From the IMG/VR virus record IMGVR_UViG_3300032132_000248, positions 6,895 through 70,894 of that record: a stretch of 64,000 nt of DNA. The stretch is one strand, 5' to 3'. Below are positions 1 to 64,000 of the stretch, in pieces. The translations under genes and the position numbers were made by a program. Within the stretch, counting starts at the first letter, position 1. Every line of letters begins with the position of its first letter. The notes under the pieces were generated by a model. The model was not told where the DNA came from, made no database searches, and saw only the letters and a list, made by a program, of their open reading frames with translations. Origin of the DNA: a virus.

Positions 1-1393
1 ATGACATCACTAAGTCATCATTATATCCTGACATAGCTTCTGCCCTATTATTGTTATATATAAATACGAATAATTCATCAATTAACCTCTGGGAAGAAAC
101 TATAACAGATTTCTCTCTAAAAAATTCTTCTAATTTTGCTATAACTAATGGTCTTGTCTTCATAGACATTGTAAAACCAGGAACCATTTGTTTTTCTTGT
201 CCATAAATTTTATTTGTCATTTGTTTTTGTGTATCTACATATTGTAAATCTTTTGACATATAAAATAAGTTTTCATAATCTCTATCTATACACTGTTGTA
301 TAGCTGCCCAACCAATTGATGCATTCTCAATAACTAATAATGCATTGTTATATTCCTGTGATATATTTACAAGTAAGTTACCAAAATCTTTAGTTCCAAT
401 CTTTCCTTTATATTCTGCTACTTGTTTACAATCTTCTACTTCCATAACATGAAATGCTGAATAATCTGTTCCATCGCCCCTACTAACGTCAGCACTCACT
501 ACATAATCTTTTGTATAATTTGGTTGTTCCCATACCCAAACATTACTATCTACTCCTCGTCGTTCAATTGGATCTCTAACATGATCAACTTTATATTCTT
601 CCAATATACGACCATCAATTACCATCTGACCAGAAGTTACAAAATCACAATCACATTCTTGTGCTGCCATTGAAGGACCTAATAATTTATCTTGATGATC
701 TCTCCACTCTTGGTCCCTATCTGGATGTACTGACCAATGTAACTTTAAAATATTCCATTCATTTAAACCATCTTCAGCATCAATCCAAGTTTTATGAAAC
801 CAATTACCAACACCATTTGGTGTAGAAAGTGCTATACATCTTCCACCTAATGCCAAAGTTTGAGATGCAGCAGTCCATATTGAATCTATTCTAGGAATAA
901 ATGCAGCCTCATCTAAAATCAACAATGACAATGCTTCTGATCTACCAGCCTCTTCAGAACTTGCTACTGCTTTTATTTGAGAACCATTCTTATATCTTAA
1001 TGACAATTTATTATCTTCTACACATTTTTGTTTTAGCCAAGTTGGTAAACTAGCATGCATTACCCTAACTTTAGTAACCAAATTTTTAGCTACATCTTGT
1101 TTAGTTGCAATAACCAATATATTCTTATCATCATAAAATGTCATCATCCATAATGCATACCCTGCAGTTAATGTTGATATACCTAACTGTCGGGCTTTTA
1201 GAAGAACATTATAATCCTTATTAACAAATTCTTTTAAAGTTTTCTCTTGATAACTGTATAAATCAAATTTTATTTTACCTTTTTGTGGATGTTGAATATA
1301 ACAATATCTTCTTAAAAAATGTACAGGATCTTTTGCACACTTTTTAAATTCGAGTCTAATAGCTTCTTTTATTTGTTTTTTATCTGTATTCAT
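1..1393 (-). CDS. terL: Terminase large subunit (T4 gp17-like), 3' end runs off the window
   Basis: Not in ORF track; manual translation from ATG at 1393: MNTDKKQIKEAIRLEFKKCAKDPVHF...YQE...LLKARQLGIST (Walker A region), LLILDEAAF (Walker B), LSTPNG (motif III), ADVSRGDGTDYSAF and YNDDLVMS (RNase H-like nuclease motifs). Confidence 0.95.
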   Translation of the reverse strand, partial: MNTDKKQIKEAIRLEFKKCAKDPVHFLRRYCYIQHPQKGKIKFDLYSYQEKTLKEFVNKDYNVLLKARQLGISTLTAGYALWMMTFYDDKNILVIATKQDVAKNLVTKVRVMHASLPTWLKQKCVEDNKLSLRYKNGSQIKAVASSEEAGRSEALSLLILDEAAFIPRIDSIWTAASQTLALGGRCIALSTPNGVGNWFHKTWIDAEDGLNEWNILKLHWSVHPDRDQEWRDHQDKLLGPSMAAQECDCDFVTSGQMVIDGRILEEYKVDHVRDPIERRGVDSNVWVWEQPNYTKDYVVSADVSRGDGTDYSAFHVMEVEDCKQVAEYKGKIGTKDFGNLLVNISQEYNNALLVIENASIGWAAIQQCIDRDYENLFYMSKDLQYVDTQKQMTNKIYGQEKQMVPGFTMSMKTRPLVIAKLEEFFREKSVIVSSQRLIDELFVFIYNNNRAEAMSGYNDDLVMS

Positions 1394-1395
1394 TA

Positions 1396-1767
1396 TTATA
1401 AAATATTAGTTATACGATTAAAAGTATACGTTATCGCCGCAGATATAATTGCGCCAGATGTAAAATATAACCATTTATTTTCGTACCAAGATGATTTAAC
1501 TAACTTTGTTTTTTTTTCAAGTAACTTAACATCATTTTCTAAAACATCAATTTTTTCTTCTAATTTTAATGTGAGAGTACTGTCCGAAAATATAACTTCC
1601 TTATGTATATATATCAACTTATTTTGTAGATTTACAATATTTTTTAAAGAATCTACTTCAAACTGTAAATTCTGAACATTTATTGCAATTTTTTTTGATT
1701 CTTCATCAGTAAGCGTAACTTGAGCAGAACAAAATGCAGTTATTAATAATATTAATATCCATTTCAT
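1396..1767 (-). CDS. Secreted/membrane protein with signal peptide, coiled coil and C-terminal TM helix (possibly spanin-like)
   Basis: N-terminal hydrophobic MKWILILLITAFCSA, heptad-rich middle, C-terminal WLYFTSGAIISAAITYTF. The spanin role is inference only. Confidence 0.45.
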   Translation of the reverse strand: MKWILILLITAFCSAQVTLTDEESKKIAINVQNLQFEVDSLKNIVNLQNKLIYIHKEVIFSDSTLTLKLEEKIDVLENDVKLLEKKTKLVKSSWYENKWLYFTSGAIISAAITYTFNRITNIL

Positions 1768-1786
1768 TATAATTAAAAAGATCCAA

Positions 1787-2074
1787 TTATCTCAATAAAG
1801 TTACGGTAGTACCGCCAACATTGACGACCTTTTTTAATGCGATTGGATATATTTGTCCTGTTACTAATCCTGCGCTAATTGTTCCTGTACCATTAACTGG
1901 AGTCAAAGTATAATTAGTTCCAGCATTAACTATAAATGCTGTACTAAAATTTGACCCTGTAGCTTCAAAGGTTGTACTTGCTCCTACCGCCTGCACCACT
2001 TCTCCATATGCATTTTGAGTAGTTTCAACTGCTTTAGTTCTCCCTACAAATGATCCTTGTACTGCTGTTGCCAT
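1787..2074 (-). CDS. Small beta-rich putative virion structural/head decoration protein
   Basis: Thr/Gly/Val/Ala-rich 95 aa with GQIYPIALKKV; strong AGGAG RBS upstream; next to terminase. Confidence 0.4.
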   Translation of the reverse strand: MATAVQGSFVGRTKAVETTQNAYGEVVQAVGASTTFEATGSNFSTAFIVNAGTNYTLTPVNGTGTISAGLVTGQIYPIALKKVVNVGGTTVTLLR

Positions 2075-2083
2075 TATTTACTC

Positions 2084-2377
2084 CTATTTTTTTGCAAATT
2101 TTCTTAAAAAATCTTCAGCGTCTTTTGAATCTTTAATTTCCTTACGCTTCTTACTGCCTTTTTTAACACTTTTTATTTCTTTTTCTATATCTGCAGCCTT
2201 AGTTTTCAAATTTTTAGATTCTTTTTTTGCTGTTTTAACCTTTTTACCGATAGATTTAATCTTTTTAGTAGAATCTTTTAATTTTTTATCAATCTTTTTT
2301 ACTTTTGCCCGTTTTATGGATGATGCTTTGCCTGATATTCCTAAAAAAGCTAAAATTAGAGCTATTATTTTTCCCAA
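2084..2377 (-). CDS. N-terminal TM anchor plus Lys-rich coiled coil (possibly inner-membrane spanin-like)
   Basis: IIALILAFLGI followed by a long charged helix. Confidence 0.45.
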   Translation of the reverse strand: MGKIIALILAFLGISGKASSIKRAKVKKIDKKLKDSTKKIKSIGKKVKTAKKESKNLKTKAADIEKEIKSVKKGSKKRKEIKDSKDAEDFLRKFAKK

Positions 2378-2379
2378 AC

Positions 2380-2649
2380 CTATAACTCCCGTTTTATTTT
2401 AGTAATATATCTGGCTAATTCCTTCCTATCCAACCCCAAACCATCAATTATTTTAGCTAATGCTGCAATTTGTTTCCTACGATTTAAATTAGCACCTTTT
2501 ATCGCGCTGACCGCCTTAGTTAAAAATCTTTGTGCTTGAGCTGGTAATTTTACATCAAGTTTATCTAATCCACCTTCTGACTGTTTTTCTGATATAATGG
2601 ATTTGATTTCTTCTCGTACCATACTTCTAAGTTTCTTTATGTCCGACAT
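2380..2649 (-). CDS. Hypothetical internal head protein with xxKLRxMVREEI leader
   Basis: MSDIKKLRSMVREEIKSIISE resembles the leader family at 13355, 13782 and 16187; AGGAG RBS. Confidence 0.55.
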   Translation of the reverse strand: MSDIKKLRSMVREEIKSIISEKQSEGGLDKLDVKLPAQAQRFLTKAVSAIKGANLNRRKQIAALAKIIDGLGLDRKELARYITKIKREL

Positions 2650-2680
2650 GAACTTCTCCTATTGTATATAATCCTACACC

Positions 2681-2697
2681 TATAAATATATAAATAT
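2681..2697 (-). promoter_or_regulatory. Putative phage promoter motif ATATTTATA (two overlapping copies)
   Basis: Plus-strand tataaatat at 2681-2689 and 2689-2697, in an intergenic gap upstream of the 2649 start; same 9-mer in gaps at 11262, 16449 and 40026. Confidence 0.45.
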
Positions 2698-2698
2698 A

Positions 2699-3250
2699 TT
2701 AAATTGATTCTTCCAATTTTTTTAAATATTCTTCGGCTTCTTCAATTTCTTTGTTAATATTGTCTTTATCTACTTCCCACTGCTCTTCATCAAGTGAATA
2801 TCCATCTGGTTTAACCTGATTAAGAAAAGTAACTGTATCTGGAGCTTTTTTCCACTCTTCAATAGACTGTTTCATTTCTTTAAGATAAGATTTTTTATTT
2901 TGTCTAACAGTTTCTTTGATATGATCATTTAATTTTCCCTGTACCGCTAATTTATTCTCAAATTCTACCTGACAATCCAAACAATGATTATATCTACGAT
3001 AATACTGACTATCAATCCTTTTTTTCATTATCCTATCACATTTAGGACAAAACCAAGGCGTTCTAGCTTCCTGTAAAATCTCTGATCTTTCATCTTTTAT
3101 TTTTTTCTCTATTGCTTCTTTTTCTTCTAATTCTTTTTTAAACTCTTTATCAACACCACTTACAAATACTCGTTTTTCAGGCTTTCCCCCATCCATAATA
3201 TTTTGTAATGCCTCATTCTGTCTTTGATTTTCTTTACTATATCCTGCCAT
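2699..3250 (-). CDS. Hypothetical protein with Zn-ribbon (CPKC...CLDC)
   Basis: Two CxxC pairs; AGGAG RBS. Confidence 0.7.
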   Translation of the reverse strand: MAGYSKENQRQNEALQNIMDGGKPEKRVFVSGVDKEFKKELEEKEAIEKKIKDERSEILQEARTPWFCPKCDRIMKKRIDSQYYRRYNHCLDCQVEFENKLAVQGKLNDHIKETVRQNKKSYLKEMKQSIEEWKKAPDTVTFLNQVKPDGYSLDEEQWEVDKDNINKEIEEAEEYLKKLEESI

Positions 3251-3258
3251 AATTTCTC

Positions 3259-4482
3259 CTAAAAAGTTAATAACCCTAAAATTTGATTTACTGGTGCAAA
3301 TGCGCCAGTGAATTTGTAAACTTTACCTTTATACTTAAATACAATTCCTTCTGATGGAACTATAGAATCTAACCCGCCTATTGAATTTAATTTACTTACT
3401 TGTAGTTTTAATGCTTCCAATTTCTTAATATCTTTGGCGGTTTTTACTTTAGCTATTGCTCCAATTACATTCTTTCTTATTTTTTGTACTGCATCATCTG
3501 GAGATGCGGCTAAGTATCCACTGATATTTTTTAAAATTTCAGTTCCTACTGCAAAAAATAAAACTTCAAAAGGCCTCATATTTTGTTTTACCATTTTTTG
3601 ATGATCTACCTTATCTGTAGTTAATACCCAATCCAAAAAATCAGGATATTTCTTAAAATCTTTTTTAATCATTGGTATTTTATATGATTTATCAAAGAAT
3701 GCCCAACGTTTTACTAAAGATTTATATGCTTTATTTGTTATTTTTACTCTAAATTGTTTTTCTGCGTTAAAAATAAATTCTTCCCAATACCTTTGATGGT
3801 AAAGTGCTAAAGTATCTTTATCTTTTAATGCATATTCTTTTTGTAATTTACTTAACCTACTTAAAAAAGTTTTCTTCTTAGCATCAAAGTTTTGTGATTT
3901 AGGAACACTTAAAAATTGTGGTTTACCAATTTTATAATGTTTTTGTATATGTTGATTAACTTGTTTAATCATACCAGCTAACATTCTTGCAGACCCTTTA
4001 GGCTGTCCTATAGGATTTCCACTATCATCATATTCTAAAGTACCGTGAAATACTATTTGTGCTTTATCATAATCTATGACATTTGATGACTTAGGCCACA
4101 TAACTTCGAGATTCATCCATCTCTTACCATTACCAAAAACCTTTTCCTTTTGAGCATCCGATAACGCTCCTATAGATTTACTTAAATCTTTCATTGCAAA
4201 AACAAATGCATTTTTAATATCACCCCTACCTGCAAATTTAGAAGCAACACCTTTAGTAGTCATAGCCTTTTCACCAAAATTCTTTAATTGTCCTTTATTT
4301 CTGGCTGTAACTAATTTTCCATCTTTCCAACTAATCATTAAATTTTGACCATCTAATTTTTCTGTAACACCATCTTCTCTATTAAGATTTCCGCCTAATC
4401 CATCAGTAATTATTTTCTTTAAATCTCCAAATGTCAAATCTTTATCATCAAATGGATGATTCATATGTCCATATGCTCCACC
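3259..4482 (-). other. Domain: covalent nucleotidyltransferase (RNA ligase-like, DUF6267-like)
   Basis: GGAYGHMNHPFD start, motif I TEKLDG, ARNK, motif III NLEV, motif IV SEGIVF, motif V YKFTG. Confidence 0.65.
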
Positions 4483-7400
4483 TTCAATTAATAAATCTAA
4501 ATCCTCAACTATTGATATTTTTTCAGACAAACTTTTTACATATTTTTTAGCCGCCTTATCTCCTTTATTTTTAGCCACCCATTGAACTGCACTTTTACGA
4601 CTTATTGTTTTCTTTCTACCTTTTGGATTGGGGTTTTTTACTGTATCAGGTGCGTTCGCCATAAACTTTCCTGCATCTTTCTTTTCTGCATCTGATTTCT
4701 TTTGTTTCCGAGCTTTATATGCTCTATAAGCCCCAAATGAAACTCCCGCCGCCATTGTTCCAACACGACCAAAAGCTTTTACATAAGGTGCTGTCAACCC
4801 TGTCGCTGCTCCCACTGCAGTTAATACTAAAAACTTAGTTCCCATTTCACCACTAAATAACTGTGCAAATGAAACATCTCCAACCGCCGCCGCTGTCGCT
4901 GCAGCTGATAAATCTAAATCATATTCTGGGTCTCCGATAAAAGTCATCTTTGTCCATGCGTAAGTTACCGCTGCTGCCGCACCTATACCCATTACTCTTT
5001 TTAGTTTTGGATGTTCTCTGAGATAATTATCTAATTTAACTAAAGACTTTTCTTTCTTTTGCCCAAATTTAGTTGTTGCTAATTTCTGTGCTATCTTATC
5101 AGGTACATAATTAATAATTTTTTGATATGCTTTAAATCCTTTCTTAGCGCCCTCAAATACTTTATCCACACTAAAATCATTTAATTTAGCAACAGAAAAA
5201 GTATTCTTATTCATCATAGACTTTCTAACTTTAGATAATGGTTGTTTTGCCCTTTTAGACCAATCTTTTAGAAAGTTATTAAACTTGACTCCCTCTTCTA
5301 AAGTCATACCTTCTATTATAACCGATTCTGTTGCAGATTCTTGTTTCTTCCATCCACCTACAACATCGCCCATTGAATATGAGTGTGATGCACCTGGTGT
5401 TACTATAGCAACAGTTTTGCCATCAGATTCTATTTCTTTTATTTTTTTATCCATTTGAATATCACGAGCTTTATTGAAAGATTTAGCTGATTTTCCAGCT
5501 TTACCTTTAACTAAACTACTTAAATGGTCTTTACCATATTTCTTTTCTGCCCATTTAAAATCTTTATGTCCAGACTCAAAATCACCAGGATATGACATTA
5601 GATATAATAATTGTTTATCAGCTTCGTAATCTGCATCACCCTCTAATGATTCAACTTCTCCATTACCTGATCCTGGTGGAAATCCACCTTTATACCCAGC
5701 ATCTCTTAATGCTTTTTTATTTTGTTTAGTTAATTTATCTGCGGGAACAGAATCCTCATCACCTTGACCAAACATATTTGCAAACATAAAAGCCTGTTCT
5801 TCCTCTTTTATATTTCCTGTTTCGTCTGCGATTTGGTCATATATTGGCGCGTCTGGATTTGATATATCTGAATTTTCTCCATCCCAAGTTTTTACACAAT
5901 CTATTTTATCACCAAACTCTTTCTTTAATTCTTTAACTATATATTCTTGTTCATCTCCACCACCACCTGCAAATGGATCATCATCACTTTTACCACCTTC
6001 AGTCAAAAAACAAACTTTCTTTTTTGCATCTAATGCATCTTTTACTTTCTGTTTTACTTCAGGAAGTACCTTATTCTCTATTGCCCAATTTTTTGAATGT
6101 TCTATAGCATAAATATCCGTATCTTGTTCTTCATCATATACCTTATGACCATGATTTGTTCCAATTATACTACTTCCACCCTCTGTTTGATGTATATAAT
6201 TGTCTCTCCAACGATTTTCTTTAAAACCTTCCTCTGTGTTATCTCCAAAATCTGGAGCATTATCATAATCTTTATAATTTAGATTAAAAGGATCTCTTTC
6301 TTTTTTACCTGATGGATTATCTGGTTCTACATTTTTAGAAGTTTTATGTTTACTTATATAATCTTGTTGAGCGTCTACCGACTTATCCGTCCAGTATTCT
6401 TCGCCAGCTTCTTTTAACAATTCTTTATTCCACCACTCTTTTGAAAACAACTTTGATTCTTTTAAATCAGTATTTTCTGTTTCATCATCTGCTCCAGGTA
6501 ATACTGGTTCTTGTACTTGTACTTTTAACACATTATCTTCTAAACCTAACCACTTAATAACTTCAAATCCTAAATTAGACAATACAAAATTTAATCTTTC
6601 TTTATACTTGTTATGTAAATTACGTTCACTCTGTCTACCCTTTATTCCTACAGTTCCATAAGAAGGTGTTGGCATAAATCTATAATTTAATGTATAATCA
6701 AAAGCTGGGTCATGTGCTTCATCAGCAAGCATATAATTTAAAACTGTCCATCCTGTTTCTTTAAAAATAGAATCTAACCACTCAGTAGATCCTTTTTTAT
6801 AATCGCCAAAACCTTTATAATAATGAGCGGGCCCATCATCTATAGGAGCATTAGTCTGAAAAGTTGCTTCATTCAAATATTTTGATACATCTACATCTAC
6901 TAAAAATTCATTTATAAGTTCTTTTGTTATTACAACATTTTCACCAAATAATTTACTAAATTTATTAGTCATCATATTATAAACACCTTTATCAAAATAA
7001 CCAAAGAATTTTTTAAATCTCCGTTCCCTATCATCTGCATACTTTGGTGAACCTAGTAATTGTCTCATAGCAGTACCACTTACTTCCATACCACCTGCCT
7101 GTATAGAAAAATGTGGAGCGGTTAAAATATATCCATGTTTATTATGACCCACTAAATTTTTCTTATTCTTTTTATAATCTTGATAATAAGTTTTTTCGCC
7201 ACCCTTTTTTGTACCACCAGATAATCTATCAGCATCTTTCTTTCCAAAAATATAAACTACTGCAGTAGTATCTTCTGTAAACTTTTTAAGTGTATTTACC
7301 GCGACATATGGTTGTCTTTCTTTAACAATTTTATTAGATGGAATTCCCATTTTAAGCATATGTCGTTTCTTCTCTTTAAAATTCATTGGATGTTTAGGTG

Positions 7401-10400
7401 GTTTTTTGATGTCTGATGTAGTTATATACGCATCATCAAATTGTTTCTTCATCCACTCATATACTTTTTTATGATGAGGTCCAAATGGTTGAAACCTACC
7501 TGCATATATTCCTACTATTTTTTTAATCTTTGAAGTTTCCTCTTTAAATAATTTATCAGCTTTCCAAATATCTTTTGGATCTTGTGCCATATCTAAAACT
7601 TGTATTCTAGCTTTCGTAACTCCATGTTTTGCTGTTAATATTTTTATTATCTTTTTAGCTTCGGAATGAGATTTGGCTTTTGTATAAAGTATATCTTCTT
7701 GTCTCTTACCTGGAGGAATACCCCAAATTACAAATTCTTTTTTACTTTCATTAATATTTTCACCAAGTAATCTTAATAATTGTGTCATTACTAATGGATT
7801 GTTAGAAAGAAATGTTTGTAATTTACTTATATTCTTAGCATAATTTTTTGGTAATACGTTTTTATCAATTAATGTTTTCAATGCCTTTTTCATCTTTGGT
7901 TTATTTACAAATTCCAAAATAAAATCTTCATCAACTTTTAAACCACCCGTATCCATTTTATCACTAAATTTTTTCAATTTATCATAAGACCTAAATTGTT
8001 TTAACTTTCTTTGTTTTGCTATCTTCATGACATCTACATTCTTAACTCTCATATGTTGTTTTACTATATAATAAATATCAACTGGATTACCACCCATTGA
8101 TTTAATCCACGTACGATATTTCTTAACTAATTTAGCAGAAACATGTTCATGTCCATAATGAGTTGGATGTCCTTTTTTTGGATGAATGCCTGCGGTTTCA
8201 TCTTTACCTATATCGTGGAATAATGCAGCCAGTGCCAAATCTATATCACCTGGATTCAATTTCATTGCTCTATTAACTACAGTTATAGTATGTTTTAAAA
8301 CATTACCCTCTGGATGAGCATCTTTTCTCTGCGTTACCTTTTTTAAATCCATTACTCTCTTTTTTAAATCAGATGGTAATGCAGTATATAAATCTCTGAA
8401 TGATTTAATTGGTCTAATTGCTATTTCATTTAAAAATTTCTCTTTCTCCTTTGTTTTTATTGCTTTACCTATTTCAGGCCCTTTTAAATCTTTAGAAACA
8501 TCTTTACTACCAACAGATAATTTAAATTTAGCCATCTTTACAACATCTGACTCATTACCAATTAATTTTCCATATTCCTTTATTTGAGCAATTGTTAAAT
8601 TTGTTTTTTCTTGAAACTTCTTAAACATATAAATTTCTTCTGATTTAAAATTCTGTAAAGATACTAAAAATAATACATTTGTAGATTCCTTAACTGTATA
8701 TCGCATGGAATTTAATTTATTACCTAATTTACCAGGATTATTATCTTTTAACAAATATGCAAGTTGTACTATATAATCTTTAGAATTTATAAATTTTTTA
8801 TTTATGCTAAGTCCTGGCAATATTTGTTGTAACATTCCAAGATTATTAGCCAATTGAAGATATTTCTTTGGTGATTTTGCTTTAATCAAACTCTTTACAA
8901 ATTCTTCTCTAATTCTTTCACTACTTACTCCATTTAAACTTGGGTTTTTCTTTAATGCTGCAAATGTATCTACATGCATCGTTCCACCAAGTGCTGCATT
9001 AAATCGTAGTGCTCGTAGTTTTCTTAATGGGTCTTCATCGAATCTTTCATCTGCTAATCCTACTGTACGAACTTGTTTCTTTTTTAAATCTTTAATTCCA
9101 CCTACCAAATCTACTATAGTATTTTTATCAATATCATAAAATAAAGCATTGATAGTAAGATCTCTACGTTTAACATCTCCTTTTATATCAGTAAAATCTA
9201 CCGCATCTGGTCTCCTACCTTTACCAATATCTTTTCTGAATGTAGCAATCTCATGTCCATTAACCATAACAACACCAAAAGATTTTCCAACTTCTACTGT
9301 TTTAAATTTACCTTGTTTTGCAATAGCTAATACTTCGTCTGGTTTGGCGTCAGTTGCCATATCAAAATCTTTTGGACTTTTACCCAAGATGGCATCTCTC
9401 ACAGCTCCACCTACCACATAAAGTTGTTTTCTATTCTTTTTAAATAACTTATGTATTTTTTTTATATCTGCTGGTATATTTAATTTTAATTTTTGTTTAG
9501 CTTCATCTATCGTACGATATTGGTCATCTTCTCTTTCTTTATCTAATTTTTTCTTGATTTTCCTAACTTTTTTAGGATCGGGTGCACCAGATATAGTTCC
9601 ATCTCCAGCAGTTATTCCAATAAACTCTTTAACAATTTTTTGTTTTTCAATCCACTTTTTAGCTTGTCTGCTTTTTATTGGTTTTTTAATAAATTTACCA
9701 ATACCCTTTTTCACCAACATATTAAACTTTTTCTGTGCTTGTTTTGGATTTAAAGTAGCATTATTATCAACTAACATAAAATTAGAACCACCAAACATCC
9801 CTTGAAAATATGCCATATTTTTTTGTACATTATTCCAATATTTTTCTACAAGTTCAGAAGGTAAAATTCTATCTCTTAATTTATTTCTCATTTGTGCAAC
9901 TTCTAATGAGGTATTTACAAATACCATATAGGTATCATAACCTAAATCAATCAATTTTTGTCGTTCTTTCTTAACATCTTTAAATTTATGACCAGTTCCA
10001 TCTATAATAACTCCAAGTCTACCTTGTGAATATAACTTTAATCTTTGTTTACTCAAGGCTTTAGCATGTTTTCTAACACCCATATGTGCACTATAACTTG
10101 GGTCTGTAATCTGTCTAAATAAATCATCTGGCATATTATCTAAATCCGTTGTACCAAAGTATTTTTTCAGAAAATTTTCTAATTCTGTATCTTGATTAAC
10201 AAGTTTTAATCCATAAGCAGAAACATTTACTTTATCTGGTATTCCAAACAATCCACCAGCAACATATGACTTTCCACTTCCAGGACCACCTGCAAGAAAA
10301 ACTGCTTTAAATATACCTGGGTCATTTACTCCTTCTCTAATAGAACGATTTAATCTACCATAAACCCGCTTCTGTCGCTTTCTCATACCCAACCCTGTAG

Positions 10401-10650
10401 GTATCCAATTTTTAGGCCACTCTTCAGTAACTTCTTCTTTATCAAAAATATTAGTTTTGGGCATTAATCTGAACTTTAAAGCTGGTCTACCGTTTATTAG
10501 TAAATCACCTTTTTCATTCCAATCTATTTTCTTAACGACTACCTTTTTGTTTTTAAATTTTCCCATCTTGACTGTATCACCAATCTCTATAGGTAAATCT
10601 ACACTCTCATCCAAAAAAGGTTTAGTTAACCATTCAGTTAATTTATCCAT
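3259..10650 (-). CDS. 2463-aa multidomain (poly)protein: P-loop kinase, CCA-adding enzyme, HD hydrolase, HIGH nucleotidyltransferase, TraB/Tiki-like, membrane-helix and KxDG ligase-like domains
   Basis: GGPGSGKS; GGAVRD...DFD...RRDLTINA...EDPLRKLRALRF; HT...LFHDIGK...H...H; GRFQPFGPHH...SGTAMR; GTNH...E...RDxxM...GASH; EKLDG...EGIV...YK. Confidence 0.85.
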   Translation of the reverse strand: MDKLTEWLTKPFLDESVDLPIEIGDTVKMGKFKNKKVVVKKIDWNEKGDLLINGRPALKFRLMPKTNIFDKEEVTEEWPKNWIPTGLGMRKRQKRVYGRLNRSIREGVNDPGIFKAVFLAGGPGSGKSYVAGGLFGIPDKVNVSAYGLKLVNQDTELENFLKKYFGTTDLDNMPDDLFRQITDPSYSAHMGVRKHAKALSKQRLKLYSQGRLGVIIDGTGHKFKDVKKERQKLIDLGYDTYMVFVNTSLEVAQMRNKLRDRILPSELVEKYWNNVQKNMAYFQGMFGGSNFMLVDNNATLNPKQAQKKFNMLVKKGIGKFIKKPIKSRQAKKWIEKQKIVKEFIGITAGDGTISGAPDPKKVRKIKKKLDKEREDDQYRTIDEAKQKLKLNIPADIKKIHKLFKKNRKQLYVVGGAVRDAILGKSPKDFDMATDAKPDEVLAIAKQGKFKTVEVGKSFGVVMVNGHEIATFRKDIGKGRRPDAVDFTDIKGDVKRRDLTINALFYDIDKNTIVDLVGGIKDLKKKQVRTVGLADERFDEDPLRKLRALRFNAALGGTMHVDTFAALKKNPSLNGVSSERIREEFVKSLIKAKSPKKYLQLANNLGMLQQILPGLSINKKFINSKDYIVQLAYLLKDNNPGKLGNKLNSMRYTVKESTNVLFLVSLQNFKSEEIYMFKKFQEKTNLTIAQIKEYGKLIGNESDVVKMAKFKLSVGSKDVSKDLKGPEIGKAIKTKEKEKFLNEIAIRPIKSFRDLYTALPSDLKKRVMDLKKVTQRKDAHPEGNVLKHTITVVNRAMKLNPGDIDLALAALFHDIGKDETAGIHPKKGHPTHYGHEHVSAKLVKKYRTWIKSMGGNPVDIYYIVKQHMRVKNVDVMKIAKQRKLKQFRSYDKLKKFSDKMDTGGLKVDEDFILEFVNKPKMKKALKTLIDKNVLPKNYAKNISKLQTFLSNNPLVMTQLLRLLGENINESKKEFVIWGIPPGKRQEDILYTKAKSHSEAKKIIKILTAKHGVTKARIQVLDMAQDPKDIWKADKLFKEETSKIKKIVGIYAGRFQPFGPHHKKVYEWMKKQFDDAYITTSDIKKPPKHPMNFKEKKRHMLKMGIPSNKIVKERQPYVAVNTLKKFTEDTTAVVYIFGKKDADRLSGGTKKGGEKTYYQDYKKNKKNLVGHNKHGYILTAPHFSIQAGGMEVSGTAMRQLLGSPKYADDRERRFKKFFGYFDKGVYNMMTNKFSKLFGENVVITKELINEFLVDVDVSKYLNEATFQTNAPIDDGPAHYYKGFGDYKKGSTEWLDSIFKETGWTVLNYMLADEAHDPAFDYTLNYRFMPTPSYGTVGIKGRQSERNLHNKYKERLNFVLSNLGFEVIKWLGLEDNVLKVQVQEPVLPGADDETENTDLKESKLFSKEWWNKELLKEAGEEYWTDKSVDAQQDYISKHKTSKNVEPDNPSGKKERDPFNLNYKDYDNAPDFGDNTEEGFKENRWRDNYIHQTEGGSSIIGTNHGHKVYDEEQDTDIYAIEHSKNWAIENKVLPEVKQKVKDALDAKKKVCFLTEGGKSDDDPFAGGGGDEQEYIVKELKKEFGDKIDCVKTWDGENSDISNPDAPIYDQIADETGNIKEEEQAFMFANMFGQGDEDSVPADKLTKQNKKALRDAGYKGGFPPGSGNGEVESLEGDADYEADKQLLYLMSYPGDFESGHKDFKWAEKKYGKDHLSSLVKGKAGKSAKSFNKARDIQMDKKIKEIESDGKTVAIVTPGASHSYSMGDVVGGWKKQESATESVIIEGMTLEEGVKFNNFLKDWSKRAKQPLSKVRKSMMNKNTFSVAKLNDFSVDKVFEGAKKGFKAYQKIINYVPDKIAQKLATTKFGQKKEKSLVKLDNYLREHPKLKRVMGIGAAAAVTYAWTKMTFIGDPEYDLDLSAAATAAAVGDVSFAQLFSGEMGTKFLVLTAVGAATGLTAPYVKAFGRVGTMAAGVSFGAYRAYKARKQKKSDAEKKDAGKFMANAPDTVKNPNPKGRKKTISRKSAVQWVAKNKGDKAAKKYVKSLSEKISIVEDLDLLIEGGAYGHMNHPFDDKDLTFGDLKKIITDGLGGNLNREDGVTEKLDGQNLMISWKDGKLVTARNKGQLKNFGEKAMTTKGVASKFAGRGDIKNAFVFAMKDLSKSIGALSDAQKEKVFGNGKRWMNLEVMWPKSSNVIDYDKAQIVFHGTLEYDDSGNPIGQPKGSARMLAGMIKQVNQHIQKHYKIGKPQFLSVPKSQNFDAKKKTFLSRLSKLQKEYALKDKDTLALYHQRYWEEFIFNAEKQFRVKITNKAYKSLVKRWAFFDKSYKIPMIKKDFKKYPDFLDWVLTTDKVDHQKMVKQNMRPFEVLFFAVGTEILKNISGYLAASPDDAVQKIRKNVIGAIAKVKTAKDIKKLEALKLQVSKLNSIGGLDSIVPSEGIVFKYKGKVYKFTGAFAPVNQILGLLTF
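5340..6408 (-). other. Domain: TraB/PrgY/Tiki (EreA/ChaN-fold)-like
   Basis: IIGTNH ... VCFLTEG ... ARDIQMDKKI ... VAIVTPGASH match the GTxH / E / RxxxM / GAxH order of the family. Confidence 0.55.
6940..7536 (-). other. Domain: HIGH-superfamily nucleotidyltransferase (cytidylyltransferase/NMNAT/PPAT-like)
   Basis: IVGIYAGRFQPFGPHH, HPMNFKEK, FGKKD, VSGTAMR. Confidence 0.75.
7927..8424 (-). other. Domain: HD phosphohydrolase of the type associated with CCA enzymes/PNKP
   Basis: QRKDAHPEGNVLKHT...ALFHDIGK...HYGHEHVS...VKQHM. Confidence 0.85.
8425..9501 (-). other. cca: Domain: class II CCA-adding / poly(A) polymerase family tRNA nucleotidyltransferase
   Basis: Motif A VGGAVRD..LG..PKDFD, motif B RRDLTINAL, motif D EDPLRKLRALRF, motif E SSERIREE, tail KGPEIGKAI. 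Confidence 0.9.
9625..10332 (-). other. Domain: P-loop kinase (zeta-toxin/AAA_33/polynucleotide kinase-like)
   Basis: KAVFLAGGPGSGKS, LVNQD, VIIDGTG, MVFVNTSLEVAQMRNKLRDR (lid RxxxR). Confidence 0.8.
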
Positions 10651-10675
10651 TTAACTTTCCTATGCCATTTAAGCA

Positions 10676-11170
10676 CTATACTTCCAACGCACGTCTAAAC
10701 CACCCAAACAAAAATCTTTCCTGCTCAGGTTTTCTCGCTACTAAATCCATATAATATTTAACTCTATAGCAACGAACTCTATCTAATTCGGGGGTATGTT
10801 TTGCTAATGCTGCCTTTGTTCCAGGTCCAAAACCACCATCAACTGTTAACTTACCACCTTTACCATTTATTGCTCTCTGTAATATTTTGACTGCCGAACC
10901 TCTTCCCTGATTGACTGCCATATCAAAGAATATATGTTTTAAGTTTTCTGGTAAGTCATCTACCTTATTCTTATCCCAATAGTCTTTTTTATAAATATCT
11001 TTTGCCTGCTCTTTGGTTAAATTTTTAATATCTACATCTGGATAAAATCTTTTTGCGATTCCAAAATTAGTTTCCCCGCCTAAATCTTTTGGATCATTAA
11101 CGTAACCGCCTTCGTGTTCTAATGTTAATTCAATTATCTCGTCAAATGACGTTAAAACTTCTTCTCGCAT
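10676..11170 (-). CDS. Endolysin, glycoside hydrolase family 108 with peptidoglycan-binding segment
   Basis: EHEGGYVNDPKDLGGETNFGI, FDMAVNQG, VDGGFGPGT, FLFGWFRR. Start at 11170 has an AGGAG RBS (the track starts at 11257). Confidence 0.9.
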   Translation of the reverse strand: MREEVLTSFDEIIELTLEHEGGYVNDPKDLGGETNFGIAKRFYPDVDIKNLTKEQAKDIYKKDYWDKNKVDDLPENLKHIFFDMAVNQGRGSAVKILQRAINGKGGKLTVDGGFGPGTKAALAKHTPELDRVRCYRVKYYMDLVARKPEQERFLFGWFRRALEV

Positions 11171-11261
11171 TGTATTGCTCCTACTATTTTGATCTGTTTC
11201 AATATTGCTTTTTTTAAACAATGAAATCAAAAATTCTATTATTTTACGTAATTCCATTACT

Positions 11262-11270
11262 TATAAATAT
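11262..11270 (-). promoter_or_regulatory. Putative promoter motif ATATTTATA
   Basis: Same 9-mer as at 2681, 16449 and 40026, in the gap upstream of the endolysin/polyprotein unit. Confidence 0.4.
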
Positions 11271-11282
11271 AACTTTCATTTA

Positions 11283-12983
11283 TTACTTTGTAACTTTAGA
11301 TTTTTCCTTTATAGGTTTAATATCTGATTTTCCTGTTAATTTATAACCCAAAACTTCAGCATTTTTCTGTCTTGTTTTTTCAAATACTGCTAGGTCTTTT
11401 TTTCCCATTAATTCTGAGCTACCAAATCCTTCTTCTATTTCAAGTGATTCTTTCTCATATTTATCTTTAATTTTACCTATTTCTGCATGAGATTTTCTTT
11501 TACCCGCGGCTTGTTGTATTTTACGCATTCCTTCTTTACCATATTTTTTTACACCAGCACGATATAAAATACCACTTTCATCTACGGATTCGGATTTCCA
11601 TCCTTTTTGTTGTGCCATTTTATCTATTTTAAGCCACTCTCCCCCCAACTTACGTTCCATTTTTTTCCAATCTCTTGGGTTAGTTTTTGCCATCCGCTTA
11701 AAAAATCTCCACATGCCTTCCCAATTAGGTTCTACATTAATAGTTCTAGCTTCATTTACGGATTCGTTCGCAAGTCGAAGAGCATCTTTTACTTTTTTGT
11801 CGTTAGACAATCCCTTTTTAATTTTTTCAATCTTCTTAGTAGCCCCCGTCATATTACCACTCATTTCTATAGCTATCGATATTGCTTTCTTTTGATAAGA
11901 ACTTAATTTTCTCTCATTTACAGATTCCTTAATTTTCATCTTTAATTGAGTTTTTGGAGCACTTCTCATATATCTTATAACACTCTCTATGGCTGTTCTA
12001 AAATTGTGATTATCTTTATTTTTAATTGCTCTCTCAAAATTCTTTTGCATCGTTGGAAAAAATTTATTTCTTATAAAAATGCCGTGAGCTATTCGCCATT
12101 CTTTATCGGTTAAAATTTTAGCTTCATTTACGGATTCTTCAGAACAACACTCTTTACCTTCTTTACAATTACCACAACAATCTTTACCACCTTCTAACTT
12201 AGCTTTACGTTTTATTAATTCTTTTGCAATCATTCTAAAAATTAACGCAGCCCCACTAGATAATCTTTCATCCGCCATCTGTTTATATATTTTTACTAAT
12301 TTTTTTGTAGGTGTTTTTGGAATCTGAGAACCTGCCATAATTTCATTTACAGATTCACTTTTAACTTTATTTCCTAACAATTTTTTCCAATCATCCGCCT
12401 GTAGCGATATTGAATTTACTCTTATGTTACCATAATTTACATTATCCCAATCTCTGACTCCACTTGCACCAATAACTTTAGCGGCCTTTTTCCTGAAATC
12501 ATTTGGGATTATATCTTTTCCAAATCTAGCCACTCTTACATCAATCCAGGGATTATGATTAGCTTGTTTTATAACTTTAACTCTTAATGGTACTTTAAAA
12601 AGTTTTTGTAAATAGGGTTTTAATTTTCTTGCATACTTCGGATATTGTGCCCATTCATCTCTTGAAATAGCTTCTTTCTTTAACCTACTCTTTTCGGCTC
12701 TACCACGATTAGTTGATTCTTTTTCGAATCCCACTATTTTGCCTCCCTTGTGTGATGCATCTTTACCATCATTATTACCATAAGTACCCTTTTGTCTATT
12801 ATATTTATTTAATTCTGCTCTGTATTTTTTTGCTTTATCAGATGACTGAAATTTTTTATATTCATCCTTATAATCCCTTTTCTTTTCCTCGTCTACAGAT
12901 TCTTCTTCCTTTTCCCACTTCTTAGCCATTTTAGGTTTATTAGCGTGCATCCATTTTCTCTGTTTTTCTGATTTGAAAGGCAT
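11283..12983 (-). CDS. 566-aa modular basic protein: small domains separated by ESV[ND]E linkers; first module HNH-like
   Basis: Six ESVNE/ESVDE motifs; N-terminal MPFKSEKQRKWMHANKP; RDYKDEY...DGKDASH...NRGR resembles a degenerate HNH. Confidence 0.75.
   Translation of the reverse strand: MPFKSEKQRKWMHANKPKMAKKWEKEEESVDEEKKRDYKDEYKKFQSSDKAKKYRAELNKYNRQKGTYGNNDGKDASHKGGKIVGFEKESTNRGRAEKSRLKKEAISRDEWAQYPKYARKLKPYLQKLFKVPLRVKVIKQANHNPWIDVRVARFGKDIIPNDFRKKAAKVIGASGVRDWDNVNYGNIRVNSISLQADDWKKLLGNKVKSESVNEIMAGSQIPKTPTKKLVKIYKQMADERLSSGAALIFRMIAKELIKRKAKLEGGKDCCGNCKEGKECCSEESVNEAKILTDKEWRIAHGIFIRNKFFPTMQKNFERAIKNKDNHNFRTAIESVIRYMRSAPKTQLKMKIKESVNERKLSSYQKKAISIAIEMSGNMTGATKKIEKIKKGLSNDKKVKDALRLANESVNEARTINVEPNWEGMWRFFKRMAKTNPRDWKKMERKLGGEWLKIDKMAQQKGWKSESVDESGILYRAGVKKYGKEGMRKIQQAAGKRKSHAEIGKIKDKYEKESLEIEEGFGSSELMGKKDLAVFEKTRQKNAEVLGYKLTGKSDIKPIKEKSKVTK
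11577..12902 (-). repeat. Six dispersed 15-bp repeats GAATCYGTARAYGAR encoding ESV[ND]E
   Basis: Copies at 11577-11591, 11751-11765, 11913-11927, 12123-12137, 12342-12356 and 12888-12902. Confidence 0.9.
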
Positions 12984-12989
12984 TTGGAA

Positions 12990-13355
12990 CTACATTCCTC
13001 TAGATTTTCTAATTTTCATAGATTTAGCACGTTTCTTCAAAATTTTTGACATTTTACGTTTTCTTTTAATTGCCGCCTTTTTTGCTCCTCTTCTTTTTCT
13101 AAATTTTTCAGCTCCACCAACCCTAACACATTGTTTTTTTGTAGATACATACTTTTTACCTTTAGGACAAATAACTCTATATTTAGCTTTTTTACCACGA
13201 ACTACCCGTTTTCTTTTCAATTCTGATAAAAATGCCCTCATCAAATAAGACATTTCCGTATCATCATTTAATATATCTTCTGTTATTTCCTCAAAAAACC
13301 CATCTTTATAGGCTTCCCTAATAACTTCTCGTAATTGTGCTTCAGTTATTTTCAT
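12990..13355 (-). CDS. Prohead core protein (T4 gp68-like) with MKITxAQLRExIRE leader
   Basis: Very basic C-terminus RKRRGAKKAAIKRKRK...KRAKSMKIRKSRGM resembles gp68-type core proteins; head-module context. Confidence 0.55.
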   Translation of the reverse strand: MKITEAQLREVIREAYKDGFFEEITEDILNDDTEMSYLMRAFLSELKRKRVVRGKKAKYRVICPKGKKYVSTKKQCVRVGGAEKFRKRRGAKKAAIKRKRKMSKILKKRAKSMKIRKSRGM

Positions 13356-13362
13356 TTTATTT

Positions 13363-13782
13363 TTACCACACTCGGTTAATTATTGTTTGTAATTTTTTAA
13401 ATTGCATAGCTAACAACTTTAAATTCTGTTCTTCATCAAATTCTTTACTGTCCTTAACTTCATTACTTTTCCAACCCATTCCTTGACCTACATACCCTGA
13501 AAAAAACCCAGAATATGAAGTTTTTCCTTTAATAAGATGTTTTTCTATTATACCGTATGATGGATTATCTTTATGTTTCACATCAAATTTTGCCACCTTT
13601 AATGTTTTGATGTGCCCACCTTTTTCAATTGAAAATTTGTGCATTTTACCATCAACTTTTACTTTCGTCCTTTTTATTAACGCTTTTTCTTCCTTTGTCC
13701 ATTCGGCATTTTCTGTGGCTTCTTTAATAGATTGAATTTCTTCCCTAATGATTTCTCGTAATTGTGCTTTAGTTATTTTCAT
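13363..13782 (-). CDS. Hypothetical internal head protein with MKITKAQLREIIREE leader
   Basis: Likely start is ATG 13782, just after the upstream stop; leader nearly identical to that at 13355 at protein and DNA level. Confidence 0.65.
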   Translation of the reverse strand: MKITKAQLREIIREEIQSIKEATENAEWTKEEKALIKRTKVKVDGKMHKFSIEKGGHIKTLKVAKFDVKHKDNPSYGIIEKHLIKGKTSYSGFFSGYVGQGMGWKSNEVKDSKEFDEEQNLKLLAMQFKKLQTIINRVW

Positions 13783-13783
13783 T

Positions 13784-14020
13784 TTAATATCCCACTTTTT
13801 GATGTAAGCAAATTGGACAAGTTCTTGAATCATGATCTGGGTCTGTTAAATAAAGTCCTGCCTTCATAACATCCACATCTTCCTTCAGCTCAGTTACTTC
13901 ATACCTAAGCAACGAAACTTCACTTTTCAATTCATCTACGGTTGATAATACCCAACCACCCATTCCTGTTAAAATCAAGGTAGCTCCTGATAAAATTATA
14001 TGTGATATATCCATTTTCAT
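13784..14020 (-). CDS. Small membrane protein (TM helix, coiled coil, C-terminal CxxC)
   Basis: IILSGATLILTGMGGWVL; CPICLH. Confidence 0.55.
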   Translation of the reverse strand: MKMDISHIILSGATLILTGMGGWVLSTVDELKSEVSLLRYEVTELKEDVDVMKAGLYLTDPDHDSRTCPICLHQKVGY

Positions 14021-14616
14021 TATTTATTTTCTTCAATCCAACTAGCGTTTTGTTCACAAATACCTTTTAATGTCTCCAAAGCACTAATGTATTTCTTTAC
14101 ACTACTTTTATTTACATTCTCTAAAGCATCTGATACAGGTAATTTATTTAATTCACTTAACATTTCCATAATTTTTTGATTAACAACACCTACAGCCTTC
14201 ATAGTCTGTTGTCTTTCACGAAGACTCAATGCTTTTTGTTTAAACTCTCCCTGATGGGTATCATACTCTTGTTTAAACTTTTCAACATCACTTTTAAACC
14301 CATATTCTTTAACTTTACTTTCATTAAATTTTTGTAATTCTTCTTTAATGATTTCTTTTATTTGTTCTTTAGAAACTGTTAAATTCATTTTCTTCCTTTT
14401 AGAAGATCGTTTTTGACCTACCTTTTTCTTTAATAAAGCCAATAATTTAGCATTCTTTTCTTTATCTGTATCAAAGGTTATTTCCATCCCTACTTTATCA
14501 TCCGGGAGTTGAGGTTTTATTATAGTAATCTTTACCTTCATAATTCCAGCGTCTTTAGTCATTGGTAATATTGTTTTTTTCATAAAATCTATATTACCTT
14601 TTATAGTTTGTTTCAT
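14020..14616 (-). CDS. Hypothetical protein with internal leader-like motif (SKEQIKEIIKEELQKFNE)
   Basis: ORF track; start adjusted to MKQTIKG after the upstream stop. Confidence 0.6.
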   Translation of the reverse strand: MKQTIKGNIDFMKKTILPMTKDAGIMKVKITIIKPQLPDDKVGMEITFDTDKEKNAKLLALLKKKVGQKRSSKRKKMNLTVSKEQIKEIIKEELQKFNESKVKEYGFKSDVEKFKQEYDTHQGEFKQKALSLRERQQTMKAVGVVNQKIMEMLSELNKLPVSDALENVNKSSVKKYISALETLKGICEQNASWIEENK

Positions 14617-14617
14617 T

Positions 14618-14944
14618 TCATTTCCCCTTAAACGAATCAATAGCTCTAAAAACTGGCATCTGATTCTTCAATTTCTTAATTTTTGATTCAACCCTACTAA
14701 ATTCTTTTTGAACATTTACTAAATCTTTATATAATTTATTTAAAAGTTTATATTCTTTATCCCCCTTCATTCCTTCTCTTTCCATCAAACTTAACATTTC
14801 AACTAAAGAATTAACAAGTAAATGCTGTCTATGTGAATTAGTTGGTACAGCATTAAACATATCATAATGCATATCCAACTGTCTCCGTTGCCAATCAAAA
14901 TTTGGATTTTTACTTTCAATTATTAATTTTTTTAGTTTAATCAT
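14618..14944 (-). CDS. Hypothetical protein with MIKLKKLIIE leader
   Basis: ORF track; leader shared with MIKLKDLIKE at 15167. Confidence 0.6.
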   Translation of the reverse strand: MIKLKKLIIESKNPNFDWQRRQLDMHYDMFNAVPTNSHRQHLLVNSLVEMLSLMEREGMKGDKEYKLLNKLYKDLVNVQKEFSRVESKIKKLKNQMPVFRAIDSFKGK

Positions 14945-14945
14945 C

Positions 14946-15443
14946 TTACATTCTCATATATTTAGCAAAATCTTTAGCACCTTCAATATATCCCAACATT
15001 TCTTTTTTATCTACACCTTTAAAATGTCCACTCTTAATTACAAGTCTTAATATTGCAGCAGCATTTTTATTTTTATGTTTCATTACTAATCCCTGCAATA
15101 TATCTGCTTGATCTTTAGATAATATACCCATTCCACCTTCTTTAATTAAATCTTTTAACTTAATCATTTTACTCTCTTTTTTAACTTTCTTTTTCTTTTT
15201 ATCATCAAGTTCCTTACCACTTCGTGAGTGAGAATGTTGAGATTCATCAACTGGTTTCAAATGTTTAACACTTACATTTTCATAAACCCTACTACCAAAT
15301 TTAATATTTACAAATTCTACTTTACCATTTTCCGTTAGTGAATGCCAAGTTACTTCACCAACACCTTTATTTTCATACTTGGGTGACCCCCAAGTTGCGT
15401 GGTGAAATCATGTATGTTGTATTGATTTATTATATTTATCCAT
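14946..15443 (-). CDS. Candidate selenoprotein (165 aa, in-frame UGA at codon 12), His-rich N-terminal domain fused to a MIKLKDLIKE module
   Basis: ATG 15443: MDKYNKSIQHT-UGA-FHHATWGSPKYENKGVGEVTWHSLTENGKVEFVNIKFG... continues in frame into track ORF 14946..15260; a SECIS-like hairpin follows the UGA. Confidence 0.65.
15371..15410 (-). promoter_or_regulatory. Bacterial-type SECIS element
   Basis: mRNA UGA-UUUCA-CCACGCA-ACUUGGG-GGUCA-CCCAAGU-A-UGAAA: perfect 7-bp upper stem 12 nt after UGA, GGUCA loop, 5-bp lower stem. Confidence 0.65.
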
Positions 15444-15444
15444 T

Positions 15445-15717
15445 TTATTTACCACTATGTTTAATTTCTGTTTCTAAAAATACCTTCAATGCATTACGAT
15501 TATATAATGCTGAGTGAGCTTTTTCTACTTCTCCCTTACGAATATACTTAGACACTTCAGTAACAAACCTCTGAATACTTTTTTGCATTTGTTTTCTAGT
15601 CATTACACCATATCCAGGTATCTGTACTTTTGCATCCAAAGGGGACTCCACACCTTTTTTTGGCACAGTTATCTGTGCTTCCTTCAAATTTTTAAGTAAT
15701 GATTTTAAACTAATCAC
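15445..15717 (-). CDS. Hypothetical protein with ISLKSLLKNLKE leader
   Basis: ORF track; GTG start overlaps the upstream TGA. Confidence 0.6.
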   Translation of the reverse strand: MISLKSLLKNLKEAQITVPKKGVESPLDAKVQIPGYGVMTRKQMQKSIQRFVTEVSKYIRKGEVEKAHSALYNRNALKVFLETEIKHSGK

Positions 15718-16412
15718 TTCAATTCTGTCCAATCTTTTGGATTACTATATCGTGATTTATAATACCATTTTTTATCTTTCACAGACCAAACATACCCGTA
15801 TTCTTCACCACTATTAAATTTTACTGCATCCCTATTTTTCCAAGTCTTTGAAAAATTACCTTTCTCGCCTCTATCACGTCCATAAAATACTGTTTGACCG
15901 TCTACTGGTTCAGAAAATGAATGATCTTTTGCGCCACTAATATCCTTATCAATTGAAGAAATACCTTGTTTTCCAAGCTTTAATAACTTTTTTATTTTTG
16001 ATGGATTTTTATAATGTTTTTTCAACATTTTACCAACGTGTTCAGGATATCCATCCCAATGCCCATATACTGATGCTATTTTACCACTCGGTGCTTCAAT
16101 ACCCACCAACCAACGAGTTCCTTCAGTTAATACTGACTTAAGTTCTTCTTTAATTATTTCTTTTAATTGTGATTTAGTTATTTTCATAGGAACTTCCTCT
16201 TTATATAATGATTTCCACTTACCATCTACTTTTTCTATTATATTAAAAACACTATTGCTATTATTCTCATAAGCAATAGCGATAACATTTTCCCCTAATT
16301 TCTTATATGTCTTAACAGTATAAGGATTCTTATACGGGTGGTCAAATTCTGACTCAGACTCCTTCTTATATGTACGAAATTTATCTGATTGCGCCTTTAC
16401 ACCAGATTTCAT
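15714..16412 (-). CDS. Conserved phage protein (GTR...YxHWDGYP...YGRDRGE family) preceded by an internal MKITKSQLKEIIKEE leader
   Basis: Start 16412 (GGAG RBS); second in-frame ATG at 16187 with GAGGA RBS; motif VYGHWDGYPEHVG. Confidence 0.7.
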   Translation of the reverse strand: MKSGVKAQSDKFRTYKKESESEFDHPYKNPYTVKTYKKLGENVIAIAYENNSNSVFNIIEKVDGKWKSLYKEEVPMKITKSQLKEIIKEELKSVLTEGTRWLVGIEAPSGKIASVYGHWDGYPEHVGKMLKKHYKNPSKIKKLLKLGKQGISSIDKDISGAKDHSFSEPVDGQTVFYGRDRGEKGNFSKTWKNRDAVKFNSGEEYGYVWSVKDKKWYYKSRYSNPKDWTELK

Positions 16413-16448
16413 ATTAATCACTCCAATTTTAATGATAAGTACTCTATG

Positions 16449-16457
16449 TATAAATAT
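16449..16457 (-). promoter_or_regulatory. Putative promoter motif ATATTTATA
   Basis: In the gap separating the glycan island from the head-protein cluster. Confidence 0.45.
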
Positions 16458-16466
16458 ATATAATAT

Positions 16467-17426
16467 CTATTTTATACTGTTCATTTGTTTTTCAATCCAC
16501 TTATAAGTTTTTTCAATACTAACTCGTAATGGTTGTGTTGGACTCCAACCAAGTTTTTCATTTATCAAGGTATTATCTGAATTTCTACCTCTAACACCAA
16601 GTTGTGGTACATCTATATTATTAATACTAACATCTTTTTCGGAAATATCTATAATCATTTGTGCAAAATCATTAATAGAAAGAACTTCATCTGAACCAAG
16701 ATTTAATGGTTCTATACACTCCGATTTCATCAATAGTCTAATTCCTTCAATACATTCGTCAATATAAAGAAATGAACGAGTTTGTTGTCCATCTCCATAA
16801 ACTTCTATTTTCCCATTGGATTCAATTACCTTCCTACATAGTGCCGCTGGTGCTTTTTCTCTACCACCATCATATGTTCCTTCTGGACCAAATATATTAT
16901 GAAATCTTGCTATTCTTACATCAAAATCATAATTCTTTGCATATGCTAAATATAACCTCTCACTAAAAAGTTTCTCCCAACCATATTCAGAATCAGGATT
17001 GCCAGGGTATGCCATATCTTCTCTTAATGCGGGAACATCAACTTCTAATTGATGATCTTCAGGATACATACAAGCAGATGATGAATAGAATACTTTCTTC
17101 ACTCCGTGTCTTTTCATAGAATCTACTATATTGAGATTTATCATCGCTGAATTGTGCATTATATCTGAATCATTCTCACCCGTAAAAATAAAATCAGCTC
17201 CACCCATATCTGCTGCTAACTGATATATCTCATCAACTCCATCTACACACATATCTACAACAGATAATTTTCTTAAATCATCTTTAATAAATACATCTGC
17301 TTCTGATTCACTAAACTCAGGATATTTTAAATCGACTCCACGAACAAAATAACCTTCTTTTTTTAATATTTTAACTAAATGTGAGCCTATAAATCCACCT
17401 GCCCCACAAACTAATGCTTTTTTCAT
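16467..17426 (-). CDS. NAD-dependent epimerase, GDP-mannose 3,5-epimerase-like
   Basis: GAGGFIG, QLAADMGG, SSACMYP, PDSEYGWEK, GGREKAPAALCRK. Confidence 0.85.
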   Translation of the reverse strand: MKKALVCGAGGFIGSHLVKILKKEGYFVRGVDLKYPEFSESEADVFIKDDLRKLSVVDMCVDGVDEIYQLAADMGGADFIFTGENDSDIMHNSAMINLNIVDSMKRHGVKKVFYSSSACMYPEDHQLEVDVPALREDMAYPGNPDSEYGWEKLFSERLYLAYAKNYDFDVRIARFHNIFGPEGTYDGGREKAPAALCRKVIESNGKIEVYGDGQQTRSFLYIDECIEGIRLLMKSECIEPLNLGSDEVLSINDFAQMIIDISEKDVSINNIDVPQLGVRGRNSDNTLINEKLGWSPTQPLRVSIEKTYKWIEKQMNSIK

Positions 17427-18649
17427 TTATTCATCTCTCTTTTCTTTTCTATATCCTTAAATAACTTTATTATTATTTTTTCTATATCTATATTATGTAA
17501 TATTTTACAGTTATGTCTTATTTTAGGTATTATTGAAACATATATTTTATGTAATTCTTCATCATCCATATCACAAAGTTTCTTAACTTCCTTATATATA
17601 AAATCAATTCTTTCATAATTATCTTCTATATCATCATAACTTTCATCAAACATTTCAGGAAAAGTTTTGAATCCCAGACTTCTAATATATTTTAGTATAC
17701 CACACCCACCAATAATTATAAAAGGATGAAATGATATAGCCTTGTAAATTTTTTCTGTTATCTTACAAGGATTATCTTTAAAAAATGGAAGCATCTCTGC
17801 TTCAGTTACCAGACTAAAATATGATTTTTTAAGATTTAAAATATAATCTTTATTAACTAACATTGAATTTGTAAAATAAATAGGATTTTTAAAATCATCC
17901 GAACTCATATCAAATGTTATTGGTAGTTTACTTATAGTTCTACTAATAGACTTTTCATCAATACTTTTAGAAAATTCTTTTAAGTCTGATAACATTTTAT
18001 CTTCTGAATCATTACACTTATTTACCATAGATATCATAGATTTCTTATCCAATTCTCCATCTAATATTTTACTAATTATCAATAATCTCTGGGGTGTAGA
18101 AGTAGCATTTAAACATATAAATCTATGTGTCTTTTTATACTCAGACAAATCTTTAAAATAAAAATCATCCACATCATCTAAAACTTTTGGTACATACAAT
18201 GCACATTCAACAAGTTGTTGGTCAAACCCAACTTCTTTATTATACTTTTTTCCAAGATTCATTGTTATAAAAACTATATCTATATCTAAATTATATTTAC
18301 TTATTTTTTGTATTATACTTGATACATCAAATTCATTGATAAGTTCACCTCCCCTATCAATAACTAATTTTATTTTACCTCGTGATAACTCTTTCAATAT
18401 TTTTTCATCAAATACAATATTCGTTTCTAAAATATCATTATAAGAAAGTAGGAATAAATACAAATTATCTTCGGATACATCAAATTCTTCAAGTTTTATT
18501 AACTCTTTTATATTTGGCGATTCATCATTATTTTGAATACCTATCATTTTTACATATTCTATTTCTTCGGTATTTGAAAATAGTTGATTATCGAGCATTA
18601 AATAACCGAAAAAGTGGCCACTATCACCACATACAATAATCTTCTTCAT
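17423..18649 (-). CDS. Putative GT-B/GT10-like glycosyltransferase (paralog family A)
   Basis: SYFSLVTE...ITEKIYKAI..HPFIIIG...GFKTF...FDESYD. Confidence 0.5.
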   Translation of the reverse strand: MKKIIVCGDSGHFFGYLMLDNQLFSNTEEIEYVKMIGIQNNDESPNIKELIKLEEFDVSEDNLYLFLLSYNDILETNIVFDEKILKELSRGKIKLVIDRGGELINEFDVSSIIQKISKYNLDIDIVFITMNLGKKYNKEVGFDQQLVECALYVPKVLDDVDDFYFKDLSEYKKTHRFICLNATSTPQRLLIISKILDGELDKKSMISMVNKCNDSEDKMLSDLKEFSKSIDEKSISRTISKLPITFDMSSDDFKNPIYFTNSMLVNKDYILNLKKSYFSLVTEAEMLPFFKDNPCKITEKIYKAISFHPFIIIGGCGILKYIRSLGFKTFPEMFDESYDDIEDNYERIDFIYKEVKKLCDMDDEELHKIYVSIIPKIRHNCKILHNIDIEKIIIKLFKDIEKKREMNK

Positions 18650-19308
18650 AATTCTTTATAATACCCTCCCAGTAAAAACTTCTTTAATTTATCGTTAGAT
18701 GCTTCCTCAAAATTTGGATCATATTTAGAAAGTGGCATAATTCTAAAATCTAAACTAATTCTTGTCATATTTGTTACATTAGGTTTATTTCCGTGCATAC
18801 AAACATTCCCCTCATTAGTCCAAAAGTTTCCATAATCTCCTTCTAATGGTTTGAAATCTAATTTGAATGGTTCGGACTCAATCCACATAGTATTTGTTCC
18901 ATAACATTTAGTTAATGGTATCCAAATATTTATTTCACCTTTAGGATGTTTATGTAATTGATCTGAATCTGAATGCCAAGTATGTATAGCCTGATTATTA
19001 TATGGCAAATGTATTCTAAAACTTGGTAAATATTGATAATGAAATTTCTCATTAAATATCGGAACAATTTCAGTATGTATAAAATCATCATAAGACTTGT
19101 ACAATTCTGTCCAATTATCATTTAACCTTTTATAAAATATTTCGTGAAAATCAGTAGTGTTCTCATTATGAACATTTAATTTTTTATATTCATCTCTAAC
19201 CCAATCAGATTTATCTTCATGTATTTTCTCTAAATCATCTACTTGAAATAATTCAGATACCAATTCTCTAAATCTATATTTGTCTGTATTATATTTATAC
19301 TTTTTCAT
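18646..19308 (-). CDS. 2OG-Fe(II) oxygenase-like (StrG/PhyH-like)
   Basis: WHSD (HxD), INIWIPLT, HGNKPN, TRISLDFR. Confidence 0.7.
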   Translation of the reverse strand: MKKYKYNTDKYRFRELVSELFQVDDLEKIHEDKSDWVRDEYKKLNVHNENTTDFHEIFYKRLNDNWTELYKSYDDFIHTEIVPIFNEKFHYQYLPSFRIHLPYNNQAIHTWHSDSDQLHKHPKGEINIWIPLTKCYGTNTMWIESEPFKLDFKPLEGDYGNFWTNEGNVCMHGNKPNVTNMTRISLDFRIMPLSKYDPNFEEASNDKLKKFLLGGYYKEL

Positions 19309-20195
19309 TTTATTTTATCACCTATTGCATATGAGATACATAAACGATTAACTTCCGTTCCCCTATTTAATTCTTTATATTTATCTCCACCAAATGCAAA
19401 TATAACACAATCACTTGGTTTCAAATTATTCTCTTTACATACCTCAAGTTGTTTATCTTTCCATTTATTTACCGTAAAATCTGGAGGGAAATGAGATAAC
19501 AATTCGGTACCAAGATGTGCTGATAAAAAACTATATTGATGAAATTCTATAGACATATGAATATTATCATCATAATATTTTTTAGAATATCTAGTTCCTG
19601 CACGTAATCTATTAGCTAAATGAAAACCTTTACTTAAACTAAATGTTATATCTTCAATACACTTATACTCTGTAAAATCAAACTCTATATCTTGTCCAAT
19701 TAAATAATATGCACAATCAATCAATACAGGCACTTCCCATCTTTCACACTCATCTAATATCTCTCTCATCTTTGGATGTTCTTTACCATAATCTGAAAAT
19801 GGTAAACTAATAACTACCGCATCATTTGTTTGAATATGGTCATCTTCCAAATAACACCAATTATGAAATTTTTTCCAATTAGCCTGATGATAGAAAAATT
19901 CTCCTTTAAAACATCTAAACCTTTTTTTATTGTGTCTAATCCAAAAAGAATCAAATGCTTGACTTGTACCATGAATAAAGGATCTATGTTTATAATCATC
20001 CAATCCTTTCAAATTATTTAACTTTGATGATTTAATATATTTGTCAAATTTATCTACAAAAATTTCACCAGTGTTTGGAAATGAATAATGCTCACTATTC
20101 ATAATAGGATTAACTCCGTCTTTAAAAGAATCTCTCCAAAATTTAGCTACTTCTAAATCTGGAATAGCTATTGTATCATTATATATTTTTACCAT
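19305..20195 (-). CDS. PLP-dependent fold-type I enzyme (aminotransferase-like)
   Basis: GTSQAF, VLIDCAY (DxA), FSLSKGF (Schiff-base Lys), RAG. Confidence 0.65.
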   Translation of the reverse strand: MVKIYNDTIAIPDLEVAKFWRDSFKDGVNPIMNSEHYSFPNTGEIFVDKFDKYIKSSKLNNLKGLDDYKHRSFIHGTSQAFDSFWIRHNKKRFRCFKGEFFYHQANWKKFHNWCYLEDDHIQTNDAVVISLPFSDYGKEHPKMREILDECERWEVPVLIDCAYYLIGQDIEFDFTEYKCIEDITFSLSKGFHLANRLRAGTRYSKKYYDDNIHMSIEFHQYSFLSAHLGTELLSHFPPDFTVNKWKDKQLEVCKENNLKPSDCVIFAFGGDKYKELNRGTEVNRLCISYAIGDKIK

Positions 20196-21400
20196 TTTAA
20201 AAAATTCTCTAATTTTTTATGCTCATCAATAATAAAAGTATTGAAAAAATGATTATAATTATATCTCAAAATATCTTCCATTTTCCAATACCAATCATCT
20301 AATTCTTCTATACTTTTAGAACACAATCTTTTTATCTCAGAATAAATTATTCTTTTCCGTTCCTCATAAGTTTCTAATCCATCATAAGATTCATCAATAA
20401 AACCGTCAAATGTTTTAAATCCCCATTCCTGTAATTTATTTAAATTATTTTTAGTTGATATTAAAATAAATGGTTGAAAAGATATTATAGGTTTCCATAC
20501 TTTTTCTGTAATCATAATTTTTTGTGGATTTGTATTATCATAACCAGGACCCCAAGCACTTTCCGTAACTATATTAAAATAGCAATCAAAATGTGGTACT
20601 ATATTCAAGTAGTCCTGTTGTCCAAGAACTTTTAAATCTCCTTTATTACCAATGAGTTTTTTTTCTTCATCAGTAAACTTATACATACTATCATAAATAT
20701 TTAATATCGAAGAAGTTAATCCAGAATCTTCTCCTGTAAACCAAGATGTTAATCCATATTTCAATAAATTTTCTTTATTCAAATATCTTAATAACTCAAA
20801 TCTATGTTCTTTAACTGCGTTATTAAATGTAATATATTTATACTTTCTATAATAATTTCTACTATTATCTAATATATGAAAAAAAGTGTTATCCTTCATA
20901 TGGTTGTGTGCGGAGTATATATTATTCGCACACCTGTTATGTGTTATATATTCTCCCTTTAATTCAAATGCCTTTTTCTCTTTATTAATAATAGATTCGA
21001 ATAACATATATTTTACATTTTTGGTAGAAATTTTATTATTGTTAAGAATATCTGTAATATTAAACAAAGAAGAATTAGGTCTATAATCTCCATCCACAAT
21101 TTCAGGAGTAAAAAGAATTACTTTACACAAATCATTTCTCATATCATCAACAATTTTTTTATAATTACTATCTGTTGTTAATTTTAACATCGAATTATAA
21201 AAATTTGAAGATTCATAAAATACAAAATATTTTTCCTCTGGAATTGTCATCAAAACATTTAATTGAGTATAAAACGTATGAGACTCAATACTCGGATTTG
21301 TTTTACAAATATAATCTATAAAAGTCTTTTTATCATGAGAATTTTTAATATCATTATCATTAGATGGTAATTCTTCACTTATAAAAATTAAATTATTCAT
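20189..21400 (-). CDS. Putative GT10-like glycosyltransferase (family A)
   Basis: YFNIVTES...ITEKVWKPI..FQPFI...GFKTF..FIDESYD. Confidence 0.5.
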   Translation of the reverse strand: MNNLIFISEELPSNDNDIKNSHDKKTFIDYICKTNPSIESHTFYTQLNVLMTIPEEKYFVFYESSNFYNSMLKLTTDSNYKKIVDDMRNDLCKVILFTPEIVDGDYRPNSSLFNITDILNNNKISTKNVKYMLFESIINKEKKAFELKGEYITHNRCANNIYSAHNHMKDNTFFHILDNSRNYYRKYKYITFNNAVKEHRFELLRYLNKENLLKYGLTSWFTGEDSGLTSSILNIYDSMYKFTDEEKKLIGNKGDLKVLGQQDYLNIVPHFDCYFNIVTESAWGPGYDNTNPQKIMITEKVWKPIISFQPFILISTKNNLNKLQEWGFKTFDGFIDESYDGLETYEERKRIIYSEIKRLCSKSIEELDDWYWKMEDILRYNYNHFFNTFIIDEHKKLENFLKW

Positions 21401-22710
21401 AATGTATTCTCAATATCTTCAATTAATTTATTTTTCAACTTAGGAATAAATGTTTTATAAAAATAATAATAATTATGTTTTAAAATATCTACGATTGACC
21501 AATACCATTCATGAATTTCTTCTATTGGTTTATTACATAATTTAATAATTTCATTTTCTATCATATCAAATCTTTTATCTATATCTAAAACGTCATCATA
21601 ACTCTCATCAATAAATGGTGAAAAAGTTTTAAATCCATATTCCCGTAATTTTTTTAATGCTCCCACATCATCTAAATAAATAAATGGTTGAAAATTTGTT
21701 ATTGGTTTCCATATTTTTTCACTAAAAATTAATTGATCACTAAAATCAGTAAAATTATTACCAGTAACAATCTGAAAATAGCTGTCTAGATAATATTTTA
21801 CATCAAATTGTTCATATGAATATTTTGTAGTACTTAAATCTTCTACATCAATTACTAACGGCATTTTTTTCTCTAAAGATTTTTCTTCATAATCCAAAAC
21901 CATATCTCTCCAATTAAAAGTCGAATCTTTTATATTATTTGCAAAAGATACATATCCTTTATCCAATAATTTATTTTTATCTAAACTTAAAACTAAATCA
22001 ACTCTATGATCTTTCGGTATCCTGTTAAATGAAAGATAATATTTATTTCTTAATTTATCTCTAATATTCAACCACTTTTTCATATTTTTTGATGATTTTA
22101 AATTACCGTGATATAACATTCTTGCGTACTGTGATGTATATCTCCACCAATCTATTGCACAATATTCATATTGTATAATATTAATATCTGTATCTATCTG
22201 TGATTTATCTAATCTATTATTACTATCCATATAAATAAAATCTTTTTGTGCAATTTTATTTTTATCTAATAAAAAATGTAATCTTTCAAGTAGAGGTTTA
22301 TGTAAAATAGAATCTCTATGATGTGATCCTAGTCCCTCATATCCATAATTAAGTAAAATTTTACACTTTCCATCCTGTGCATCTTTTATTACTTTACTTG
22401 AAATAGAATCAAAAACACTCACATCTTCAAATGTATCAGGCCATTTATTATATCCCATAGAGTATGCAAAAGAATTTATATCAATAGGATAAACATAATT
22501 AGATTTAATTTTATCTACAGGTAAAGTTTCTACATTTAAATGTTCCCATTCTCGGATTGAACTTTTTATATAATCTATAGTAATATCCTGAAACATACCT
22601 AAAAATACATTCCCGCAATTACAAATTTTTCTTCCTTGAAATTCATAATCTTCACAATTAGGTAATGGATCACCATTTTCTTCTTTAAATTTATTAAAAC
22701 CAAAAATCAT
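21397..22710 (-). CDS. Putative GT10-like glycosyltransferase (family A)
   Basis: SFNRIPKDHR, SYFQIVT, FSEKIWKPI, GFKTFSPFIDESYD. Confidence 0.5.
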   Translation of the reverse strand: MIFGFNKFKEENGDPLPNCEDYEFQGRKICNCGNVFLGMFQDITIDYIKSSIREWEHLNVETLPVDKIKSNYVYPIDINSFAYSMGYNKWPDTFEDVSVFDSISSKVIKDAQDGKCKILLNYGYEGLGSHHRDSILHKPLLERLHFLLDKNKIAQKDFIYMDSNNRLDKSQIDTDINIIQYEYCAIDWWRYTSQYARMLYHGNLKSSKNMKKWLNIRDKLRNKYYLSFNRIPKDHRVDLVLSLDKNKLLDKGYVSFANNIKDSTFNWRDMVLDYEEKSLEKKMPLVIDVEDLSTTKYSYEQFDVKYYLDSYFQIVTGNNFTDFSDQLIFSEKIWKPITNFQPFIYLDDVGALKKLREYGFKTFSPFIDESYDDVLDIDKRFDMIENEIIKLCNKPIEEIHEWYWSIVDILKHNYYYFYKTFIPKLKNKLIEDIENTL

Positions 22711-22735
22711 TTTATATCCTTTATTAATATTCTCA

Positions 22736-24691
22736 CTATATTGTATTTATTATATTTGCCTTTCCTGCTCCACTCTTTCTTATATACCATAACTCTTTAC
22801 CATATTGATGATAATCACCATCATAATTATTTGCATTTAATTCAAATTTATAATCACCCAATTTAAGTTTTTTATTATTGTGTATAACTTCTGTAAAATT
22901 ATACAGTGTATTCGTCTGCATTGGATAATAATTAGTAGGATCTACCATATTAATTTTTTGAAAATTAATCAAAGAATTTAATACTTGTATATCAATATCA
23001 AAATTACTTTTTAAAAACAAACTAAATTCTTTATAAAATTTATTTTTATTTTTTATAAATACTAATGCCGATACTTCTTCTTTTTCTCCTTGAAAATTAC
23101 CAAATTCTTTTATAGTTCTGCCCCAAAGTGTCTTTGGTGTTGGTTCTGTAATTATTTTAGTTATATGATTTTTAGTTTCTATTAACTCTTGTCCTATAAT
23201 AGACATTGGGTTATCAAATGCATATCTAAATAACTTTTTATAAAATTCTTCATATTCAACATCATTATGTTCTCTGAAAAATCTTGAAATATATTGTGTG
23301 AATCCCATATGATGACACGTAGAAACTATCCACGAAAATAAATACATATCTACCCATTCAGGTGTTGTCAATTTATTATGTTCAATTACTAAATCAACTT
23401 CTTCATAAATCTTATCTGAAGGTTCTACCCATCTTGCTATTGGTGCCAATATTCTCTTTGTTTTTATTCCATGTTTTTTAATATAATTCTTATCACCAAA
23501 AGGTGTATTTCTAAGTGCAGATAAAACATACATACCTACATAATTATGTTCACCCAATTCTAGTATTTTACATAGTCCTTGTTTAAAACTTTCTAATGTT
23601 TCATCTGGCAATCCAAGTATTATTTCAACATATGTAGATATTCCTGCATCCTCATATAATTTAGTAATCCGTTTCATATCACTATCATCAACAAGATTTT
23701 TTCTTTTGATAGATTTTAAAGTTGGTTCATTCATTGATTGTAAAGCCAAAGTCATACCCCTATGTAATCCTACACTATGAAGAACTTTTGCTATATTAAA
23801 TAGTTTTTCAGCTTTACTCTTTGCCCAATCAACACGGTAAGTTTGTGGATTATCATACTTTTCATTACATTGAACTAAAAATTTTGCTATTTCCATATCT
23901 CTATCATAATACAATCCAAAATTAGAATTTGCATCATCAATATAATCTATTCCATGTGAACCAATCCATTCTATTTCTGAAAATAACTGTTCTAATGGTT
24001 GTTGATTTACCTTAGTGAAATATGAATCACCTATTTCACAAAAAGTACAAGAATATGGACATCCTCGTGCACTTTCAAGAACAGCTGAAAAAATAAAACC
24101 TTCTTTTTTATATTTTTCATAAATATCATCAAACAGTCCATCCAAATAAGGTGATGGTGATTCTCTTAAATCTGTTATTCTTTGTCGTGATAAAGTAGTT
24201 ATATAACTATTTTTATTTATAATACTACATCCTTCAATAGTTGTATAATCTGGTTTATCTTTTAGAGTTTCAAGTAATATTTCTTCAAATGTTAATTCCC
24301 CCTCACCATGAACTATGATATCTAAATATGGATAATCCTTATACCATTCTGGATTTTGTAATAACCATTGTTCATTTGGTGGTTCTTTTCCACCAAAAAC
24401 TATTAAACAATTTGGATATTTATCTTTTATTTTTTGTGCTAAAATTTTATTAAATTTCCAATTCCAAGTAAAACAAGAAAATCCAACAATTGACGGATTC
24501 TCTATCTTATCAAAAACTTCATCTATATCATCTCTATAACAAATCCAATCGGATAACTCATAATTATTTTTGATTTCTTGGTTTTGTAAACAATACGACC
24601 AAATTAAACCTGTACTATATGGTAACTTTAATTTTTTTTCAAAATTAGAATATACGGAATCTACTTCAACAAAATATAATTTTTTCTTCAT
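22736..24691 (-). CDS. Cobalamin-binding radical SAM protein
   Basis: N-terminal B12-binding-like region (GFSC..WN, VFGG, GEGE), RGCPYSCTFC, DANSNFG, ILGLP.ET. Confidence 0.88.
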   Translation of the reverse strand: MKKKLYFVEVDSVYSNFEKKLKLPYSTGLIWSYCLQNQEIKNNYELSDWICYRDDIDEVFDKIENPSIVGFSCFTWNWKFNKILAQKIKDKYPNCLIVFGGKEPPNEQWLLQNPEWYKDYPYLDIIVHGEGELTFEEILLETLKDKPDYTTIEGCSIINKNSYITTLSRQRITDLRESPSPYLDGLFDDIYEKYKKEGFIFSAVLESARGCPYSCTFCEIGDSYFTKVNQQPLEQLFSEIEWIGSHGIDYIDDANSNFGLYYDRDMEIAKFLVQCNEKYDNPQTYRVDWAKSKAEKLFNIAKVLHSVGLHRGMTLALQSMNEPTLKSIKRKNLVDDSDMKRITKLYEDAGISTYVEIILGLPDETLESFKQGLCKILELGEHNYVGMYVLSALRNTPFGDKNYIKKHGIKTKRILAPIARWVEPSDKIYEEVDLVIEHNKLTTPEWVDMYLFSWIVSTCHHMGFTQYISRFFREHNDVEYEEFYKKLFRYAFDNPMSIIGQELIETKNHITKIITEPTPKTLWGRTIKEFGNFQGEKEEVSALVFIKNKNKFYKEFSLFLKSNFDIDIQVLNSLINFQKINMVDPTNYYPMQTNTLYNFTEVIHNNKKLKLGDYKFELNANNYDGDYHQYGKELWYIRKSGAGKANIINTI

Positions 24692-26691
24692 TTTGATTCC
24701 TCTATTACATTGGTTTTATATTCCCCACGATGTCTTAACCACCATAATTTTTCACAGGCAAACTGAAATGTATCACCATAATATCCATCTTTATTTTCTG
24801 GTTGTTCAAATCTAAATTTATGTCCACTATTTTTTGGTATATTTGTTTTACCTACAACACACTCATGAATATTATAATCAAAAGTTTCCACAATAGGATA
24901 CACATCAAACGGATTAACGACTGAATTTAACTGATATTTAAACAAATTCTTTTTAATCTTATTGTCAAATTTAACATTTAAATTATTAGTTATAAAATCT
25001 TCAATTTCTTTATATAGTGTTTCTTTATTTCCCAAGTGTATTTTTATTGCCGTAGCTTCATCATAGTCCCAAATAAGTTGATTTTTATTAATATCAATAT
25101 CCACTTCTTCTATTATTCTACCTAATGAAGATGCATTTTTTATTGCATATTCTAAACTCTCTACTGTTTTCCTATATTCACTACCAATAAAAGTATTCTT
25201 ATTATTTTCTGCATATTTAAAAAGTCCCCAATAAAAATCTTTATATGAAATATTAAGAACTGACCTTAAATATCTACTTATAGATTGGGTATATCCTAAC
25301 CAATGTGCCCATCCTGTCAACCATTTAAACATATATGCCCGTTTCCATTCTTTATGTGGCATAGTATTTGTTCCAATAACAATATCCCAACCACCAGATT
25401 GTGCTTCTGGATTATATGGTGTATGATTTGATTCATAAATGGATGCATACTCTATACCATACTTTTCCCCATATTCTTTTTCTGCTATAGGTGTATTCGG
25501 TAATGCTGCCAATGGAAAAGTTTTTACTGAAGTATGTTGATTTATTTCCATTAAATAACATAACCCATCTACCCAAGATTCTAAAGTTTCTTCTGGTAAT
25601 CCCATAACCAATTCAACATAAGAACCAAGATCCTTTAAATCGTATTTTGCAATAAATTCTTCTAATTTCCCATTATCAATATTCTTTCTTTTAACTGCTT
25701 TTAATGTATCTGGATTCATTGATTGTAGTGCTATAGTTACTCCAGTTTTATCAAGTTCTGCATCCGCCATTATTTTATATATTTCAATCACTCTGTCGGC
25801 ATGTCCCTTTGACCAAGCTACTGAAAATCTAATTGGGAATCCAGTTTCTTGTTTTAACTTTGCCATATGTTCTGTCAAATCTTTATGTTCTGGAAATAAA
25901 CCAAAATTAGAATCTGCACAATCTATAAACTCTATTTCTCTTTTTGCTGCCCAATCTAATTCTGCACATATTTTTTCAATAGAATGTCTTTCTATTTTAG
26001 TATATAAAGTATCTCCAATTTCACAAAATGTACATGCATATGGACAACCTCTTGATGGTTCAATAGTCATTTTAAATTTCTTTATATGGTTTGGCATCGT
26101 ATCATATAATTTATCAAATGTTCCATCAAGATAAGGACTTGGCATTGAATTTAAATCTTTGATTCTATCCCTTTGTAAATTTATATTCGTAGAAAAATCT
26201 TTACTTTTATAAGAAATTCCCAAAATCTTACTTAAATCTGGTTTATCATTTAATAATTCTACTAATAACTCTCTTGTAGTTTCTTCACCCTCGTGATGAA
26301 CAATAACATCTACATATGGTCTTACTTTAAAAAAATCAAAAATTGATGGATTTTTTCTAACCCACCTTGTATCATTAGAACGGGGTGGCATTTGTCCACC
26401 ATAAACAACCACACAATTAGGCCATTTCTGTTTAATTAATTCGGCAACTTCATTGGATAAATTCCAAGACCATACATTACAAGAAAAGAATACCACATCT
26501 GGTTTCTCTGTAATATGTTCCATAATAGAATGTTTATTATCTTTCCAATATATCCAATTACTAACATCATAGTTTTTAGATATTATTTTATCTGCTCTAC
26601 AATGACTCCATATTACACCAGTACTATACGGCAACCGAACTTCCCCGTATCCAAAAATATTACTAAATTCACATATTAAAAGGTTTTTCAT
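24688..26691 (-). CDS. Cobalamin-binding radical SAM protein (paralog of 22736-24691)
   Basis: LPYSTG, RGCPYACTFCEIG, DSNFG, MGLPEET. Confidence 0.88.
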   Translation of the reverse strand: MKNLLICEFSNIFGYGEVRLPYSTGVIWSHCRADKIISKNYDVSNWIYWKDNKHSIMEHITEKPDVVFFSCNVWSWNLSNEVAELIKQKWPNCVVVYGGQMPPRSNDTRWVRKNPSIFDFFKVRPYVDVIVHHEGEETTRELLVELLNDKPDLSKILGISYKSKDFSTNINLQRDRIKDLNSMPSPYLDGTFDKLYDTMPNHIKKFKMTIEPSRGCPYACTFCEIGDTLYTKIERHSIEKICAELDWAAKREIEFIDCADSNFGLFPEHKDLTEHMAKLKQETGFPIRFSVAWSKGHADRVIEIYKIMADAELDKTGVTIALQSMNPDTLKAVKRKNIDNGKLEEFIAKYDLKDLGSYVELVMGLPEETLESWVDGLCYLMEINQHTSVKTFPLAALPNTPIAEKEYGEKYGIEYASIYESNHTPYNPEAQSGGWDIVIGTNTMPHKEWKRAYMFKWLTGWAHWLGYTQSISRYLRSVLNISYKDFYWGLFKYAENNKNTFIGSEYRKTVESLEYAIKNASSLGRIIEEVDIDINKNQLIWDYDEATAIKIHLGNKETLYKEIEDFITNNLNVKFDNKIKKNLFKYQLNSVVNPFDVYPIVETFDYNIHECVVGKTNIPKNSGHKFRFEQPENKDGYYGDTFQFACEKLWWLRHRGEYKTNVIEESK

Positions 26692-26692
26692 A

Positions 26693-28084
26693 TTAATAAA
26701 TAGGAGTTTCATCAACGAGTTCATAAAAAATGTCCAGAAAAAACTTTCTAATATCTATCTTTTTAAACTGTTCTTGATTGTATTTAATTGTAGGAATTGA
26801 TTCTAAATATAATTGATGTTTTTCATCTTCACTCAAAGAACAAATTCTTTCCACTTCTTTAACTAAATGTTTATGTCTTGTAACATTATCCTCTATCTCA
26901 TCATAAGATTCATCAAATATATTTGGAAAAGTTTTAAATCCAAATGAATGAAGTATATCTAAACTTCCTGCACCTGCAACAAGTAAAAATGGATTTAATA
27001 AAATTGTTTTTACTGGTGAGCTAGTTAGTCTTGTAATCTCAAAATTTGTTTCATTACATATTGCAAAATATGTTTGATTATGATGACTTTTTTTTGGATT
27101 TGAATCACCTATTTCAGATACAACGTGTATATCTTTTCCATCCCATATACGTCCAACTTGTGCATCTGGATATGGATTATTCCAATCTCCCACATCAAGA
27201 TATATAGGTAATTTATCCAAAAGTTTACACTCCTCTACACTTCTCACTATTTCACCGTTTGCACCCCATTCTTTATCTGCAATAACTACTTCTTTCATTA
27301 AATCTTCTTTAGAATATTCATATCTATTTAAAGCAGAAAATAAAATTTTACTATCCAATCCCCTATTAAAAATTTCTGATAATAACCACATTTTATGGGA
27401 CATAAGGGAACCATTATAATTTAAAAAAGTGTATGGTCTTTTTTCTAATAATTCAGTACTATCTAAATCAAGTAACCATTTTCTATAGTCCACCAAATCT
27501 CCTTCATAATCATCATTTATTAATTTATCTACTTCCATAGATTGATAACCAAAATCTTTATCATTTAATTGAAATCTCATTGTTCGTACAAATAATTCCC
27601 AGGGAAAATGAACAGTAATATTTGGTTCAGAATTATCCATTCCACCAGATAACCATTTAATTCTTTTTGAATTATAACCCAACTCTTCGAATTGTTTACC
27701 TGCCACGTGGGCAAAATTATTACGTATATGCTCTATCCTTCTATCAATTACAATTGTCAATGTATCATCATTCCAAGTTTGTTCTTTTGGTGGGAATATG
27801 TCTTCAAGAAATTGTCCCATAGTTGGTTCATTAATATGTGACATCAAATCATTGGATGGTACAAACCAAAGATGATATTTAAAATTTGGATTAACACGAG
27901 CATTGATCATTCCATAATGATCCGGAGCGATAAGATTATTCCATGGGTCGTACCCATGTTGTCTATTTGTAATCTTAAACTCTTTAAAACCACTTGTTTG
28001 AATAGAATACTTTTGTATTTGACTCATGCATGTATCACATCTTGATATAAAAGGAAACTCTTCATTACCCATCTTCATCGACAT
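26693..28084 (-). CDS. Putative GT10-like glycosyltransferase (family A, divergent)
   Basis: YFAICNET...NPFLLVAG...GFKTFPNIFDESYD; lacks the TEK motif. Confidence 0.45.
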   Translation of the reverse strand: MSMKMGNEEFPFISRCDTCMSQIQKYSIQTSGFKEFKITNRQHGYDPWNNLIAPDHYGMINARVNPNFKYHLWFVPSNDLMSHINEPTMGQFLEDIFPPKEQTWNDDTLTIVIDRRIEHIRNNFAHVAGKQFEELGYNSKRIKWLSGGMDNSEPNITVHFPWELFVRTMRFQLNDKDFGYQSMEVDKLINDDYEGDLVDYRKWLLDLDSTELLEKRPYTFLNYNGSLMSHKMWLLSEIFNRGLDSKILFSALNRYEYSKEDLMKEVVIADKEWGANGEIVRSVEECKLLDKLPIYLDVGDWNNPYPDAQVGRIWDGKDIHVVSEIGDSNPKKSHHNQTYFAICNETNFEITRLTSSPVKTILLNPFLLVAGAGSLDILHSFGFKTFPNIFDESYDEIEDNVTRHKHLVKEVERICSLSEDEKHQLYLESIPTIKYNQEQFKKIDIRKFFLDIFYELVDETPIY

Positions 28085-28093
28085 TTTATAAAA

Positions 28094-29047
28094 TCACCCA
28101 TTATATTTCTCATACCATTCTACAGTTTCTTTTATACCTTGTTCAAATGTATATTTAGGTTTAAACCCTAATTCCTTTGTAATTCTATCTGTATTAAAAC
28201 TTCTAAAAGGAATAGTTGTTGGTTTTGTATTATCCCATTCAACATTAGGATTTTTACCTGTTACCTTTAAAATTGTATCAACTATCTGACCTATGTTTAT
28301 AGTTGAACCATAACCAAGATTGTATGGTCGCATAGATTCACCTTTTTCTAATACCAATAATGCACCATTTACAACATCCTTTACATAGAGAAAATCTCTA
28401 ACCACATCTGGACTTCCCCATACTACAAACGGATTCTCATCCTTTAAAACTCTATTAATAAGTGCTGGTATAACATGACAAGTTTTAGGATTAAAATTAT
28501 CATGTGGTCCAAACATAGCAGTTCCTCTACATATTAAAATTTTCATATCTGAAAAATGTGATAAATGTTCCATCATCTTTTCTCTATACCGTCTTGACCA
28601 TCCATAACCATAATAAGAAATATATGGTTCATCATCCCAATACTCATCTTCTGTAATTGGATGTTCTCTATTAGGATATCCAGTAGAACTATTAATATCT
28701 ACAAATCTTTTTACACCACTCTTATGACATGATTCTAATAAATTAGATACTAAAGTTACTTGATTAAGTGCTATCCTAAAATCAGTTGGAACTTCAGATG
28801 GATGACAGATTTTACCTGCTGAATGTATTACATAATCTGCTCCTTCTACAAGTTTCATACAATCATCAAACTTCTCTAAATCAATATTTTCCAATACCTC
28901 TATCCTATCATCAACTACATTCAAAGGTCTATTATGTGTATGTGTTCTAATTTTAGCACCACGATTTAAAAGTTCTTTTATGTAGTGTGTTCCAATCATC
29001 CCAGCACCACCAGTAATTACTATTTTTTTATCTTTAAACTGTCTCAC
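28094..29047 (-). CDS. NAD(P)-dependent epimerase/reductase, GDP-L-fucose synthase/ColC-like
   Basis: TGGAGMIG, FGPHDNF...HVIPALI, VWGS...RDFLYVKD. Confidence 0.8.
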   Translation of the reverse strand: MRQFKDKKIVITGGAGMIGTHYIKELLNRGAKIRTHTHNRPLNVVDDRIEVLENIDLEKFDDCMKLVEGADYVIHSAGKICHPSEVPTDFRIALNQVTLVSNLLESCHKSGVKRFVDINSSTGYPNREHPITEDEYWDDEPYISYYGYGWSRRYREKMMEHLSHFSDMKILICRGTAMFGPHDNFNPKTCHVIPALINRVLKDENPFVVWGSPDVVRDFLYVKDVVNGALLVLEKGESMRPYNLGYGSTINIGQIVDTILKVTGKNPNVEWDNTKPTTIPFRSFNTDRITKELGFKPKYTFEQGIKETVEWYEKYNG

Positions 29048-30333
29048 ACTTCCTTCTTTTTTAAATTAATTAATTCTGGAAAAACATTAAATAAATTTTG
29101 ATTTCTAACTTTATCTAATCTTTTCATATTTTCAAAATACAAAGGTAATTGTGATGATTCATCTTTATCATTCATATAAATTATATAATTATCAAGTTTC
29201 TTAAAAAATTCAAGATAATCATCAGAATTAAAATTACTCTCTACCCATTCTTTTAATTCACTAATATTCTTTTCTACTTTTTTCTTATATTCAATTGATA
29301 ATGAAGTAATACTTAAAAAGTCTGCTCCACCAACATCATTAAACGTCAATCTATTCGGAGTATCAACAATTTTTAACTCTAACATTTCTTTAAAAAAATC
29401 AGTCATATGTAATGAATTTGTATTTCCCCACACAGAAGTAATATCAAAATTTATGTCTGGACATTTCTCATCAAAAGCTTTTTTATTTTCAATAAATTTG
29501 TCCCACGATAATCCATGTCTTATATATTCACCTCTTTTATGACTACCATCTATACTAGCATTGACTGTGATCTCACTTCCGCCCTCACTTAATTTATTCC
29601 ACATATCTAAAACATTATGATCTTTATATTCTATAATACTAAAATTAGAAGTATACCATAAATTAGGATATTTTTCTAACTCTATTAGTCTTTCTAAAAT
29701 TCTATAATGATTTTCAGTTATTAATGGTTCACCACCAGCAAAATATATAAATTCGATGGGTCCATGTAATAATGGTTCTATTTTACTCCACAAATCATCA
29801 TCAGTTCCTGGAGTAATTACTTGTGGATCGTTTTCATTATACAACCACCAACCATCATATTGTAATTTTTTTGCATCTTCATGCCATGCAGAACTAAACT
29901 GATGATTACACATAATACACTTAAAATTACATAAATTACTAAATCTAATATCAAGATATTGTATATCTTTTAATGATTTTAATTCTCCATCTTTTTTTGT
30001 ATTCTTTAAAAGTTTATCTCTCTGTTCTTTTAACTTAAAACCATTATTTTTCCCCCAACGAACACTTTGATTTCCCAAACTTTCTTGATAATAACAAGTT
30101 TCACAGGCTGGATTCTCTATACCATTCATCATATTAACTCTAAGTTGTTTCATGAATTTACTATTTGTAGCTTCAAGAACACTATGATTACTTATACTGA
30201 GAGCTTTTGGTTCGTAGTTTCTATATACACTATGATTCGCAACACAACAAGGTCCTACCATTCCATCTGTATTAGTATACACATGATTCCATGGCAAAAT
30301 ACACATAGTATCTTTTTTATCTTTATTAGACAT
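29044..30333 (-). CDS. Radical SAM protein with N-terminal twitch/SPASM-like Cys cluster
   Basis: CILPW...PCC...CETC, CNFKCIMC, FAGGEP. Confidence 0.85.
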   Translation of the reverse strand: MSNKDKKDTMCILPWNHVYTNTDGMVGPCCVANHSVYRNYEPKALSISNHSVLEATNSKFMKQLRVNMMNGIENPACETCYYQESLGNQSVRWGKNNGFKLKEQRDKLLKNTKKDGELKSLKDIQYLDIRFSNLCNFKCIMCNHQFSSAWHEDAKKLQYDGWWLYNENDPQVITPGTDDDLWSKIEPLLHGPIEFIYFAGGEPLITENHYRILERLIELEKYPNLWYTSNFSIIEYKDHNVLDMWNKLSEGGSEITVNASIDGSHKRGEYIRHGLSWDKFIENKKAFDEKCPDINFDITSVWGNTNSLHMTDFFKEMLELKIVDTPNRLTFNDVGGADFLSITSLSIEYKKKVEKNISELKEWVESNFNSDDYLEFFKKLDNYIIYMNDKDESSQLPLYFENMKRLDKVRNQNLFNVFPELINLKKKEV

Positions 30334-31148
30334 TATATTTCTTCTATTATACCTCTATCAAATACTTGTTTATATAAATAATCTGCCCATAACTTTTGTC
30401 CTTCGGGTCCAATGTGTCCTTCATGAATAGGATATTTTGGTGGTGTAATAATATCTTCACGACAATAATGTCTATAAGTTGTATCTAAGATATAATTTTT
30501 AGTATTAAAATAATTACTATATTGTTTTATATATTCCAAATCTGCAGTGGGATCTTTAGATACAACGGGTTTTCCAACGTGCTGATAATTCCAATCATTA
30601 TTAAAAAATGCATCATAGTGAAATTGTAAATATTTTATATTTTGACTACTAAGAAACGAACTTAATCCGAATATATAAGGAAACAAATTAGTATAAGTAT
30701 AATAATTTAAAGCTTTTACATCAAAACCCCAGGAAGATCCTGAAGTCTCAAAGCCTGGAGAATAGATAGTATTTGAACCACGCGGTAAATTTGGTATATA
30801 TAATAATTTCTTATATTTTAAAATCTTATGAGTAGAGTCATCCGAATGAAATTCTCCTCTTAATGTTATAGCTCCTCTATCTGGATAAGTCCAACCAATA
30901 ATAAATAATGTATCTTTAACTTTATCTTTATTTTCCATTATCCACTGTATTACTTTCAAATACAAATTAATATTAGGTGCTCCATCTTCACCTAAATTAA
31001 TTTCTTCAAGATTCAATTTTTTTGATAATAAAGCACTATATCTATATATTTTCTTGACATTCACTCCACCTTCAGTATCATGACCTAAAGCTTCTACTAG
31101 TCCAGTGCCTACAGCATGACTACATCCACCAATAACTAAATACTTCAT
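30333..31148 (-). CDS. SGNH/GDSL-like hydrolase or acyltransferase (paralog family B)
   Basis: GGCSH, GAPN, IGWT..DR, GHIGPEG. Confidence 0.6.
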   Translation of the reverse strand: MKYLVIGGCSHAVGTGLVEALGHDTEGGVNVKKIYRYSALLSKKLNLEEINLGEDGAPNINLYLKVIQWIMENKDKVKDTLFIIGWTYPDRGAITLRGEFHSDDSTHKILKYKKLLYIPNLPRGSNTIYSPGFETSGSSWGFDVKALNYYTYTNLFPYIFGLSSFLSSQNIKYLQFHYDAFFNNDWNYQHVGKPVVSKDPTADLEYIKQYSNYFNTKNYILDTTYRHYCREDIITPPKYPIHEGHIGPEGQKLWADYLYKQVFDRGIIEEI

Positions 31149-31157
31149 AATCTTCTC

Positions 31158-32138
31158 CTATACTTTAAACGAATTATATCTAAAATTTAAATTTTCTTTT
31201 TTATTTTTATTTTCTAAATACCAAGATATAGTATCATCTATCCCATCATCTATATCAACTGTATTCTTAAATCCATAAGAATATGCACGTGACATATCTA
31301 ATATTCTCTTATGATCACCATTTGGTTTTGACTTATCAAATTCAATTCCACACTTAAAATGTGCCGCTATACTTGATGCTAACTTTGCAATACTAACACC
31401 CTCTCCACTAGCAAGATTTAATGGTTCAGTTATTTTATTTTCTACTGCAAAAATCATTCCTCTTGCAACATCTCGTGCATGAACAAAATCTCGAATTGGT
31501 GTTCCATCTCCCCACACACTTAAAGTTCCACCTTCTCCTGCCTCTTCTGCCTTTCTAATTAAAGATGGAATTACCATCGCTGTTTCTGCATCAAATTCAT
31601 CCCACCTTCCATAAGTATTTGCTGGTCTTACTATTGATATATTATCCCAACCATATTGAATTTTATAACCTTCAGCCTGTAATTCACCCATTCGTTTTGA
31701 CCAACCAGGTAATTTATCATTGTCTGATGGAAATGTTTTCCACACATCATCCTCTTTCATTATTTCTGCGGGACTATACACTCCTACAGAGCTAGTATAA
31801 AGAAACCAATTAGTACCACTTTGGTATGCAGCTTCCATCATGTTTGTATTAAACCTAATCATAGGTATAAAATAATTCAATGGTTTTATTCTTGGCATTT
31901 CTGCTGAACATTTTATTCCTGCTACGTGAAATATAAAATCCATCCCCTCACATACCATTTCACAATTCTTATAAATTGTTAAATCAACTTTATGAAATTC
32001 CACATTTTCGAAAAAATCTACTGATTCATCGAGTGAAGCAACTCTAATTTTTGCACCTTTATCTAAAAGAATCTGAACTAACTCTCTCCCTATCATTCCA
32101 GTTCCGCCAGTTACTAATACATTTTTATTTTCAAACAT
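31158..32138 (-). CDS. NAD(P)-dependent epimerase/reductase, GDP-L-fucose synthase-like
   Basis: TGGTGMIG, RPANTYG..D.F...VIPSLI, VWGDGTPIRDFVH. Confidence 0.8.
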   Translation of the reverse strand: MFENKNVLVTGGTGMIGRELVQILLDKGAKIRVASLDESVDFFENVEFHKVDLTIYKNCEMVCEGMDFIFHVAGIKCSAEMPRIKPLNYFIPMIRFNTNMMEAAYQSGTNWFLYTSSVGVYSPAEIMKEDDVWKTFPSDNDKLPGWSKRMGELQAEGYKIQYGWDNISIVRPANTYGRWDEFDAETAMVIPSLIRKAEEAGEGGTLSVWGDGTPIRDFVHARDVARGMIFAVENKITEPLNLASGEGVSIAKLASSIAAHFKCGIEFDKSKPNGDHKRILDMSRAYSYGFKNTVDIDDGIDDTISWYLENKNKKENLNFRYNSFKV

Positions 32139-32146
32139 TTTAACTC

Positions 32147-33112
32147 CTATAATTCTTGACCATATTTTATTGGAAATCCATTTCTAAATTTACTTAAATC
32201 GTTGTTAATTATTATTTGATATCCACTTATAAGTTCTTCTATTCCATCATCCAAAGAATATTTTGGTTTCCAACCACAAGATTCAATCTTTTCATTTGAA
32301 ACTATATAATCTCGTTTATCTGGATCTTCATAATAATCAGACTGATTTACAACAAAATCTGGTATATATTTTTTAATTCTTTCTGTAAGTTCTAATTTAC
32401 TTATATTAGTATCACTCAACCCAACATTAAATGCTTCACCTTTATGTGTTTCATAATGAACAATCATCCATTCAAAAGCTGAAGATACATCTTTAATATG
32501 AATATAATTTCTAATTGCTTTTGCTTGAAATAACGTAATATATCTATCTGTTAATGCCTTATATACAAACTCATTTACTAATAAATCTAATCTCATTCTT
32601 TCAGACATACCAAAAACCGTGGCCAATCTTAAAGTTATTGCTCTACCACTATCTAAAAGAAGATTTTCAGAATCACATTTGGTAACTCCATAATGACTTA
32701 TAGGAGTTAATTTTTGATCCTCTGTACATATACCTTCTGTCCTTTGGCCATACCCACTATTAGTATTTGGAAAGATAATTCTCTGAGATTTAGAAGTATT
32801 TTTTAAAATATTTTTAATTTGATAATAATTTATCGCGGTGGCTAATGATTTATCTCTATCACATGCCGGGAATCCAACTATTGCCGCTAAAGGTATAATA
32901 ACATCCGCCTTATTAACATAATTACTCAATTTAGTATAATCTCTAACATCTCCATACACAAATTTAAAATTTTTATTGTTAAACAAGCTTAATAATGATG
33001 TTTGATTGTATAATAAATTATCATATACAGTTACATGATGTCCTTTTTCTAATAAAGTAGAAACAATTACTGAACCTAGATATCCTGCACCGCCTGTTAT
33101 TAAAATTTTCAT
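32147..33112 (-). CDS. NAD-dependent sugar epimerase/dehydratase
   Basis: TGGAGYLG, LAAIVG, YGVTK, LRLATVFG. Confidence 0.85.
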   Translation of the reverse strand: MKILITGGAGYLGSVIVSTLLEKGHHVTVYDNLLYNQTSLLSLFNNKNFKFVYGDVRDYTKLSNYVNKADVIIPLAAIVGFPACDRDKSLATAINYYQIKNILKNTSKSQRIIFPNTNSGYGQRTEGICTEDQKLTPISHYGVTKCDSENLLLDSGRAITLRLATVFGMSERMRLDLLVNEFVYKALTDRYITLFQAKAIRNYIHIKDVSSAFEWMIVHYETHKGEAFNVGLSDTNISKLELTERIKKYIPDFVVNQSDYYEDPDKRDYIVSNEKIESCGWKPKYSLDDGIEELISGYQIIINNDLSKFRNGFPIKYGQEL

Positions 33113-33113
33113 C

Positions 33114-33728
33114 TTATTTACCAAATGAAATTAAAGATAATCTTGTTTCTTTTGCATAATCAGCAACATGACTAACAAAATGTGGAAATCTATATTTCTT
33201 ATGATTACTAAAAACTGCACGATTAAACTTTGGAAAGATTGGAATAACTGAATCACTATCATCTTCCAATCCTAAATATGTTATTCCGCCCCAATCCCAA
33301 ACCCATCTTTTATGAAAATAATACATACATCCAATATCACCTACCCAATCGTCCATATGTTGTCTGTAATGACACCCTTCATCCATCTTATAACATCTAA
33401 TATCAAACTTAGTTAATTCTGACTCTGATAATTTATTAAACACTTCAATAAAATGATTTTCAAATATTATTTCAATATTCTCATTGGATTCCAATTCCTC
33501 ATTTCTCCAAAATTTTGCAGTATATACTTCGTCTTCGGCCGGGAAAAATGGGGATCCTGTTTTACAATGACCATATTTACCACTTCCATATTTTTTATCC
33601 CTATATTGATCAATTAATTCCCAATTCTCATGTTCTGTAAATATATATTCTAGTTGATGGGCAATATCTACTGGTAAAAAGTCATCAACAATTACATATC
33701 CATTTTCTACAAACTTATCAAGTTTCAT
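33114..33728 (-). CDS. 2OG-Fe(II) oxygenase (prolyl hydroxylase-like)
   Basis: HMD, W...WGG, PKFNR, HFVSHV, RLSL. Confidence 0.75.
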   Translation of the reverse strand: MKLDKFVENGYVIVDDFLPVDIAHQLEYIFTEHENWELIDQYRDKKYGSGKYGHCKTGSPFFPAEDEVYTAKFWRNEELESNENIEIIFENHFIEVFNKLSESELTKFDIRCYKMDEGCHYRQHMDDWVGDIGCMYYFHKRWVWDWGGITYLGLEDDSDSVIPIFPKFNRAVFSNHKKYRFPHFVSHVADYAKETRLSLISFGK

Positions 33729-34890
33729 TACAAACTCCCGATATAAAATCAATATCTTCTAAATCTATAGACGGGTGGGTTGGAACAATAAAACCCCTTT
33801 CATAAATTCTATTAGCAACTTCTCCATTAAATTCACCGTATCTACTTGTCCAAAATTTATGTTTTCCAAGATTTCCATGTGACCAAACTCTTGTTTCAAT
33901 ACTATTTTTGTTACATTCTTCAATTACTGATTTTCGATGTTCATTTGATTCTGCCAATATCCCAATATGTAAACTAACTGGTGTAGTATTTTCACAATTT
34001 TGTAATTCAAATCTATCGTTTAACATTTGTGTATATCGTATATGATTTTTATTTCTTTTTGTAAATATTAATCTAGCCTTTTCTAATTGTCCTAATCCAA
34101 TATATGCCTGTAAATCTGTTGACCTTACATTAAAACCAGGTTCATTGAATATAAATGGGAAATTTTCATCATTTCTATATTCATCATTAACAACATCTTT
34201 TACCCAACCGTGTGATCTTAACTTTAACAATTCTTCATATAAAAACTTATCATCTGTATTAATAAACCCACCTTCTATTGTAGATAATTGATGTCCAAAA
34301 TAAAACGAAAAGGATGACATATCTCCAAGTGTTCCAACATAACTTTCATCATCGTACTTAGCACCTACAGATGCACAAGAATCTTCAAGAATATAACATC
34401 CGTATTTTTCTTTTAAATACAACAATTCTTTTCGTCTATGTGGGACACCAAGAACATGAACAAAAATAAAACCATCTATATCACCTCGTTTCAAATAATC
34501 TTCTACTATATTTAAATCAATATTATAATTACCATCTTCCGCGTCAACCATGATTGGTTCAATTCCAAATTGAATAAATGGACTTAATGTAGTAGCCCAT
34601 CCACAAGATGGAACTAAAAATTTATTATTTTTAAGTTTACCCGCATTTAATAGTGAATAAACCATTAATAAATTGGCAGACGAACCACTATTAAGATAAA
34701 CTGAATAATTAGTTCCAATAAAATCTGCCCACTTCCGTTCAAATTGCTTTGTAACTTTTCCCATAGTAAGTCTAGGATTTGTTCGTAACCAATTTATTAG
34801 TGAATCTATATCATTCTCATCTATAGTATCACTTGCAAGTGGATATTTCCATAATGATTGTCCTGTTAAATCTAACGATTTATTTTTCAT
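33718..34890 (-). CDS. colD: DegT/DnrJ family PLP enzyme, ColD/E1-type 3-dehydratase
   Basis: NSGSSANL, VHVLG, EDSC, SFSFYFGHQLSTIEGG with His replacing the catalytic Lys. Confidence 0.7.
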   Translation of the reverse strand: MKNKSLDLTGQSLWKYPLASDTIDENDIDSLINWLRTNPRLTMGKVTKQFERKWADFIGTNYSVYLNSGSSANLLMVYSLLNAGKLKNNKFLVPSCGWATTLSPFIQFGIEPIMVDAEDGNYNIDLNIVEDYLKRGDIDGFIFVHVLGVPHRRKELLYLKEKYGCYILEDSCASVGAKYDDESYVGTLGDMSSFSFYFGHQLSTIEGGFINTDDKFLYEELLKLRSHGWVKDVVNDEYRNDENFPFIFNEPGFNVRSTDLQAYIGLGQLEKARLIFTKRNKNHIRYTQMLNDRFELQNCENTTPVSLHIGILAESNEHRKSVIEECNKNSIETRVWSHGNLGKHKFWTSRYGEFNGEVANRIYERGFIVPTHPSIDLEDIDFISGVCNET

Positions 34891-35410
34891 TATAATAATC
34901 GCCCCACTCGATTAATAATGTAGAACAATCTGTATTATATGCATTTTCAAATTCTGGAAATATTTCTTCGGGTTCATTTAATAACACAACATTAACCTCG
35001 CGCAACATATGTTTAAAAGGCTCAGTATAATCATTTGTATGTTGAACTCCACCATTTAACGGACTTGTTGAACCAATAGAAGTTCTCATTATTACTTTGG
35101 GTTTAAAAGTATTCTCAGTCATATGTTGCATTTTATCCAAGTGATTTACTAATGCATCCATACATCTCATAAAAAAATCAAATCTTGGAAAACAACTAAT
35201 GGGAACTAAACCATTCATCGCCATACCTGTGCTCATTCCCATTTGTATTTCTTCAAATACAGGTAATTCAAGTCTTTTTTCTTCAGGTAATGTATTCAAT
35301 GTATTATAAATTGCATTACCACTATACAAAACTGATTGTCCCATGAAGATTGTATCATCTTTTTCAGATAACCACTCCATACTTCTTATTATTTCATCTT
35401 TATATTTCAC
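34880..35410 (-). CDS. TPP-dependent E1 beta/transketolase pyrimidine-binding domain (truncated)
   Basis: MGQSV, ELPVFEEIQMG...GMAM.G..P, GVQH. Confidence 0.75.
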   Translation of the reverse strand: MKYKDEIIRSMEWLSEKDDTIFMGQSVLYSGNAIYNTLNTLPEEKRLELPVFEEIQMGMSTGMAMNGLVPISCFPRFDFFMRCMDALVNHLDKMQHMTENTFKPKVIMRTSIGSTSPLNGGVQHTNDYTEPFKHMLREVNVVLLNEPEEIFPEFENAYNTDCSTLLIEWGDYYNEK

Positions 35411-36296
35411 TACAATACTCCTTAATTTTATCTTCTATGTATTCACCAAATAACTTATTTGCACCGTCACTTGGATGAGTTGTATCTATTCCATCACCCC
35501 ACCCTAATGGAATATCATTATAGATACTAAACTCTGCATTTCCACCCATTTCAATTTCTGAGTTTTCATAAAAAATAAACTTATCAAAATCTATCATATC
35601 CCAATAAATTTTTGACATTGGATAAACATCTTTCATCAATGGTTTATCACAAGACTTAAAATATATTTTATCCAATTCACATTGTCTAATTTCTTCTCCT
35701 ATTCGATGATGAAAAATATTCTGCCATACCGTAAAAAAATAATCTATATTTCTTTCTTTACAAAATCCCTGTAAAATTAAAATTTCTTTTAAAGTATTAA
35801 CAAACATACTTTCTTTTGAATAATATTTTTTATACCACTCCCTAATAAATTTTAAGTAATTATCACGGCCAGTATCTCTCTCTAATCCACCAGTTTTTAA
35901 AAACGCCTGATTTGGATATGGTATTTTATTTAATTCTTCTCTACTATGTCGTTCTTCTATACCACCATTATCATCTATAAACATTATTCTATCTACTCCA
36001 CCATAATCATATGCAGTATCTACAATTTGACTATATTCAATAATATCTTCTTTGTTTATAAGAATATCTGCACGATTATAATCAGTCAACATATTAACTA
36101 CTAAAATAGACTCTGGTTCAATACCTGATTGAATAAGTTTATTAATTTCTGTAATCAGTCTAAATATTATTTGAGTATTACCGCCACCTGGATTTGAAAG
36201 AAGAATCGAGTTCTCGCCCAAACTTTTATTAATCGGATTTAACCAAGCTGGTCTACCAAAACTACATCCAGATCCTATAGCGTATTTGTATTTCAT
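35400..36296 (-). CDS. SGNH-like protein (family B)
   Basis: GSGCSF, GGGN, THPS. Confidence 0.6.
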   Translation of the reverse strand: MKYKYAIGSGCSFGRPAWLNPINKSLGENSILLSNPGGGNTQIIFRLITEINKLIQSGIEPESILVVNMLTDYNRADILINKEDIIEYSQIVDTAYDYGGVDRIMFIDDNGGIEERHSREELNKIPYPNQAFLKTGGLERDTGRDNYLKFIREWYKKYYSKESMFVNTLKEILILQGFCKERNIDYFFTVWQNIFHHRIGEEIRQCELDKIYFKSCDKPLMKDVYPMSKIYWDMIDFDKFIFYENSEIEMGGNAEFSIYNDIPLGWGDGIDTTHPSDGANKLFGEYIEDKIKEYCSEI

Positions 36297-36883
36297 TAAA
36301 ATAAAACCCAATTTCCTGTTCCGTGATGTGGATAATCACTTTTATATTGATAATAAATTACATCATCAGGTACATCTTGTTTTCCACCCCAAGTTTCATC
36401 AACTGGGGTATTTGTAGAAAGATTATTATCTTCAAGAACAAATTGAAGTGGTAAATCAAAATTCTTTGCATATTTATATGATTCATGAAAAATACCACTT
36501 TCAAAAGTCATATCTCCAATGAAACACCACACTTTATTCTTCTCACCTTTCATCTTAATTGATTTTGCAACACCCAGTGCTATTGGTATAATACCACCAA
36601 CAATTGCAGATGAATAAAATTTAGGATTTTCTGAATATACACTCATACTCTTACCACGAACAATTAAATCCATAAGTGTATCTCTTGGAATACCATGTAG
36701 TAATGCGTGATAATGATTTCTCCAACTACTGAATACCCAATCATCTTTACCAACATCTTTGAATATTTCTATAAGTTGTTCTTCATTATTAGAACTTAAA
36801 TGAACTGGTGCTGTAATCTCACCTGCTTCATATCGTTCTTTGACTTCTGTTTCAAAATCTATTAAAAATTGTTTATCTATCAT
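36296..36883 (-). CDS. TPP-dependent dehydrogenase E1 alpha-like (truncated)
   Basis: VHLS..NE, WRNHYH, SAIVGG, FIGDMTFESG...EDN (TPP motif). Confidence 0.8.
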   Translation of the reverse strand: MIDKQFLIDFETEVKERYEAGEITAPVHLSSNNEEQLIEIFKDVGKDDWVFSSWRNHYHALLHGIPRDTLMDLIVRGKSMSVYSENPKFYSSAIVGGIIPIALGVAKSIKMKGEKNKVWCFIGDMTFESGIFHESYKYAKNFDLPLQFVLEDNNLSTNTPVDETWGGKQDVPDDVIYYQYKSDYPHHGTGNWVLF

Positions 36884-36909
36884 TTGTCTCTCCAATTTAA
36901 TCCAGACAT

Positions 36910-37680
36910 TTATAATTTTTCTTTTTTTAAAAATTTATATAATTCTTCTGACCACATCTCATGAGATTTTCTATTTGGGTGCCCATGTATATGTTCTTTT
37001 GCATCTTCAAAATCATCAAAAATAAATTTCATAAACTGTTCCATACTTTTATAATCTTCAGTCATAACTATATTATCAAAATCTAACTCTTTATATAATT
37101 TTGGGTGATCCTTACAAGGAGTAGATATTTTTCCCTCATTTTCATAATTCAAATCTTCATCTTCTCTAAAATGATGTCCAAAAGTATCAAAAAACAAATA
37201 ATTTAAATTATAAAATTTAAAAAATGATTGTAAATAAACCATATCTAATGTAGTTTTATATAACATCTTATTTATATCAAAATATTCTCTATGAAAATTA
37301 TTCCACCATTTATTTGGTAATCCATATTCAATATCACCATGTTCATAATCAAGACAATATGAAGCATAACATTTTTCCCAATCTTGTTTAAAATTACTCC
37401 ACCATTCCCACCTGTCTGATATTGTCCATCCAATTATAAATAAAGTTTCATTAATTTTATCTTTATTATCTACCACCCATTCTATTGTTGACCTTAATAT
37501 TCTCTCATTGGATGACCCATTTTCTGCTATATTAATAACTTCAATATTTAATTTTTCACCTAAAACTTCGGGCCATTGACCGCGTGGTTTTCTCTTGTGA
37601 GGAAAAGGGGGAAACACTTGATCCTCTTGTAAACCTTGTCCCCATGTCCAACTATCTCCGTTTGTAAATAAATATTTCAA
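36910..37680 (-). CDS. SGNH-like protein (family B)
   Basis: NGDSWTWG, GSSN.RI.R, IGWT..DR, GHPN. Confidence 0.65.
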   Translation of the reverse strand: MKYLFTNGDSWTWGQGLQEDQVFPPFPHKRKPRGQWPEVLGEKLNIEVINIAENGSSNERILRSTIEWVVDNKDKINETLFIIGWTISDRWEWWSNFKQDWEKCYASYCLDYEHGDIEYGLPNKWWNNFHREYFDINKMLYKTTLDMVYLQSFFKFYNLNYLFFDTFGHHFREDEDLNYENEGKISTPCKDHPKLYKELDFDNIVMTEDYKSMEQFMKFIFDDFEDAKEHIHGHPNRKSHEMWSEELYKFLKKEKL

Positions 37681-38201
37681 CTATTGTCTCTCCAATTTAA
37701 TATAGGGTTTTTTATAGGCCACTCTATACCAATTCTTTCATCATTCCACTTCAACACATCTTGATCCATCCAATCTACATAATCATTTGGATATGATTGT
37801 GTATAATGAAATAAACATTCTTCACTTAAACACAAGTGAGCATTTAAAAATTCTGGTGGAACTAAAACACTTAAATGATTTCTTTCTGATATAATAAAAC
37901 TATCCCACTTTAAATAATTTTCGGATTCTGGTCTGTTATCCACTACTACTAAATAAATCTCGCCCCACACACAACTAATATTTTTCCAAGTCACATTATC
38001 TCCGTGTAATCCACGAAGAACATTTTTTCTTGAACGAGTAAATTTAGATATTTTCCATTCGTTTCCTTCTGGTAATATCTCATTTTCCTTTTCCCAAAAA
38101 GTCCACATCTCACCTCTATAATCAAAAAAGGGATCGGGTTTTAATATCTTCACTTCAGGTAATACCTCTGAAGTTTTTATTTCTACTTTAAAATTACTCA
38201 T
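37677..38201 (-). CDS. rmlC: dTDP-4-dehydrorhamnose 3,5-epimerase family (cupin)
   Basis: D.RG, SRKNVLRGLHG, VVVDNRPES, PP.F.NAH, WNDERIGIEWP. Confidence 0.85.
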   Translation of the reverse strand: MSNFKVEIKTSEVLPEVKILKPDPFFDYRGEMWTFWEKENEILPEGNEWKISKFTRSRKNVLRGLHGDNVTWKNISCVWGEIYLVVVDNRPESENYLKWDSFIISERNHLSVLVPPEFLNAHLCLSEECLFHYTQSYPNDYVDWMDQDVLKWNDERIGIEWPIKNPILNWRDNS

Positions 38202-39196
38202 AATACTTCCCCCCAATACTCTAACAAATCATCACATATTTCTTTCAACCCTTTAGTTGGTTTCCAACCCGTTTTTTCTCTAAACTTCGTACTATCAGGT
38301 ATTTGTAGTGTGATATCTGTTGGTCTAATTCTTTTTGGATCCGGTAATTTTATAAAAGACTCTGGATTTTTAGATTTAGAAATCAACATATCTAAAGCGT
38401 CACCAATAGTACAAGTTTCATCGCCCCCTATATTATAAACTTCACCATAATCACATTTATTTACTGCTAACCAATAGGCGTGAACAGCATCATCTATGTG
38501 ATTATATGTTCTAACTGAATCTAAATTACCATGATGTATTTCATACCAACTACCTTCTTTACCAAAATCTTTTTTCTTTTCATATTGAACAATTTGGTGT
38601 GCAAATGAAGATAGTGCGAATCTCTTACCTCGTCTTTTACCTTCATGAGAAAACATACGAGTAATAATAACTTTCATATCAAATGCTTTATGATAATACT
38701 GAGATATTAAATCGTGTCCTACCTTTGATATTGAATATGGATTAGCTGGTCTAATATAATTATTTTCTGTAATTGGTATTTCATCTTCGGTTGGATTACC
38801 ATAAACTTCTGAAGATGAACAACTCAATATAATAGGATTACATAACTTTCTCTCCTTTGCTAAACGTAATTCTTCTAATATATTTGTAGTTCCTATAATA
38901 TTTGTTGTTAGGGTACTAACTGGTGTAAGAAAACTTGATTCTGGAAAACTTTGAGCAGCAAAATGATAAACTATATCTGGTTTAGATATTTTTATCATTC
39001 TAGCAATACTACCTCTATCTAATAAATCACATTCTTCTAATATAACTCTATCATCACCAAATAAATGTTTAATATTATCTTCTTTACTTCTCCACCTTCG
39101 AGTGGCAAAGATTTCTACATCTGGAACATTTTTTAATAAATAGTCAGCCATATGACTGCCGACAAAACCTGTTATTCCTGTTATTAAAACTCTCAT
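38198..39196 (-). CDS. gmd: GDP-mannose 4,6-dehydratase
   Basis: ITGITGFVGSH, HFAAQS, SSSEVYG, PYSISK, FSHEG.RRG, GNLDSVR. Confidence 0.8.
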   Translation of the reverse strand: MRVLITGITGFVGSHMADYLLKNVPDVEIFATRRWRSKEDNIKHLFGDDRVILEECDLLDRGSIARMIKISKPDIVYHFAAQSFPESSFLTPVSTLTTNIIGTTNILEELRLAKERKLCNPIILSCSSSEVYGNPTEDEIPITENNYIRPANPYSISKVGHDLISQYYHKAFDMKVIITRMFSHEGKRRGKRFALSSFAHQIVQYEKKKDFGKEGSWYEIHHGNLDSVRTYNHIDDAVHAYWLAVNKCDYGEVYNIGGDETCTIGDALDMLISKSKNPESFIKLPDPKRIRPTDITLQIPDSTKFREKTGWKPTKGLKEICDDLLEYWGEVL

Positions 39197-39900
39197 CTAT
39201 ATTTTTCCTTATAGAAAGAATATAACTTATCTGCCCATTCTATTTGAACTTCTGCGTTTGGATGATTACATTCCGTTACTCTATTTCCAGCACTACCCAA
39301 AAATGGTTCTTGATAAAAATAATCAAAATCAACTAACTTCGCAGTATTGGTAGTTTTAATTAATTTACCTTCAGGATCTCTAGCTCCTTCAAAAAAGATA
39401 TATTTAATATTGTTAATTTTAAAAAACGATTGTAATGATATTACATATCTACAAGTTATTTCTGATGCTGTTCTATTATCAGGAATATAATTAAAATTAA
39501 ATTTATCTTTATCTACTGAAGTATCTCTTTCGCTATGTTCCCATGCAGTATACCCATCGTGCCCAAATTGTGAACCAAACCAATGACTCTTATTTCCATA
39601 AAATGTGCTTAAAGTCTCAGTATCTAGCCAAGTTCTACTTACCCATATTTCATTTCTAACTGGATATGATAATTGTAATACAAAGAAAGTATCTTTTAAT
39701 TTATTTTGGTTTTCAGAAATCCAATCATACGTAGTCCTAAATATTCGTTGATTAGAACCACCACCTTCAGATTGATTAATATCTTCTGCACCAAACTTAT
39801 CGGCAAGAAATTTGGAATATCGTTCTTTTTCTGGATTATCTAAACCACAACCTTCGGTGTAACTACAACCATTACTATATACATATTTTATATTGTCCAT
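39193..39900 (-). CDS. SGNH-like protein (family B)
   Basis: NGCSYTEG, GGSNQRIFR, NHPN. Confidence 0.65.
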   Translation of the reverse strand: MDNIKYVYSNGCSYTEGCGLDNPEKERYSKFLADKFGAEDINQSEGGGSNQRIFRTTYDWISENQNKLKDTFFVLQLSYPVRNEIWVSRTWLDTETLSTFYGNKSHWFGSQFGHDGYTAWEHSERDTSVDKDKFNFNYIPDNRTASEITCRYVISLQSFFKINNIKYIFFEGARDPEGKLIKTTNTAKLVDFDYFYQEPFLGSAGNRVTECNHPNAEVQIEWADKLYSFYKEKYR

Positions 39901-40020
39901 AAAACTAAAAATCCTCTGGTTAAAGAGGACACTATTTCAAGTGCCTCCGTGTTTATAGTCATTTTATTGTGGTTGGTTAGGACTTTCAGGGTTGTTTACC
40001 CGAGTTAGTACCACATGACT
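39901..40020 (-). ncRNA. Structured 5' leader RNA (riboswitch/attenuator-like, family unidentified)
   Basis: GC-enriched 120-nt intergenic stretch with nested stems AGUCAU/AUGACU, GUGGU/ACCAC, GGGU/ACCC and two mutually exclusive hairpins involving the AGAGGA SD. Confidence 0.55.
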
Positions 40021-40025
40021 TCATA

Positions 40026-40034
40026 TATAAATAT
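40026..40034 (-). promoter_or_regulatory. Putative promoter motif ATATTTATA
   Basis: About 5 nt upstream of the structured leader. Confidence 0.45.
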
Positions 40035-40046
40035 CTCACTAATAAA

Positions 40047-41129
40047 TTACAAACATATTTCTTTTATTAAAATATCATCTATATCATTTATATACTTTTT
40101 TAAATGTAAAAAATTATGTACTAAAATATCTTTAAATTGCCAAAATATTCTATCCACTTCAGTGATAGGCATCTCACTAAACTTTTTTATTTCCTGAATA
40201 ACCATATCCATTCGTTTTTCACTATCTCGTTCGCTATCATAATCTTCATTTATTATTGGTGAAAAAGTTTTAAATCCATAGCTTTTTAAAGTTTTCAATG
40301 TTTCATATTGTCCTACTATTATAAAGGGCTTTAAACATGCAAATGATTTATATATTTTTTCATCTAAATATACACCCCTATTATCATATTTTGCCATAGT
40401 AACCACATCAATATATGAATTAAAATATAAAGGTAAATTTAGTAAAGTTGTTCCAAATTCATTACCAAAATCTAAATGCATAGGTAACATTTCTTTAGGT
40501 AATAAAAGAGAATCATATACATGCAACATCTCTTCTTCTATAACTGTAAGATTAAATCTATTATTTTCAACAGTAAACCAAGATAGAAATGAAATATTAA
40601 AATAGTCTAATAAATTATTTTCATAAAGTTTATTTACATAATTTATTCTATGGGGTTTTGGAGTTCCATTAAATGATAAAAAATGTTTAAGTCTACCCCA
40701 TTTTTCACTCTTCTTAAATAATCCCATAATTAATTTTCTATCATTTTGTTGCTGTTCTAATACAGGATCTGCCATTGAATAATTATTCAAAATTTTAAAA
40801 GGATAATCATTTTTAATATTCATATCTGGAGTAATTTTTATAATATCTTCACCTATCTGATGTAATTGAATAATTCTTCCATCATAATAATCATCAAACG
40901 TGCTGTGATCAAGAAACCACACAACTAATTTATAATTTTTACCAACTACCGAATCAATAACTTCAAACACATCATCATTATCATGTGGTACAGGTATAAA
41001 AAAAATATGAGTTTCTTTATTAATATTTTCTTTTAATAACTTCTCAGTACAAATTCTATTTGTCCACATATGAGTATGATATTCTTCATCTGGTTTATTA
41101 TTCCAATAAAATATAATTTTATTCTCCAT
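40047..41129 (-). CDS. Putative GT10-like glycosyltransferase (family A)
   Basis: SFNGTPKPHR, SYIDVVT, LDEKIYKSF...PFIIVG, GFKTFSP.INEDYD. Confidence 0.5.
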   Translation of the reverse strand: MENKIIFYWNNKPDEEYHTHMWTNRICTEKLLKENINKETHIFFIPVPHDNDDVFEVIDSVVGKNYKLVVWFLDHSTFDDYYDGRIIQLHQIGEDIIKITPDMNIKNDYPFKILNNYSMADPVLEQQQNDRKLIMGLFKKSEKWGRLKHFLSFNGTPKPHRINYVNKLYENNLLDYFNISFLSWFTVENNRFNLTVIEEEMLHVYDSLLLPKEMLPMHLDFGNEFGTTLLNLPLYFNSYIDVVTMAKYDNRGVYLDEKIYKSFACLKPFIIVGQYETLKTLKSYGFKTFSPIINEDYDSERDSEKRMDMVIQEIKKFSEMPITEVDRIFWQFKDILVHNFLHLKKYINDIDDILIKEICL

Positions 41130-41646
41130 TGAATATAACTCCATATAATTGTAATAATTCTATTTTATGTTTTTTACAAGTTTTTTTAACTCTATCTATC
41201 AAATAAGTGTATAATGAAACATCATTTTTAATATCCGTATATAAATCCTCTGAATCTAACATTATATGTTTGATACGATTTGTTTTTAATAAATCGTTTA
41301 GATTTAACACACCATTGAGTGTTTCTATTTTTGGTACAAACTGGACATGACTTGGTATAATATCACAAATCATATTGACCTCTGATACATCCTCGATGTT
41401 AGATAGAGCAAAATATTTAATATTTTTATATTGATTCATAACTTTCAACGCATCATTAATATTCAAAGTTGGGATAGGTGGTTTAGTTCTACCTTTAGGA
41501 TAATCAAGAAATATATCATAATCAATTTTGAGGAACTTTTTCAACTCTGATATATCTTTTACATGGGCCATATTGATTCTAATGACTACACCTTCTACTT
41601 TTTCAAATTCTTGTAGAGTCAATAAGTGGTTTGATAATAAAATCAT
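41119..41646 (-). CDS. Pyruvate kinase/HpcH-HpaI aldolase-like barrel (short)
   Basis: IRINMAH, LDYPKGRTK, VPKIETLNGVLNL, DSEDL. Confidence 0.55.
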   Translation of the reverse strand: MILLSNHLLTLQEFEKVEGVVIRINMAHVKDISELKKFLKIDYDIFLDYPKGRTKPPIPTLNINDALKVMNQYKNIKYFALSNIEDVSEVNMICDIIPSHVQFVPKIETLNGVLNLNDLLKTNRIKHIMLDSEDLYTDIKNDVSLYTYLIDRVKKTCKKHKIELLQLYGVIFNGE

Positions 41647-41667
41647 TTTTCTGTTCCTAATTTTTTG

Positions 41668-42438
41668 TCATGGTAAGTTCTTAAAAGAAAAGTTATTGTA
41701 ATTTTGTAAATCTTCGGTATAATCAATACCAAATTTTTTCAAGTCATCGGTTATTGGTAAACTCAGATTCCAAATTTCTTGATTGAAAACCAATTCACTT
41801 TTTTTATTTTTTTGTTTTTGAATTCTATTATAAAAAACATCATCATATTTTTCGTACCATTTAAATTTAATATCTAAATATTTTTTGAAGAAAAATGTCA
41901 ATTCTTCTTTTAAAACATTCTTTGGTAAACAAGAAAGTAAATCAGTAGGGAACGGTATAATTTTTTTACCATCGATTGAAGAATATAATCTATTTAACAT
42001 ATTAATAACGCATTCTCTTCTTTCGCGGTCAGTACGTATATAATAATCATCATTATATTGTCTTAATAATGACAAGTAAGGATGTCTAAGGGGAACAAGT
42101 ATTATAAAATTAGATGGTGGATTATCCAATAAATCATATACCCATTGTTTATCAACTAACTGATCAATATGTGTCTTATAAATCTGATATTCTGTATCAA
42201 CTGGTATATTTATTAAATCTATAAATTGTTCTTCAATTACATTCCCTGGATTACCAATATATTGATATGGTTTTATATTATCGTAATCATGGTATATAGT
42301 AATTTCTTCATATAAAGGTTCATCGCATTTCATATCACTGTCTTTAAACTTAATAAATAATTCTAACGCAGAATTTGAAGCCGTTTTTCCCAAAGAAGGT
42401 TGAAAAATCACTTTATGTTTTGTATCAAATCTATTCAA
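41668..42438 (-). CDS. Putative sulfotransferase-fold protein
   Basis: LGKTASNS (5'-PSB-like), PLRHPYLSLLRQY (3'-PB-like). Confidence 0.4.
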   Translation of the reverse strand: MNRFDTKHKVIFQPSLGKTASNSALELFIKFKDSDMKCDEPLYEEITIYHDYDNIKPYQYIGNPGNVIEEQFIDLINIPVDTEYQIYKTHIDQLVDKQWVYDLLDNPPSNFIILVPLRHPYLSLLRQYNDDYYIRTDRERRECVINMLNRLYSSIDGKKIIPFPTDLLSCLPKNVLKEELTFFFKKYLDIKFKWYEKYDDVFYNRIQKQKNKKSELVFNQEIWNLSLPITDDLKKFGIDYTEDLQNYNNFSFKNLP

Positions 42439-42502
42439 CTATTATCTCCAACTGGTTTTTCATCAAATACTTTCTTTATATATTCAAGTTCTTCTTTTCT
42501 AA

Positions 42503-43171
42503 TCATTTTAAAAAATTATGTTTTATTTTATCATATAAAAGTTCACTAACGTTCCGTTTAGATTTTGGTCCTGGATGATCATCACCAATTGAAATCTTAT
42601 CTATTTGTAGATATTCGCTAGGTGTATATGAATTGGTATAGTTATGATAAGGTTTATCAAAATAAAATTTATTACAATCTAATAATTTTTTATGTTTTTT
42701 AATTTCAGATAAAACCTTACTGTCAGCAAAAAAGTGATAATTATTTATGTTTAAATTCTCCAAGATATTATGAAGTCCTATAACATAATTTACAGCAGTA
42801 GTCGTAAATAGTTCATGGCCAGTTGAATTTTTATCACCAATGTTAAATAAATCCCAAAGATAGGGATGATCTTCCCAGGTAATAAATTTATATCTACCAT
42901 CGGAAAAATATTCTCTTCTCGGTTCAAATGACCAACAAATTATTACCATCAAGTCTTTATAATATTTAACATTTAAATTTTCTAAATATTCTATTGTTGT
43001 TCTATAAATTCTATCATTACCACCACCACCATATGCTAAATTTGTATAACTATCTAATACTCCAAGTTTTCTTGCTAATAACGTCCCCCAATTATCTATA
43101 GGAGGTTCGTCCTTCATAGTCACGCTCTCAACAGTAAAACTACAACCATTTACTAATAGTTTTTTAACCAC
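42503..43171 (-). CDS. SGNH-like protein (family B)
   Basis: GTG start at 43171 after a GGAGG RBS; NGCSFT, GGGNDRIYR, DDHPG. Confidence 0.65.
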   Translation of the reverse strand: MVKKLLVNGCSFTVESVTMKDEPPIDNWGTLLARKLGVLDSYTNLAYGGGGNDRIYRTTIEYLENLNVKYYKDLMVIICWSFEPRREYFSDGRYKFITWEDHPYLWDLFNIGDKNSTGHELFTTTAVNYVIGLHNILENLNINNYHFFADSKVLSEIKKHKKLLDCNKFYFDKPYHNYTNSYTPSEYLQIDKISIGDDHPGPKSKRNVSELLYDKIKHNFLK

Positions 43172-44495
43172 CCATAACCTCCGAAATTTCATTCCATATA
43201 TTTTTATGATCTTGCATTTTATAATTTGCAAAATGATTTTGGTTGTGTATAAGTATATCTTCCATTTCATAATACCATTTATGTATTTCTTCTTTTGACA
43301 TACTACATAATCTTTTAACTTCATCCAATATCATAAAAAGTCTTTTATCATTATCAACTTCGTTATCATAAGACTCATCAATCCAGGGACTAAATGTTTT
43401 AAATCCTATCTCTTTCAACTTATCAAGAAAAAATGGATTAGATACTATTATAAATGGAACTAAATTACTAATAGGTTTAAATATTTTCTCACTCATATAA
43501 ATACAATCTTCATAATAGCAACTTTCTGTAACTATATTAAAATAAATTCTTTTGTATTGATGTGAAAAATTAGACCATTGACCTACCATTCCACCAATGA
43601 TCTCGCCTTCCTTATCATATATCCAATTTGCATCTATATCACCATCAGCATCAATAGGATATAATGGTTTAATCTTTTTTACTGCATCACTGACTATCTC
43701 ATTCTGTTTTTTATCTTCTATAAAATCACTAATTTTATTTGGCCAGACGCCACCAAAAGCACTATCTACTTTTTCTGCTCCAAGACTTATGATTCCCTTA
43801 TCATCTAATCCCATTTCATAAATCATTGCAATTAACGCCAATCTATATTCTCTGATTACTCTATTATAAGATAAAAAATACTTTTCCCTTATAGTATCTC
43901 TCATGTCATCTAAATCTTTTTTACTAACGAATGATTGTTTATATGGTTGAACTTTATCTATTCTTTTATCATAATTATTTGTCAGAACAAGATTATATAT
44001 TTCATTACTACCTTCCAACATATGATTTGCTTCTAAAATATGTATTTTTTCTTTTGTTAATGTTGGCATCTTATCACAAAAAGTTTTATATTGTTTTTTA
44101 CCATTTAGATTACTTGCCGCGAATAAAACTTTATTTGCAGGTATTTTACGTTTAAATAATTCATTATGCAATTCTTTATAATTTCTGCGCGTAACATGAC
44201 CTTCTTGTATATAACTTATCAAAATATATCCATTTTTGTTTCTAACTAAATCTACTATCCTTTCATTAGTAAAATCCAAAAAAGTTTTTTCATCACCTTC
44301 ATCATACAACCCAAGATATGCGTTTAGCCCAATACAACTTATAGGTAAGATAAATTGAATATCATCGTTTAAATCTGAAAAATTTATTTCATTTAATTTA
44401 AAATTAGCATCTGGTTTCAAAGGTCCCAAATCATTTTCATATGCATATCCTTTTTCATGTCTGACTTCACCTAATAAAATATTAATTTGTCTCAT
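43164..44495 (-). CDS. Putative GT10-like glycosyltransferase (family A)
   Basis: SYNRVIREYR, YFNIVTES, MSEKIFKPI, GFKTFSPWIDESYD. Confidence 0.5.
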   Translation of the reverse strand: MRQINILLGEVRHEKGYAYENDLGPLKPDANFKLNEINFSDLNDDIQFILPISCIGLNAYLGLYDEGDEKTFLDFTNERIVDLVRNKNGYILISYIQEGHVTRRNYKELHNELFKRKIPANKVLFAASNLNGKKQYKTFCDKMPTLTKEKIHILEANHMLEGSNEIYNLVLTNNYDKRIDKVQPYKQSFVSKKDLDDMRDTIREKYFLSYNRVIREYRLALIAMIYEMGLDDKGIISLGAEKVDSAFGGVWPNKISDFIEDKKQNEIVSDAVKKIKPLYPIDADGDIDANWIYDKEGEIIGGMVGQWSNFSHQYKRIYFNIVTESCYYEDCIYMSEKIFKPISNLVPFIIVSNPFFLDKLKEIGFKTFSPWIDESYDNEVDNDKRLFMILDEVKRLCSMSKEEIHKWYYEMEDILIHNQNHFANYKMQDHKNIWNEISEVMGG

Positions 44496-45853
44496 ATTTT
44501 ATTCCATCCATTTTCAAACATTTTCTGTAAATTATTATATTCTGAATTTATAAATTTTGGAAAATTATCAAAATTGTGCACTAAAATATCTTCCATTTCC
44601 CAATACCATTTATCTAATTCTTTTCTTGACATATTACAAAGTCTTAAAATTTCTTTATTAATAACCTTTTTTCTTTCTTCATAAGTTTCCAACTCATCAT
44701 AAGATTCATCAATAAAACCATCAAATGTTTTAAATCCCCACTCTCTCAATTTTTTTAAATTATTTTTAGTTGATATTAAAATAAATGGTTGAAACGATAT
44801 TATTGGTTTCCAAACTTTTTCAGTAATATGTATTTTTTGTGGACTAGTCCATTTATTTTTTTCAATATCATACCCTGGACCCCAACCACTTTCTGTCACT
44901 ATATTAAAATAGCTATTATAATACGGAATAACATTTAAATAATCTTGTAATCCATCTATTTTATAATCATAACTATTAGGAATTAAATCTTGTGCAATAT
45001 CAACCACTTCTTTTCCATATATTCTACTATAATCCATAATTGTACCATAATGGGGGGGTGATTGACGATTATATTTAGTAAAATCTAATTTATCAACTCC
45101 GTGTGCCTTTGGTTCGAGGCCACCAAACCACGTTGTAATTCCTTCTTCCAATAAATTATTTTTTATTAAAAACATTAATAAATCAACACGATTATCTTTT
45201 ATATTATTATTATGAGAACAATATTTAAATTGTCTATAATATCCCTTTGTATTATTAAATAATTTAGTTAATGTCAATATATCTACATCAGAAGTTTTAG
45301 CGAAATTATCAGGGCGATAAGTATATATAGCGTTTCTATTATGGTAAAAAATATCCACGCCTATATTATTTTTTACTTTCCACTTATCTTCATTTAAAAC
45401 TATTTCATGAAAAATAAACCCAAATCTATCTAATTCTATATTATATTCTTTTATTAAATTTTTAAAAGTTATCCAATAATTTTCTTTCCCATCTATACTT
45501 GATATTGTATTAAATTGCCACGGAACACAGTCCTGATGAAAAAATAAAATATAACATTTTTTGTTTCTCAATTCATCAATAATTCTTTCATAATTATTAA
45601 TTAAATTTCGAAATGAAGCGAACCCATCTTCCACATCAAAAAAAATAATATATTTATCAGATAAATCTTCCTTTAAATAATTAAGTCCGTTGAAAAAATC
45701 ATAAGACTCTAAAGATTTATCAACTTTAATATAATCTATAAGCCTATCATCCGTTTCAGAGATTTGTATATGTGCATTTCTTGGTAATTTTGATTTACCA
45801 AATTCACTATCATTTTGTTCAGTGAAGATATCACTTAAAAATAATACATCCAT
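44492..45853 (-). CDS. Putative GT10-like glycosyltransferase (family A; close paralog of 20189-21400)
   Basis: YFNIVTESGWGPGYD, ITEKVWKPIISFQPFILISTKNNL. Confidence 0.5.
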   Translation of the reverse strand: MDVLFLSDIFTEQNDSEFGKSKLPRNAHIQISETDDRLIDYIKVDKSLESYDFFNGLNYLKEDLSDKYIIFFDVEDGFASFRNLINNYERIIDELRNKKCYILFFHQDCVPWQFNTISSIDGKENYWITFKNLIKEYNIELDRFGFIFHEIVLNEDKWKVKNNIGVDIFYHNRNAIYTYRPDNFAKTSDVDILTLTKLFNNTKGYYRQFKYCSHNNNIKDNRVDLLMFLIKNNLLEEGITTWFGGLEPKAHGVDKLDFTKYNRQSPPHYGTIMDYSRIYGKEVVDIAQDLIPNSYDYKIDGLQDYLNVIPYYNSYFNIVTESGWGPGYDIEKNKWTSPQKIHITEKVWKPIISFQPFILISTKNNLKKLREWGFKTFDGFIDESYDELETYEERKKVINKEILRLCNMSRKELDKWYWEMEDILVHNFDNFPKFINSEYNNLQKMFENGWNKI

Positions 45854-47340
45854 TAAAAAACCTTAACATTATATTTCTTAGAAAATCCAACTCCATCAAG
45901 ATAACTATTCACTATTGGTTTACCCTTTACATTTAAACTAGTATTTAACACCATAGGACATCCCGTTTTCTCATAAAATTCCTTAATAAGTTTATAATAA
46001 CCTGGATTATCATCTTTACTAACTGTCTGAACTCGTGAAGTGTTATCTACATGACATATTGCAGGATACTTATCGGGTTCTTTACAGGGTGCTACAAACT
46101 GCATAAACTGAGACTTCTTAACTGGCATATCAAAGATATCATTAGCATATTCTTCTAGGACAGATGGAGCAAATGGTCTAAATTCTTGTCTATGTTTTAT
46201 TTCATTAACCTTATCTTTTATTTCTATTCCTCTTGGATCTGCTAATAAACTTCTATTACCTAGGGCTCTCGGTCCAAATTCTGCCCTACCGCTTGCCACA
46301 CCAACTATATTTCCTTGTAACAATTCATTTAATACTTTCTTTTTTGGATAACGACCTTGTATATTATAACCTGTAAATGGTGTAGTCCAATTTACGTGTT
46401 CGCCAAACACATAAGCTGCGCATCCTAGTGAGGAACCTGCATCGCCTGGATTTGGTAATATCCATAAGTTAGGATAATGGTCACGAGCTATAATTGAGTT
46501 TGCTACACAATTAAGTGCCACTCCGCCCATATAAACACAATTATTGGTTTCAGGAACTAATTGTTTTGTTAATTCAAATACCTTTACGATTTCTTCTTCA
46601 CATATTGCCTGAACATTTGCTGCTATATCAAATTTCCATTTTTCACTATCATCATCTGGATAATATTCTGGATTCCAACTTAAACAACCTCTATGTAAAT
46701 TATCTTTTAAATCAATAAGTTTATCACTATCTTTAAAGAAATCGTTTCGTATGTTCTGTTTTAATTCTTCATCAACCGTTCCCCAACCTGCCATTCCCAT
46801 AAGAATGTATTCATCCTCTTGTGGTTTCAATCCTAATCGTTGAGTCATCGCACTATACCACAATCCAAGTGATTTTGGATATTTTAGTGTATATCGTTTC
46901 TCAAAATGACTACCCCACGCATACCAAATACTACACGTCTCAAATTCTCCTATAGCATCTATAACTACAATAGCTGATTCTTCGTATGGACTTGTAAAAT
47001 AACCTGCTGCAGCGTGAGATTGGTGATGTTGGACATACTCTATTTCTGCATTACCAATATAATCTCGTAAATAATAAGATGGTAAATTATCACGTGAAAA
47101 TACTTCACCATATTGACCAGCCCGTAATTGTCTTGTTTTCTTTAACCATGGCCGTTCAAAATATACAATTTTATCTGGACTACCATATCTAAAACAATCT
47201 TTAAATAATCTTCTATTCAAATCAGAGTCATTCTTAATTCCACTATATCTTTCACTATGACCGGCAAATAAAATCTCACCATCTTGTATCATAGTTATAG
47301 CAGCGTCATGATTTAATGCGTTTATTCCTAATATTTTCAT
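45853..47340 (-). CDS. Carbamoyltransferase (NodU/CmcH/TobZ family)
   Basis: HDAA, HHQSHAA, DAIGE, SLGL.Y, GGVALNC, GDAGSSLG, EFGPRALGNRS, RPFAP, LNTSLN. Confidence 0.93.
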   Translation of the reverse strand: MKILGINALNHDAAITMIQDGEILFAGHSERYSGIKNDSDLNRRLFKDCFRYGSPDKIVYFERPWLKKTRQLRAGQYGEVFSRDNLPSYYLRDYIGNAEIEYVQHHQSHAAAGYFTSPYEESAIVVIDAIGEFETCSIWYAWGSHFEKRYTLKYPKSLGLWYSAMTQRLGLKPQEDEYILMGMAGWGTVDEELKQNIRNDFFKDSDKLIDLKDNLHRGCLSWNPEYYPDDDSEKWKFDIAANVQAICEEEIVKVFELTKQLVPETNNCVYMGGVALNCVANSIIARDHYPNLWILPNPGDAGSSLGCAAYVFGEHVNWTTPFTGYNIQGRYPKKKVLNELLQGNIVGVASGRAEFGPRALGNRSLLADPRGIEIKDKVNEIKHRQEFRPFAPSVLEEYANDIFDMPVKKSQFMQFVAPCKEPDKYPAICHVDNTSRVQTVSKDDNPGYYKLIKEFYEKTGCPMVLNTSLNVKGKPIVNSYLDGVGFSKKYNVKVF

Positions 47341-48773
47341 TATTTTCTCACTAATTTTATTTTTAATAAATCTTTATAAATATCAACTGTTTCTTGTCCA
47401 AATTTATTTCTAATCTTATCAAACCATTCTTTTCTATTATAATATTTAATAAAAGCATCATCTCTAAATTTAAGAATTTCTTCTCTTGTTAAACTATCTG
47501 TTGGATTTGGATAGGAATCTTTAGAATAATATGAATAACCTGAATATGTTGGTGGTAATTTAAATCCTTTACTATGAAGTTCTGTGAAAAGAGGAGAACC
47601 AGGGAAGATCATTGTCGGATTAAAATTTGCCCAACTTGTATTTAATTCTATTGCCAAATCAAGAGTTTCTTGCATAGTTTCCATAGTATCTCCAGACATA
47701 CCAAACATATAATTACTAAGTACCTCTATATCAAATGATTCAATTTTTTTCACTATATCAACAACATCGATTTCTTCAAACTTACCTTTTACTGCATCAG
47801 TCCGAATCTTTCTATTACCACTTTCAACTCCCAGAGCTAACCAATTTACTCCTGCCTTTTTTAGCTTTTCTAAATATTCTTCTCTAACAGTATCTACTCG
47901 AGCGTATGCCCAAATATTAAAATCATATCCCCTTTCAATAATCAAATCACATACCTTTAAAAAATGATTTTTATTTAATACAAACATTTCGTCTGCTATT
48001 TTAATATTTCGTATCCCCATATCAGCAATCTTATCAAACTCTGTTATTATAAATTCAGGATTCCAATATCTAAAAATAGCCTTTCCAAATGGTGCATTAA
48101 TACAACAAAATTCACATTTATAAGGACAACCAAGTGAAGTATAAAGTGCTACAAATGGTGATCTATCATTATTATTTGTCATTGAAAAATGAACTGTATT
48201 TTTGTATTTATCCATTGATGGTAATAAATCCCAGGCCATACCAGGTAAACCTTCTTCAAGATTACCAATAATTGATGTCATATGTGTAAATTTTATTTCT
48301 TTACCATCACGATACCACAATCGTGGAACTTTACTAACGTTAATTAAATCACTCTGGAATAATCCTAATAAAGTATCTACTCCCTCTCCTTCACATACAA
48401 AATCACATTTCTCATCTTGTAAAGTTTTTATTGGTAATGCTGATGGATATAACCCAACCAATATAGTTTTAAATTCATAATCCATTACTTCTAACAACTC
48501 GTGTGTTCCCTGCATACTTTGTGCAGATGCTGATGGATGTTGTCCAAACTGAACAAAACATACCAACTTAGGATTTATTTGTTTTATATGATTATAACTT
48601 TCTTCAGTAGACAATTGTAATGCTTCGCAATCTAATATATCTACTCTGACACCGAGGATTCTCATACTATTCGCTAACAAGGATGCCCAAATAGGCAATT
48701 CTATAGCAGAATATTTTACTAGAGATTGAAAAGTAGTCTTTGATGAATTAGTTTGTACAAATAAAATATCCAC
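47340..48773 (-). CDS. Cobalamin-binding radical SAM protein (methyltransferase-like)
   Basis: GEG, SLGCPYKCEFC, IADEMF, GVESG. Confidence 0.88.
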   Translation of the reverse strand: MDILFVQTNSSKTTFQSLVKYSAIELPIWASLLANSMRILGVRVDILDCEALQLSTEESYNHIKQINPKLVCFVQFGQHPSASAQSMQGTHELLEVMDYEFKTILVGLYPSALPIKTLQDEKCDFVCEGEGVDTLLGLFQSDLINVSKVPRLWYRDGKEIKFTHMTSIIGNLEEGLPGMAWDLLPSMDKYKNTVHFSMTNNNDRSPFVALYTSLGCPYKCEFCCINAPFGKAIFRYWNPEFIITEFDKIADMGIRNIKIADEMFVLNKNHFLKVCDLIIERGYDFNIWAYARVDTVREEYLEKLKKAGVNWLALGVESGNRKIRTDAVKGKFEEIDVVDIVKKIESFDIEVLSNYMFGMSGDTMETMQETLDLAIELNTSWANFNPTMIFPGSPLFTELHSKGFKLPPTYSGYSYYSKDSYPNPTDSLTREEILKFRDDAFIKYYNRKEWFDKIRNKFGQETVDIYKDLLKIKLVRK

Positions 48774-49741
48774 TATATTAGATTTCTCTCATTTAAAAAT
48801 TTCCAATCATCTAGCATTGGTGCTATAATTTTAACATAAAACTTTTTATGTGATTCTGGTGATGGATGTCCTGGATCCTCATAGCCATTTCCCCAAGGAT
48901 CTCTAGCTCCTAAACAAACCCATTCTGCCAACCCCCCATACTCTACTTGATCATCTTCATAAAACCAAAACTTATCAAAATCTATCATATCCCATAAATA
49001 AGTTGCATTTGGATATAAGTCTTTTAACAATGGTGTATCTTTTGATATTTTTCCAGTAGCATTGTCTGGCCAATATCTATCAGGTTTCCATTGTGTATTA
49101 TCTCTCCAAGCAAGATTCCATATTTCATGTCCAAATATTTCATCACCTTCTTCTCTTGCCCATCCGCTTGGAACCTTAAATGAATACTTATTAAATATAT
49201 TTGCCCAACACATCATCTTATATTTTATTCCTAATCTATCTAAATACCATTGAGTTCTCAAAATAGATTCAAATGTATTTATTAAACTCTCTTCCTCTGA
49301 ATAAAAATGCTTCCAATATAAATCTAAAAACTTTGTTACCGCTCTATTACCCCACTGCATATAAGGGATACTACTTTTTATCCAAGTAGAATCTTCATTT
49401 GGATGTCGATTCCATTGTTGATCATGAATAAAATTACCCATCCAATTTTTATGGGGTCCATCGACCCAAAGTTTATGCATTAAATTTTCTCTTTTGGTGG
49501 ATAAAAATTCTTTTCTTGATACACCAGACCACATAATCAAAACGACTATTTCTTCTGGGTTCTTTCCAAGCTTTAACTGGTTATTTACTTCCCATATTAC
49601 ACTTCTACTAATATATGAATTTCCTGCACCCGTATCTCCCACATTAAAATAATGCCCATATTTTTCTTTATTTATATGATATGGCCAAGTTCCCATTGAA
49701 TTAGTAAAACTACAACCTGATGTTATTATTATTTTATCCAT
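48773..49741 (-). CDS. SGNH-like protein (family B)
   Basis: SGCSFT, GAGN.YI.R, MWSG..R, GHPS. Confidence 0.6.
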   Translation of the reverse strand: MDKIIITSGCSFTNSMGTWPYHINKEKYGHYFNVGDTGAGNSYISRSVIWEVNNQLKLGKNPEEIVVLIMWSGVSRKEFLSTKRENLMHKLWVDGPHKNWMGNFIHDQQWNRHPNEDSTWIKSSIPYMQWGNRAVTKFLDLYWKHFYSEEESLINTFESILRTQWYLDRLGIKYKMMCWANIFNKYSFKVPSGWAREEGDEIFGHEIWNLAWRDNTQWKPDRYWPDNATGKISKDTPLLKDLYPNATYLWDMIDFDKFWFYEDDQVEYGGLAEWVCLGARDPWGNGYEDPGHPSPESHKKFYVKIIAPMLDDWKFLNERNLI

Positions 49742-50469
49742 TTTGAAACAACCTTCTCTGTAAACAATTTTTGTGAATTTGCCAATGGATGTCCAGTATT
49801 TTTACCTGCCCCATCAAATCCATCTGTTATATTATCATTAACCCAATCCGCTAATCCACCAAATTCATTATGAAACCACCATTTATTCCAATCCATTATA
49901 TCAAATAAATAAGAAGTATTAGGATATTTTTTATCTATCCTTGTTCCCCTACCCTTTGTTAAAAAATTTTCTTCATCTAAATTTGCAAACAAATTACAAA
50001 ATCCAAAAAACTTATAATCAACATTATTTGCTCGTAAAAAATCTTGTGTTCTAATCATATGTTCTAAACTAATAACTATATTTTGTTCCTCTGTAAAAAA
50101 TTTAAGGTATTCCTCATCAAAATCTTGCCAACTACCTATATGAGCTCCTCTCATAGTTTCTTGGTCGTTCATTTCCCAATCTTTAAACCTATAATGCATT
50201 TTTGTAGTTTCATTATTCACTAATATAGCACGTCTTTGTAACCCTGACCAACCAACTATTACAAAAATATCATCCGAATTATTATCTTTTAATAACTGAT
50301 TGACTTTATATATAACAGAACGACTTATATAATCTTCACCTTGACCGCATGCACCAAGAAGATAAAAACGATATTTATCTTGTATTAAATCTTGTAAATG
50401 CAATGGCCAAGTTCTGTTTGTATTTTCATAGTCCGAAAAACTACAACCACTTGTTACTAAATGTTTCAT
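49729..50469 (-). CDS. SGNH-like protein (family B)
   Basis: SGCSFS, GQG..YI.R, GWSG..R, GHP. Confidence 0.6.
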   Translation of the reverse strand: MKHLVTSGCSFSDYENTNRTWPLHLQDLIQDKYRFYLLGACGQGEDYISRSVIYKVNQLLKDNNSDDIFVIVGWSGLQRRAILVNNETTKMHYRFKDWEMNDQETMRGAHIGSWQDFDEEYLKFFTEEQNIVISLEHMIRTQDFLRANNVDYKFFGFCNLFANLDEENFLTKGRGTRIDKKYPNTSYLFDIMDWNKWWFHNEFGGLADWVNDNITDGFDGAGKNTGHPLANSQKLFTEKVVSKWIK

Positions 50470-50570
50470 TTATAAATAAAAGGATCTCTTTTTCGTAATT
50501 CTTTTATTTTTTTCTTATATAGTCTATGTGATTTAATCTTAAACCACAAATATTTTAACCATTTTATCAT
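50466..50570 (-). CDS. Small basic protein (34 aa) ending KELRKRDPFIYK
   Basis: Manual translation MIKWLKYLWFKIKSHRLYKKKIKELRKRDPFIYK*; fills the gap exactly with an ATGA overlap. Confidence 0.65.
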   Translation of the reverse strand: MIKWLKYLWFKIKSHRLYKKKIKELRKRDPFIYK

Positions 50571-50571
50571 T

Positions 50572-51510
50572 TTATACCCTCCAGTGGGATAAATATTTTA
50601 CTGCAAATTCGTCATCTTCCAAATGTAACATTCTTTTTCTATTATGTTCTACTTTCCATAAAACAGATTTATATATTTCTTCTAATTCAGTTTTATCCAT
50701 ATTACATAATCTTTCTATTTCATCTAAAATTAAATTAAATCTATCTTGGGGATTTTCTATTAAATCATAACTCTCATCAAATAATTCTGGATATGTTTCA
50801 AATCCCCCTTCTTTCAAATACTTTAATATTTCATAATTACCAACAACCATAAAAGGTTGTGTTATCAAAGCCTTACAAGTTTTTTCTGTTATAAAACATC
50901 CGTCCGACCCAAGTGGATTAGATTGTGACTTGGGTTGCAACCCACATTCGGTAACTACATTAAAATATGTTTTACTTACCATATCAGGTATCAAAGTATC
51001 CCATCTCCAATTAGGAATAGTAATATCTTTATCTTTCGGTAAAAATACATCTTCTTTGCGGTAAGAAACAAAACCATATCTTAATAATTTTCGTTCTTTC
51101 AATCCATCAAATATAAATGTCCGGTGTGCCCTAATATTATTATTCAAACAATTATATATCTTTTCTTTTTTTATATCATAATTTATATCTTGATAATTAC
51201 TATATTGTTTTTTACCAAAAGCATATTTTCCAAACCTTAACACTCGTTTACATTCCATAAAATAATAATCATAAGAATATAAAAATTCTCTTTCCACCAT
51301 TGGATTATTATTTAACACTAAAATTTTATTAATTGGAATATCATTATCTCTACAAAATACTTTCCAATCGTTAGCTATAGATTCTGTCATTCCTTCATCA
51401 CTTTGGTCCACTATTAATTTATCTAAATCTTTATCATAAAAAATTCTACTGTCAGGTCCAATAAGTGCTAAATTACTATCCTTTTTTATTTTTTTTATTA
51501 CTTCATTCAC
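50572..51510 (-). CDS. Putative GT10-like glycosyltransferase (family A)
   Basis: CLNNNIRAHR, YFNVVTE, FITEKTCKAL..QPFMVVG, LFDESYD. Confidence 0.5.
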   Translation of the reverse strand: MNEVIKKIKKDSNLALIGPDSRIFYDKDLDKLIVDQSDEGMTESIANDWKVFCRDNDIPINKILVLNNNPMVEREFLYSYDYYFMECKRVLRFGKYAFGKKQYSNYQDINYDIKKEKIYNCLNNNIRAHRTFIFDGLKERKLLRYGFVSYRKEDVFLPKDKDITIPNWRWDTLIPDMVSKTYFNVVTECGLQPKSQSNPLGSDGCFITEKTCKALITQPFMVVGNYEILKYLKEGGFETYPELFDESYDLIENPQDRFNLILDEIERLCNMDKTELEEIYKSVLWKVEHNRKRMLHLEDDEFAVKYLSHWRV

Positions 51511-52775
51511 GTATTTTCTCCTATATGAATAACTTCACACGTATCTTGTTTAGGAATATATCTCCAAGGATCAATTATAATAGAACCGTCATTATATTCA
51601 TAAGAAGTAAAATCAGGATGTTTAGTTCCAATAAAATAAATCATTGGTTCTTTACCAGTAGGTAACTTATTAGTATCTACATATGGATCCCACATTAAAA
51701 CTTTATGACCTCTTTCTTCTAATATATTCTTTAATAATATAGATGGACTACCAACTGTAAGATTAGTTTCTGGTTTAAATGATTTACCAAGTATTAAAAT
51801 TGGATAACCATCTAGACATCCTTTATATTTAAAAGACGTTTCTTCTATTAAATCTGCCAACCAATCTGTTTGATTTTCTCTTTGTTTCATTATGTTATCA
51901 AACCAATCATGAGATAAATTTAACTCTCGTGATAACCAACTTAACGCTATATTGTCTCGTGGATGACAACCACCACCATCTCCCATTCCACCACTTAGAT
52001 ACTTGTCTGAAATTATTCTATTATCGCACATCTTTAATGCATTTGTAACATCATCTACATTAGTATTTGGTAACTTATGACACATCTCCATAACTGTATT
52101 TACAAATGAAATTTTAGTTGAAATAAAAGTATTATAAATTACTTTTATTAATTCCGCATTTTCAATTGTGGTATCATAAAAGGGTGCATGATGTAATGTC
52201 CTATAAAATTTCTTTGCTTTTTTTGCAGCTTCTATATCATCAACTCCAAAAAGAACTATCTCTGGATCAAGAAAATCTCGCATTGTAGTTCCCATAGCTA
52301 TAAAAAAAGGATTATAACATAATTTGAAATATGGATTATCTTCAATAATAGGTTTTATTTCTCTACTAATCGTTCCTGGTAGAACTGTAGAAATTATAAT
52401 TACTACCTTTGTAGATTGTTGATACCAAATTTCCTCTGCTAAATCTTTAATACCTTTTTTCAAATAAGTGTAATCAAAATCCACGCGTTCATCTGGGAGT
52501 CTTGTATTTCCTTCATATAATGGGTCGTGTGGAGTTTGTATTGGAACAAAAATAATCTCTGATTCTCCTACAACATCTTCTATAGATTTAATTTCTATCT
52601 TACTTTTATCTAAATGTTCTTGTGCCCATATTTCTTGATACTGTAATTTCTTTGTATCAATAATATCCTTAACTTGTTCAGAAGGATCATAACCAACTAC
52701 TTTATGACCTCTTGATTCTACTGCTAATGCACAAGGTAAACCAAGTTTTCCTAATCCTATAAAACCTATATTCAT
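51507..52775 (-). CDS. ugd: UDP-glucose/GDP-mannose 6-dehydrogenase family
   Basis: GLGKLG, QTP, STVLPGT, AELIK...N, GGGCHPRD, FKPET. Confidence 0.85.
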   Translation of the reverse strand: MNIGFIGLGKLGLPCALAVESRGHKVVGYDPSEQVKDIIDTKKLQYQEIWAQEHLDKSKIEIKSIEDVVGESEIIFVPIQTPHDPLYEGNTRLPDERVDFDYTYLKKGIKDLAEEIWYQQSTKVVIIISTVLPGTISREIKPIIEDNPYFKLCYNPFFIAMGTTMRDFLDPEIVLFGVDDIEAAKKAKKFYRTLHHAPFYDTTIENAELIKVIYNTFISTKISFVNTVMEMCHKLPNTNVDDVTNALKMCDNRIISDKYLSGGMGDGGGCHPRDNIALSWLSRELNLSHDWFDNIMKQRENQTDWLADLIEETSFKYKGCLDGYPILILGKSFKPETNLTVGSPSILLKNILEERGHKVLMWDPYVDTNKLPTGKEPMIYFIGTKHPDFTSYEYNDGSIIIDPWRYIPKQDTCEVIHIGENT

Positions 52776-52796
52776 TTTAACTCCCCCTCAAACATT

Positions 52797-53909
52797 TTAA
52801 TAACTCTCATATCTATAAATTTTATTAGCTTGATTTTTCAAAACATCTAAACCTTGTCCACACATTACAGCACACCTTTCCATCTTTCCACTTTTAATTT
52901 TTTCTTTTGTCCAAGATTCACTAATTTTTCTAAACAAATCACCCTCTACTATTTCCTTTATACTATGTTTTTTAGCATCCAATTTATCTTTTCCACCAGT
53001 ATCATTAATCATATCCCAAAATTGTTTAGAAGATTTACTATCCTTAACATATTGTCCATACATTCGATCGTGTAACCATCCGCATGGTACCACAAGTCCT
53101 TCAGCAGAAATATAGATTTCTTTCTTTGCCTTTACATGACATTTAATAGAAAGTTCATCTAGATGGTTGTCAAAAGAATTATTCTCTTTTATAATTTTAT
53201 CTATTTTTTCCATTGAAACATTTCTATATTTAGATTCTTCAGGTTTTTCTAAATAATATTCTATATTTCCTTCTTTATCTAAAACCTCTTGCTTTTCAAT
53301 TATAATATGATCCTTTGTTAAAAACCTTGCTGTTTTCTTTAATGTAAATTTTTGAAATCCAAGTTCTTTAGAAAGTTTTTCTATATCTTCAACTTGATGT
53401 TCATTATGTTTAAAAACAAGAAACTCCCATACAGCATTCCCACCACTCTTTATAAAAGATTTTGCATTTCTAATAACTTTATTATAATCTAACCACCGTC
53501 TGTAAATGTGATTAGTATCTTCTAACCCATCTATACTAAAACTTATATAACCATTATCACTAAGAACTTCTGCCAGTTCACTCCACCACTTTTCAGTTCT
53601 GGCAGCACCATTTGTATTTAAACCAATTTCCAGACTTGAATTTACTTCTCTTAACCACTTTATTACTGGTAAAAGTTCTCTTGCCCATATAGGATCTCCA
53701 TAAGTACCACAAAAATATACTAGATTTAATCGTTTTATTAATTCTACTGGTAATATTGTCTTAATATCCTCTAAAGATAATTCACATATTGGTAAATCTT
53801 TAACTGTTTCTCCCCCAAAAATATTTCTTGGACATTGTGGACATCCTGCTCCACATTCACTAGTCAATTCTATTTCACAAATTTCTAAATCATCATAAGA
53901 TACTATCAT
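52797..53909 (-). CDS. Radical SAM/SPASM protein
   Basis: CGAGCPQC, GTYGDP, TNG, SIDG, C-terminal C...PC...CxxxC. Confidence 0.85.
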   Translation of the reverse strand: MIVSYDDLEICEIELTSECGAGCPQCPRNIFGGETVKDLPICELSLEDIKTILPVELIKRLNLVYFCGTYGDPIWARELLPVIKWLREVNSSLEIGLNTNGAARTEKWWSELAEVLSDNGYISFSIDGLEDTNHIYRRWLDYNKVIRNAKSFIKSGGNAVWEFLVFKHNEHQVEDIEKLSKELGFQKFTLKKTARFLTKDHIIIEKQEVLDKEGNIEYYLEKPEESKYRNVSMEKIDKIIKENNSFDNHLDELSIKCHVKAKKEIYISAEGLVVPCGWLHDRMYGQYVKDSKSSKQFWDMINDTGGKDKLDAKKHSIKEIVEGDLFRKISESWTKEKIKSGKMERCAVMCGQGLDVLKNQANKIYRYESY

Positions 53910-53913
53910 TTTG

Positions 53914-54492
53914 TTATCCTCTTATTTCCATACTACTAATAACTACACTCTCTGGTTGATTTAATATCCAATGAATAACTCCTACAATATATGATGGTTC
54001 TAAAGGTATAACTTTATCAAATTTATATTTTAACATTTTTGTATTTATTTGTCCTGGTTCTAAAGTTGTAACCTTTACAGAATTATTTTTAGAAAGTTGT
54101 AACATATTACTAAACTTTTTAAGAGATGACTTAGAAACATTATAAGTTAGTCTATCATAATCTATACCTGGCCAACCACTTGAATTCGCAGAAGAACTAC
54201 ATATATTAATAATATGTCCACTTTTCATTTTTTTGTAAAACTCTAAAGTCAAGAACGAAGCAGACAAAAAATTACTTTCAAAAGTTTCATAAAAACCCTT
54301 TTCAAAAACTCCAGCACAATTCAATACAACACTTGGGTTATATTTATCTACCAATCTTCGTAAAAAATCTTTATCTCTTAAATCACCTTGTTCTCTTGAA
54401 ATTGGAATAACTTCATACATTGTTGAAAAATGTTTTACACATTCTTTTCCAACTCCACCATTAGAACCTATAATTAACATTTGGTTATTCAT
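53914..54492 (-). CDS. Short-chain dehydrogenase/reductase
   Basis: GSNGGVG, NCAG, YNVSK, PGQINT. Confidence 0.85.
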   Translation of the reverse strand: MNNQMLIIGSNGGVGKECVKHFSTMYEVIPISREQGDLRDKDFLRRLVDKYNPSVVLNCAGVFEKGFYETFESNFLSASFLTLEFYKKMKSGHIINICSSSANSSGWPGIDYDRLTYNVSKSSLKKFSNMLQLSKNNSVKVTTLEPGQINTKMLKYKFDKVIPLEPSYIVGVIHWILNQPESVVISSMEIRG

Positions 54493-55813
54493 TTGTTATC
54501 GCCTCTAATTCTTTAAATGCCTTATTAATAAGATTATGATCCTTAATAAGTTTTTCATAATTATATTCTGCTATATATTTTATTTTAGTTAAAAAATTCT
54601 TAATTTCTTTATCATTCATTTGTGATAATCGCTCAACCTCATCTACAATCTTTACCATTCTCCTATACGGATTTTCTATTTCATCATAAGATTCATCAAT
54701 ATATGGATGATATGTTTTAAACCCTACTTGTCTTAAATATCTTATAACTCCTAGATTACCTGCAATTATAAATGGATGTTTATTTGCTATTGCTTTCCAT
54801 ATTTTCTCAGTTAAAAAAATAGTATCTTGAACAAAATTAGTCTCACTTACAAGTGAAAAAAATGATTCCTCATAAGGCCAAGATGGAGATGTATCAAAAT
54901 GATTAGTTTCCCATTTATCTACATCTACCACACTCGGCGATAAAACTGCAAGTTCTTTTAAAGTTTTAAGTTTTTTATCTATAAGCTTTTGCCTAAATTT
55001 AAAATAATGTTTTAAATTTCCTTTCATTAATTTAAAATGAAAATCTTTTTGTATTTTATCAAATGAAACCATTCCTGATGACAATAAATTTCTTTCATAT
55101 AACATTGTAAGAAGTACTAATCTATGTGGATTAATTAAATTTCTATTAAAACATAAAAATTTTTTCTTTGTAATTTTATTTTCATCAAAATTAGCAAGGT
55201 TCCATGTTTTTGGATAATCAACATGCCTGTAACTTGTAAATTCTATCATATGAATATCTTTCTGATCGTTATATTCACTATTTCTTTTCCAATATTTATA
55301 TTGACTTTTTATTTTTAAATTACCATTCACAAATACAAAATTAGATGGATTTATATCCTTTGATTTCAATTCCTTATGAAATTCTTCAAATAAATTTATA
55401 TCCACGTGGTTTATACTAGGTGCTTCCCCTGCATGCCAAACACATATAATAGCATTATCATTACGAACACTTTTTAAAGCAGTTTCACTTATTCCACTAA
55501 ATAATGAATCAATAATTTTTTTACCATCTTGTTCTGATGAATCTAACCATTCTTGTTCATATCCTAACCAACCATATGGATCACCAAATGGTTCTAGTAA
55601 ATATATCCATTTAGTAGTCAGTTCCTTACCTGATAAATCTTCTACACTTCTAACCTCAAAATCTAAATTTATACGCCTTAATAAATGACCCCACCAGGGA
55701 GGCAAATACAATTTAAAAACTCTTCCATCAGCATTTTCTTGATTTAAAACCCCATTAGGTAGTAATACTTTTTGTTTATCATTATTATAAAAATCATATC
55801 CAAATCTAAACAT
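54485..55813 (-). CDS. Putative GT10-like glycosyltransferase (family A)
   Basis: CFNR...HR, FFSLVSET, FLTEKIWKAI..KHPFI, GFKTYHPYIDESYD. Confidence 0.5.
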   Translation of the reverse strand: MFRFGYDFYNNDKQKVLLPNGVLNQENADGRVFKLYLPPWWGHLLRRINLDFEVRSVEDLSGKELTTKWIYLLEPFGDPYGWLGYEQEWLDSSEQDGKKIIDSLFSGISETALKSVRNDNAIICVWHAGEAPSINHVDINLFEEFHKELKSKDINPSNFVFVNGNLKIKSQYKYWKRNSEYNDQKDIHMIEFTSYRHVDYPKTWNLANFDENKITKKKFLCFNRNLINPHRLVLLTMLYERNLLSSGMVSFDKIQKDFHFKLMKGNLKHYFKFRQKLIDKKLKTLKELAVLSPSVVDVDKWETNHFDTSPSWPYEESFFSLVSETNFVQDTIFLTEKIWKAIANKHPFIIAGNLGVIRYLRQVGFKTYHPYIDESYDEIENPYRRMVKIVDEVERLSQMNDKEIKNFLTKIKYIAEYNYEKLIKDHNLINKAFKELEAITNE

Positions 55814-55827
55814 TAATAAAACCTCTT

Positions 55828-57543
55828 TTAAATATTTTTAGCTATCTTTTGTTTATATACTCCTCTATGATAAACATTATAAGTTATATCTAATTTTTTA
55901 AATAATTCTTCTATCCTATCTAATCTATCTAATCTATCATCAACAGTATTATATTCTGTTTCCCATTCTACATTATTTTTATATTCTAAATACTTTCCTT
56001 CCTTTTTCCAACTTTTCTCTAACGGATCCCATAATAAGAAAGCGGAACAAGTTAAAACTTCATGTATAACATCATGAAATTCTTCAACAAAATCCATAGT
56101 CTTTTGAAAATCTTCTTCACCTTCATTTAAATACCCAATTATTAGTTGAAGCATTATCTTTATAGGCCTTTTACTAGTTTTATTAACTTCCCTAATATTT
56201 TCAAAAATTTCTCTGGTGCCTTTTATACTACCATACTTTTTCATATGTTTTAATACTGGTTCAGAAGCTGATTCTAACCCAATAATCATTCTATCAACTC
56301 CAGCATTATTATATAATTTTAAAGTTTCTAAATTTCTCATTGGGCTTTGTAATCTAAAATTACCACCCCAAGTTATATTTCCACTGGTGTCCGAATATGG
56401 CTGGCCATCTGCCCATCCTTTATCAATTATAGCATTACATAATCTTTCTACCCATTCTGGATCCCCATTTACGATTGAATCATGACAAAAAAATGCTCTT
56501 TTATCTTGTTTTATCCACGACTCCATTTCTTTCAGTACATTATCTAAAGGTCTATATCTAAATAAAGGAATAAAAGTAGGCACTGAACAAAATGTACATC
56601 TATATGGACACCCCCTACTAAAATTTATTGGTACGGCTCCACCATAACTTTGTTTATAATAATAATTATCCATCAAATCACTATAATCTGGATACGGTAA
56701 TATATCCAATTCAGTATTATCTCGTGGTATGTTATCAACTATTTTATTATGTTCATTTCTCCAAATTAAACCTTTTATATTTTTCAAAGTTTTTGGAATT
56801 TGATCCGATAATACAAGCTCTGTTAATGTAACCTCTCCATCACCTCTTACAATATAATCAACGAAATTATAATCGTCATATTTATATTCAGTGATTGGTG
56901 CATATCCCCAATTTAATAACTGCACACCATTACCACCTATAATAAGTTTTATTTCAGGCCATTTTTCTTTTACTAATTTACAGATAGCAAGTGTCGCATC
57001 TACATTACCATCAATTATACTAAATCCTACAAATTTTGGTTTTCCTTTTTCTATATATTTTGAAATATAACTGTCTACTATATCGTTTATTTCCTTATAT
57101 TTAAATAATAACTCATAATTTCCCTGTTCGGTATATGTATTAAATAATCTAAAAAATTCAGATTTTTTATCTGGTGGATTTTCGGCAAAATAATCGATTA
57201 CTGGGTCTATAATTTTTACTGATATTTCAGGATTAAATTTTTTAAAATAAGATCTAAGTGAAACTACTCCCGCATAATATCCAGATTCATTTATATTTGG
57301 TACTTGCATTAATAAAACATCTTGAGGCTTTAAATTTTTATACGCTAACAGATGGGTAACTTTCCGATATTTAGCCCGTTCTTTAGAATTTTTTGATTGT
57401 CTAATATAATCACTTAAATCTATTCTTAAATCACCTTCAACATCTTTATTTTTTTCTTTATTTAACGCGCGTTCTTCGGCTCTTAAAAGTCTTTCTTCTC
57501 TAACTAAATCTTGAGCTATAATCTCTTGATAAAGTGTACTCAT
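55828..57543 (-). CDS. Cobalamin-binding radical SAM protein
   Basis: VGFS, IIGG, GDGE, SRGCPYRCTFC, GLESAS..VLKHM.K. Confidence 0.88.
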   Translation of the reverse strand: MSTLYQEIIAQDLVREERLLRAEERALNKEKNKDVEGDLRIDLSDYIRQSKNSKERAKYRKVTHLLAYKNLKPQDVLLMQVPNINESGYYAGVVSLRSYFKKFNPEISVKIIDPVIDYFAENPPDKKSEFFRLFNTYTEQGNYELLFKYKEINDIVDSYISKYIEKGKPKFVGFSIIDGNVDATLAICKLVKEKWPEIKLIIGGNGVQLLNWGYAPITEYKYDDYNFVDYIVRGDGEVTLTELVLSDQIPKTLKNIKGLIWRNEHNKIVDNIPRDNTELDILPYPDYSDLMDNYYYKQSYGGAVPINFSRGCPYRCTFCSVPTFIPLFRYRPLDNVLKEMESWIKQDKRAFFCHDSIVNGDPEWVERLCNAIIDKGWADGQPYSDTSGNITWGGNFRLQSPMRNLETLKLYNNAGVDRMIIGLESASEPVLKHMKKYGSIKGTREIFENIREVNKTSKRPIKIMLQLIIGYLNEGEEDFQKTMDFVEEFHDVIHEVLTCSAFLLWDPLEKSWKKEGKYLEYKNNVEWETEYNTVDDRLDRLDRIEELFKKLDITYNVYHRGVYKQKIAKNI

Positions 57544-59006
57544 AATAATTCAACATGCGATGGTATTTTTTGATTACATTTATAGCTTATAAATTCGTGT
57601 TCTGTATTAAAAAGTTTTTCCCTCTTTGTTAATTCATAATTTAAATCAGTAATTCCATCTTTATCTACATCAATTAAACCAGTCAATACTTCATTTGTAA
57701 ATCTTTGTTCATTTATACTAGTATCTTTTTGATGTACAAATTTTGTATTTATAATATCATTCCGCTTATGATATAATGACTTATATTTCCCTTGTCTCCT
57801 ATATGGTAATTCATTCATCTTAACCTTTGGAAAATCTATTGTTTGATTATAAACATTATTATAATCACAACTCTTATCATCTAATGTTAAATCAAAAATA
57901 GCATCTCCCCTATTATTAAAATATTCTTCTGTATGCATATTTTTTATTTCCTTATCAGGTAATGCTCTGTCATACATTCTCAACAATCCAATCTGTCCAT
58001 CGAAGTATATAGAATTTCTATCTGGATGATTGACTCCAATATAATACGACATCCCACCATATTTTTTTAGTGGAGGTTCAATATTCATAGGGCTCTCAAT
58101 ACCACTCCCAAATCTAGCACTACTTTCCTCTCCATTAATAAATAATGAAGATTTTTTATTTTCAACATCTACTCTATAAACAACATGAGTCCATAATTCA
58201 TGTTGTCTTTTGGCCCACATATAAAAATGATCATTCTTAATATTATAACATCCGCCAGAAAAACAGCTTGAATTATCATATCCCATTCCCAATTGAAAAG
58301 TAGGTCTACTTATAATATACGAATGTAGAAATCTTCTATTTTCTATATCACCTATCAAATATGGTTCCACATCAAAACGTTCTCTTGGTAATACAAATGT
58401 AGAAAATGTAAATGAGTTTTCAGTAAGTTTATTTAATTTATCATTTATTCTAGTTTTTATATAAGAAGAATTACCATCAAAATCTAATACTTTCAAACTA
58501 TCAATAGAAATCTCAGGTAAAAAATCTTTCTTTGTTAATCCCTTTACTTTAGCTCTGTATAAAAAATCATCATCTTCCATTCCCCAATTAAAATAACCAT
58601 TAGAATAACCATTCATAGTTTTTACATGATCTTTAGTCAATAAAATAGCTCCACCAAAGTATTCTTCATATTGTAATCCCCAATTAAACTGCTCAACGCG
58701 TACCGCCAGATGTTGTGGATATTCACCAGGCCAACTATAATCACAACTGTCATCTACTGGAACCATATCTATATCGTGGAAACAAAAGTAATCATATCCT
58801 TCCTTTTGTGCCACATCGTAAGCTATATTTTTTGCAGTTCCTCTATTAAATCCACTTACACTATCTGGATAGACTTGATTGGCTACAAATATCTTATATT
58901 CTATATCCTTATCCTTAAAAAATTTATCCATATGTGGAATAAACTTTTTAAGATGTTCCTCTCTTTTATAATGAGGAACACAAATAGCTAATTTTTTACT
59001 CATCAA
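57540..59006 (-). CDS. GT7 (beta-1,4-galactosyltransferase-like) glycosyltransferase with inserted LamG domain
   Basis: PHYKREEHL, FNRG, FHDID, YFGG, NGYSN.Y.NWGMEDDD; insert LDFDG...WTHVV...LFING...YIG...FDGQI...YDRAL; C-terminal YRRQG...H...DGI..L.Y. Confidence 0.8.
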   Translation of the reverse strand: MMSKKLAICVPHYKREEHLKKFIPHMDKFFKDKDIEYKIFVANQVYPDSVSGFNRGTAKNIAYDVAQKEGYDYFCFHDIDMVPVDDSCDYSWPGEYPQHLAVRVEQFNWGLQYEEYFGGAILLTKDHVKTMNGYSNGYFNWGMEDDDFLYRAKVKGLTKKDFLPEISIDSLKVLDFDGNSSYIKTRINDKLNKLTENSFTFSTFVLPRERFDVEPYLIGDIENRRFLHSYIISRPTFQLGMGYDNSSCFSGGCYNIKNDHFYMWAKRQHELWTHVVYRVDVENKKSSLFINGEESSARFGSGIESPMNIEPPLKKYGGMSYYIGVNHPDRNSIYFDGQIGLLRMYDRALPDKEIKNMHTEEYFNNRGDAIFDLTLDDKSCDYNNVYNQTIDFPKVKMNELPYRRQGKYKSLYHKRNDIINTKFVHQKDTSINEQRFTNEVLTGLIDVDKDGITDLNYELTKREKLFNTEHEFISYKCNQKIPSHVELL

Positions 59007-60451
59007 ATATCCACCTTCACATATTTATTTTCACCCATAAAAGTATCTGTCTGTAATATTTTATAATCTAATGTAGACAATCCATCCTTTTTCATATCAA
59101 CTAAATTACGTTTTACTTTATTAAAAAAACGTAATTGATTTTCTCTACTATTAAAATCTTTATATTTAGAATTATCCCATCCACTCTCTTGATGCTCTAA
59201 ACAAGTAAACTTACCATCCCTTCTATATGGTATTAACGACAGATATCCGAATTTAACATTTATATTTTTTTGTATTACATCTGATAAAATAGATTCTGTA
59301 TTAAACTCGCTATAATCAGTAAGTTTTTTATCATTCACAAACTCTGCATTAACATTATAAACTAAATTTTCAACAGAGTTATAAGATTGTGTCTTAATTA
59401 ATGGGTCAGATATATTACCGTTATTAAATAATGCCTTTATCTCTCTCCATTTTAAATCTTTATTCCATATAGAAGTTTGATTTATATAACCTTTAAAATT
59501 ATTTGTTTTTCCAGTAAATGGATCGTCACATCCCATATACATAAAAGATTTAGCTGGACTAATTGAAATTCCACCCATTACAACTGGTGAAGTAGATGAT
59601 TCTACTCCATTAACAAAACTTCTCATAATACCACTTTTTTTATCATAAGTAAATACATAATGTATCCATTGCTCTGATAATCTCGGTGATAACACCATCC
59701 ACTCTTTACCATTCTTATCAACTATAGATGCTTTTAATTGTAACCCACTAGTAAATGATAAATTAAAATAATGCTTTTTAGATAAAATAAAATATTCATC
59801 ATAAGTAGATGTTTCATTCAATATAAGATCATGTGAAGGATATAATAATAATTGTATAGTAAATGAATCTTTAAAAGTATCTGATAAAACTTGACCTGGT
59901 ATAACTTTTATATATGATTTATCAATAAACTGTAATACCATTTTATTTTCATGAGATAATTTACTATATTTACCTAATCTATTTTCATATAAAGGAACTC
60001 CACGTTTTCTACACCTATATAATATATCATCATCTTCATAACCCCACCCCCAATATTCATTAGAAAACCCATTAATCAATTCAAAATGATTTTTATTAAA
60101 TAATGTTACTCCACCAAAATATTCATCATAAACTAATTGGTAATTAAATTTACTTAACCGAGAAGCTAAATGTGTAGGTCTATGTACAACTGAATAATCA
60201 CAACTATCTTCTTGTGGAATTAAATCCACATCATGGAAACATACGTAATCACATTCATCCTTAAATAATTCATAACCAACATTCAATAACTTGCCCCTAT
60301 TAAAAGGTTTTTTATTTCCTTGCTCTATTATATAAATACTATTTTGAATACCCTTATCATTTAAGTATTCTTTAATAGTTGGAACAAAATACTTTAAATG
60401 ATCTTCCCTATTTCTATAAGGTACAAGTATTCCTAATTTCTGTTTTTGCAT
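59003..60451 (-). CDS. GT7 glycosyltransferase with inserted LamG domain
   Basis: PYRNREDHL, FNRGKLLNVG, FHDVD, NGFSNEYWGWGYEDDD; WIHYVFTYD...FVNG...FKGYI; RRDG...EH...DGLSTLDY. Confidence 0.85.
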   Translation of the reverse strand: MQKQKLGILVPYRNREDHLKYFVPTIKEYLNDKGIQNSIYIIEQGNKKPFNRGKLLNVGYELFKDECDYVCFHDVDLIPQEDSCDYSVVHRPTHLASRLSKFNYQLVYDEYFGGVTLFNKNHFELINGFSNEYWGWGYEDDDILYRCRKRGVPLYENRLGKYSKLSHENKMVLQFIDKSYIKVIPGQVLSDTFKDSFTIQLLLYPSHDLILNETSTYDEYFILSKKHYFNLSFTSGLQLKASIVDKNGKEWMVLSPRLSEQWIHYVFTYDKKSGIMRSFVNGVESSTSPVVMGGISISPAKSFMYMGCDDPFTGKTNNFKGYINQTSIWNKDLKWREIKALFNNGNISDPLIKTQSYNSVENLVYNVNAEFVNDKKLTDYSEFNTESILSDVIQKNINVKFGYLSLIPYRRDGKFTCLEHQESGWDNSKYKDFNSRENQLRFFNKVKRNLVDMKKDGLSTLDYKILQTDTFMGENKYVKVDI

Positions 60452-60765
60452 TATTTATCTTTTTCAAATAATTTACTTACAACACTTTTATCAGAATCTC
60501 CACCAGCTTTAAAATCTTCCATAAACGTTCTAAATTCTGCAAAGAAAGTTTCAAAATCATTTGAATTTGCATTAGAATTCAAAAGTTCTTCATCTCTACT
60601 TGCTTTTTGATATCCATAAAGTTCCCATAATTTCCAATCTAACTGCTCTAACAATTCTATAATCTTGGAAAGCATTGTTATAACAGAAGAATCTTCTGTA
60701 ACTTCTATTTTATTTTTGGGTGATCTATTATCTAATAAATCGCGTGCATCTTTTTCATTTTCCAT
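60451..60765 (-). CDS. Hypothetical acidic protein
   Basis: ORF with AGGAG RBS. Confidence 0.6.
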   Translation of the reverse strand: MENEKDARDLLDNRSPKNKIEVTEDSSVITMLSKIIELLEQLDWKLWELYGYQKASRDEELLNSNANSNDFETFFAEFRTFMEDFKAGGDSDKSVVSKLFEKDK

Positions 60766-60779
60766 TTTTTACTCCTATA

Positions 60780-62264
60780 TTATAATTGAACAGATAAGAT
60801 CTCCGCCTTATCTAATGAAATATTACCAACCGTTTGAAATCTTTTTAATAATCTAAATCTTAAATTACTCAAACCATCAGATTTAACAACTTCCTCTCCA
60901 CCATTAACTGTTTCAGTTAATATTTTATAATTATTTTTATTATTTGTATATGATTTTTTACCTACATAATCTGCCATAACATTACCACGATATCTAAAAA
61001 TTCCTCTGCTTCTATATGGGACATTTTTAATAGTAGCTCTTTTTAATATTCCTGTCGATATATCACAATTTAGCATCCTCAAATGATTCAAATTTTCGCT
61101 CATATCAAAACTCATATTTTTATAACCAGATTTAAAAGGCACATATGTTACTGGAACTATTCCCCTCATTTCTTCGAGAGACACTACACCATAAGTAAAT
61201 AGTTGATCTATTTCTGAAGCATCCATATATTTTTTATAAATTGAAATATTTGATATTTTTCCCTTAAAATAACTCCGCCACATATTTCCTTTTGGATTCC
61301 CCACACCAACATATAATGGATCTCTGTCATAATTTTTAATTTCAGCTGCCATTTTAATAGATTTTATAATCCTACCATTTACATAAAAAGAAGTCAATAA
61401 AGTATCACTATTATATGACCAACTAACATCATACCATGTTTTAGGTTGAATTCTAATCTCTGTACTATACAATTTATTTTTAATATCAAATACATTTAAT
61501 TTCACTGTCATATTATTAGTAATACTAATGCCAGTATGATATCCAGGTCTACATATTAATTGATATTCACATCTATTATTATCCTGTATGACTGTATGTG
61601 TTGGTTTTTTATCTATCATAAACTTAGCGTTAATTGTAAAACTATCATTAAATAATTCAGATATAACTTCATTTTCAACAAATTTACCGTAACTAGTCTC
61701 TCCATTTAAATTTATATAATTTAATTCTACATCTTTAGTGTATTTAACATCAGTAGGTAAATTAAAAATTTTTATTCTTTCAAAAAAATCATCATCATGA
61801 AACCCATATCCCCAATATTTGTTTGAAAATCCATTAACTAATTCAAATAATTTAGATGGAATAATCATAGAACCTCCCATATAAGTATCATAAAGTGGTG
61901 TATCATTATAAAAATCGTCAATAGATGATTCTTCCGAATACTCTTCTTCTCCAATAAATGAATATCCTAGATGCATTGGTTTATCAACCGCATTATAAAT
62001 ATTATTATCAAAAATAGGTTCTAATCTCAAATCTTGAAATACTAAATAATTATAAAAATCATCATCTGTAGTTACAAATTTTGCGCCTATATTAAAACAT
62101 TTACCCCAATTCAATTGTTTTTTAGTAAGCTGTTCTACAAAAAATAACTTCCAATCTAGGTTATCAATATCTTTTAAAAAATATTCAATATGATAAAAAA
62201 GTTTTTCTCTCATACTTTCTTCATCATCAGTTTTTATAGTTGGTATTATAAATGCTAGTTTCAT
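60780..62264 (-). CDS. Degenerate GT7 glycosyltransferase with LamG domain
   Basis: NWGK.FNIG, FQDLR (DxD lost), NGFSNKYWGYGFHDDD, LamG insert, DGLSNL.F. Confidence 0.7.
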   Translation of the reverse strand: MKLAFIIPTIKTDDEESMREKLFYHIEYFLKDIDNLDWKLFFVEQLTKKQLNWGKCFNIGAKFVTTDDDFYNYLVFQDLRLEPIFDNNIYNAVDKPMHLGYSFIGEEEYSEESSIDDFYNDTPLYDTYMGGSMIIPSKLFELVNGFSNKYWGYGFHDDDFFERIKIFNLPTDVKYTKDVELNYINLNGETSYGKFVENEVISELFNDSFTINAKFMIDKKPTHTVIQDNNRCEYQLICRPGYHTGISITNNMTVKLNVFDIKNKLYSTEIRIQPKTWYDVSWSYNSDTLLTSFYVNGRIIKSIKMAAEIKNYDRDPLYVGVGNPKGNMWRSYFKGKISNISIYKKYMDASEIDQLFTYGVVSLEEMRGIVPVTYVPFKSGYKNMSFDMSENLNHLRMLNCDISTGILKRATIKNVPYRSRGIFRYRGNVMADYVGKKSYTNNKNNYKILTETVNGGEEVVKSDGLSNLRFRLLKRFQTVGNISLDKAEILSVQL

Positions 62265-63115
62265 TGTTTATAAAAAATACTTTCTCTTACTATATTATCC
62301 CACTTCAAATGATCTGTAAATTTATTTCCTATTCTTTCTATATAAAATTTAGAATTATCTATTGGAATTTTATAATCATTTTCAACTATAAAATCCAACA
62401 TTTTTTGATACTCCCAATGATATGTATATTTTTCTTTAATTCTAGTAACTTGTTTCAATCTTTTTATAATAGAACTATCCCACTTAAAATGATGTACTTG
62501 AATAAAACATTGATCTACTGGATACCTTAATGGATGATTAATAAAATTCTTCCCATATGAAGTGCTTCCGTCTTCAAATACTACGTAATGCTGTCCGTTT
62601 TCCAATCTTAAAGAACCATGTATAATTGGAACTTTATTAGGACATGCATTAGATACTCTCATCCTAAAAGAACCTCCTAATGGTAATTGTTTCCAAATAT
62701 CACTATCATCATTTATTTCTGGAAATGTTCCTCCATCTCCAATTCTATCTAAAAATGCTCCTGTAACAAATTTATATCCTGTATCTTCACAGCTATCTAT
62801 AATATCATCTAATTCAAATGGATATACATGAAATTCATCATCATCTGATACAATCCACCAATCATCTGGTTTTTTAGAAATGGTCTCATTATATAACGAT
62901 GTAACCTTCTCCCAATTAAATGGTTCCAATACTATCTTACTATAAATATCTGAACCTATTTCTGAAACAATTTTTTTTATTTCTTCTAATACTCCATCAT
63001 CCTTTTTATGAAGATATGCCACTACAAATATGTCATCAACAATATCTTTATAATGGTTTAACATATGTCTTAACATTGTGGTATTATGACCACAAACTGT
63101 AACTAAATTAATCAT
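62261..63115 (-). CDS. GT2-like glycosyltransferase
   Basis: M..HY...VD, WWIVSDDDEF (DxD), GQH, HHFKW. Confidence 0.65.
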   Translation of the reverse strand: MINLVTVCGHNTTMLRHMLNHYKDIVDDIFVVAYLHKKDDGVLEEIKKIVSEIGSDIYSKIVLEPFNWEKVTSLYNETISKKPDDWWIVSDDDEFHVYPFELDDIIDSCEDTGYKFVTGAFLDRIGDGGTFPEINDDSDIWKQLPLGGSFRMRVSNACPNKVPIIHGSLRLENGQHYVVFEDGSTSYGKNFINHPLRYPVDQCFIQVHHFKWDSSIIKRLKQVTRIKEKYTYHWEYQKMLDFIVENDYKIPIDNSKFYIERIGNKFTDHLKWDNIVRESIFYKQ

Positions 63116-63858
63116 AAAGTTAAATCTCGTTTTTTCCAATAATCATCGGGTGGATACCATTCTTTCCAAGTAGAAATATTAATACCTTCACCATGTATAA
63201 TATTCTGTTTTAATCCACCATTAATCCGTGCACTAAATCCGCTCGAACCATCATAACATCCATGATAATCAAATGCATTAAATACTGCACCATAAGATTT
63301 CATCGGTATTCTTTTAGAAATATCATCTTTACCATCTATATCTGAAATATAGAGTTTTTTAGTATCTGAAAATCTAAACCATATCCAAGTTTCACTTGCG
63401 TGACGAGATTCTTCTTCGAGGGGATTTAATCCTAAATCACCTCCCCAATCTCTATGAAATTCCATAACATTATCCGGTAGTTCATATTTTATAAGAACTC
63501 CATATAAATTATCTACTACATTGTCATGTAAATATTCTATAAATTCAGGTACATATGTTTTTATTAATTTCCACCCATCATCTCGATCAATCCAATCATC
63601 ATACCAAGTGCTCATTAAAGAATTAAATAAATAAACTTTTTCTGAAAAAGGTATGTTTTCTTTACCATATATTTCAATTTGTTTGTTCAAATGTTCTTTG
63701 CCCTTTTCACTTTTTTCTACAATTTGTGGAAGGTCATCACAAAACTTTTTAAATTGTTTATCAAAATATGTTTCAAAATAATTCATTTTATCAATTGAAA
63801 TAAAACCATCCAATGAAACAGATGAAACTTGTCCTTTATTTGTTAATATTCCAAACAT
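63112..63858 (-). CDS. Hypothetical protein, possible 2OG-Fe(II)/cupin oxygenase
   Basis: FHRD (HxD), FN..DYHG, RING. Confidence 0.4.
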   Translation of the reverse strand: MFGILTNKGQVSSVSLDGFISIDKMNYFETYFDKQFKKFCDDLPQIVEKSEKGKEHLNKQIEIYGKENIPFSEKVYLFNSLMSTWYDDWIDRDDGWKLIKTYVPEFIEYLHDNVVDNLYGVLIKYELPDNVMEFHRDWGGDLGLNPLEEESRHASETWIWFRFSDTKKLYISDIDGKDDISKRIPMKSYGAVFNAFDYHGCYDGSSGFSARINGGLKQNIIHGEGINISTWKEWYPPDDYWKKRDLTL

Positions 63859-63875
63859 TATACTAACCCCTTATC

Positions 63876-64000
63876 TCACAATTTTTTACATCCATCTAAA
63901 AATTCTTTAAATTCTGGAAAAACTTCTAAAAATTTCTTATCTCTACGCTTATCATATTCTTCTAACATAATTAATAAATCTTTACGCATTTTTATCAACC
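63876..64000 (-). CDS. C-terminal fragment of a probable radical SAM (twitch-type) protein
   Basis: ...EEYDKRRDKKFLEVFPEFKEFL...* resembles the C-terminus of 29044-30333 (LDKVRNQNLFNVFPEL). Confidence 0.5.
   Translation of the reverse strand, partial: LIKMRKDLLIMLEEYDKRRDKKFLEVFPEFKEFLDGCKKL

Follow-up and report, generated by a model that had tools for sequence, protein, structure and literature searches.

The internal proteins of phage T4 (IPI, IPII, IPIII, and Alt) are small and basic and vary strongly from one related phage to another (PMC9026906; PMC3012670; PMC12373910). They carry capsid-targeting leaders of 10–19 aa, which are cut off at an L/I-X-E-type site, the head protease gp21 cleaving after L/I-X-E (PMC9026906). 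The T4 cut site requires Glu, and Asp at this position blocks processing (PMC9026906; PMC3012670; PMC12373910). In the giant phages phiKZ and SPN3US, gp21 homologs cut head and ejection proteins at A/S/G-X-E (PMC10052503). Another group to be compared is formed by the polyvalent proteins of phages and conjugative elements, in which 2–15 unrelated domains are joined in one polypeptide, and for which joint travel with DNA and proteolytic release were predicted (Iyer et al., 2017; PMC5512222). In addition, modular shuffling in T4-type genomes has been described for promoter-stem-loop (PeSL) cassettes, i.e., intergenic elements of up to ~100 bp that contain a promoter and a terminator, flank variable units, act as points of crossover, and move whole genes (PMC2839356).

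The window analyzed here, i.e., the whole stretch of 64,000 nucleotides, belongs to the record of an uncultured marine T4-like phage: its TerL is of the T4 type, and a Portal_T4 match was obtained in the same record (E 1.5e-73). An ORF at 11283..12983 on the minus strand encodes a protein of 566 aa with a pI of ~10 and about nine modules, A–I, hereafter the array. The motif ES-V-[ND]-E occurs in this ORF six times, and all six copies are matches to GAATCYGTARAYGAR on the minus strand (12888-12902, 12342-12356, 12123-12137, 11913-11927, 11751-11765, and 11577-11591). Matches to GAATCYGTARAYGAR averaged 0.00 over 100 dinucleotide-preserving shuffles, and not one shuffle contained any; a search of the whole 70,894-base record revealed no further copies beyond these six and 0 matches to a reversed control pattern. 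The repeat search, in which five of the six copies were listed, also returned the 15-mer linker as the main direct-repeat family of the array gene. The spacings among the listed copies (174, 162, 210, and 219 nt) are each divisible by 3. Weaker repeat families of 13–28 nt were also present, those of 27–28 nt being 68–78% alike.

The linkers divide the protein into segments of 32, 182, 73, 70, 54, 58, and 97 aa, of which the 182-aa and 97-aa segments comprise two modules each, with extra junctions at 'SRLKKE|A' (residue 104) and 'IEE|G' (residue 518). The nine modules fall into eight different similarity families; therefore, the segments are mutually unrelated at the BLAST level. Every segment is basic (pI 9.1–10.4), and the modules are small, 4–13 kDa. 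These results confirm the observation of the earlier note, which had described six ESVNE/ESVDE motifs separating unrelated basic modules. Its estimate of module size, mostly 50–75 aa, held for four of the seven segments and failed for the other three (32, 182, and 97 aa).

All modules and linkers lie on the minus strand. The N-terminal module A (12903..12983, aa 1–27; MPFKSEKQRKWMH..KMAKKWEKE) is a short relative of DUF3008 and was found at the head of many arrays and also of poly-Lys/Arg mini-proteins; it may serve as a loading signal. It is followed by linker 1 (12888..12902; ESVDE, GAATCTGTAGACGAG) and module B (12672..12887, aa 33–104), the most widespread of the modules, which matches phrog_6437 and closes with 'SRLKKE|A' instead of a canonical linker. 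The resemblance of module B to HNH-type fingers, based on an HNH_3-like cluster in the ESM Atlas, is a lead only. Module C (12357..12671, aa 105–209) is often C-terminal in relatives, where it stops just short of the would-be linker. Linker 2 (12342..12356; ESVNE) precedes module D (12138..12341, aa 215–282), inside which a Cys-rich mini-unit, CCGNCKEGKECC (12138-12191, aa 265–282), is separately mobile. Next are linker 3 (12123..12137; ESVNE), at which the identity to P0003 and P0008 ends, module E (11928..12122, aa 288–352), linker 4 (11913..11927; ESVNE), and module F (11766..11912, aa 358–406), which is also present in cyanophage C48C1. Linker 5 (11751..11765; ESVNE) is followed by module G (11592..11750, aa 412–464), which occurs without its array neighbors in L029-L035 at 88–92% nucleotide identity. 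The array ends with linker 6 (11577..11591; ESVDE), module H (11430..11576, aa 470–518), which terminates in 'LEIEE|G', and module I (11286..11429, aa 519–566), a common C-terminal module that is also embedded in giant enzyme polyproteins (P0246).

Searches of the array against Pfam and PHROGs returned nothing informative, the matches being only a weak LARP1_HEAT and phrog_6437 (function unknown). No match was obtained in PADLOC, among PDB sequences at E up to 1, or, in Pfam, PHROGs, and PDB sequences, to the named T4 internal-protein families (IPI, IPII, IPIII, and Alt); in the ESM Atlas, module C gave nothing above the bar. A Pfam scan of 73 of 120 related arrays revealed DUF3008 in 16 proteins, one sub-threshold HNH_3 match, and nothing else. 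A structure-based lead to a cluster bearing LPD29 did not reach the bar. No published account of such arrays was found among the titles and abstract openings of the literature matches listed, and no phage paper was among the full-text matches listed for 'ESVNE'. Large aquatic phages are the subject of a 2025 paper (PMC12619734), the available part of which does not mention such proteins.

We propose, with a probability of about 0.65, that the array is a polyprotein of capsid cargo, that the head protease cuts it, and that its linkers double as in-frame recombination joints; the proposal draws on sequence comparison and on the analogy with T4. The nine unrelated small basic modules would be translated as one head-cargo chain, built into the prohead core, and then cut into separate small proteins, the junction [V/I]-[N/D]-E|[A/S/G] being offered to a prohead serine protease of the T4 gp21 type, encoded by the phage itself. 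The released proteins would remain associated with the DNA and would probably be carried into the host with it, as T4 internal proteins are. The near-identical 15-nt linker would act as a crossover site, at which related phages recombine, and modules would therefore be gained, lost, and exchanged in frame. The interpretation of the earlier note, which had suggested protease release of small effectors and recombination at the repeats, is supported by the comparisons below; its 'injected effector' step is an analogy only.

The relatives of the array carry the same modules in varying order. In total, 2557 related proteins of 311–991 aa were collected, with 1467 representatives of 50%-identity clusters, and the largest related arrays reach 2140 aa and 17 linkers. 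Greedy clustering yielded 206 segment families, and 111 distinct architectures were counted among 120 arrays; these counts were drawn from metagenomic sequences picked for similarity to the query, which are mutually related and non-independent. Single modules remain 80–100% identical from phage to phage, and it is the combinations that differ. The gene order array-endolysin-giant ORF-TerL is common to L007 and to L008/L009/L010/L015, with a backbone nucleotide identity of ~92–97%; their module sets nevertheless differ, and the breakpoints are linkers. Thus, module content among orthologs, which the earlier note had proposed to compare, is not invariant.

The window and L008 differ in the same manner. 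Their backbones are 91–94% identical at the nucleotide level, whereas module C is 78.7% and the block G-H-I 97.9% identical; the first base of linker 5 opens this 97.9%-identical block, which is common to L008/L009/L010/L015. Modules D-E-F are missing, and the two flanking alignments overlap by exactly the 15-nt linker. The repeat thereby bounds blocks of sharply different nucleotide identity, in agreement with the role as recombination point suggested earlier. Among nucleotide HSPs, 50 of 78 internal starts and 53 of 117 internal ends were located no more than 6 nt from a linker, a zone that makes up 9.7% of the gene. The ends of protein HSPs lay within 5 residues of a linker in 22–24% of cases (random positions: 6.8%), and the commonest distance was 0; since strict linkers account for only 22–24% of these ends, other junction types exist. 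The array resembles PeSL cassettes in that a short conserved sequence bounds insertions, deletions, and replacements between near-identical phages, as was found for the window vs. L008 and L007. In contrast to a PeSL (PMC2839356), the joint comprises 15 nt of coding sequence within a single ORF, keeps the reading frame, and has non-conserved flanks.

Chimeric contigs fused at the repeated 15-mers could in principle imitate such a mosaic, given that all the data are metagenomic, co-occurring phages share modules, and Logan contigs break up within the array gene. We regard an assembly artifact as extremely improbable. The listed contig pieces from two other runs (X6 records 1 and 4; X7 records 11 and 12) bridge four of the six linkers with at least 31 letters on each side and no differences, the 15-nt repeat is below the usual assembly word size, and one architecture recurs in L008, L009, L010, and L015. 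For linkers 1 and 5, no two-sided bridge of at least 31 letters was present among the contig pieces listed. Loose contig ends were located at 12903, the edge of linker 1 (X6, two records), at 11759, inside linker 5 (X7, one record), and elsewhere. Half or more of the sampled words of this phage were recovered in 11 runs. The earlier note had also proposed a search for variant junctions in metagenomic reads; no module-skipping joint was observed among the matches listed (runs X22, X6, X7, and X9; raw reads, n = 4).

The conservation of the 15-nt repeat exceeds what the peptide requires. As stated in the earlier note, Val is encoded by GTA in all six linkers of the array; Ser is encoded by TCC in three and by TCT in the other three. 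Among 113 distinct linkers, the Ser codon was TCC in 64 (57%; background 6.9%) and AGT in one (background 34%), Val was encoded by GTA in 82 of 93 cases (background 46%), and Ile by ATA in 20 of 20. In diverged homologous pairs (n = 9), the proportion of codons kept was 0.956 in linkers vs. 0.647 in modules. At least two in-frame consensus 15-mers were found in 18 of the 80 IMG/VR loci listed, while the synonymous control gave 0 of 80. Codon-pair bias was rejected as a cause: outside linkers, TCC makes up 9.9% of the Ser codons that follow Glu, and GTA 40% of the Val codons that precede Asn.

Strong constraint on synonymous sites, limited to the 15–18 nt of the linker with non-conserved flanks, would also be expected if the DNA or RNA itself were functional, as a recombination hotspot or as a nuclease or regulatory site, and the peptide incidental. 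This appears very unlikely: junctions of quite different DNA (LFNE, KIDE, IDE, and ESIKE) retain phi-x-E, small residues are preferred at P1', and no RNA family, promoter-like motif, GANTC excess, or usable +1-frame ORF was found. Rfam gave 0 matches and ARAGORN 0 tRNAs. The octamer TATAAATA, which we take to be the T4 late promoter, had 26 matches vs. 26.3 expected, with none on the minus strand from 11 to 16.6 kb. The linker contains GAATC; GANTC sites numbered 166 in the window vs. 153 ± 11.5 in shuffles, which is not unusual. The +1-frame TAA-ATG in the linker opens ORFs of merely 4–16 aa, and linker 1 has no ATG.

The six V-N/D-E junctions fit the hydrophobic-X-Glu rule of gp21 at the sequence level. 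Glu stood directly before the module in 135 of 136 distinct contexts (H 43/43, G 24/24, I 11/11, C 33/33, and F 24/25), P3 was mostly V, I, L, or F, and P1' was A, S, or G in 244 of 383 cases. After ES[VI][ND], Glu was found in 775 of 822 linkers and Asp never, which parallels the Glu requirement of T4. The junction between modules B and C, 'RLKKE|A', has Lys at P3, which is not hydrophobic. The known cleavage site 'FLTE|A' of T4 gp23 (E65) aligns with 'QLIDE|S/A' and 'QLVKE|A' in the capsid proteins of relatives, and the C-terminal 'ITE|S' of T4 gp21 with 'MQE|S' and 'VNE|S' in the proteases of related records.

A gp21-family prohead protease (Peptidase_S77) is encoded in the record ~8 kb downstream of the array (G000:C1:2646-3269, minus strand; PF03420, E 4.3e-27; phrog_207, E 1e-52). 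Its motifs GELxHP and G[IV]SSRG (GxSSRG), presumably the seat of the catalytic residues, align with and match those of T4 gp21. To our knowledge, a prohead protease is found in every T4-like phage; therefore, the gene is not in itself very informative. Of the five long related records holding array genes, four contain both a gp23-type capsid protein and an S77 protease, and in relatives L092 and L094, array-type genes are located between the protease and capsid genes. Together, the S77 gene, the Glu before modules, the residues at P3, and the alignment with the gp23 site are consistent with the earlier proposal that VNE/VDE is a head-protease site.

In phiKZ and SPN3US, as proposed for the array, a diverged protease of the gp21 type acts after Glu on numerous head proteins, some precursors (e.g., SPN3US gp53) have several cut sites, and a large part of the cargo is ejected (PMC10052503). 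They differ in that the cuts mostly remove N-terminal propeptides of single proteins and P3 is Ala, Ser, or Gly rather than Val or Ile; arrays of unrelated shuffled modules and a DNA-conserved linker are not described in the available part of that paper (PMC10052503).

The same modules also exist as separate proteins. Standalone forms of modules F (leader MIKLQDILFNE, P0128) and H (leaders MIKLKDLYNE and MKLTRSQLKEMVREE..KIDE) carry leaders of 10–11 aa that end in the same motif, and the module behind the leader has the same first residue as behind ESVNE in arrays. This strengthens the analogy with T4 internal proteins drawn in the earlier note. In the window, seven small ORFs with T4-CTS-like leaders are located at 12990..16421 on the minus strand: the leader MKIT[KE]xQL[KR]E[IV]I[KR]E stands at starts 13355, 13782, and 16187, the related leader MNLTVSKEQIKEIIKEE at 14388, and MIKLK[DK]L at 14944 and 15167. 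In L012, the mature portion of ORF 14946-15260 (leader MIKLKDLIKE|GGMG..) recurs as an in-array module behind ESINE. Leaders of the standalone homologs and of the window neighbors are 10–15 aa long; the array instead opens with the 27-aa module A, which has a different sequence and is unlike the short leaders. The system thus includes at least four leader types. Conserved leaders on variable, separate cargo genes are reportedly known from T-even internal-protein loci (Repoila et al., 1994); the array would share the conserved leader and differ as an in-frame chain.

Like T4 internal proteins, the modules are small and basic and differ greatly among related phages; in standalone form, they also have a short N-terminal leader ending in hydrophobic-X-Glu, and a gp21-family protease is encoded among the head genes. 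The array differs in that many putative cargo units are fused in frame and an internal linker replaces the leader of each gene. The linker is fixed as ES-V/I-N/D-E, conserved at the codon level, and has mainly Val or Ile at P3. The 'ES' prefix is absent from the sites of the capsid proteins and proteases, and neither the prefix nor the codon conservation is needed for a gp21-type site. Such a superfluous prefix would be more readily understood if the protein were never cut and acted as beads on a string, for example as a multivalent DNA-binding or DNA-condensing protein with ESVNE as an inter-domain hinge or docking motif. The basic character of every module and the low confidence of the whole-chain ESM Atlas model (pTM 0.23), as expected of flexible multi-domain proteins, would agree with this. 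We nevertheless consider an uncleaved chain unlikely, since a hinge needs no specific Glu, whereas Glu precedes the modules whatever stands before it and Asp never does; in addition, standalone modules follow short phi-[ND]-E leaders with the same first residue, and the motif corresponds to the aligned maturation site of the capsid protein.

The analogy can also be drawn with other T4 head proteins. In T4, cleavage of the core proteins yields several fragments, most of which leave the head (PMC9026906), and the array might likewise be cut by the head protease but serve only to fill the prohead core or scaffold, as T4 gp22, gp67, and gp68 do, its fragments being expelled before DNA packaging and not delivered to the host. 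In relatives, the array genes lie among scaffold and core genes, and a protein in the gp67/gp68 (prohead-core) position carries an insertion of module G at a phi-x-E site (P0127 and P0147); this insertion agrees with the cargo reading as well. A filler is, however, quite unlikely: the modules share their basic character with the T4 internal proteins that are retained, while the scaffold-like ORFs of the same record are acidic; the high identity of single modules in varying combinations (80–100% across phages) fits selected functions; and enzyme domains occur in the same polyproteins.

A giant multi-enzyme ORF (3259..10650, minus strand; 2463 aa), the leader of which ends in 'FLDE|S', is part of the same system. 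It is separated from the array by an endolysin gene (GH108 + PG_binding_3; 10676..11257, minus strand), which is context outside the array. Candidate junctions of the giant ORF at residues 383, 968, and 1261 each lie between Pfam domains; at residue 383, one homolog has module B where the kinase stands, and relatives of this ORF combine its enzymes with small array modules. Within the giant ORF, phi-[ND]-E-[ASG] sites are no denser than the window background. With nine modules of eight families in one chain, the array is multi-domain in the sense of polyvalent proteins, and the neighboring giant ORF fits this picture. However, the polyvalent hallmark domains (zincin-like peptidase, ART, helicase, and LPD) and an embedded peptidase were absent, in Pfam searches, from the array and from all 73 of the related arrays scanned (of 120). 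As mini-proteins, the modules belong to no known family; the chain would be processed in trans, with the prohead protease acting at a standard linker.

A broader scenario can be offered tentatively, as somewhat less likely than not. The linker may be dual-purpose, i.e., a head-protease site and a deliberately uniform, frame-keeping joint, maintained by second-order selection or constant conversion. A large pangenome of marine T4-like phages would then include an integrase-free cassette exchange of capsid-delivered proteins, in which small effectors and enzymes (e.g., tRNA-repair domains) are swapped like integron cassettes, and many of the modules would be counter-defence factors.

The system is widespread, as indicated by the 1467 cluster representatives at 50% identity. 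If the proposed reading is true, the capsids of abundant marine T4-like phages are filled from polyproteins made up of interchangeable parts, and not from single leader-tagged genes, and a natural protease site doubles as a standard in-frame recombination joint. Hundreds of unannotated small protein families would gain a function class, head cargo, and a simple sequence rule would be available for recognizing cargo and mature N-termini in metagenomic data. The modules would also constitute a candidate list for early-acting host-takeover or counter-defence proteins.

The array ORF (11283..12983, minus strand, 566 aa) lies in a window of approximately 29% GC (bases 6895–70894 of the 70,894-base record) in which every gene is on the minus strand. 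A pattern search detected six copies of GAATCYGTARAYGAR within the array ORF and none elsewhere in the record; the count expected from shuffles was none, and the distances between the copies were multiples of three. The six ESV[ND]E linkers described in the earlier note were thus recovered, in the order ESVDE, ESVNE (four copies), and ESVDE. Alignment breakpoints revealed two additional junctions, “SRLKKE|A” at residue 104 and “LEIEE|G” at residue 518, so that the protein comprises nine modules, designated A to I. The modules (4–13 kDa) were all basic and were spread over eight different similarity families, in agreement with the mutually unrelated basic modules claimed previously. The ESM Atlas model of the whole chain was of low confidence (pTM 0.23). 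We interpret the array as a probable capsid-cargo polyprotein and candidate substrate of the head protease, whose linkers would also act as in-frame recombination joints; the probability of this reading is estimated at about 0.65.

Several modules had features of their own. Module B (window 12672–12887, minus strand), the most widespread, weakly resembled the HNH_3 and DUF5872 clusters in features and structure (ESM Atlas; score 0.86; TM 0.59–0.75), and this HNH-like resemblance is regarded only as a lead. The Cys-rich mini-unit CCGNCKEGKECC (window 12138–12191, minus strand) was mobile separately from module D; in the related contig L008 it stands before module C, after an ESVNE linker. Module A (MPFKSEKQRKWMH..KMAKKWEKE) also begins proteins of 38–58 aa from other viral contigs (L057–L085), the remainder of which is a poly-Lys/Arg tail and which look like protamine-like mini-proteins.

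The window and the related contigs L007 and L008/L009/L010/L015 have the array, endolysin, giant ORF, orf183, and TerL in the same order, and the backbones of these contigs were 91–97% identical to the window at the nucleotide level. The array of L008 consists of five other modules and the Cys-rich unit followed by C, G, H, and I, and that of L007 of B, C, D, a different module, a leader-like unit, and then I. In the comparison of the window with L008, module C was 78.7% identical in nucleotides, in an alignment that runs through linker 2 to its final base, and G-H-I were 97.9% identical, in an alignment that opens with the first base of linker 5. On the L008 sequence, these alignments share precisely the 15 nt of the linker; therefore, D-E-F are absent from L008. 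Thus, the comparison of orthologs proposed in the earlier note showed that module content was not invariant among these close relatives and that the breakpoints were at linkers. In protein alignments, similarity to the related proteins P0003, P0008, and P0004 vanished immediately past a linker. Among all pairs, 22–24% of internal HSP ends lay within 5 residues of a strict linker vs. 6.8% for random positions (mode zero), and at the nucleotide level 50 of 78 starts and 53 of 117 ends of internal HSPs lay within 6 nt of a linker, a zone covering 9.7% of the gene, with both sets of counts drawn from related, non-independent sequences. Among the matches listed, contig pieces from sequencing runs X6 and X7 spanned four of the six linkers and showed no differences, and no module-skipping joint, a variant junction of the kind that the note had suggested seeking, was present.

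Codon usage was compared between 113 distinct linkers from 79 loci plus the window and the background of the same ORFs. Serine was encoded by TCC in 64 of 113 linkers (background 6.9%) and by AGT in one (34%), valine by GTA in 82 of 93 (46%), isoleucine by ATA in 20 of 20 (45%), and the first glutamate by GAA in all 113 (86%). The conserved block spanned 15–18 nt with flat flanks. Codon context as a cause of the bias was rejected, as it does not account for it. At identical residues, same-codon use was 0.956 in linkers vs. 0.647 in diverged homologous modules (9 pairs), and 0.903 vs. 0.788 in 25 pairs. Among the IMG/VR matches listed, 18 of 80 loci contained the consensus 15-mer at least twice, always in frame, vs. 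none of 80 for a synonymous control 15-mer. These data bear out the proposed conservation of the linkers at the DNA level. Recent common descent of whole units as its cause was ruled out because the flanking modules are unrelated. The uniformity may reflect recombination within the linkers or selection for uniformity; the former is favored, and T4-type recombination is described as requiring short homology only (PMC2839356).

In T4, gp21 cleavage is reported to follow L/I-X-E, internal proteins carry capsid-targeting leaders of 10–19 residues cut off at a site of this type, and processing is blocked when the cut position is Asp (PMC9026906). Glutamate stood just before the module in 43/43 distinct contexts of H, 24/24 of G, 11/11 of I, 33/33 of C, and 24/25 of F, and P3 was mostly V, I, L, or F. 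Of 822 residues following ES[VI][ND], 775 were Glu and none was Asp, an absence in these sequences that may be set beside the block by Asp in T4. In 244 of 383 cases, the linker was followed by A, S, or G. The known T4 gp23 cut “FLTE|A,” which we counted to fall after residue 65, in agreement with the 65-residue propeptide (PMC9026906), aligned with “QLIDE|S/A” or “QLVKE|A” in capsid proteins of related records. The C-terminal “ITE|S” of T4 gp21 aligned with “MQE|S” and “VNE|S” in their proteases.

Among 686 shorter relatives, modules F and H occurred alone behind short leaders (MIKLQDILFNE|RKLSS.., MIKLKDLYNE|SGILY.., MKLTRSQLKEMVREEIWKLKKIDE|SGILY..), starting at the same residue that follows ESVNE in the arrays. 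Seven small ORFs with leaders of two recurrent types, MKITKxQLKEIIKEE.. and MIKLKDLIxE, occupy window positions 12990–16421 (minus strand), and one of them, MIKLKDLIKE|GGMGILSKDQ.., recurs behind ESINE within the array of L012. In ORFs 14020–14640, 14946–15260, and 15714–16421, the called frame begins well upstream of the leader, pointing to either a protein of two modules or an incorrectly placed start.

A T4-type large terminase is located at the window start, its best named relatives being those of Microcystis phage Mel-JY01 and Flavobacterium phage immuto (56–58% identity). The 6.9 kb of the record outside the window encode a T4-type portal (PF07230, E 1.5e-73), three small ORFs, a Peptidase_S77 prohead protease (PF03420, E 4.3e-27) that retains the GELxHP and GxSSRG motifs of T4 gp21, and acidic scaffold-like ORFs, which corresponds to the T4 order 20-67-68-21-22. 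Both a gp23-type capsid protein and an S77 protease were present in four of five long related records, and the array-type genes of the relatives sit between the protease and capsid genes. In relatives, module G was also found as an insertion, with ESVKE before and ESINE after it, in the protein that corresponds by position to gp67/gp68. The head clusters also encode a conserved acidic protein (L086 2–1069, L094), not itself an array, that has a linker-like ESVE motif at its C-terminus (“..YKRISESVEP” or “..YRKINESVES”). Window positions 16467–63858 (minus strand) form approximately 47 kb of uninterrupted sugar/glycan biosynthesis genes within this T4-like phage record, including at least six NAD epimerases/dehydratases, a dTDP-sugar epimerase, a DegT aminotransferase, a UDP-glucose dehydrogenase, and a carbamoyltransferase. 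The stretch also encodes 2OG-Fe oxygenases, seven radical SAM enzymes, of which five are B12-binding, four DUF6071 proteins, and three fusions of a GT7-type glycosyltransferase with Laminin_G_3.

The giant ORF (window 3259–10650, minus strand, 2463 aa) encodes a P-loop kinase, CCA-adding enzyme, HD, and cytidylyltransferase, together with a hydrophobic Gly/Ala-rich stretch and an end with a KxDG motif, which we take to be RNA-ligase-like; judging from sequence, it looks like a tRNA-repair kit in a single polyprotein. The ORF contains four phi-[ND]-E-[ASG] sites, following residues 15, 383, 968, and 1261; each of them falls either at the leader or between Pfam domains, and their density showed no excess over background. 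One candidate protease site of the giant ORF is a swap point in a homolog. In the homolog P0246, module B replaces the block preceding “TIDE|A,” and module I lies within the chain, preceded by “IINE|G”; thus, the small modules and the enzymes are parts of one system.

A word-indexed search (8000 candidates scored) yielded 2557 related proteins of 311–991 aa at E ≤ 0.001, and exhaustive comparison with 50%-identity representatives yielded 1467, 208 of them at E ≤ 1e-30. In the best 120 relatives, ESVNE was the commonest 5-mer (258 occurrences; the next, 117), and 111 contained at least one ES[VIL][NDE]E. These proteins aligned with the array only piecewise, at 50–95% identity and with a different module order. 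Cutting the 120 at junction motifs gave 682 segments belonging to 206 families; the proteins had 111 different architectures, and the module B family alone had 27 different successors. Longer relatives reached 2140 aa with 17 linkers and 1755 aa with 18 linkers. A Pfam search of 73 of the 120 detected DUF3008 at residues 3–59 in 16 and one sub-threshold HNH_3 match, and nothing else named. Eleven runs from several studies contained half or more of the words sampled, and no published description of such arrays was found among the listed titles and abstract openings. A 373-aa hypothetical protein of the deposited cyanophage C48C1 (Kyanoviridae; L095, 5464–6585) contains module F flanked by the looser linkers ESVQE, ESVRS, and ESVELEE; thus, arrays of this kind extend to T4-like cyanophages.

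What the first reader, a model, noticed from the sequence alone, without database searches (positions are those of the whole stretch)
14946..15443. Candidate phage-encoded selenoprotein with a bacterial SECIS hairpin
Seen: an ATG right after the upstream stop opens MDKYNKSIQHT, then TGA (15408-15410), then 49 more sense codons in frame into the 104-aa track ORF, filling an otherwise unexplained 185-bp gap. Directly 3' of the UGA lies a perfect stem ACUUGGG/CCCAAGU with a GGUCA loop, starting 12 nt after the UGA, plus a UUUCA/UGAAA lower stem. Known: bacterial SECIS elements such as E. coli fdhF sit just after the UGA with a GU-containing apical loop bound by SelB. Inference: this is a Sec-containing, His-rich (H-T-U-F-H-H, WHSL, HSH) redox or metal-binding domain in a virion cargo protein. 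It would imply a Sec-decoding host.
Basis: partly seen in the sequence, partly recalled or inferred. Interest (0 to 1): 0.85.

Follow-up and report, generated by a model that had tools for sequence, protein, structure and literature searches.

The report
Phage gene likely encoding selenocysteine
A small gene of this uncultured marine phage runs through an internal UGA "stop" that every close relative keeps, where distant relatives have cysteine, and an RNA hairpin of the bacterial selenocysteine-insertion type follows it, so it most likely encodes a selenoprotein, which I found reported for no virus of bacteria.

Summary
ATG 15443, eleven codons, TGA 15408-15410 (minus strand), then 153 open codons to TAA 14946. 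A 7-bp hairpin begins 12 nt after the UGA.

The UGA is not an error, a pseudogene or a code change. It is present in all 33 IMG/VR and all 72 true metagenome homologs. Independent DNA contigs and one RNA-library contig carry it. It is the only such case in the window, where TGA ends 21 of 57 long ORFs.

The "Trp" in database homologs comes from code-4 gene calls; the DNA checked reads TGA.

Distant relatives have Cys in that column: 24 of the 47 profile hits I read (36 cover the column; the other 12 show W). Eight distinct DNA sequences read TGT or TGC there.

The hairpin meets the published bacterial SECIS model. Its synonymous sites are frozen (Thr ACT and Gly GGG, 79 of 79 each). A second UGA subfamily keeps it in the same register with three compensatory pairs. 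The Cys forms lack it.

Best reading: a new phage-encoded selenoprotein family with an H-x-U-x-x-H motif on an SH3-like barrel, confidence about 0.8.

Not shown: the host and its Sec machinery, selenium incorporation, and function. This scan noted what looks like the same family on another genome (e1-5319761).

The parts
14946..15443 (-). Whole recoded gene: 165 codons including UGA at codon 12, plus TAA stop (14946-14948)
   Evidence: In all 80 distinct homolog sequences this frame has exactly one stop in 82 codons, the TGA. The other two frames average 5.2 and 14.2 stops.
15411..15443 (-). Start codon and 11 pre-UGA codons (MDKYNKSIQHT), one base after the upstream ORF's TAA
   Evidence: D2, Y4, N5, S7 and H10 are invariant in 79 sequences while their codons vary (for example Ser TCA 40, TCT 21, TCC 17, TCG 1). 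This shows protein-level selection in frame with the downstream part.
15408..15410 (-). In-frame UGA, proposed Sec codon 12
   Evidence: TGA in 33 of 33 IMG/VR loci and in 72 of 72 true homologs among 119 metagenome pattern hits. Aligned with invariant Cys of distant homologs. Identical in independent contigs of runs X10 and X12 and of RNA run X15.
15377..15395 (-). SECIS-like hairpin: 7-bp stem, loop GGUCA, 12-nt spacer after the UGA, first loop G 20 nt after the UGA
   Evidence: Criteria taken from PMC13188914, PMC4605307 and PMC8659212.
15216..15443 (-). N-terminal Sec/His domain (aa 1-76): H-x-U-x-x-H, then a five-strand SH3/Tudor-like barrel, ending in H-x-H
   Evidence: Alignments A3 and A4: H10, U/C12, H34, H70 and H72 invariant, H15 nearly so. 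AlphaFold2 model pLDDT 70.5, five strands. Only weak Tudor/SH3 fold matches. No Pfam family.
15168..15215 (-). Lys-rich linker (KELDDKKKKKVKKESK)
   Evidence: a Lys-rich stretch follows the domain in the homologs printed (45 of 84 distinct tails).
14949..15167 (-). C-terminal body (aa 93-165) beginning with an internal ATG and the leader-like motif MIKLKDLIKE
   Evidence: This body occurs with other N-termini (P0020), and the Sec domain occurs with many other tails. Use of the internal ATG as a second start is inference.

Best explanation
The gene at 14946-15443 (minus strand) is one 165-codon reading frame whose codon 12, UGA, is most likely decoded as selenocysteine. The hairpin 12 nt downstream would act as a bacterial-type SECIS. 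While the UGA sits in the ribosomal A site, the hairpin at the mRNA entrance would bind the host's SelB carrying Sec-tRNA(Sec), which outcompetes release factor 2. The product has Sec in an H-x-U-x-x-H motif. With three more invariant His residues (H34, H70, H72) on a small SH3-like barrel, this probably forms a metal-binding or redox centre. The domain is joined by a Lys-rich linker to a leader-like motif and a variable tail. Shown here by computation: the UGA is conserved, Cys occupies the same column in relatives, and an RNA hairpin under selection is tied to the UGA. Inferred: decoding as Sec by host machinery, the metal or redox role, and packaging into the capsid.
For: (1) Conserved UGA. 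The search pattern did not constrain the codon before F-H-H-A-T-W-G. That codon is TGA in 33 of 33 IMG/VR loci and in 72 of 72 true homologs among 119 metagenome hits. The other 47 hits are unrelated sequences. There are 80 distinct 246-nt sequences. (2) Translation must pass the UGA. The pre-UGA peptide is under protein-level selection. No conserved start follows: the first in-frame ATG/GTG/TTG lies 14 to more than 69 codons downstream at varying places. The frame has one stop against 5.2 and 14.2 in the other frames. (3) Sec/Cys pair. A profile of 27 N-domains found 93 proteins. I read 47 of them; 36 cover the column. Of those, 24 have Cys in H-x-C-x-x-H and 12 have W (alignment A4). Cys-form DNA reads TGT or TGC in 8 distinct sequences. 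(4) The W is an artefact where checked. L103, L003/L004 and L168-L172 have TGA where P0002, P0021 and P0142 show W. (5) bSECIS model (PMC13188914 Fig. 2 legend): loop 3-9 nt (here 5), stem 4-16 bp (7), G in the first two loop positions (GG), 16-37 nt from UGA to loop (19), MFE at most -7.5 (the 60 nt from the UGA reach it in 80 of 80). PMC4605307: 6-8 bp stem, loop G about 20 nt after the UGA. (6) RNA-level selection. Thr16 is ACT in 79 of 79 and Gly18 is GGG in 79 of 79. Other Gly codons are mostly GGT/GGA and another Thr codon is mixed. Lys21 is AAG in 67 against AAA in 8, while other Lys codons favour AAA. The third base of codon 20 is C or T in 77 of 79. (7) Covariation. A second UGA subfamily (L168-L173) has a different stem in the same register with loop G-U-C at the same distance. 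Three pairs changed on both sides, 89.2% of cells pair against 34-58% when slid, and the covariation score is 0.499 against 0.293 shuffled (0 of 500). (8) The hairpin goes with the UGA. Pairs in register: 6.49 of 7 (71 Sec-A sequences), 5.8 of 7 (5 Sec-B/C), 1.75 of 7 (8 Cys forms). Local MFE: -8.4, -7.1 and -0.8 kcal/mol. (9) Not an error or a code change.
Against: No host is known, so the required selA, selB, selC and selD cannot be shown. The only host hint is a homolog on a contig binned into a MAG titled Candidatus Pelagibacter (L161). In that MAG's family selB (TIGR00475) passes its cut-off in 0 of 101 genomes (one of these, G051, is unpublished). The hint is weak, because the MAG holds two different phage terminase genes. 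No tRNA-Sec and no other tRNA was found on this 70.9-kb record. No selB was found on it. No tRNA-Sec was found on five related records. All are 26-40% complete fragments. No Rfam family matches the hairpin. Within the main subfamily there is no two-sided covariation, because the 5' arm is invariant. The three compensatory pairs separate two clades and may be few events. Cys-form DNA is only 8 sequences, 7 of them from one subgroup. There is no selenium, proteomic or reporter evidence.
Confidence: 0.8

Rival explanations
1. SelB-independent programmed read-through. The UGA is a leaky stop read by a near-cognate tRNA (Trp or another). The hairpin slows termination or tunes the yield, so the UGA acts as an expression throttle 12 codons into the gene.
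For: Database homologs display W at the position, although this is explained by gene calling. The host may lack Sec machinery if it is a SAR11-type cell. From recall: UGA is the leakiest stop in bacteria and phage Qbeta uses UGA read-through.
Against: The column is an invariant Cys in relatives, and no TGG was seen among 105 homologs. A throttle would not need to sit on a conserved Cys site. The hairpin geometry and the GG/GU loop match the SelB-binding model. I know of no hairpin-stimulated read-through in bacteria (recall).
Confidence: 0.08
2. SECIS- and SelB-dependent insertion of cysteine rather than selenocysteine, through a tRNA(Sec)-like tRNA charged with Cys or under selenium scarcity.
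For: All the RNA evidence for the best explanation fits this equally well. Cys is the ancestral residue in relatives. From recall: tRNA(Sec)-like tRNAs that carry Cys have been described in some bacteria.
Against: If Cys were the product, a TGY codon would do the job without a costly recoding signal, yet 105 of 105 homologs keep TGA. No such tRNA was found on the fragments held.
Confidence: 0.04
3. The UGA is a true stop. MDKYNKSIQHT is a short leader peptide, the hairpin is a regulatory or terminator-like element, and only the internal ATG at 15165-15167 (MIKLKDL...) gives a protein.
For: An in-frame ATG with an A/G-rich stretch before it exists at codon 93. The C-terminal body occurs without the N-domain in other proteins (P0020).
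Against: The 80 codons between the UGA and that ATG are conserved as protein: invariant H15, H34, H70, H72, G29 and G40, with free synonymous change. They contain no stop in any of 80 sequences. They are homologous to the Cys-form domain, which is translated normally.
Confidence: 0.03
4. Assembly or sequencing error, a recent nonsense mutation, or a genome-wide TGA reassignment (code 4 or 25).
For: Gene callers translated homologs with TGA=W.
Against: More than 100 independent assemblies share the TGA. Independent contigs agree. TGA ends 21 of 57 long ORFs, and only this gene carries it in frame.
Confidence: 0.01

Closest known systems
Bacterial selenoprotein genes with an in-ORF SECIS read by SelB (prototype E. 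coli fdhF)
   Same: In-frame UGA followed by a hairpin about 11-12 nt downstream. The stem has 6-8 bp. G followed by G or U sits in the apical loop about 20 nt after the UGA. Cys-containing homologs exist (for the model; for this gene).
   Different: The gene is encoded by a virus of bacteria. The protein family has no Pfam or NCBI-type annotation. The UGA is at codon 12, very near the start. I did not look for a counterpart of the bulged U17 of fdhF. The loop G-U sits one nucleotide further from the UGA than G23/U24.
Poxvirus selenoproteins (glutathione peroxidase genes of molluscum contagiosum virus and fowlpox virus; PMC8310308, passages read)
   Same: A virus carries a selenoprotein gene and relies on host Sec machinery. 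In fowlpox the SECIS also lies in the coding region.
   Different: Those are eukaryotic viruses with captured cellular GPx genes and eukaryotic SECIS elements. This is a phage gene with a bacterial-type SECIS and no cellular counterpart found.
Phage Qbeta A1 read-through protein (recalled, not checked in a call)
   Same: A phage gene translated through a UGA.
   Different: In Qbeta the UGA ends a complete coat gene, and the inserted residue does not matter. Here the UGA replaces a conserved Cys near the N-terminus and carries a SECIS-type hairpin.
T4 internal proteins with a cleavable capsid-targeting sequence (recalled; lead from scan note e1-6187929)
   Same: Neighbouring small genes, and this gene's C-terminal part, begin with a shared amphipathic leader ending in hydrophobic-x-E. 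A head maturation protease, portal and terminase lie on the same contig.
   Different: Nothing was tested. In the Sec forms the leader is internal, after the Sec domain and linker. In the Cys forms and in UGA subfamily B it is N-terminal.

Membership tests
Bacterial-type selenoprotein gene (UGA plus in-ORF SECIS) | In-frame UGA conserved among homologs, with coding conservation on both sides | tested here: met
   33 of 33 and 72 of 72 homologs have TGA. Protein-level selection acts before and after it. One stop in frame in 80 of 80 sequences.
Bacterial-type selenoprotein gene (UGA plus in-ORF SECIS) | Cys at the homologous position in other family members (Sec/Cys pair) | tested here: met
   Of the 36 profile hits read that cover the column, 24 have Cys in H-x-C-x-x-H and 12 have W (47 of 93 hits read). 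Cys is TGT or TGC in 8 distinct DNA sequences. Alignment A4.
Bacterial-type selenoprotein gene (UGA plus in-ORF SECIS) | bSECIS geometry: loop 3-9 nt, upper stem 4-16 bp, G in the first two loop positions, 16-37 nt from UGA to loop, MFE at most -7.5 kcal/mol (PMC13188914) | tested here: met
   Loop of 5 nt (GGUCA), 7-bp stem, 19 nt spacing. The 25-nt piece holding the whole window hairpin folds at -11.2 kcal/mol; a 21-nt piece with six pairs at -9.0. The 60 nt from the UGA fold at -7.5 or lower in 80 of 80 sequences.
Bacterial-type selenoprotein gene (UGA plus in-ORF SECIS) | The hairpin is selected as RNA and tied to the UGA | tested here: met
   Frozen synonymous sites. Three compensatory pairs between the UGA subfamilies. 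The hairpin is absent in the Cys forms: 1.75 against 6.49 of 7 pairs.
Bacterial-type selenoprotein gene (UGA plus in-ORF SECIS) | selA, selB, selC and selD available in the cell where the gene is expressed | not testable with these tools
   The host is unknown. No tRNA of any kind on this record, no selB on it, no tRNA-Sec on five related fragments. selB passes its cut-off in 0 of 101 genomes of the family of the MAG that holds L161.
Bacterial-type selenoprotein gene (UGA plus in-ORF SECIS) | Selenium in the protein at the UGA position | not testable with these tools
   Needs 75Se labelling or mass spectrometry.
Genome-wide stop-codon reassignment (NCBI table 4 or 25) | TGA used as a sense codon across many genes and not as a stop | tested here: not met
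   TGA ends 21 of 57 ORFs of 100 codons or more. Only one frame shows a TGA-preceded extension.
Programmed stop-codon read-through of the Qbeta type | A leaky stop at the end of a complete gene gives a C-terminal extension, and the identity of the inserted residue is unimportant | tested here: not met
   The UGA is at codon 12 of 165. It aligns with an invariant Cys in relatives.
Known selenoprotein or protein families (Pfam, PHROGs) | A significant match to a curated family | tested here: not met
   No Pfam family for P0002 or for five Cys/W forms and one long Cys-form protein. The Cys forms match only PHROGs families of unknown function, phrog_11470 and phrog_22379, plus phrog_764 at a weak level.
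T4-type capsid-targeted internal protein | A cleavable targeting leader and presence in the virion | not tested
   Only the leader-like motif and the nearby head genes were seen.

The most novel reading that the evidence does not exclude
Abundant marine phages encode their own selenoprotein family, in which Sec repeatedly replaced a Cys of a His-rich metal or redox centre. The domain is delivered with, or cleaved from, capsid-packaged cargo proteins. Because the UGA lies at codon 12 and an internal AUG with a leader follows, selenium or SelB availability in the infected cell could switch the output between a full Sec-domain fusion and the bare cargo protein. That would be a selenium-sensing translational switch in a virus.
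Probability: 0.2. Interest if true: 0.92.

Novelty: new variant of a known kind. Interest (0 to 1): 0.85.

Why it matters
Selenoprotein surveys rely on bacterial genomes and on Sec/Cys pairs. The reviews and databases I searched do not mention phages, and a review of viral recoding names only two poxviruses.

A widespread phage-encoded selenoprotein family would have several consequences:
- It would extend Sec use to viruses of bacteria.
- It would mark the hosts of an abundant uncultured marine phage lineage as Sec-decoding cells, which is a usable host clue.
- It would add a new H-x-U-x-x-H Sec site for selenium biochemistry.
- It would show that routine gene calling hides such genes, either by truncating them or by printing W.

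It also makes a concrete experiment possible, since the UGA-hairpin cassette is only about 70 nt long.

Tried and rejected
- **Cultured relatives.** tblastn of the protein against 50,697 phage records found nothing. blastn of 13000-17500 matched only the neighbouring epimerase gene.
- **Rfam.** A scan of 15250-15500 at E up to 10 gave only two chance hits.
- **Covariation within subfamily A.** The count is uninformative, because the 5' arm never varies and the shuffles equal the observed values. I therefore looked for a second UGA subfamily.
- **P0205.** No relatives in IMG/VR, so its W stays unverified. So do the W of P0125, P0144 and P0204.
- **C-A-T-H-V-K-E pattern.** It found no family member in IMG/VR. 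Cys-form DNA is therefore limited to the H-D-C-P-K-H-V subgroup plus L174.
- **Fold search.** Foldseek against the PDB gave no match at E up to 0.001; the weak hits are Tudor/SH3-like.
- **Host test through selB.** 0 of 101 genomes in the family of the MAG holding L161 pass the cut-off. I treat this as inconclusive, because that MAG carries two phage terminases and binning is weak host evidence.
- **tRNA-Sec or suppressor tRNA.** None on the phage fragments. The fragments are 26-40% complete, so this is no proof of absence.
- **Reads.** Parts of the stretch had no cover in runs X12, X15 and X18. I draw nothing from that. X15 is an RNA library but may hold DNA, so transcription is not shown.
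- **Paper supplements.** They are closed. Dataset S2 of PMC2398784 lists the sequences of hypothetical families GOS_A and GOS_B and could not be seen. I cannot exclude that reads of this family are listed there.
Full report
**What is there**

On the minus strand an ATG at 15441-15443 lies one base after the TAA of the upstream ORF. It opens MDKYNKSIQHT, followed by TGA at 15408-15410. The frame then runs for 153 more codons to TAA at 14946-14948. Ordinary ORF calling sees only a 104-aa ORF from a TTG at 15260. Forty-nine codons without any ATG, GTG or TTG lie between the TGA and that TTG. Among the 60 stop-to-stop frames of 80 codons or more on this strand, no other has such a TGA-preceded, start-less extension.

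The window has 28.7% G+C. It is densely coded on the minus strand and uses TGA as the stop of 21 of 57 ORFs of 100 codons or more. TGA is therefore not reassigned genome-wide.

The stem ACUUGGG/CCCAAGU with loop GGUCA sits at 15377-15395, 12 nt after the UGA. A 21-nt piece with six of its pairs folds at -9.0 kcal/mol, and a 25-nt piece with the whole hairpin at -11.2.

**The record**

The window belongs to a 70,894-base IMG/VR virus record that CheckV rates 26% complete. It carries no tRNA gene. The same contig carries a large terminase, a portal and a head maturation protease.

The terminase is 54% identical to that of Microcystis phage Mel-JY01 and 53% to Flavobacterium phage immuto. It is about 32% identical to cyanomyophage terminases. 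The phage is therefore a distant T4-like marine phage without a cultured close relative. The gene itself has no match in 50,697 phage records.

**The Trp trap**

A protein search returned full-length homologs of 165-167 aa with W at the UGA position (P0002, P0003, P0006, P0011, P0014, P0017). The DNA says otherwise.

I scanned IMG/VR with a pattern for F-H-H-A-T-W-G that leaves the preceding codon free. All 33 matching loci have TGA there. Of these, 72 are true homologs and all 72 have TGA. The other 47 are unrelated sequences.

The N-domain part of L103 that I printed reads exactly as P0002 except for TGA in place of W. L003 and L004 do the same for P0021. The W therefore comes from gene callers that applied a TGA=Trp table to short AT-rich contigs. 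No TGG, TGT or TGC was seen in this subfamily.

**The UGA is translated through**

I compared 79 distinct sequences.
- The eleven codons before the UGA are conserved as protein while their codons vary. D2, Y4, N5, S7 and H10 are invariant, and Ser7 uses four codons.
- After the UGA the conserved domain starts at once with F-H-H-A-T-W-G.
- The first possible in-frame start lies 14 to more than 69 codons downstream, at varying places.
- The frame has exactly one stop, the UGA, in 82 codons in all 80 sequences. The other frames average 5.2 and 14.2 stops.

The TGA is not an assembly error.
- A 1,699-nt contig of an independent DNA run (X10) covers 14980-15800 without a difference.
- A contig of a second DNA run (X12) covers 15317-15467 without a difference.
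- A contig from a metatranscriptome library (X15) covers 15275-15440 without a difference. An RNA library can contain DNA, so I do not claim transcription.

**Sec/Cys pair**

A profile of 27 diverse N-domains (A3) was searched against 1.84 billion representative proteins and gave 93 hits. I read 47 of them. Thirty-six cover the UGA column.
- 24 have Cys there, in the motif H-x-C-[A/P]-x-H. Examples are P0139, P0156, P0174, P0190 and P0199.
- 12 have W. Eight of these belong to the window's own subfamily.
- None has any other residue.

In the joint alignment H10, U/C12, G29, H34, L36, E38, G40, L62, H70 and H72 are invariant, and H15 nearly so (A4). At DNA level the Cys is TGT or TGC in eight distinct viral sequences of 30-35% G+C.

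One W subfamily could be checked. Relatives of P0142 in IMG/VR (L168-L172), and also L173, have TGA. P0125, P0144, P0204 and P0205 remain unchecked.

**The hairpin as SECIS**

A 2026 review gives the consensus bacterial SECIS model (PMC13188914, passages read). Its criteria are an apical loop of 3-9 nt, an upper stem of 4-16 bp, a G in one of the first two loop positions usually followed by G or U, 16-37 nt between UGA and loop, and MFE at most -7.5 kcal/mol.

A structural paper describes a 6-8-bp stem with the conserved loop G about 20 nt after the UGA (PMC4605307). Another review places the E. coli element 11 nt from the UGA, with G23 and U24 in the loop (PMC8659212).

This gene has a 7-bp stem, a 5-nt loop beginning GGU, 19 nt between UGA and loop, and a 12-nt spacer. 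The 60 nt from the UGA fold at -7.5 or lower in 80 of 80 sequences. Rfam has no matching model.

**RNA-level selection**

Within the main subfamily 93.2% of stem cells pair, against 16-57% when the partner is slid. No pair changes on both sides, because the 5' arm, which encodes Thr-Trp-Gly, never varies. That invariance is itself informative.

| Site | In the hairpin | Comparison elsewhere in the domain |
|---|---|---|
| Thr16 | ACT in 79 of 79 | Thr36: ACA 34, ACT 15, ACC 6, ACG 4 |
| Gly18 | GGG in 79 of 79; its last two G open the loop | three other invariant Gly: GGT/GGA, with GGG in 0, 1 and 6 of 79 |
| Lys21 | AAG 67, AAA 8 | other Lys codons prefer AAA |
| Third base of codon 20 | C or T in 77 of 79; both pair with G | two Ser codons carry A in 35-40 of 79 |

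Amino-acid changes Ser-Pro to Asp-Ser or Ser-Ser keep the stem through G-U pairs.

**Independent confirmation**

The second UGA subfamily has the protein context H-N-U-A-T-H-M-E-W-K. Its leader is at the N-terminus and its UGA at codon 36 or 39. It carries a different stem, AGUGGAA/UUCCACU, in exactly the same register, with loop G-U-C at the same distance.

On the joint alignment of 15 sequences:
- three pairs changed on both sides (C-G to A-U, U-A to G-C, G-C to A-U);
- 89.2% of cells pair, against 34-58% when slid;
- the covariation score is 0.499, against 0.293 in shuffles (0 of 500 reach it).

These changes separate two clades, so they may represent few events.

The Cys forms lack the structure.

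| Group | Distinct sequences | Pairs in register (of 7) | Local MFE (kcal/mol) |
|---|---|---|---|
| Sec subfamily A | 71 | 6.49 | -8.4 |
| Sec subfamily B/C | 5 | 5.8 | -7.1 |
| Cys forms | 8 | 1.75 | -0.8 |

**The protein**

AlphaFold2 with the 27-row alignment gives a five-strand barrel with mean pLDDT 70.5. Foldseek finds only weak Tudor/SH3-like matches, none at E up to 0.001. No Pfam family matches. The Cys forms hit PHROGs families of unknown function.

The invariant H-x-U-x-x-H, H34 and H-x-H suggest a metal or redox centre. This is inference.

The domain is modular. It is followed by a Lys-rich linker and then by many different tails. The window's tail starts with an internal ATG and the motif MIKLKDLIKE. 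Neighbouring genes share this leader-like motif at their N-termini (scan note e1-6187929). Packaging into the capsid was not tested.

**What speaks against, and what is missing**

The host is unknown.
- One homolog lies on a contig binned into a MAG titled Candidatus Pelagibacter. In that MAG's family selB passes its cut-off in 0 of 101 genomes (G051 among them is unpublished).
- The MAG contains two distinct phage terminases, one 74% identical to this phage's. The binning probably reflects composition rather than infection.
- No tRNA-Sec and no selB were found on the phage fragments held. They are 26-40% complete.
- No experiment supports selenium incorporation.

**Literature**

Searches for selenoprotein, bacteriophage and SECIS, for selenocysteine, phage genomes and in-frame UGA and for bSECISearch listed no paper whose title or abstract start reports a phage-encoded selenoprotein.
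- The words phage and virus do not occur in the 2026 review, the BSepDB paper or the deep-Sep paper.
- The GOS selenoproteome paper has no 'phage'.
- A marine trace-element survey says the selenoprotein families it examined have few or no viral sequences.
- A review of viral recoding names two poxviruses.

I read passages only. Supplements were closed, so the sequences of families GOS_A and GOS_B could not be compared.

**Earlier notes of this scan**

Several notes report other phage Sec candidates. Note e1-5319761 describes an H-x-U-x-x-H candidate in a marine T4-like phage on another genome, with about a hundred relatives keeping the UGA and Cys in distant relatives. This looks like the same family. 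My tests were run independently of it and agree.

**Verdict**

The mechanism is a known kind, bacterial SECIS-directed Sec insertion. The setting and the protein family are new. Confidence in Sec decoding is about 0.8. The main open point is a Sec-competent host.

Noticed in passing
proteins P0002, P0003, P0021, P0039, P0050, P0142 and others: Public protein collections hold these genes translated with W at the UGA, evidently from gene callers using a TGA=Trp table on short AT-rich contigs. Other entries start just after the UGA. Either way the recoding is hidden, and a Trp in such 'homologs' is not evidence against Sec.
   Followed up: yes
L168-L173: In the second UGA subfamily an in-frame AUG lies four codons after the UGA (A-T-H-M-E-W-K). 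Standard gene calls start there (P0158, P0160, P0163, P0179, P0191, P0200). A UGA-independent shorter product lacking the H-x-U motif is therefore conceivable.
   Followed up: partly
window 15168-15215 and homolog tails: The Sec domain is fused through a Lys-rich linker to many unrelated tails. These include short ...KRIGGK or ...INGKRYR ends, a tail of about 60 aa ending ...YPSAYANAWAAKQYKAAGGGWKKG, and a Cys-rich CxxC tail. Total lengths run from 86 to 366 aa among the 74 ORFs that end inside their locus (84 distinct).
   Followed up: partly
window 12990-16421: A run of small genes shares a leader-like motif (MKITKxQLKEIIKEE or MIKLKxLIxE), sometimes internal after an N-terminal module. The Cys forms of the domain carry the same kind of leader at their N-terminus.
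   Followed up: partly
window 15411-15419 (codons 8-10 before the UGA): Gln8 is CAA in 77 of 78 and His9... more exactly His10 is CAT in 74 of 79, while three other His codons in the domain are nearly evenly CAC/CAT. This suggests selection on the nucleotides just upstream of the UGA.
   Followed up: no
L167:1070-2086 (outside the window, same contig, next to the head protease): A 338-aa acidic protein carries a D-I-D-N-D-G-D...D-E-Y-L motif. P0192 has the same motif in front of a Cys-form domain. This links the domain family to head-module proteins.
   Followed up: no
G001 (the MAG holding L161), contigs C6 and C3: A MAG titled Candidatus Pelagibacter contains two different phage terminase genes, 74% and 45% identical to this phage's. 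The bin therefore collects phage contigs.
   Followed up: partly
window 3259-10650: A 2463-aa ORF matches tRNA nucleotidyltransferase and ATPase PHROGs families. It lies between the endolysin gene (10676-11257; Glyco_hydro_108 plus a peptidoglycan-binding domain) and the terminase.
   Followed up: no
window 14900-15800 in public runs: Near-identical DNA is held by 14 runs at half or more of the sampled words; the 20 runs holding any of it come from 14 studies of marine metagenomes. Six RNA libraries hold 14-40% of the words. The phage is widespread.
   Followed up: partly
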